Shown one piece after another: positions 1 to 4,217 of a stretch of 4,217 bases of DNA (positions are counted from its first letter, which is position 1; the number at the start of each line of letters is the position of its first letter). Below the pieces are notes generated by a model that did no database searches, was not told where the DNA came from, and worked only from the letters and a program-made list of their open reading frames with translations. Both the position numbers and the translations under genes were made by a program. Location: the IMG/VR virus record IMGVR_UViG_2671180577_000005; one strand, written 5' to 3'. Origin of the DNA: a virus (taxonomy: Duplodnaviria > Heunggongvirae > Uroviricota > Caudoviricetes).

Positions 1-91
1 CTCTCGTCTGGGGAATATCTCCCCGGCAGCCTTCAGGGAAAAATATCATCAGATAGCTGCTTAAAAAAAGAACAAATGGTAGTGTCCGCTA

Positions 92-676
92 TTGTCAGTA
101 CACCTCATTGCTCTGCGTTTTCGGGACTGTGAGTTTGATAATTATCTGGAGGTTAATCCTGACGCAGCCAGAAATCTTGCGGCCTGTCGCCGCTATGCGG
201 AGAACTGGCCAGATATGCTGGAGAACGGTACCAGTCTTGTTATGACCGGCAGTTGCGGTACCGGGAAAAATCATCTGGCGGTATCAATGGCAAAACACAT
301 CATCCGTAACTATCTGGCCAGTGTGGAGATCACCGACGTGATGCGCCTTACCCGGGCTGTGAAAAACTGCTGGCGGAATGACAGTGAAAAAACAGCGGAT
401 GACGTCATTGAGCATTATGCGTCACTGGATTTGCTGATTGTCGACGAAGTCGGCGTTCAGTTTGGCAGTGCGGCTGAAATGGCCATTTTGCAGGAAATTA
501 TCAATGCCCGGTATGAGGGTATTTTGCCAACTATCCTGATCAGCAACCTTTCACCGGAAGAATTGTGGGCGTTCATCAGTCCCCGGATTGCCGACAGGAT
601 CACCGATGGCGGGCGCAACTGGTTGTCGTTTAACTGGCCCAGCTACCGTTCTCGTATCGGAGGTGTTGCCGCATGA
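92..676 (+). CDS. DnaC-like AAA+ helicase loader (phage replication protein); N-terminal domain apparently absent and start codon uncertain
   Basis: Translation has Walker A GSCGTGKN (nt 248-271), Walker B DLLIVDEVG (nt 428-454) and C-terminal FNWPSYRSR, which parallels the E. coli DnaC C-terminus (FNWDSYRSR, recalled from memory). Similarity to DnaC begins only at about DnaC residue 65. The only canonical in-frame start after the stop at 80-82 is TTG at 92, with no convincing Shine-Dalgarno. The stop TGA 674-676 overlaps the ATG of the next gene. Confidence 0.8.
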   Translation: MSVHLIALRFRDCEFDNYLEVNPDAARNLAACRRYAENWPDMLENGTSLVMTGSCGTGKNHLAVSMAKHIIRNYLASVEITDVMRLTRAVKNCWRNDSEKTADDVIEHYASLDLLIVDEVGVQFGSAAEMAILQEIINARYEGILPTILISNLSPEELWAFISPRIADRITDGGRNWLSFNWPSYRSRIGGVAA

Positions 677-2073
677 CCAGCCAGAACACCCCGGCATGGC
701 GTAACGATGACCTGGAAGGCGCTGTCATCGGTGCGTTTTTTCTGCGTGGGGCCGATCCGGAAGTGATGGATATTCTGGCCACACTTCCGGCGGATGTATT
801 TTTTGTGCGTCAGTACCGGGATATTTACGCGGGGATTTGCAGACAGGCTCGCATATCCGGCGTCATTGACCCCGTACTGCTGTGCAATGAGATGCCGGAA
901 CTTGCCCCGGTGATTACCGACACCGGACGCAAAACCTGGGTGAAGTCTTCACTGGAGCACTATGTCGCAGCGTTGCGGCGCAATGCCGCACTGCGCGATG
1001 CAGAAAAAACACTGACTGAAGCATTACAGAATTTACGTGATGCGTATACCTGTGAAGCAGCCGAGGATGCCCTGAAGGATGCGCAGAACATGATGGCCTC
1101 ACTGTCGACCGGAAAGGGCGTCATTCAGCCGGTTCACATTGATGATGTCCTTCCGGAAGTGGTCGACCGTGTTGAATGCCGCAATCAGGGACTGGAGAAA
1201 TCCAGGGCGCTGATGACCGGTATTGATGAACTGGACGCAAAAACGGGCGGTATGGAGCCCGGAGACCTGGTATTCATTGCCGCCCGTCCTTCGATGGGGA
1301 AAACCGAACTTGCGCTGGACATCATCGACAAGGTGACTGAGCAGGGGCATGGCGTGCTTCTGTTCACCATGGAGATGGCGAACATCCAGATTGGTGAACG
1401 TATGGTGTCTGCTGCCGGTGGAATGCCGGTATCCCGTCTTAAGTCTGTTGCCCGTTTTGAAGATGAAGACTGGGCGCGTTTCTCGCAGGGCGTGGGACGA
1501 ATGACGGGGCGTAATATCTGGATGGTGGACCAGGCAAACCTGACCATTGATGAGATATGTGCAACCACGAAGCACCACCGGATGAAACACCCGGAAACGG
1601 CGCTGGTGGTGGTCGATTACCTCGGCCTGATTAAAACCCGCAGCACGGGGCGTCACGACCTTGCGGTGGGGGAAATCTCAAAGGGACTTAAAAGCCTGGC
1701 AAAATCCGGCGGTTTTCCGCTGATTGCTCTGAGCCAGCTCTCCCGCGGCGTGGAATCCAGACCCAATAAACGCCCAATGAACTCGGACCTGAAAAACTCC
1801 GGGGAAATCGAGGCGGATGCCGACATCATTCTGATGCTTTACAGGGATGAGGTATACAACCCGGAAACTCAGGCCAGAGGCATAGCAGAAATCAACATCA
1901 CGAAACAGCGTAATGGCACGCTGGGTACCATTTACCGGCGTTTTCATAACGGGCATTTTCTGCCTGTGGATCAGGAGAGTGCCCGGGTTCTTTCCACACC
2001 CATGACGCCGGGCAATCCGCGCAGATACAGCAATAACCGCATGTCGGGCAGTAAAACGGAGCGTTTATTTTGA
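673..2073 (+). CDS. DnaB-family replicative DNA helicase (phage-encoded)
   Basis: 466-aa ORF with a DnaB-like N-terminal domain (LEGAVIGAFFL...), Walker A ARPSMGKT (nt 1282-1305), and motifs DEDWARF, VVVDYLGL and ALSQLSRGVESRPNKRPMNSDLKNSGEIEADADIILMLYRDEVYN that closely track E. coli DnaB (recalled). SD GGAGG at 659-663 lies 9 nt upstream of ATG 673. ATGA overlap with the upstream gene. Confidence 0.92.
   Translation: MTSQNTPAWRNDDLEGAVIGAFFLRGADPEVMDILATLPADVFFVRQYRDIYAGICRQARISGVIDPVLLCNEMPELAPVITDTGRKTWVKSSLEHYVAALRRNAALRDAEKTLTEALQNLRDAYTCEAAEDALKDAQNMMASLSTGKGVIQPVHIDDVLPEVVDRVECRNQGLEKSRALMTGIDELDAKTGGMEPGDLVFIAARPSMGKTELALDIIDKVTEQGHGVLLFTMEMANIQIGERMVSAAGGMPVSRLKSVARFEDEDWARFSQGVGRMTGRNIWMVDQANLTIDEICATTKHHRMKHPETALVVVDYLGLIKTRSTGRHDLAVGEISKGLKSLAKSGGFPLIALSQLSRGVESRPNKRPMNSDLKNSGEIEADADIILMLYRDEVYNPETQARGIAEINITKQRNGTLGTIYRRFHNGHFLPVDQESARVLSTPMTPGNPRRYSNNRMSGSKTERLF
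1602..1609 (+). other. Chi octamer 5'-GCTGGTGG-3'
   Basis: Exact match on + strand, within the dnaB-like gene (codons ALVV). Confidence 0.9.
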
Positions 2074-2327
2074 ACAACAGAACAATCACTGTTTCACCGG
2101 AACAACTTCGTCGGCAGGCGCAGGAGATGCTTCGTTGTGCTGAACAGATGGAAAAAACGAGCGTGGCAAAAGATACGCTCCGCAAGCAGCTTACTCCGGC
2201 GCTTCGTGATCTGCTGCAGGCAAAACACCGTACACAAAAGGCGGTGGATGAGCTGGTGGATTGCGTGGAGGAACTGGAAGGACAGGTAAGCCAGTTTGAA
2301 ACGCTGGTGAAGGAGTTTACTGCGTGA
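2070..2327 (+). CDS. hypothetical small coiled-coil protein (nin-region-like), function unknown
   Basis: 85-codon ORF in the operon orientation. TTG start at 2070 overlaps the helicase stop (TTGA) and has SD GGAG at 2058-2061; alternative ATG starts at 2127 or 2148. Charged, heptad-like sequence (EQLRRQAQEMLRCAEQMEK...VDELVDCVEELEGQVSQFETLVKEF). The opposite-strand ORF 1898..2389 is Ser/Cys-rich and low-complexity, so the + strand is favoured. Confidence 0.5.
   Translation: MNNRTITVSPEQLRRQAQEMLRCAEQMEKTSVAKDTLRKQLTPALRDLLQAKHRTQKAVDELVDCVEELEGQVSQFETLVKEFTA
2252..2259 (+). other. Chi octamer 5'-GCTGGTGG-3'
   Basis: Exact match on + strand, within the 85-aa ORF (codons ELVD). Confidence 0.9.
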
Positions 2328-2373
2328 TGGCTGAATTTTTTTCTCCTGCGTTCATGCAATACCGTTCGCTGAG

Positions 2374-3369
2374 GTGACCGTGAGAGCACTGCTGACCCCT
2401 GAAATTGCCCCGCGTATGGGGATCGTCTTGTTCAGACCCGGTTCAGAGCTGATGCCCCTGTTTATGCAGGGGCGTGTCCTGCTGGAGCCTGAGCCGGAAC
2501 GTTATTCATCTTTTGCCAGTGGTGCCGTTCCGGCAGCATCACAACCGCTGGCGGATGATCCTGCCGTTCGGGCCGTGTTCCGCCATGAGGCGGTGATCCG
2601 TCGTGCTGGTGGTGTGGAATGCCTTGAGAGCTGGTTACTTCGTGAAAAAGGCTGCCAGTGGCCTCATTCCGGATGGCACAGCGAGAACATGACCACAATG
2701 CGACACGCGCCGGGCGCAATCCGTCTGTGCTGGCACTGCGATAACCTGCTTCGCGATCAGTTCACGGAACGTCTGGAATCAATGGCAACGGATAACTGTG
2801 CCCGCTGGGTGTTGTCCGTAGTCCGTCGTGATCTCGGTTTTGATGACAGCCACGTTGTGACAATGCCGGAACTGTGCTGGTGGCTGGTTCGTAATGACCT
2901 GGCGGATGCCTTACCGGAAAGTGCAGCCCGTAAGGCACTGAGATTACCGAAGCCTGTTGTGCCGTCTGTCACCCGGGAAAGTGACCTTGTGCCTTCGGTT
3001 CCTGCCACCAGCATCATCCGGGATAAGGCGAAAAAGGTGCTGGCGCTGAAAGTGGATCCGGAGTCGCCGGAGTCTTTTATGTTACGCCCCAAACGTCGTC
3101 GCTGGGTTAATGAAAAGTACACGCGCTGGGTTAAGACGCAGCCGTGTGCATGTTGTGGTAAGCCAGCCGACGATCCTCATCACCTGATTGGTCATGGTCA
3201 GGGTGGAATGGGTACAAAAGCGCATGACCTTTTTGTGTTGCCTTTGTGCAGAAAACACCATGACGAACTGCATGCGGATACCGTGGCATTTGAAGAGAAG
3301 TATGGTTCCCAACTGGAGCTGATATTTCGTTTTATCGATCGCGCGCTGGCGATTGGTGTGCTGTCCTGA
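2374..3369 (+). CDS. Cys/His-rich prophage protein with C-terminal YdfU/YbcO-like (DUF968/DUF1364-type) putative zinc-binding, nuclease-like motif; N-terminal domain of unknown function
   Basis: 331-codon ORF; start GTG 2374 or, more likely, GTG 2380 (SD GAGG at 2371-2374). C-terminal motif QPCACCGKPADDPHHLIGHGQGGMGTKAHDLFVLPLCRKHHDELH (nt about 3112-3273) matches my recollection of the Cys/His pattern of E. coli prophage proteins YdfU/YbcO. N-terminal region has C83, C94 and CWHC at 119-122 with several His. Pro/Ser-rich linker at about residues 190-235. Lies between the replication genes and Q, as nin-region genes do. Confidence 0.7.
   Translation: MTVRALLTPEIAPRMGIVLFRPGSELMPLFMQGRVLLEPEPERYSSFASGAVPAASQPLADDPAVRAVFRHEAVIRRAGGVECLESWLLREKGCQWPHSGWHSENMTTMRHAPGAIRLCWHCDNLLRDQFTERLESMATDNCARWVLSVVRRDLGFDDSHVVTMPELCWWLVRNDLADALPESAARKALRLPKPVVPSVTRESDLVPSVPATSIIRDKAKKVLALKVDPESPESFMLRPKRRRWVNEKYTRWVKTQPCACCGKPADDPHHLIGHGQGGMGTKAHDLFVLPLCRKHHDELHADTVAFEEKYGSQLELIFRFIDRALAIGVLS
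2605..2612 (+). other. Chi octamer 5'-GCTGGTGG-3'
   Basis: Exact match on + strand, within the 331-aa ORF (codons RAGGV). Confidence 0.9.
2876..2883 (+). other. Chi octamer 5'-GCTGGTGG-3'
   Basis: Exact match on + strand, within the 331-aa ORF (codons CWWL). Confidence 0.9.
3005..3012 (-). other. Chi octamer on the minus strand (CCACCAGC as read on +)
   Basis: The only reverse-orientation Chi I found by manual scan. Confidence 0.85.
3058..3075. repeat. tandem 9-bp direct repeat CCGGAGTCG / CCGGAGTCT (encodes PES-PES) inside the 331-aa gene
   Basis: Read directly from the sequence: 3058-3066 and 3067-3075 differ at one base. Confidence 0.85.
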
Positions 3370-3386
3370 TTTTGTGGAGAAAGTTG

Positions 3387-3767
3387 ATGCGTGATATTCA
3401 GATGGTTCTTGAACGCTGGGGGGCATGGGCTGCAAGTGGTAACACCGGGGTGGACTATTCTCCGATCGCTGCCGGATTCAAAGGACTTTTACCATCTGCC
3501 ACTAAACCACGTCCGGCCTGCTGCGATGATGACGGACTTATCATTGAAAACTGTCTTGCTCGTCTGAAGCAGAAAAAACCTGAGGAGTATTCGCTTCTCA
3601 TTGCTCATTATTTGTTGCGAATATCAAAAAGACAGATAGCCAGGAAGAGAAAGAAAAGCGAAAAAGCAATACGAATTGAGATGCAGATAGCCGAAGGGTT
3701 TATTGACGGATGTTTGTCTGTGCTGGGGGTAAGACTGGAGATGGACGACTGGCTGCTAAAAAAGTAA
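3387..3767 (+). CDS. late-gene antitermination protein Q (short Q family, QuuD-like)
   Basis: 126-aa product from ATG 3387 with SD GGAG at 3376-3379; the ORF track's 3372 start is an upstream TTG extension. The N-terminus MRDIQMVLERWGAWAA and the CCDDD motif match my recollection of the short antiterminator Q family of E. coli prophages. It is followed by a promoter-like region and a strong intrinsic terminator, as expected for Q/PR'/tR'. Confidence 0.75.
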   Translation: MRDIQMVLERWGAWAASGNTGVDYSPIAAGFKGLLPSATKPRPACCDDDGLIIENCLARLKQKKPEEYSLLIAHYLLRISKRQIARKRKKSEKAIRIEMQIAEGFIDGCLSVLGVRLEMDDWLLKK

Positions 3768-3835
3768 AAAATGATTAGTGCGGTCCGCAAAAAGTATGTC
3801 AGTATGTTAAGAGTGGTTACTTCGCCACACAGCTT
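3768..3835 (+). promoter_or_regulatory. candidate late promoter (PR'-like) and Q-utilisation (qut) region
   Basis: Intergenic, AT-rich, immediately downstream of Q and upstream of the terminator. Tandem -10-like elements TATGTC (3795-3800) and TATGTT (3803-3808) sit within a direct repeat AGTATGT-c-AGTATGT (3794-3808). Possible -35 TGATTA at 3772-3777 (17-bp spacer). Alternative pair TGGACG (3742-3747) and TAAAAA (3765-3770). Exact hexamers and transcription start are not resolvable by eye. Confidence 0.3.
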
Positions 3836-3861
3836 AAACCCGCCGCGAGCGGGTTTTTTTA
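3836..3861 (+). terminator. rho-independent terminator (tR'-like) downstream of Q
   Basis: GC-rich hairpin, arms CCCGC (3839-3843) and GCGGG (3849-3853) around loop CGCGA, followed by a 7-T run (3854-3860). Confidence 0.8.
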
Positions 3862-3891
3862 TGGCTGAAATCGGTCCAGTACAGTAAACGT

Positions 3892-3899
3892 GCTGGTGG
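3892..3899 (+). other. Chi octamer 5'-GCTGGTGG-3'
   Basis: Exact match on + strand, intergenic, just downstream of the tR'-like terminator. Confidence 0.9.
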
Positions 3900-3982
3900 C
3901 GGTGAATACCTGTCTTTCAGCTTGCTGGCTTTTTCGACAAGAGTTATTGGTGTGTCACGTTAACCGAAAAAGGGAAAAAGAC

Positions 3983-4180
3983 ATGCTAAAACAGCAGGAT
4001 ATGACAGAAACCGCCAGAGTGGTGTTTAATGAATTAAGCGTTACCGAACCGGCGACAGTCGGGGAGATAGCGCAGAATACTTACCTTTCACGCGAACGCT
4101 GCCAGTTAATACTGACTCAGCTGGTTATGGCGGGTCTGGCAGACTATCAGTTCGGTTGTTACAGACGCCTTCCGCAGTGA
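3983..4180 (+). CDS. small (65 aa) putative winged-helix DNA-binding protein (PapI/FaeA-like pattern), moron-like gene downstream of Q
   Basis: ATG 3983 with SD AGGGA at 3971-3975 (7-nt spacer). The ORF track's longer version from GTG 3890 lacks an SD and would start inside the terminator-proximal region. Segment TVGEIAQNTYLSRERCQLILTQLVMAGLA has the helix-turn-helix pattern of small wHTH regulators. Its stop overlaps an intrinsic terminator. Confidence 0.5.
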   Translation: MLKQQDMTETARVVFNELSVTEPATVGEIAQNTYLSRERCQLILTQLVMAGLADYQFGCYRRLPQ

Positions 4181-4190
4181 AGGCTTTTTT
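4167..4190 (+). terminator. rho-independent terminator after the small wHTH ORF
   Basis: Arms GCCTTC (4167-4172) and GAAGGC (4179-4184) around loop CGCAGT, followed by a 6-T run (4185-4190). The stop codon TGA 4178-4180 lies within the stem-loop. Confidence 0.7.
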
Positions 4191-4208
4191 ATTTGTGGTA
4201 AATGGGCG

Positions 4209-4216
4209 GCTGGTGG
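4209..4216 (+). other. Chi octamer 5'-GCTGGTGG-3'
   Basis: Exact match on + strand, intergenic, after the second terminator at the window edge. Confidence 0.9.
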
Positions 4217-4217
4217 G

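What the first reader, a model, noticed from the sequence alone, without database searches (positions are those of the whole stretch)
2070..2380. Stop/start relay: helicase to 85-aa coiled-coil ORF to 16-codon micro-ORF to 331-aa gene
Read directly from the sequence. The dnaB-like stop (TGA 2071-2073) overlaps TTG 2070 of the 85-aa ORF. That ORF's stop (TGA 2325-2327) overlaps the ATG (2327-2329) of a micro-ORF, MAEFFSPAFMQYRSLR (2327-2377), which is absent from the ORF track. The micro-ORF's stop (TGA 2375-2377) overlaps GTG 2374 and lies 2 nt before GTG 2380, the candidate starts of the 331-aa gene. This suggests termination-reinitiation coupling that would tie expression of the 85-aa and 331-aa proteins together, and so hints that they act as a pair.
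Basis: seen in the sequence. Interest (0 to 1): 0.45.

Follow-up and report, generated by a model that had tools for sequence, protein, structure and literature searches.

The report
Leftover mini-ORF at phage gene junction
The chain of touching stop and start codons is real, but the 16-codon mini-ORF looks like an unconserved by-product of two phage gene modules being spliced together, so this is ordinary tight gene packing in a prophage.

Summary
All coordinates check out: TTGA 2070-2073, TGATG 2325-2329, micro-ORF 2327-2377, GTG 2374 and GTG 2380. The window is the replication/nin region of a lambdoid, Stx-phage-like prophage: DnaC-like, DnaB-like, 85-aa gene, DUF968/YdfU His-Me nuclease, Q.

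The micro-ORF straddles a mosaic joint.
- Its ATG and the AAGGAG upstream are the conserved 3' "SD+TGATG" launch site of the 85-aa gene. In relatives that ATG starts Q (phiP27, Stx1 phages) or a Dam-like methylase.
- Its 3' end (from 2359) belongs to the DUF968 cassette. There, TGA 2370-2372 is the stop of a KilA-N gene in most sampled E. coli genomes.

Across 81 junctions the micro-ORF gives ten different reading-frame products. A T6/T7 tract shifts its frame:
- 50 have 14 codons
- 29 have 16 codons
- 1 has 18 codons
- 1 is fused to DUF968

The body of the micro-ORF is about as diverse as third codon positions.

DUF968 starts at GTG 2380 (329 aa) behind its own strong SD, GAGGTGA. That motif contains both TGA stops.

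Only 187 of 2365 E. coli genomes carrying this DUF968 segment have the 85-aa gene upstream. The micro-ORF may incidentally ferry ribosomes, but it is not a conserved element, and obligate pairing is not supported.

The parts
673..2073 (+). DnaB-like replicative helicase gene. Its ATG overlaps the stop of the DnaC-like gene (ATGA 673-676).
   Evidence: Pfam DnaB_C 7.8e-74; ORF list.
2058..2061 (+). GGAG Shine-Dalgarno (SD) 8 nt upstream of TTG 2070.
   Evidence: Read from the sequence. Conserved in phiP27, Stx1 phages and MLI109.
2070..2327 (+). 85-aa all-helical protein gene (phiP27 L20 family, phrog_2565). Its TTG start overlaps the helicase stop (TTGA 2070-2073).
   Evidence: Homologues in phiP27 (70% identity from residue 1), Klebsiella, Hafnia and the Lys8385Vzw C-terminal domain. 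phrog_2565 1.9e-30. AF2 model is a single helix 10-84, pLDDT 86.5.
2310..2315 (+). AAGGAG SD inside the 3' end of the 85-aa gene, 11 nt before ATG 2327. It is the inherited launch site for whatever gene follows.
   Evidence: Relatives have AGGAGG, or weaker variants such as ATGAGG, at the same place upstream of TGATG (GTGA in yong2). There it serves Q or a methylase.
2325..2329 (+). TGATG: stop of the 85-aa gene overlapping the ATG of the micro-ORF. Left microhomology flanking the DUF968 cassette.
   Evidence: Invariant across the 76 junctions aligned over flanks (pi = 0). The ATG is the Q start in phiP27, Stx1_499 and MLI109.
2327..2377 (+). 16-codon micro-ORF MAEFFSPAFMQYRSLR*. A junction by-product, not a conserved gene.
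   Evidence: Ten different products and four end points among 81 junctions. Never annotated in the records examined.
2336..2342 (+). T7 homopolymer tract. T6 in many relatives, which shifts the micro-ORF frame.
   Evidence: T7 30 vs T6 10. T6 and T7 are interspersed when sequences are clustered by their flanks. One locus (L091) is in frame with DUF968.
2330..2358 (+). Junction-specific spacer with no homology in either parental arrangement. Fast-evolving.
   Evidence: phiP27-type homology ends near 2329 and KilA-N-type homology starts at 2359. pi over 2330-2369 is 0.10-0.11, against 0.024 for the 85-aa gene and 0.10-0.11 for DUF968 third positions.
2359..2372 (+). Left edge of the DUF968 cassette. 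Homologous to the last codons and TGA stop (2370-2372) of the KilA-N gene that precedes DUF968 in most phages.
   Evidence: Matches to SfII, SfV, cdtI, mEp460, ST64B and 54 of the 60 E. coli genome rows listed begin at window 2359. The SfII KilA-N CDS ends at the equivalent of 2372.
2371..2377 (+). GAGGTGA, a 7-nt SD for GTG 2380 (GAGG core 5 nt upstream). Extended to TGAGGTGA (2370-2377) it holds both TGA stops (2370 and 2375).
   Evidence: Read from the sequence. pi = 0.004-0.006 over 2370-2382. The same motif precedes DUF968 in SfII, ST64B and yong2.
2380..3369 (+). DUF968/YdfU His-Me (HNH) finger protein gene, 329 aa, GTG start.
   Evidence: Pfam DUF968 4.8e-81. phrog_96 2.1e-175 over residues 1-328. 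Start supported.
3385..3389 (+). Second TGATG, which contains the ATG (3387) of Q. Right microhomology flanking the cassette 2330-3386.
   Evidence: Alignment of window, SfII and phiP27-type junctions.
3387..3767 (+). Antiterminator Q gene, 126 aa.
   Evidence: Pfam Phage_antitermQ 6.4e-53. Annotated as Q or QuuD in relatives.

Best explanation
This stretch is the tightly packed early-right (replication/nin) operon of a lambdoid prophage, in the order DnaC-like, DnaB-like, 85-aa helical protein, DUF968/YdfU nuclease-like protein, Q. Genuine genes touch by 4- or 5-nt stop/start overlaps, which is the usual layout for translational coupling.

The 16-codon micro-ORF is a by-product of a mosaic joint, not a gene.

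Left side. [quoted passage not shown] In relatives the ATG of that TGATG starts the next real gene: Q in phiP27, Stx1 phages and MLI109, or a Dam-like methylase in KpnBHU6.

Right side. In this lineage a DUF968 cassette (2330-3386, flanked by TGATG on both sides) sits between that ATG and Q. The cassette brought its own leader: the last 14 nt of a KilA-N gene, including its TGA stop, and the strong SD GAGGTGA before GTG 2380.

Consequence (inferred). The orphaned ATG reads into unconstrained spacer and stops at whichever of the two TGAs in TGAGGTGA lies in frame. That depends on a T6/T7 tract.

Likely operation (inferred, not shown). Ribosomes finishing the 85-aa gene probably reinitiate at ATG 2327, make a short meaningless peptide, and terminate 2 nt (T7) or 7 nt (T6) before GTG 2380. 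This may incidentally help initiation there. DUF968 can also initiate independently from its own SD, as it must in other gene contexts.
For: Shown:
1. Mosaic boundaries fall inside the micro-ORF. phiP27-type homology ends near 2329, and SfII/SfV/cdtI/mEp460/ST64B-type homology begins at 2359.
2. In 5426 complete E. coli genomes, 2365 carry this DUF968 5' segment. Only 187 carry the 85-aa junction. In the 60 listed rows, 54 start at 2359, 53 of them with KilA-N upstream.
3. The TGATG ATG is the annotated start of Q in phiP27, Stx1_499 and MLI109. It is the likely start of a 295-aa methylase in KpnBHU6, where GTG 1600 is an in-frame alternative. A comparable upstream SD is present in each.
4. 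The cassette is bounded by TGATG at 2325-2329 and 3385-3389.
5. Among 81 junctions: 50 have 14 codons ending 7 nt before the start, 29 have 16 codons ending 2 nt before, 1 has 18 codons overlapping the start, and 1 is fused in frame. There are ten distinct products.
6. T6 and T7 are interspersed among flank haplotypes.
7. Nucleotide diversity of 2330-2369 is 0.097-0.11. That compares with 0.024 for the 85-aa gene, 0.042 for DUF968, and 0.10-0.11 for DUF968 third positions. TGATG (0) and the SD/start (0.004-0.006) are conserved.
8. No RNA structure beyond shuffles (z = 0.26). No promoter or terminator in 2300-2400. No Rfam match there.
9. GTG 2380 is the start in every annotation and in divergent homologues.
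Against: - The donor of the 29-nt spacer 2330-2358 was not found, so the direction and mechanism of the joint (insertion or deletion) are inferred only.
- An ATG-initiated ORF bridging the 52-nt gap is kept in 80 of 81 junctions, and the G of the ATG is invariant. That could reflect selection for a sequence-independent ribosome relay rather than pure history.
- No expression data were available.
Confidence: 0.8

Rival explanations
1. Selected ribosome relay. The micro-ORF is maintained, whatever its sequence, to carry terminating ribosomes across the 52-nt gap so that DUF968 translation is coupled to the 85-aa gene.
For: - SD + TGATG is invariant, and the ORF is open up to the SD-embedded stops in 80 of 81 junctions.
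- Coupling by termination-reinitiation is reported to need overlaps or very short spacing (title of the Huber et al. 2023 paper as cited in the reference list of PMC12548453; PMC6728339). A bridge would therefore be needed.
- In other contexts the gene upstream of DUF968 also ends inside or next to the SD.
Against: - SD and TGA are already constrained by the 85-aa coding sequence and its stop.
- Only 3.4-3.7% of substitutions would create a premature stop. With about 12 variable sites, finding none is expected.
- The termination point varies (-7, -2, overlapping, fused) with no compensating change.
- DUF968 has a strong SD of its own, and no occluding RNA structure was detected.
- The body of the micro-ORF evolves neutrally.
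Confidence: 0.15
2. The T tract is a programmed frameshift or transcriptional slippage site that yields an N-terminally extended DUF968 isoform starting at ATG 2327.
For: - One extra T, or a -1 shift, puts ATG 2327 in frame with DUF968. Frame 1 is open from 2335.
- One natural variant (L091) is fused in frame, giving 346 aa.
Against: - There is no canonical X XXY YYZ heptamer in the micro-ORF frame (GAA TTT TTT TCT) and no downstream structure.
- Tract length is not conserved. T6 would need the opposite shift.
- The extension is absent where KilA-N, RusA or the 171-aa gene lies upstream.
- T7 is short for efficient polymerase slippage (general knowledge).
Confidence: 0.03
3. The micro-ORF encodes a functional micropeptide.
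For: It probably has a working initiation site.
Against: - Ten different products in near-identical phages. Codon-by-codon reading of the T6 haplotype (L001) against the L042 haplotype gives seven non-synonymous and one synonymous codon change (sequences).
- Frame shifts after codon 5, and diversity is neutral-like.
Confidence: 0.02

Closest known systems
Translationally coupled overlapping gene pairs (ATGA/TGATG termination-reinitiation; Huber et al. 2019, PMC6728339; review PMC12548453)
   Same: - Co-directional ORFs with 4- or 5-nt stop/start overlaps and an SD inside the upstream gene.
- This applies to DnaC-like/DnaB-like (ATGA), DnaB-like/85-aa (TTGA) and the TGATG at the end of the 85-aa gene.
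   Different: - Here the ORF launched by the TGATG is not a gene but a 14-18 codon, unconserved spacer ORF.
- Coupling has not been measured.
Mosaic module junctions of lambdoid phages (exchange at gene boundaries in the nin region)
   Same: - Homology with different relatives stops abruptly at or near gene borders.
- The same DUF968-Q cassette is found behind KilA-N, RusA, a 171-aa gene or the 85-aa gene.
- Short microhomology (TGATG) lies at the joints.
   Different: Nothing essential. This joint happens to leave an orphaned start codon that opens a short ORF.
Regulatory leader peptides / upstream ORFs (attenuation or arrest peptides)
   Same: A short translated ORF lies immediately upstream of a gene and ends in its ribosome-binding site.
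   Different: - No conserved peptide, frame or length.
- No alternative RNA structures (z = 0.26).
- No terminator.
YdfU (Qin prophage) / YbcO (DLP12) group of His-Me finger proteins (PMC5714182, group 7)
   Same: - The downstream gene is a full-length DUF968 protein with the C-terminal Cys/His HNH-type motif.
- It sits just upstream of Q in every DUF968-bearing locus whose downstream gene was examined.
   Different: Function unknown in all cases. Nothing here ties its activity to the 85-aa protein.

Membership tests
Translationally coupled overlapping gene pair (termination-reinitiation) | Co-directional ORFs whose stop and start codons overlap (ATGA, TGATG and similar) | tested here: met
   ATGA 673-676, TTGA 2070-2073, TGATG 2325-2329. 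Conserved in relatives.
Translationally coupled overlapping gene pair (termination-reinitiation) | The downstream partner is a genuine, conserved protein-coding gene | tested here: not met
   This applies to the 85-aa/micro-ORF link. The micro-ORF has ten products, a shifting frame and neutral-like diversity. The feature is met for the helicase/85-aa link.
Translationally coupled overlapping gene pair (termination-reinitiation) | Downstream translation depends on upstream translation | not testable with these tools
   Needs reporter fusions or ribosome profiling.
Regulatory leader peptide / uORF | Peptide sequence, frame or length conserved among homologous loci | tested here: not met
   Lengths of 14, 16 and 18 codons, or fused. 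Sequences diverge after MAEFF/MTEFF.
Regulatory leader peptide / uORF | Associated alternative RNA structure or terminator | tested here: not met
   Fold z = 0.26. No terminator-like site in 2300-2400. No Rfam match there.
Programmed -1 frameshift / slippage site | Slippery X XXY YYZ heptamer in the zero frame, with conserved length and a downstream stimulator | tested here: not met
   The zero frame reads GAA TTT TTT TCT. The tract varies between T6 and T7, with one T8 created by substitution. No structure detected.
Lambdoid phage mosaic module junction | Abrupt loss of homology to different relatives on each side, at or near gene borders | tested here: met
   Left homology ends near 2329 and right homology starts at 2359 (or 2381 in Lys8385Vzw).
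DUF968 / YdfU His-Me finger family (Pfam PF06147) | Match above the Pfam gathering score | tested here: met
   271.3 bits against a cutoff of 27.8, E = 4.8e-81. phrog_96 2.1e-175.
DUF968 / YdfU His-Me finger family (Pfam PF06147) | Nuclease activity | not testable with these tools
   Only the CxxC...HH...CxxHH motif is visible in the translation.

The most novel reading that the evidence does not exclude
The micro-ORF could be a sequence-independent ribosome shuttle that bridges a 52-nt mosaic scar. The T6/T7(/T8) tract would then act as a heritable knob that moves its termination point: 7 nt upstream, 2 nt upstream, or an in-frame fusion. That would tune how much DUF968 nuclease-like protein is made relative to the replication genes.
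Probability: 0.1. Interest if true: 0.4.

Novelty: already known. Interest (0 to 1): 0.12.

Why it matters
As it stands, it matters little. It is a textbook example of compact phage operon packing and of a scar left by modular recombination.

It is a useful caution. An ORF that fits neatly between two genes, with overlapping stops and starts, can arise automatically in two steps:
- a conserved "SD + TGATG" launch site is joined to a new cassette;
- the cassette's ribosome-binding site (TGAGGTGA) contains stop codons in both other frames.

If the relay idea were shown experimentally, it would be a small natural example of coupling maintained across a recombination joint by a meaningless spacer ORF.

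Tried and rejected
- RNA structure around 2295-2400: no more stable than shuffled sequence (z = 0.26).
- Promoter and terminator scan: nothing in 2300-2400.
- Rfam at relaxed threshold: no match in the region.
- Programmed frameshift: considered and rejected. There is no in-frame slippery heptamer and the tract length is variable.
- Donor of spacer 2330-2358: not found. Neither the phage records nor the E. coli genome rows listed showed homology starting near 2330.
- KilA-N tail as the origin of the spacer: a by-eye comparison of the T6 peptide tail (..LLRSCNTVR*) with the SfII KilA-N tail (..LLKLLDTVH*) is suggestive only beyond the shared ATACCGTTC. It was not pursued.
- 85-aa protein against the SfII KilA-N protein: no similarity.
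- Absence of premature stops as evidence of selection: no statistical power. Only 3.4-3.7% of substitutions would create a stop.
The single-sequence model was used instead.
- T6/T7 counts across all 187 E. coli genomes with the junction: not done, because the search output cannot be paged. The 81 IMG/VR junctions and 15 phage records were used instead.
Full report
**Observation**

The window was read in full and all ORFs of at least 20 aa were listed. Every coordinate in the finding is correct.
- The DnaB-like ORF 673-2073 ends in TGA 2071-2073, overlapping TTG 2070 (TTGA).
- The 85-aa ORF 2070-2327 ends in TGA 2325-2327, overlapping ATG 2327 (TGATG).
- ATG 2327 opens MAEFFSPAFMQYRSLR and stops at TGA 2375-2377.
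- That stop overlaps GTG 2374 and lies 2 nt before GTG 2380.

**What the genes are**

Pfam and PHROGs give:
- DnaC/IstB-like ATPase, 92-676
- DnaB-like helicase, 673-2073
- an 85-aa protein of unknown function (phrog_2565, 1.9e-30)
- a DUF968/YdfU His-Me (HNH) finger protein (PF06147, 4.8e-81; phrog_96, 2.1e-175)
- antiterminator Q (PF06530, 6.4e-53)

This is the replication/nin segment of a lambdoid phage. The closest relatives are Stx2a-converting phages at 97-98.5% identity.

The 85-aa gene is real. It is conserved from residue 1 in phiP27 (70% identity), a Klebsiella phage (60%), and Hafnia phage yong2 (45%). It also matches the C-terminal half of a 171-aa protein of phage Lys8385Vzw (35% identity, E = 1e-14). 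A single-sequence AlphaFold model is one long helix, residues 10-84, with pLDDT 86.5.

**True start of the DUF968 gene**

Every annotated relative uses the equivalent of GTG 2380, giving a 990-nt CDS of 329 aa.
- In Lys8385Vzw, nucleotide homology starts at that codon, which is TTG there. The position equivalent to 2374 is not a start codon.
- The Hafnia and Klebsiella homologues align from residue 1, MRALLTPE / MRMILT.
- GAGGTGA (2371-2377) is a 7-nt match to the extended Shine-Dalgarno (SD) consensus, with its GAGG core 5 nt before GTG 2380 (SD consensus from general knowledge).

**The micro-ORF straddles a mosaic joint**

BLAST against phage records and 5426 complete E. coli genomes shows three arrangements.

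(a) helicase, 85-aa, micro-ORF, DUF968, Q, as in the window. Found in 15 phage records and 187 E. coli genomes.

(b) KilA-N, DUF968, Q. In the spread sample, 54 of 60 rows begin at window 2359, and 2365 genomes carry the segment in all. Examples are SfII, SfV, cdtI, mEp460 and ST64B. The homology always begins at window 2359, and the KilA-N gene ends at the TGA equivalent to window 2370-2372.

(c) helicase, 85-aa, Q. Seen in phiP27, seven Stx1a phages and E. coli MLI109. Homology ends near window 2329, and the ATG of the TGATG is the annotated start codon of Q.

In the Klebsiella phage KpnBHU6 the same TGATG launches a 295-aa Dam-like methylase. The 85-aa gene therefore ends in a built-in SD plus a stop/start overlap: TGATG everywhere except yong2, which has GTGA. 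This site serves whatever gene lies downstream.

In the window, the downstream element is a cassette, 2330-3386. TGATG bounds it on both sides, at 2325-2329 and 3385-3389, and the second TGATG contains the Q start. The micro-ORF is thus a chimera of three pieces:
- the orphaned initiation site of the next gene
- 29 nt of junction-specific spacer (2330-2358)
- the leader of the DUF968 cassette (2359-2379)

An exact-pattern scan of IMG/VR found 38 junctions. A protein-guided scan found 80 loci. Among 81 junctions, window included:

| Micro-ORF outcome | Count |
|---|---|
| 14 codons, ending at the TGA 7 nt before the GTG start | 50 |
| 16 codons, ending 2 nt before (the window's state) | 29 |
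| 18 codons, overlapping the start (TGA to TGG) | 1 |
| In frame with DUF968 (346 aa) | 1 |

- There are ten different products, for example MAEFFSPAFMQYRSLR, MAEFFLLRSCNTVR, MTEFFSLYAFNIVC and MAEFFLLCSCNIVR.
- The frame change comes mainly from a T6/T7 tract at 2336-2342. The two states are interspersed when sequences are clustered by their flanks.
- Nucleotide diversity in 2330-2369 is 0.097-0.11. That is four times the value for the 85-aa gene (0.024) and equal to DUF968 third codon positions (0.10-0.11).
- TGATG (0) and the SD/start (0.004-0.006) are conserved.
- No annotation examined calls the micro-ORF.

An ORF survives in 80 of 81 junctions, but this is uninformative. Only 3.4-3.7% of substitutions would create a stop. 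All three frames are open across the spacer. Both non-gene frames are closed by the two TGAs inside TGAGGTGA.

**Other readings tested**

- No stable RNA structure (z = 0.26).
- No promoter or terminator in 2300-2400.
- No Rfam family.
- No in-frame slippery heptamer for -1 frameshifting.

**Mechanism**

Shown:
- the gene order
- the overlaps
- the mosaic boundaries
- the lack of constraint on the micro-ORF body
- the independent SD of DUF968

Inferred:
- Ribosomes that finish the 85-aa gene reinitiate at ATG 2327, because the site is used for real genes in relatives.
- They translate a meaningless 14-16 residue peptide and terminate in or beside the DUF968 SD.
- This may or may not raise initiation at GTG 2380.

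Published work shows that ATGA/TGATG pairs are usually tightly coupled (PMC6728339, abstract). A review reports that in vivo coupling is weak at long stop-to-start spacing and lists a 2023 study whose title states that overlaps or very short distances are required (PMC12548453). A bridging ORF could therefore matter across a 52-nt gap, but nothing here shows that it is selected for.

**The 'pair' idea**

DUF968 is most often preceded by KilA-N. It is also found preceded by RusA in yong2 and by a 171-aa gene in Lys8385Vzw. Relatives of the 85-aa gene are followed by Q or a methylase. Adjacency is therefore not conserved.

A residual hint remains. The Lys8385Vzw 171-aa protein directly upstream of DUF968 carries an 85-aa-like C-terminal domain. 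KpnBHU6 and yong2 have both genes one or two genes apart. DUF968 is common in nin regions, so this may be background.

**Comparison with known systems, and verdict**

The arrangement works like ordinary translationally coupled phage operons and ordinary lambdoid mosaic joints. It fails the tests for a leader-peptide regulator, a micropeptide gene and a programmed frameshift site. DUF968 belongs to the YdfU/YbcO His-Me finger group (PMC5714182). It has also been discussed as Orf-like domains fused to HNH (PMC4118853).

Novelty: already known in kind. Interest: low (0.12).

The most novel reading still open is a sequence-independent ribosome shuttle whose end point is tuned by the T tract. I put its probability at about 0.1.

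Noticed in passing
window 1-106 (junction at 106/107): The first 106 bases are the end of an IS600 (IS3-family) element: 99.1% identity, up to 43 copies per E. coli genome. Homology to the phage DnaC-like loader gene begins only at 107, so the loader is 5'-truncated (194 aa against about 292-299 aa in relatives). None of the 5426 complete E. coli genomes has this exact junction. The window therefore probably comes from a defective prophage, possibly in Shigella, whose early operon is cut off from its promoter.
   Followed up: partly
window 3770-3862: A strong terminator-like hairpin (3836-3856, 8 bp, then a T run) lies about 70 nt downstream of Q. It overlaps sub-threshold Rfam hits to isrK (18.3 bits) and Trp_leader (21.6 bits). 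It is likely the tR'-type terminator of the Q-dependent late leader transcript.
   Followed up: no
window 2070-2327; L044 1475-1990: The 85-aa protein matches only the C-terminal part of the PHROG profiles (positions 121-203 of 204, and 153-226 of 229). In phage Lys8385Vzw a 171-aa protein with a homologous C-terminal half (35% identity, E = 1e-14) sits immediately upstream of DUF968. The family therefore exists in short and long forms.
   Followed up: partly
window 2380-3767; L002, L044, L128, L132: In every DUF968-bearing locus whose downstream gene was examined, DUF968 lies immediately upstream of Q, even though the Q genes differ in annotated length (312, 381-384 and 753 nt). This suggests a conserved position, or co-transfer with the Q start region.
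   Followed up: no
window 3983-4180: A small ORF (65 aa from ATG 3983; phrog_331 1.4e-37; weak TrmB-like HTH hit) is followed by a terminator-like hairpin at 4167-4184. It is annotated as a hypothetical or TrmB-family regulator in Stx2 phages and phiP27.
   Followed up: no
L091 (IMGVR_UViG_2529292908_000015): One natural variant has T6 on the MTEFF-type background. This places ATG (the window 2327 equivalent) in frame with DUF968, giving a predicted 346-aa protein. It could be a real allele or a homopolymer sequencing error.
   Followed up: no

Follow-up and report, generated by a model that had tools for sequence, protein, structure and literature searches.

Why should a short piece of a temperate phage genome carry so many copies of Chi, the octamer at which the host enzyme RecBCD is switched, and would the phage gain from them? 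The question is raised by the 4,217-nt stretch of DNA analysed here (the window), in which the exact octamer 5′-GCTGGTGG-3′ (enterobacterial Chi) was found on the + strand at positions 1602, 2252, 2605, 2876, 3892 and 4209 and on the − strand at 3005, a count that agreed with the original prediction. The window proteins had Pfam-type identities IstB/DnaC-like, DnaB_C, DUF968 and Phage_antitermQ. The window is the DnaC/DnaB–DUF968–Q segment of a lambdoid prophage of the Stx2a-phage/yecE type and covers a section of the early-right operon, running from the helicase loader and the DnaB-type helicase through a small ORF and a DUF968/HNH-like protein to antiterminator Q and the beginning of the late transcript. 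Besides L001 and L002, the latter being the closest relative, 16 other contexts showed the full lambdoid order (int-xis, early-left, cI/cro, replication, Q, lysis, terminase, morphogenesis). The features that the argument needs are as follows.

673–2073: DnaB-like helicase gene, holding Chi 1602
1602–1609, + strand: Chi in the DnaB-like helicase gene, third-codon phase, gcG-CTG-GTG-Gtg (Ala-Leu-Val-Val)
2070–2327: 85-aa ORF, holding Chi 2252
2252–2259, + strand: Chi in the 85-aa ORF, gaG-CTG-GTG-Gat (Glu-Leu-Val-Asp)
2380–3369: DUF968/HNH-like gene, holding Chi 2605 and 2876 (+ strand) and 3005 (− strand)
2605–2612, + strand: Chi in the DUF968/HNH-like gene, GCT-GGT-GGt (Ala-Gly-Gly)
2876–2883, + strand: Chi in DUF968, tGC-TGG-TGG (Cys-Trp-Trp)
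3005–3012, − strand: the sole opposite-strand Chi, reading CCACCAGC on the + strand; in DUF968, gCC-ACC-AGC (Ala-Thr-Ser)
3836–3856: terminator-like hairpin with a T-run, 3′ of the Q gene, corresponding to 23730–23750 of L002
3892–3899, + strand: intergenic Chi, 36 nt downstream of the hairpin at 3836–3856
4167–4184: second terminator-like hairpin, about 25 nt upstream of Chi 4209
4209–4216, + strand: intergenic Chi; left arm of a perfect inverted repeat of 12 bp, GGCTGGTGGGTG/CACCCACCAGCC, the matching right arm being past the window end

The dnaC-like loader gene of the window copy was interrupted by the right end of an IS600 element, and for this reason the prophage copy itself is probably defective. 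The IS600/dnaC junction was not found in 5,426 complete E. coli genomes (megablast with nt 1–330), in the protein-position index (exact match to the truncated DnaC-like ORF) or in species-representative genomes (exact 41-mer across the junction), and the relatives returned by an exact look-up of the DUF968 protein were all without it. Modules near-identical to those of the window occurred in entries submitted as phage genomes, among them ASU11, PhiR49_2 and Stx2a-converting phages.

The number of Chi sites was far above every null model applied. Dinucleotide shuffles yielded a mean of 0.16 Chi on both strands together and none of 200 reached seven, while the exact octamer was about 75-fold over expectation on the + strand. 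The distribution between strands was a different matter. A first-order Markov model gave 0.169 expected sites on the + strand vs. 0.042 on the − strand (4:1), codon shuffling predicted a ratio of about 33:1, and the observed 6:1 split did not depart from the composition expectation (P = 0.58). The strongly strand-biased cluster that had been described therefore stood as a cluster, but since composition predicts a split of this kind, the bias is not anomalous by itself and was rejected as stand-alone evidence; the anomaly is the count, or density, of Chi. If anything, the − strand site was also in excess, its expectation under codon shuffling being 0.027.

A by-product of composition and codon usage, in which a G-rich coding strand and the favoured codons CTG, GTG, GGT and TGG generate Chi without selection for it, would account for the 4:1 ratio. 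It would also fit the 24 one-mismatch variants, which pooled were about 3.5-fold over expectation and all on the + strand, and the Cys-Trp-Trp site, which is nearly obligatory. As had been noted from the sequence, four of the six + strand sites were coding and in such codons (G-CTG-GTG-G at 1602 and 2252, GCT-GGT-GG at 2605, tGC-TGG-TGG at 2876). However, the synonymous-codon shuffle, a control set beforehand, did not reproduce a similar count: 0.89 coding + strand sites were expected vs. 4 observed (P = 2e-4). Chi 2876, nearly forced by its amino-acid sequence, is the source of most of that expectation, and codon usage thus accounted for about one quarter of the coding sites, so that the caveat originally attached to the cluster was right but small. 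The 321 nt of non-coding DNA held the other two sites, 3892 and 4209 (P ~ 9e-5); Chi 3892, being non-coding, is beyond the reach of a codon-usage explanation. The exact octamer was also about 20 times more enriched than its one-mismatch neighbours, same-strand morphogenesis genes with higher GC and GC skew had none (see below), and lambda and phage LLS, with nearly identical codon usage, carry 0 vs. 23 Chi (PMC12315714). Codon usage as a complete explanation was effectively refuted by the codon-shuffle, regional, intergenic and near-Chi comparisons, and we regard an origin of the array as such a by-product as highly improbable. The excess of Chi is real and goes beyond chance or codon usage.

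Individual sites differed in how well they were kept. Chi 1602 was retained in 17 of 18 close relatives (L009 has GCTGGTTG) and reads ACTGGTGG in an 86%-identical orthologue from Stx1_14744. Chi 2252 was present in 18/18 close relatives, and a 15-nt identical island persisted around it in an orthologue only 69% identical overall. Chi 2605 was polymorphic, reading ACTGGTGG in L003, L004 and L006, and was kept in mEp460, Stx2a_1447 and a 79%-identical Salmonella phage orthologue; the position of Chi 3892 reads GCTGGCGG in L014. Chi 2876 was found in all relatives, including the Salmonella and Klebsiella orthologues (the latter with 67% amino-acid identity by tblastn), and the − strand Chi 3005 likewise in all, including the Salmonella orthologue, so that the conservation of sites in DUF968 is due in part to protein constraint. 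Because the Cys-Trp-Trp site is protein-forced and the − strand site is kept as well as the + strand sites of DUF968, per-site conservation was downgraded as proof of selection for Chi. No common extended motif or repeat was seen around the sites, the flanks of which differed.

The distribution of Chi was also followed in relatives. Counts were 13+/3− in L001, 12+/5− in the prophage part of L002 and 16+/4− in mEp460, compared to 6+/1− in the window alone, and Chi was the commonest octamer in genomes of this type. Twelve of the 13 + strand sites of L001 fell between 7.0 and 21.8 kb (cro to terminase, with the terminase genes at 23.8 kb), nine of them from cro to Q and three in the lysis genes, while the 22.4-kb morphogenesis block on the same strand had none vs. 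2.9 expected. This Chi-free arm had a GC content of 0.57, compared to 0.50–0.51 in the Chi-rich arm, and a higher GC skew; a lower GC content of the Chi-rich arm was also reported in PMC12315714. In virion coordinates, 14 of the 16 top-strand sites of mEp460 were located in the right half and 11 in the rightmost 26%. Counterpart regions of 7 kb held 11+/2− in Salmonella and 8+/0− in Klebsiella, at mostly non-orthologous positions. Neither the rest of the element nor the host matched the density of the window, host flanks having 1–2 Chi per 9–13 kb.

These comparisons also bear on whether the host, rather than the phage, selected the sites, with Chi in a resident cryptic prophage serving the repair of collapsed forks as chromosomal Chi do. 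With oriC and ter at their textbook positions, the top strand of a prophage at yecE coincides with the leading strand of the left replichore; the sites there have the predominant host Chi polarity, which suits the host too and counts against a reading from phage benefit. The IS600 in a replication gene of the window copy would fit, and Zheng et al. raise the same caveat for prophage data (PMC12315714). Although the octamer and its polarity relative to the leading strand are those of the E. coli chromosome, Chi is spread genome-wide there, not over one arm, at 1 per 4.6 kb (PMC12315714), about ten-fold below the 1 per 436 bp of the window, and the local host flanks were poor in Chi as well. The same sites recurred in the phage-deposited genomes mEp460, ASU11, PhiR49_2 and Stx2a-converting phages. 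Within a single prophage, the ori-to-cos arm alone was enriched and the other arm was short of Chi; uniform chromosomal selection would therefore not yield the pattern, and host selection seems to us very unlikely as its cause.

The original prediction had suggested that this phage may lack a Gam-like inhibitor. This held in the relatives: no genes of the Gam, Exo, Bet, Erf, SSB or Abc2 type were found in any relative examined, whether by Pfam, PHROG or tblastn. Precomputed matches for the 16 contexts, four of which (L004, L007, L008 and L012) cover the early-left operon from int or xis to cI, included no Exo, strand-annealing, SSB or anti-RecBCD Pfam families. PHROG scans of all 30 early-left ORFs of three backbones returned only families of unknown function, lipoproteins, membrane proteins or regulators, and six-frame tblastn with lambda Exo, Bet and Gam gave no match at E ≤ 0.1 in any locus, with a working positive control. 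Judged from the genomes of relatives and from known families, the lineage appears to encode neither a recombination module nor a RecBCD inhibitor; the early-left ORFs of unknown function, many in the relatives, could hide an unrecognised inhibitor or recombinase.

We consider it likely that a lambdoid lineage lacking Rec functions and inhibitor accumulated top-strand Chi between its replication origin and cos/terminase so that host RecBCD helps it. This reading brings together the sites, their statistical excess, their polarity and regional restriction and the missing Rec genes of relatives, as observed here, and models its mechanism on the paradigm of lambda red gam chi+ and on phage LLS; by this analogy, RecBCD would act on these Chi sites to the benefit of the phage. 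During lytic growth, terminase would cut cos and remain on the left end, leaving the right end open. RecBCD would load there and move left, passing the lysis genes, then Q and the nin-equivalent region, and at last the replication genes, so reaching every top-strand Chi from its 3′ side. Recognition of any one of about a dozen Chi would switch the enzyme from degradation to loading of RecA on the 3′ strand, by which phage DNA would be spared and recombination with sister copies would give concatemers for packaging. The predicted orientation against an enzyme entering from the right was borne out, since the sites lie on the top strand of the early-right/late transcription unit, to the left of the terminase genes and cos; Chi 3005 is expected to be inactive for such an enzyme. 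The six window sites are the origin-proximal half of the Chi array. In the window copy itself they may be relics without current phage function, because of the IS600 in the dnaC-like gene.

Protection of a linear or rolling-circle end, as first proposed, gained support, but the published model stresses Chi-stimulated RecBCD/RecA recombination that produces packageable concatemers and not protection alone; both are consequences of the same Chi-induced switch. That switch would also suit an array acting purely as a ‘self’ mark, which halts RecBCD and limits restriction-triggered destruction and RecBCD-dependent acquisition of CRISPR spacers with no role in concatemer formation. The ‘protection’ wording fits such defence evasion, and a role of Chi in telling self from non-self is discussed by Bobay et al. 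(PMC3784561). However, the association of Chi is specific to a missing phage recombination module and not to defence context (PMC12315714; PMC3784561), and one-sided polarity shields against entry from one end only. [quoted passage not shown] Defence evasion as the whole function thus has, in our judgement, a very small chance of being correct.

The right edge of the window, at Chi 4209, had a structure of its own. In L002 the right arm of the inverted repeat, just outside the window edge, is itself a − strand Chi. Across 14 loci the left arm was invariant, while the right arm varied and the flanks were replaced at mosaic junctions. The edge holds an island of about 20 bp, ATGGGCGGCTGGTGGGTGT, invariant across backbones and adjoined by mosaic junctions on either side, which supplies the 5′ arm of a highly stable hairpin; all 3′-arm variants keep G.U pairing in the + strand RNA. 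A simple scan for sigma-70 promoters between Q and the methylase gene found none, and Rfam gave nothing above gathering scores in the window-equivalent region (two matches at E 0.15 and 0.51 were noise). It is an unlikely suggestion that the island is a conserved element at a module boundary, where late-region cassettes are exchanged among lambdoid prophages without Rec genes by Chi-stimulated RecBCD recombination, and/or a functional RNA stem-loop that lies upstream of the DNA methylase gene in the late transcript.

The preferred reading, a Rec-less lambdoid phage using host RecBCD, follows a known pattern. Phages with no Rec module and high Chi were described by Bobay et al. 2013 (PMC3784561; the Rec− Inh− class of Bobay, Touchon & Rocha) and Zheng et al. 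2025 (PMC12315714). Concentration of Chi between origin and packaging site was already reported by the former, and the polarity model, with RecBCD entering from the right end, was set out in PMC12315714, citing Kobayashi 1982, Faulds 1979 and Taylor 1985. The relatives of the window share with this class the lambdoid architecture, an early-left operon without Exo, strand-annealing protein, SSB or anti-RecBCD genes, Chi as the commonest octamer, sites concentrated from the origin to the right end (between ori and cos), and an excess explained by neither codon usage nor GC content. With 13–16 top-strand vs. 3–4 bottom-strand Chi per genome, they lie on the class side of its thresholds (at least 8 top-strand and at most 6 bottom-strand). 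The DUF968 gene and, upstream of the methylase gene, the Chi/hairpin island are also found in mEp460, whose early-left genes are of the yfdR/Q/P type as in LLS. Unlike LLS as described, the lineage has a replication module of DnaC-like loader and DnaB-like helicase and early-left sets of the SPFH/DUF5406/DUF4222 or Ead/Ea22 type; the window copy is disrupted by IS600.

Lambda red gam chi+ mutants (Lam 1974; Henderson & Weil 1975; Kobayashi 1982, as cited in PMC12315714) likewise have a lambdoid genome without Red or Gam, and need RecBCD for growth: the enzyme enters at the right end generated at cos and acts at a top-strand Chi, as we propose here by analogy. They are laboratory mutants with one Chi, whereas the lineage described here is natural and carries about a dozen. 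Phage P1, with 50 Chi in 94.8 kb and a requirement for RecA and RecBCD (PMC12315714), is also temperate, dense in Chi and has Chi as its most frequent octamer; its reliance on host recombination is what is proposed for the present lineage. Unlike the latter, P1 is neither lambdoid nor integrated, and recombination circularises its terminal repeats.

Publications of 2013 and 2025 had already covered the principle, its polarity, the clustering between ori and cos and the association with Rec loss, so that the window is a further instance and not a new concept. It is a clean, well-controlled example of how a temperate phage without a recombination system of its own would co-opt the RecBCD–Chi pathway of its host. 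Because many of its relatives are Shiga-toxin-converting phages, dependence on RecBCD could bear on the induction and spread of toxin phages.

Pattern searching of the window for the RecBCD-recognised Chi octamer, GCTGGTGG, returned six matches on the + strand (1602, 2252, 2605, 2876, 3892, and 4209) and one on the − strand (3005), identical to the coordinates of the original prediction. Dinucleotide-preserving shuffles (n = 200) contained a mean of 0.16 matches on both strands and none of the 200 reached seven, and the first-order Markov expectation for the window was 0.169 sites on the + strand (P(≥6) = 3e-8) and 0.042 on the − strand. The 321 nt of non-coding DNA in the window held two + sites vs. 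0.013 expected (P = 9e-5). The exact octamer occurred at approximately 75 times expectation, and its 24 pooled one-mismatch variants at approximately 3.5 times (eight on the + strand, none on the −). All genes of the window are on the + strand, and the features, with the codon contexts of the coding Chi sites, were as follows:

to 676, + strand: DnaC/IstB-like helicase loader
673–2073, + strand: DnaB-type helicase
1602 and 2252, + strand: Chi, codon context G-CTG-GTG-G
2070–2327, + strand: 85-aa ORF
2380–3369, + strand: DUF968 protein with HNH-like C-terminus
2605, + strand: Chi, codon context GCT-GGT-GG
2876, + strand: Chi, codon context tGC-TGG-TGG (Cys-Trp-Trp)
3387–3767, + strand: antiterminator Q
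3836–3856 and 4167–4184: terminator-like hairpins with T-runs
3983–4180, + strand: 65-aa ORF

Nucleotides 107–4217 matched a lambdoid prophage that many E. coli genomes carry at yecE (up to 99.0% identity) and a group of Stx2a-converting phages (97.4%); 145 E. coli genomes with the module were listed at a coverage of 80% or more, and the exact DnaB-like and DUF968 proteins were found on thousands of contigs. Nucleotides 1–106 are the right end of IS600 (IS3 family; thousands of annotated copies match over the full 106 nt at 99.1% identity), which sits in the dnaC-like loader gene with the junction at 106/107. Because the insertion removes approximately 100 N-terminal loader codons, vs. an intact gene of 292–299 aa in relatives, this prophage copy is probably replication-defective. 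When 5,426 complete E. coli genomes were searched, the IS600/loader junction was found in none. The DUF968 (YdfU) protein carries a C-terminal CxxC...HH...CxxHH motif and matched the HNHc_6 Pfam family marginally (E = 4.5e-6; 26.8 bits vs. a cut-off of 26.6 bits). Its gene adjoins Q, in nin-region position, and lies beside RusA in the relatives L009, L012, mEp460, and Stx2a_1447; by analogy with lambda NinG/Rap, the protein might be a candidate structure-specific nuclease working with RecBCD-initiated recombination. In another relative, L011, Q and the small ORF are separated by an extra block (13147–16005), consisting of a C5 DNA methylase gene followed, on the opposite strand, by HEPN-domain (HEPN_MAE_28990) and GmrSD_N-domain genes. 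This block looks like a defence island, placed where other relatives have Stx genes or other morons.

The codon contexts originally assigned to the four coding + sites were correct, and codon usage had been thought to account for part of the strand bias. When synonymous codons were shuffled inside each gene (5,000 times), the mean number of coding + sites was 0.89, mostly supplied by the Cys-Trp-Trp site, vs. four observed (P = 2e-4), so that the excess stands; on the − strand, 0.027 sites were expected vs. one observed. From these values and the non-coding and near-Chi results, it follows that codon usage and G-richness are real contributors, explaining roughly one site. The strand asymmetry itself is accounted for: the 6:1 split is present but unremarkable, because a ratio of 4:1 is expected from composition and approximately 33:1 from codon shuffling (P = 0.58). 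The anomaly is the number of Chi sites and not their strand bias.

Across the complete 48.7-kb Stx2a phage L001, + strand Chi occurred at 7061, 8650, 9303, 11423, 12073, 12425, 12696, 13713, 14030, 21374, 21775, 21822, and 47974, and − strand Chi at 8550, 12825, and 14845. Since its terminase genes begin at 23.8 kb, 12 of the 13 + sites fall within 17 kb left of the packaging site.

Observed and expected (codon shuffle) + strand Chi in blocks of L001
Early-left operon: 0 observed, 0.07 expected
cro to Q block: 9 observed, 3.26 expected, including 2 fixed intergenic sites
stx and lysis block: 3 observed, 1.08 expected
Morphogenesis block, 22.4 kb: 0 observed, 2.9 expected (P = 0.03 for deficit)

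The morphogenesis block has the same transcribed strand, and its GC content (0.57) and GC skew (0.14) both exceed those of the Chi-rich blocks. A pure composition or codon artefact was rejected on the basis of this Chi-free block together with the shuffle, non-coding, and near-Chi tests. In the relative mEp460, deposited in virion orientation, 16 Chi are on the top strand and four on the bottom strand. Of the 16, 14 fall in the right half of the genome and 11 in its rightmost 26%. This phage shares with the window the DUF968 gene and a Chi/hairpin island upstream of a methylase gene. The E. coli genome averages one Chi per 4.6 kb (PMC12315714). An equal density was found neither elsewhere in the element, given the empty morphogenesis block, nor in the host, with one Chi in 9 kb of DNA flanking the prophage and two in 13 kb in the empty yecE region of K-12. 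Selection by the chromosome on a cryptic prophage is considered a minor contributor. With oriC and ter at their textbook positions, the prophage at yecE has the left replichore's leading strand as its top strand, a polarity that also suits the host, and the window copy is interrupted by IS600; however, the Chi density of the window is approximately 10 times that of the host, the enrichment is limited to a single arm, and genomes deposited as phages have these sites as well.

Among 18 close relatives (96–99.7% identical), Chi was mostly kept, with occasional single-base losses: 2605 became ACTGGTGG in three, and 1602 and 3892 became GCTGGTTG and GCTGGCGG, respectively, in one each. At greater distance, the Chi of the small ORF lies inside a 15-nt identical island although the orthologous gene is only 69% identical. 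At site 1602, a helicase gene of 86% identity reads ACTGGTGG. Both DUF968 + sites were kept in a 79%-identical Salmonella orthologue; the − site was kept too, and protein constraint therefore contributes to conservation. The corresponding 7-kb region contained 11 + and two − Chi in a Salmonella phage and eight + and no − Chi in a Klebsiella phage, mostly at non-orthologous positions. Chi density and polarity thus persist while single sites turn over, a behaviour also proposed by Zheng et al. (PMC12315714).

The Chi at 4209, between a terminator-like hairpin and an N6/N4 DNA methylase gene, belongs, as the left arm, to a perfect inverted repeat of 12 bp, GGCTGGTGGGTG-(8 nt)-CACCCACCAGCC, running from window 4207–4217 on into the closest relative (L002 24101–24132), where the right arm forms a − strand Chi just past the window end. 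As RNA, the region folded at −33.7 kcal/mol (z = −4.4), and it had no match in Rfam. The left arm was unchanged in 14 loci, and the right-arm variants (CACTCACC.., CACCTGCC..) all retain pairing as G.U, only in + strand RNA. Unrelated sequence lies directly 3′ of ..GCTGGTGGGTG in L005 (~13533–13560) and L014 (~11819–11846), and directly 5′ of AAATGGGCGG in L008 and mEp460; all of these mosaic junctions, with those at L008 ~14096–14115 and L020 ~40873–40892, abut the Chi island and are equivalent to window ~4195–4217. A Chi exactly at a module boundary thus appears, anecdotally, in four loci. A special role for this Chi-bearing hairpin, as a module-boundary element or as a functional RNA stem-loop, which three haplotypes with one-sided changes only might suggest, seems unlikely.

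The possible lack of Gam raised in the original prediction was borne out in the relatives' loci by annotation, Pfam, PHROG, and tblastn. No exo, bet, or gam was annotated in the short early-left operon of L001 and L002, and none of the Gam, YqaJ/Exo, RecT/Bet, Erf, SSB, and Abc2 Pfam families was present among the 16 listed contexts of the window's DnaB-like and DUF968 proteins, four of which (L004, L007, L008, and L012) cover the whole operon, starting at int or xis and ending at cI. Thirty early-left ORFs, drawn from three types of backbone, were compared with PHROG, and their matches were confined to families of unknown function, SPFH lipoproteins, membrane proteins, and regulators. Lambda Exo, Bet, and Gam, used as tblastn queries in six frames, gave no match in any locus, with a working positive control.

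The site excess, its polarity, its confinement to the arm between ori and cos, and the absence of Rec genes from the relatives support the original interpretation of an array oriented toward RecBCD arriving from the right. Following established work (PMC12315714, sections 6 and 17, citing Kobayashi 1982, Faulds 1979, and Taylor 1985), terminase cutting at cos would leave the left end occluded and the right end open; RecBCD would get in at the open end, travel left, and recognise top-strand Chi from the 3′ side. On recognition, the enzyme would change from degrading DNA to loading RecA, sparing the DNA and promoting recombination that gives packageable concatemers. Terminases in the relatives are lambda-type Nu1/GpA, to which the lambda paradigm applies directly, or HK97/P27-type with an HNH partner, to which it would extend by analogy. 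In several relatives (L001 20956–22281, L004 20284–20733, L005 18649–19098, L006 19397–19846, and L009 19073–19522), three top-strand Chi lie within ~450 bp in the lysis cassette, between endolysin and the Rz region and 2–3 kb from the terminase genes. A RecBCD enzyme coming in from the right end would encounter these Chi first.

The analysis by Bobay, Touchon and Rocha (2013) covered 275 lambdoid phages and prophages from E. coli and Salmonella (PMC3784561). Zheng et al. (2025) isolated LLS, a phage that lacks a Rec module and carries 23 Chi, of which 20 are on the active strand, in a cluster at the right end; RecB and RecC improve its growth. [quoted passage not shown] Defence evasion, which relies on the same molecular switch at Chi, is a possible but unlikely role of the array; it leaves unexplained the specific association with Rec-module loss and why LLS grows less well when RecBC is missing. 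The window and its relatives show all the testable defining features of this class of phages with high Chi and no Rec module (PMC12315714). The Chi array is therefore an instance of a phenomenon already described, and the original interpretation amounts to an independent rediscovery.

Follow-up and report, generated by a model that had tools for sequence, protein, structure and literature searches.

In Mu-like prophages, com is followed either by mom or by genes of non-specific adenine methyltransferases (hin1523/nma1821) (PMC3299994). The locus described here lies at the end of a 4,217-nt stretch of DNA (the window) from a Caudoviricetes virus (IMG/VR record IMGVR_UViG_2671180577_000005) and resembles the Mu com-mom arrangement in several respects. 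The gene of a small protein of about 60 aa stands directly upstream of that of a host-toxic, late DNA-modification enzyme; the enzyme protects progeny DNA from restriction and is silent in the lysogen (PMC3299994, PMC5778455); a structured RNA around the enzyme start is involved; and Vibrio-type relatives of the present methyltransferase have a Com-like ORF in the equivalent place. There are also clear differences. The protein encoded here is a predicted winged helix without the CxxC...CxxC zinc ribbon of Mu Com, its gene is located upstream of a 135-nt three-way-junction RNA whereas Mu com overlaps the enzyme gene, and the enzyme, unlike Mu Mom, is a beta-class methyltransferase of the M.EcoGII type. 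By analogy, the winged-helix protein is hypothesised to work like Com while not belonging to the Com family.

Controller (C) proteins of restriction-modification systems offer a second parallel, as they too are small HTH-type regulators encoded upstream of, and co-transcribed with, the gene of a potentially lethal DNA enzyme, whose expression they time. C proteins, however, are Xre-type HTH dimers that act on palindromic C-boxes and control an endonuclease gene, whereas the present locus has no endonuclease, no Xre-type Pfam match and no C-box-like palindrome in its leader motif. Stand-alone winged-helix regulators, as the 65-aa protein would be, are also known in PapI, FaeA and PefI.

Genes and RNAs directly after the antiterminator gene Q have been described in the antQ-isrK-orf45-anrP region of Gifsy-1 (PMC4825925) and as StxS of Stx phages (PMC7547250). 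In these loci the first downstream ORFs are governed by a short PR' transcript that ends at a terminator and by the longer form arising from read-through, and the same would apply here. Unlike there, the ORFs are not homologous and the Rfam match to isrK is far below threshold (18 vs 50 bits); the leader from PR' to the terminator would be only about 50 nt in comparison with isrK and StxS, and any action in trans is purely conjectural. A probable distant homologue of the 65-aa protein is gp51 of N15 and phiKO2, a winged-helix protein of 75 aa (hhalign probability 86%, E 5e-6). The gp51 gene adjoins the same arrangement of terminator, leader RNA and methyltransferase but, being upstream of the putative late promoter, belongs to the preceding transcription unit.

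The small gene and its conservation

The features of the locus are listed in Table 1. The 65-aa ORF is flanked by two intrinsic terminators, and the window continues 37 nt past its stop codon; no tRNAs were found in the window by ARAGORN. The gene occurs in 2141 of 5426 complete E. coli genomes (about 39%), in up to 7 copies per genome, and its median dN/dS of 0.08 (0.078) indicates strong purifying selection on the amino-acid sequence. It is thus a genuine and very common prophage gene, although annotations call its product no more than 'hypothetical' or, loosely, 'TrmB family'. The first-pass annotation had described a real small winged-helix gene with a good Shine-Dalgarno sequence, directly downstream of Q and a tR'-like terminator, and these points hold. 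A search of 1.84 billion representative proteins returned 61 matches only, many of them frameshifted copies, indicating that the family is narrow, and no distant annotated relative came to light.

Table 1. Features of the locus in window coordinates
Feature	Position	Strand	Remarks
Antiterminator Q gene, 126 aa from ATG at 3387	3387..3767	+	next gene upstream of the 65-aa gene
Presumed PR' late-promoter region and start of short leader transcript	3768..3835	+	placed by analogy; promoter not located
Intrinsic terminator T1, read as tR'	3836..3860	+	8-bp stem, 5 GC pairs, U-run
Chi site (GCTGGTGG) in leader	3892..3899	+	kept in E. coli-type leaders
Conserved leader motif CTTGCTG-N11-MAGAGTTAYNTGTRTG	3921..3954	+	function unexplained; from locus comparison
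Shine-Dalgarno AGGGA	3971..3975	+	7 nt 5' of ATG; direct reading of sequence
Winged-helix protein gene, 65 aa	3983..4180	+	feature under study
Stop-codon hairpin and U-tract (terminator T2)	4167..4194	+	efficient terminator in the window's clade only
First 20 nt of the ~135-nt methyltransferase leader RNA	4198..4217	+	cut by window end

The late promoter region and the leader

The Q product matches Pfam PF06530 (Phage_antitermQ, E 5.5e-53) over the full profile as well as PHROG 79, 'anti-termination protein Q-like'. No sigma70 consensus promoter, neither PR' nor one belonging to the 65-aa gene, was found in 3300-4217, in agreement with the earlier remark that the gene has no such promoter of its own. 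At the homologous place SfV has TTGCAT-N17-TAAGAT followed by AACGAT, ahead of the homologous terminator, and phiP27 has TTGCGG-N17-TATCCT immediately 5' of the shared GTTAAGAGTGG sequence; judged by sequence, both are plausible promoters. A terminator at the T1 position, some 100-125 nt 5' of the ORF, is found in nearly all related loci and is kept in Morganella and Providencia phages with a different sequence. Rfam searches of the window and five related loci gave sub-threshold matches only (isrK, Trp leader, isrJ and P26), which are due to the terminator sequence.

Between T1 and the ORF, the core of the leader motif is invariant and its spacing fixed in 18-20 loci from Escherichia to Plesiomonas. 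Three readings of the motif were rejected. It is not a sigma70 -10 element, as G occupies the position of the invariant T. It is not the operator of a regulon, since it occurs once in the entire SfV genome. Finally, RNAfold pairs it with codons 4-6 of the ORF start region (z = -3.1), but of the two only the motif, and not its partner CAGCARG, is conserved. It is possible that the 65-aa gene has a promoter of a non-consensus or activator-dependent type. Nevertheless, Q, terminator and 65-aa ORF follow one another on one strand (+) with no promoter found between them, the same order being found in all related loci, and as no sigma70 consensus promoter was found for the gene, expression by Q read-through would be the most economical inference.

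Linkage to the methyltransferase and terminator T2

In near-identical (99.6%) loci, the 65-aa gene is followed by a methyltransferase gene, three tRNAs, an esterase and then the holin, and in Stx2a phages stx2AB also sits between methyltransferase and holin. The description of the site as a Q-to-lysis junction therefore needs to be revised. The methyltransferase is a 349-aa non-specific adenine methyltransferase of the M.EcoGII family, 93% identical to that of phage 1720a-02, which was named as the carrier of a very similar enzyme in the M.EcoGII paper (PMC5778455). M.EcoGII is deleterious if produced constitutively and is not expressed in the lysogen (PMC5778455).

In all 97 of the 97 loci with an enzyme at least 70% identical to that of the window's clade, the 65-aa gene ends 138-179 nt upstream of the methyltransferase gene. 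At the species level the linkage is found in 30 of 32 loci, the exceptions being one truncated contig and one degraded copy, and it persists with three unrelated Q types and despite insertions between Q and the cassette. The winged-helix gene is present in 6 of 32 loci at 60-70% enzyme identity and in 6 of 54 below 60%. Leader RNA and methyltransferase occur together in the absence of the gene, for example in loci L156, L157, L159 and L181, indicating that the leader RNA does not need the winged-helix protein. The whole cassette is a mobile module that recombines beside different Q genes and different downstream cargo (stx2, tRNAs, or the lysis genes directly); in Stx2a, Stx2c, Stx2d and Stx2e phages it is located between Q and stx2.

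The hairpin at the stop codon covaries across Enterobacteriaceae, while a proper U-tract is restricted to the E. coli clade of the window and is degenerate elsewhere. In phages of Morganellaceae (Proteus, Providencia, Morganella) the hairpin is entirely absent, and a gap of only 8-10 nt, which contains no terminator, separates the stop codon from the methyltransferase leader. The first-pass annotation had given the gene its own terminator; such a hairpin with U-tract is indeed present in the window's clade but is not a defining feature of the gene. As nothing separates the two genes in the Morganellaceae phages, they must be co-transcribed there and be under the same tight control. Any constitutive promoter of the small gene would switch on the toxic enzyme too, which is a further argument for Q read-through.

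These observations bear on whether the gene is independent accessory cargo, 'moron-like' as first proposed, such as a factor for exclusion or anti-defence, or one directed at the host, that just happens to travel beside the methyltransferase. This is highly unlikely. Two good terminators bracket the gene in the window's clade, and the cassette as a whole is mobile beside varied Q genes and cargo, as might be expected of such a factor. However, no promoter of its own was found in the region searched, the second terminator is not conserved, and the pairing with the methyltransferase in every close locus and nearly all species-level loci is unexpected for an autonomous moron. Since it stands upstream of enzyme and leader RNA in all close loci, the small gene may well encode a control factor of the methyltransferase and would not be free-standing cargo.

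Fold and family membership of the 65-aa protein

Structure prediction gave a confident winged helix (pLDDT 86), as had been supposed from the sequence. The model consists of a single domain with three helices followed by a beta-hairpin wing (H1-H2-H3-b2-b3) and has structural matches to known winged-helix domains. Helix 3 and the wing form the nucleic-acid contact region of winged helices. Helix 3 is also the best-conserved segment of the protein (C40-Q-L-I-L-T-Q, with L44, T45 and Q46 invariant) and is preserved in Morganella via synonymous changes, and a basic pair in the wing is mostly conserved. The structural matches are to generic winged helices, which do not discriminate between RNA, DNA and protein binding. 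The pI of most family members is between acidic and neutral (4.8-6.5), an uncommon property among nucleic-acid binders and a consideration against the model proposed below.

No family in Pfam, NCBIfam or PADLOC exceeded its threshold with the 65-aa protein, and a profile search against the sequences in PDB yielded no meaningful match. The families that came into question were rejected in turn, including PapI/FaeA and MarR, which had been named earlier as candidates. TrmB (PF01978), the name given to the protein by NCBI, scored 18.0 bits against a Pfam cut-off of 25.6 and had no NCBIfam match; moreover, TrmB proteins combine an N-terminal winged helix with a C-terminal sugar-sensing domain, an architecture not matched by a single-domain protein. 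For MarR (PF12802/PF01047), MarR_2 reached 14.7 bits against a cut-off of 27. MarR proteins are dimers of roughly 140 aa with flanking dimerisation helices, which are missing at 65 aa. PapI/FaeA/PefI (PF04703) was rejected as neither the family profile nor its solved members matched in sequence, and also on location, the gene being found in the late region of a lambdoid prophage and not in a fimbrial operon controlled through Lrp and GATC sites. Membership of Mu Com (PF10122) was rejected in view of the lack of a profile match, the presence of only two cysteines and the absence of the CxxC...CxxC zinc ribbon. Finally, the hallmark residues of Z-alpha (Z-DNA/Z-RNA binding) domains, a conserved Asn and Tyr in helix 3 and a Trp in the wing, are missing.

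In Foldseek the best-ranked matches are winged-helix domains that serve for dimerisation at the N-terminus of SAM-dependent methyltransferases. They agree with a role in contacting protein or modified DNA and not in gene regulation, either as a partner that modulates or targets the methyltransferase or as a reader or shield of heavily modified m6A-DNA that guards the phage progeny, or the host as it dies, against type IV restriction dependent on methyl-adenine (Mrr, winged-helix-nuclease fusions). The obligate co-occurrence with a hyper-methylating enzyme in the 97 close loci also fits such a role, and the acidic to neutral pI suits protein binding. Prokaryotic winged-helix domains can sense m6A, and winged-helix-fused type IV nucleases cut M.EcoGII-modified DNA (PMC11037411). 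Against this, more distant methyltransferase homologues do without the winged-helix protein, neither DpnI-type m6A-sensing domains nor any solved chain showed similarity in sequence, and PADLOC gave no defence or anti-defence match (best E only 0.0035). Altogether this role is distinctly improbable.

The structured leader RNA between the two genes

A structured RNA of about 135 nt with strong covariation lies between the small gene and the methyltransferase gene. It has the shape of a three-way junction, is found in lambdoid, N15-like and Vibrio/Aeromonas phages, and matches no family in Rfam 15. When all diverse leaders were aligned with MAFFT, the hairpin arms were misplaced and RNAalifold retrieved nothing but the invariant P1; the structure was therefore obtained from a covariance model of the enterobacterial leaders, followed by realignment. 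In the resulting alignment 91% of cells are paired, compared with 26-38% when the partners are slid, and 19 of 25 pairs have compensatory changes; the observed values were reached by none of 500 shuffles. When 100 diverse loci were searched with the covariance model, 74 had the RNA, in every case directly upstream of the enzyme gene and on the + strand; whole phage genomes gave one match each. Model R1 gave a 3'-truncated match to the window, in comparison with full matches of 130-150 bits in homologous loci. The window contains the 5' strand of P1 (UGGGC, 4203-4207) and the start of P2, which doubles as a Chi site (4209-4216). The methyltransferase start has no well-spaced Shine-Dalgarno sequence, and a covarying hairpin ahead of it includes the GAG purines.

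The stop codon of the ORF sits in the conserved hairpin, 20-24 nt 5' of the AAUGGGCG strand of P1. This position, reduced to the 8-10 nt noted above in Morganellaceae phages, might suggest a leader ORF, in which the act of translation, with the ribosome terminating about 8-21 nt before P1, remodels the RNA and the protein itself is secondary. In minimum-free-energy folds the 5' AUGGGCG segment has two alternative partners, and orf45 of the isrK locus of Gifsy-1, downstream of antQ, is a precedent (PMC4825925). However, the low dN/dS, the preservation of helix 3 through synonymous changes and the confident fold indicate that the protein itself is under selection, and it would be very surprising if translation alone were what matters. 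Translational coupling could act as an additional layer.

Hairpin P2 is also a 12-bp inverted repeat (GGCTGGTGGGTG-N7-CACCCACCAGCC) and hence raises the question of a DNA site. The winged helix could be a classical duplex-DNA-binding transcription factor, comparable to a restriction-modification controller protein, with the leader motif (for autoregulation) or the P2 repeat as its sites and the cassette or other phage or host genes as its targets. The arms of P2 show G-U-compatible and fully compensatory substitutions and are completely different in related phages, a variation that suits paired RNA but not an unchanging operator in DNA. Clear dyad symmetry is missing from the leader motif, and its single occurrence in the SfV genome indicates that there is no regulon. 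No Pfam transcription-factor family exceeded threshold, and in the protein, which is mostly acidic and of small size, no element for dimerisation is obvious. A transcription factor is thus a rather unlikely reading, though a serious one.

Covariation between variants of the winged-helix protein and of the leader RNA could not be shown. SfV and cdtI have identical leader RNA and enzyme with winged-helix proteins only about 53% identical, and in Providencia loci the gene is present with different P2 arms. The idea that presence of the gene tracks the sequence or loop type of P2 was rejected, as L159 and L195 share the loop type and do not have the gene. In Vibrio-type relatives, a Com-like zinc-ribbon ORF is located between the same RNA and the enzyme gene, one member reaching 24.6 bits with PF10122 (cut-off 22.9). 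A 98-aa ORF before the late promoter of Vibrio-type loci was rejected as a homologue of the winged-helix protein (hhalign probability 4%).

A proposed model for control of the methyltransferase

We tentatively favour the view that the 65-aa gene is the first late cistron, reached by Q read-through, and encodes a dedicated regulator of the toxic methyltransferase with a logic like that of Mu com-mom. What the analysis itself shows is the gene with its predicted fold and the purifying selection on it, its obligate linkage to the methyltransferase, the structure of the RNA, and a Com-like ORF in relatives. We infer that expression of the cassette is Q-dependent, and we hypothesise that the winged-helix protein binds the leader and that control runs from it to the methyltransferase. 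The harm done by constitutive M.EcoGII, the weak ribosome-binding site of the methyltransferase gene, the com genes of Mu-like prophages, the conserved helix 3 and the missing terminator in Morganellaceae phages also speak for this view. Against it stand, besides the pI, the loci that have leader RNA and enzyme but not the gene, the failure to find covariation between protein and RNA variants, the lack of a consensus PR' and the generic nature of the structural matches.

According to this model, transcription would start from PR' just after Q and stop at T1 in the lysogen. Q-modified, terminator-resistant RNA polymerase would be needed to reach the 65-aa gene, and in the window's clade it would also cross T2. 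The cassette comprises the winged-helix gene as its upstream half, the ~135-nt three-way-junction leader RNA and the M.EcoGII-family methyltransferase. The winged-helix protein would be made first, from the same transcript as the methyltransferase, and would target a conserved nucleic-acid element in the interval between the two genes, for which the leader RNA is the likeliest candidate. Translation of the methyltransferase may be licensed only at high late transcription, so that leaky read-through of tR' would yield no active enzyme. The most specific form of this model, in which the winged-helix protein is an RNA-binding translational licensing factor for the new three-way-junction leader RNA and both together form a new Com/Mom-like safety switch, is unlikely as it stands. 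Such a switch would keep a genome-wide methylase off until full commitment to late transcription.

Implications

Through the fixed cassette, a protein so far called hypothetical is connected with an enzyme that matters both in practice and in biology. M.EcoGII serves as a tool for footprinting and methylation, and in nature an enzyme of this type would give phage DNA broad protection against restriction. With its two terminators, a covarying leader RNA without Rfam match and a small protein where Mu-like systems use Com, the cassette is a concrete system for studying how a toxic enzyme stays silent and is then switched on. In the Stx2a, Stx2c, Stx2d and Stx2e phages, where the cassette sits between Q and stx2, late transcription has to cross its terminators and RNA to reach the toxin genes. 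If the model is true, in Stx2 phages the safety switch, together with T2, would lie on the transcript path from Q to stx2.

Gene order and signals

The genes and signals of the window, together with features of related loci, are collected in the table. The winged-helix gene (the 65-aa ORF) is the first ORF past T1, the tR'-like terminator behind Q, an arrangement (Q, a short interval, a terminator, then the ORF) that suits a late operon. The first-pass annotation described an ORF with a good Shine-Dalgarno sequence, bracketed by two terminators and lacking a convincing sigma70 promoter; this description is accurate, and a scan of window 3300-4217 detected no sigma70-type promoter. No tRNA genes and no significant Rfam matches are present in the window. 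The DUF968/HNH gene lies directly 5' of Q, a position kept in many related phages. Chi sites (GCTGGTGG) are densely clustered, with 7 in 4,217 nt against 0.16 expected (0 of 200 shuffles reach 7), and two of them flank the winged-helix ORF. In SfV, 22 sites occur where 1.4 are expected; most lie on the + strand, and they cluster in the early-right and late-leader regions. RecBCD that enters at the right genome end recognises Chi in the + orientation.

Features of the window and of related loci
Feature	Locus	Position	Strand	Remarks
DnaC/IstB-like loader	window	92-676	+	
DnaB-type helicase	window	673-2073	+	
Coiled-coil ORF, 85 aa	window	between helicase and DUF968/HNH genes	+	
DUF968 protein, 331 aa, C-terminal HNH-like region	window	2374-3369	+	YdfU-type; PHROG 96 'HNH endonuclease'
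Antiterminator Q, PF06530 type	window	3387-3767	+	E 5.5e-53
T1, strong intrinsic terminator after Q	window	stem 3836-3856, U-run to 3860	+	
Leader motif	window	3921-3954		
65-aa ORF	window	3983-4180	+	AGGGA 7 nt before start
T2, hairpin and T-run	window	4167-4194	+	overlaps ORF stop codon
Leader RNA, first 20 nt	window	4198-4217		cut by window end
Chi sites	window	1602, 2252, 2605, 2876, 3892, 4209	+	
Chi site	window	3005	-	
Leader RNA, full copies (~135 nt)	L002; L197 (SfV); L034 (phiKO2); L118	6499-6635; 34029-34165; 2370-2504; 1057-1193		
Leader RNA with insertion	L099	1039-1211		
GATC at methyltransferase start	L002	6620-6634		also in homologues; just past window
Inserts between Q and cassette terminator	L003 (phiP27); L005 (cdtI); L006 (mEp460)	3734-4963; 1834-3222; 2861-3277		L22; orf53/54, reverse strand; mEp460_051
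Gene 51 / gp51	L033 (N15); L034 (phiKO2)	2006-2233; 2003-2230		75 aa, annotated winged helix
Com-like ORFs	L120; L125; L127	1037-1162; 1025-1141; 1031-1141		also in related Vibrio-type loci

The small winged-helix protein

The ORF proves to be a real gene, and its product is a winged-helix protein. A total of 334 homologues, with at least 80% identity among the top 120, were retrieved from Escherichia, Shigella, Salmonella, Klebsiella, Citrobacter and Buttiauxella, the majority called at 63-65 aa. The 65-aa start is correct, because M1-L2 are invariant among homologues and the reading frame does not stay open further upstream in other genera; the versions of 96-106 aa in some annotations were rejected on the same grounds. 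Conservation in related prophages is borne out by a median pairwise dN/dS of 0.078 among 12 Enterobacteriaceae copies, with dS saturated, and the Morganella homologue carries many synonymous changes in helix 3 while keeping the amino acids. That the ORF is a leader ORF of which translation alone matters is contradicted by the dN/dS and is hardly tenable.

The winged-helix signature noticed at first reading is upheld by an AlphaFold2 model (pLDDT 86, topology H-H-H-beta hairpin), which Foldseek aligns at TM 0.70-0.79 with the winged-helix domains found in O-methyltransferases, IclR regulators and SelB. The search for PapI/FaeA or MarR membership gave no such assignment: the product has no FaeA, NCBIfam or PDB-sequence match, and the MarR_2 and TrmB profiles remain below threshold (14.7 bits against a cut-off of 27, and 18 against 25.6). 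It matches PHROG 331 ('unknown function') with E 1e-37. Only 61 relatives were encountered among 1.84 billion representative proteins scanned, and the family is therefore narrow and limited to Enterobacterales prophages. The gene itself is already catalogued as an abundant 'hypothetical protein', being found in 2141 of 5426 complete E. coli genomes at up to 7 copies per genome. The best-conserved segments are the N-terminus MLKQxDMT and helix 3, RCQLILTQL-x-x-AGL, and L44, T45, Q46 and G51 are invariant even where overall identity is 41-50%. That the protein acts as a conventional DNA-binding regulator is rather unlikely; the pI of the family is mostly 4.8-6.5.

Linkage to the methyltransferase gene

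The window ends 37 nt past the ORF stop, and the downstream context was taken from relatives. On an E. coli chromosome 99.6% identical to the window, the ORF is followed after 150 nt by the gene for a 349-aa DNA methyltransferase, then by tRNA-Ile, -Arg and -Arg and a SASA/NanS-type esterase gene; the genes for a class II holin and for lysozyme come only after these. The Stx2a phage Stx2_14040 has the same order with stx2AB inserted between the tRNAs and the esterase, the order in phiP27 (Stx2e) is similar, and lysis genes directly follow the methyltransferase gene in SfV, cdtI and mEp460. The ORF thus does lie behind Q and a tR'-like terminator, as first proposed, but as part of a two-gene cassette and not as a lone gene ahead of lysis, since the methyltransferase gene comes first in all these phages.

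With one genome taken per species, the methyltransferase starts about 340-355 nt past the small-gene ATG in 30 of 32 loci, the exceptions being one contig end and one truncated copy; genera represented include Escherichia, Kluyvera, Salmonella, Klebsiella, Citrobacter, Buttiauxella, Proteus, Providencia, Mangrovibacter and Plesiomonas. Across all fetched loci whose upstream flank was long enough, 138-179 nt (median 150) separate the end of the small gene from the enzyme gene. The small gene accompanies all enzymes at least 90% identical to that of the window clade (78/78) and all at 70-90% (19/19), falling to 6/32 at 60-70% and 6/54 below 60%. The cassette is found behind at least three unrelated Q types, of 126 aa (PF06530), about 250 aa (SfV, mEp460) and 225-259 aa (Morganella and Providencia phages), and a terminator precedes it in nearly all loci. 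The linkage is thus obligate within the clade and independent of Q type. As autonomous, 'moron-like' cargo the gene is very unlikely, given this obligate pairing. The cassette also stands behind insertions, namely L22 in phiP27, two reverse-strand genes in cdtI and mEp460_051, and in these phages the variable site for moron-type insertions seems to be the interval between Q and the cassette terminator rather than the winged-helix slot.

The downstream enzyme is a beta-class N6/N4 methyltransferase with 93% identity to that of phage 1720a-02, which is very similar to M.EcoGII (PMC5778455), and through it is assigned to the M.EcoGII family, at family level only. M.EcoGII (349 aa) methylates adenine in any context; its constitutive expression is deleterious, and it is silent in the lysogen (PMC5778455). 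A role of the small protein as an accessory that binds protein or m6A DNA, for instance one directed against methyl-adenine-dependent restriction (PMC11037411), is quite unlikely.

A structured leader RNA

The 150-nt intergenic interval is better conserved than the coding sequence and is near-identical from E. coli to Morganella phages. It contains a strongly covarying leader RNA, which forms a three-way junction with further hairpins and occurs in lambdoid, N15-like and Vibrio/Aeromonas phages. The same element lies 5' of homologous methyltransferases in N15, phiKO2, PhiR46_1 and Vibrio phage VHML, with no winged-helix ORF intervening. Its conserved single-stranded blocks are AAUGGGCG, AACCnAGGCCCA and GAGCCUA, and these flank hairpins whose sequences differ wholly between phages while pairing is kept. 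RNAalifold, applied to the enterobacterial subset, gives a three-way junction of an invariant P1 helix (UGGGC/GCCCA) and covarying P2 and P3, with compensatory changes in 13 of 25 pairs. A covariance model built from this subset detects the RNA in 74 of 100 diverse loci, each time on the + strand immediately 5' of the enzyme gene; the entire SfV genome holds one copy. In the model-guided alignment, which was fitted to the model, paired cells make up 91%, compared with 26-38% once partners are slid; double changes occur in 19 of 25 pairs, and none of 500 shuffles attains the observed value on any measure. In single-sequence folds the 5' AUGGGCG can pair with either a distal GGCCCAU or a proximal C(C/U)CAU just past P2, and these predicted partners hint at alternative conformations and at a switch. 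No Rfam 15 family matches the RNA in five loci, and no paper describing it was found in the literature searched. One viral contig (L099) has an insertion of about 30 nt within P2, and its RNA is possibly a disrupted copy.

The methyltransferase AUG has no well-spaced Shine-Dalgarno sequence and is preceded by a covarying hairpin that includes the GAG purines. Directly against the start codon lies a GATC (Dam) site (TGATCYATG), which does not vary within the enterobacterial clade; N15-type and Vibrio-type loci lack it.

Expression and terminators

PR' could not be located by consensus in window 3768-3835. Credible promoters are found at the homologous place in SfV (TTGCAT-N17-TAAGAT, then an AACGAT pause-like hexamer) and phiP27 (TTGCGG-N17-TATCCT). 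For StxS of Stx phages (PMC7547250) and IsrK of Gifsy-1 (PMC4825925), PR' is constitutive and terminated at tR'. The interval between Q and T1 is placed like these RNAs, and by analogy a terminated leader RNA of about 50 nt may be made in lysogens. The weak Rfam matches there (window 3770-3862), isrK at 18 bits where the threshold is 50 and the Trp leader, are probably terminator-driven.

T2 is a good terminator in the window, with a 6-bp GC-rich stem and U6. Other Enterobacteriaceae have a covarying stop-codon hairpin with only a CUUUCUG-type tail, and in Proteus, Providencia and Morganella phages 8-10 nt separate the small-gene stop from the RNA element, a stretch that holds neither hairpin nor U-tract. 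The gene's own terminator is thus present in the window clade but is a clade-specific reinforcement, not a defining feature. Transcription of the small gene in the latter phages also reaches the toxic enzyme gene, and constitutive expression is therefore unlikely; we infer that the small gene is expressed late and depends on Q.

An invariant leader motif, CTTGCTG-N11-MAGAGTTAYNTGTRTG, lies with fixed spacing between T1 and the ORF in every locus with the gene, from Escherichia to Plesiomonas, and occurs once in the SfV genome. As a sigma70 consensus promoter it would read TTGCTG-N17-TAYNTG, with G at the invariant -7 T, and was rejected; a predicted pairing with ORF codons 4-6 is not maintained across loci. 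Candidate readings of the motif are an autoregulatory site, a promoter outside the consensus and a signal in the RNA.

Com-like ORFs and the possible role of the small protein

Vibrio-type loci (L120-L136) carry an ORF of 36-48 aa with a CxxC...CxxC pattern between the leader RNA and the methyltransferase gene, a niche equivalent to that of the winged-helix gene. One member matches Zn_ribbon_Com (PF10122) at 24.6 bits (threshold 22.9) and others score about 16 bits; a hairpin lies across their stop codons. Com of phage Mu is a translational activator of the toxic mom gene. In Mu-like prophages, com precedes genes for non-specific adenine methyltransferases (PMC3299994). A small protein that controls a promiscuous DNA-modifying enzyme thus has precedent, including among relatives of this enzyme family.

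N15 gene 51 and phiKO2 gp51 match the small-protein profile (hhalign probability 86%, E 5e-6) and are probably distant homologues, though the homology is not secure. They sit just before a putative late promoter, terminator, RNA element and methyltransferase gene, in the position of Q in lambda. This placement and the profile match suggest, subject to that homology, that the association of winged-helix protein, RNA and methyltransferase is older than the lambdoid arrangement.

We tentatively regard the small protein as a dedicated control factor of the methyltransferase, possibly acting through the intervening element with a Com/Mom-like logic; such control would filter out leaky read-through. 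Counter to this reading, more distant phages have the RNA and the enzyme but lack the protein, the protein is not basic, and no protein-RNA co-variation could be shown among the loci compared. The literature searched holds no paper describing the constant partnership of the small gene with a promiscuous methyltransferase. The cassette varies a known theme, that of a small regulator joined to a toxic late DNA-modification enzyme, and its main interest lies in the cassette and its RNA, not in the ORF alone.
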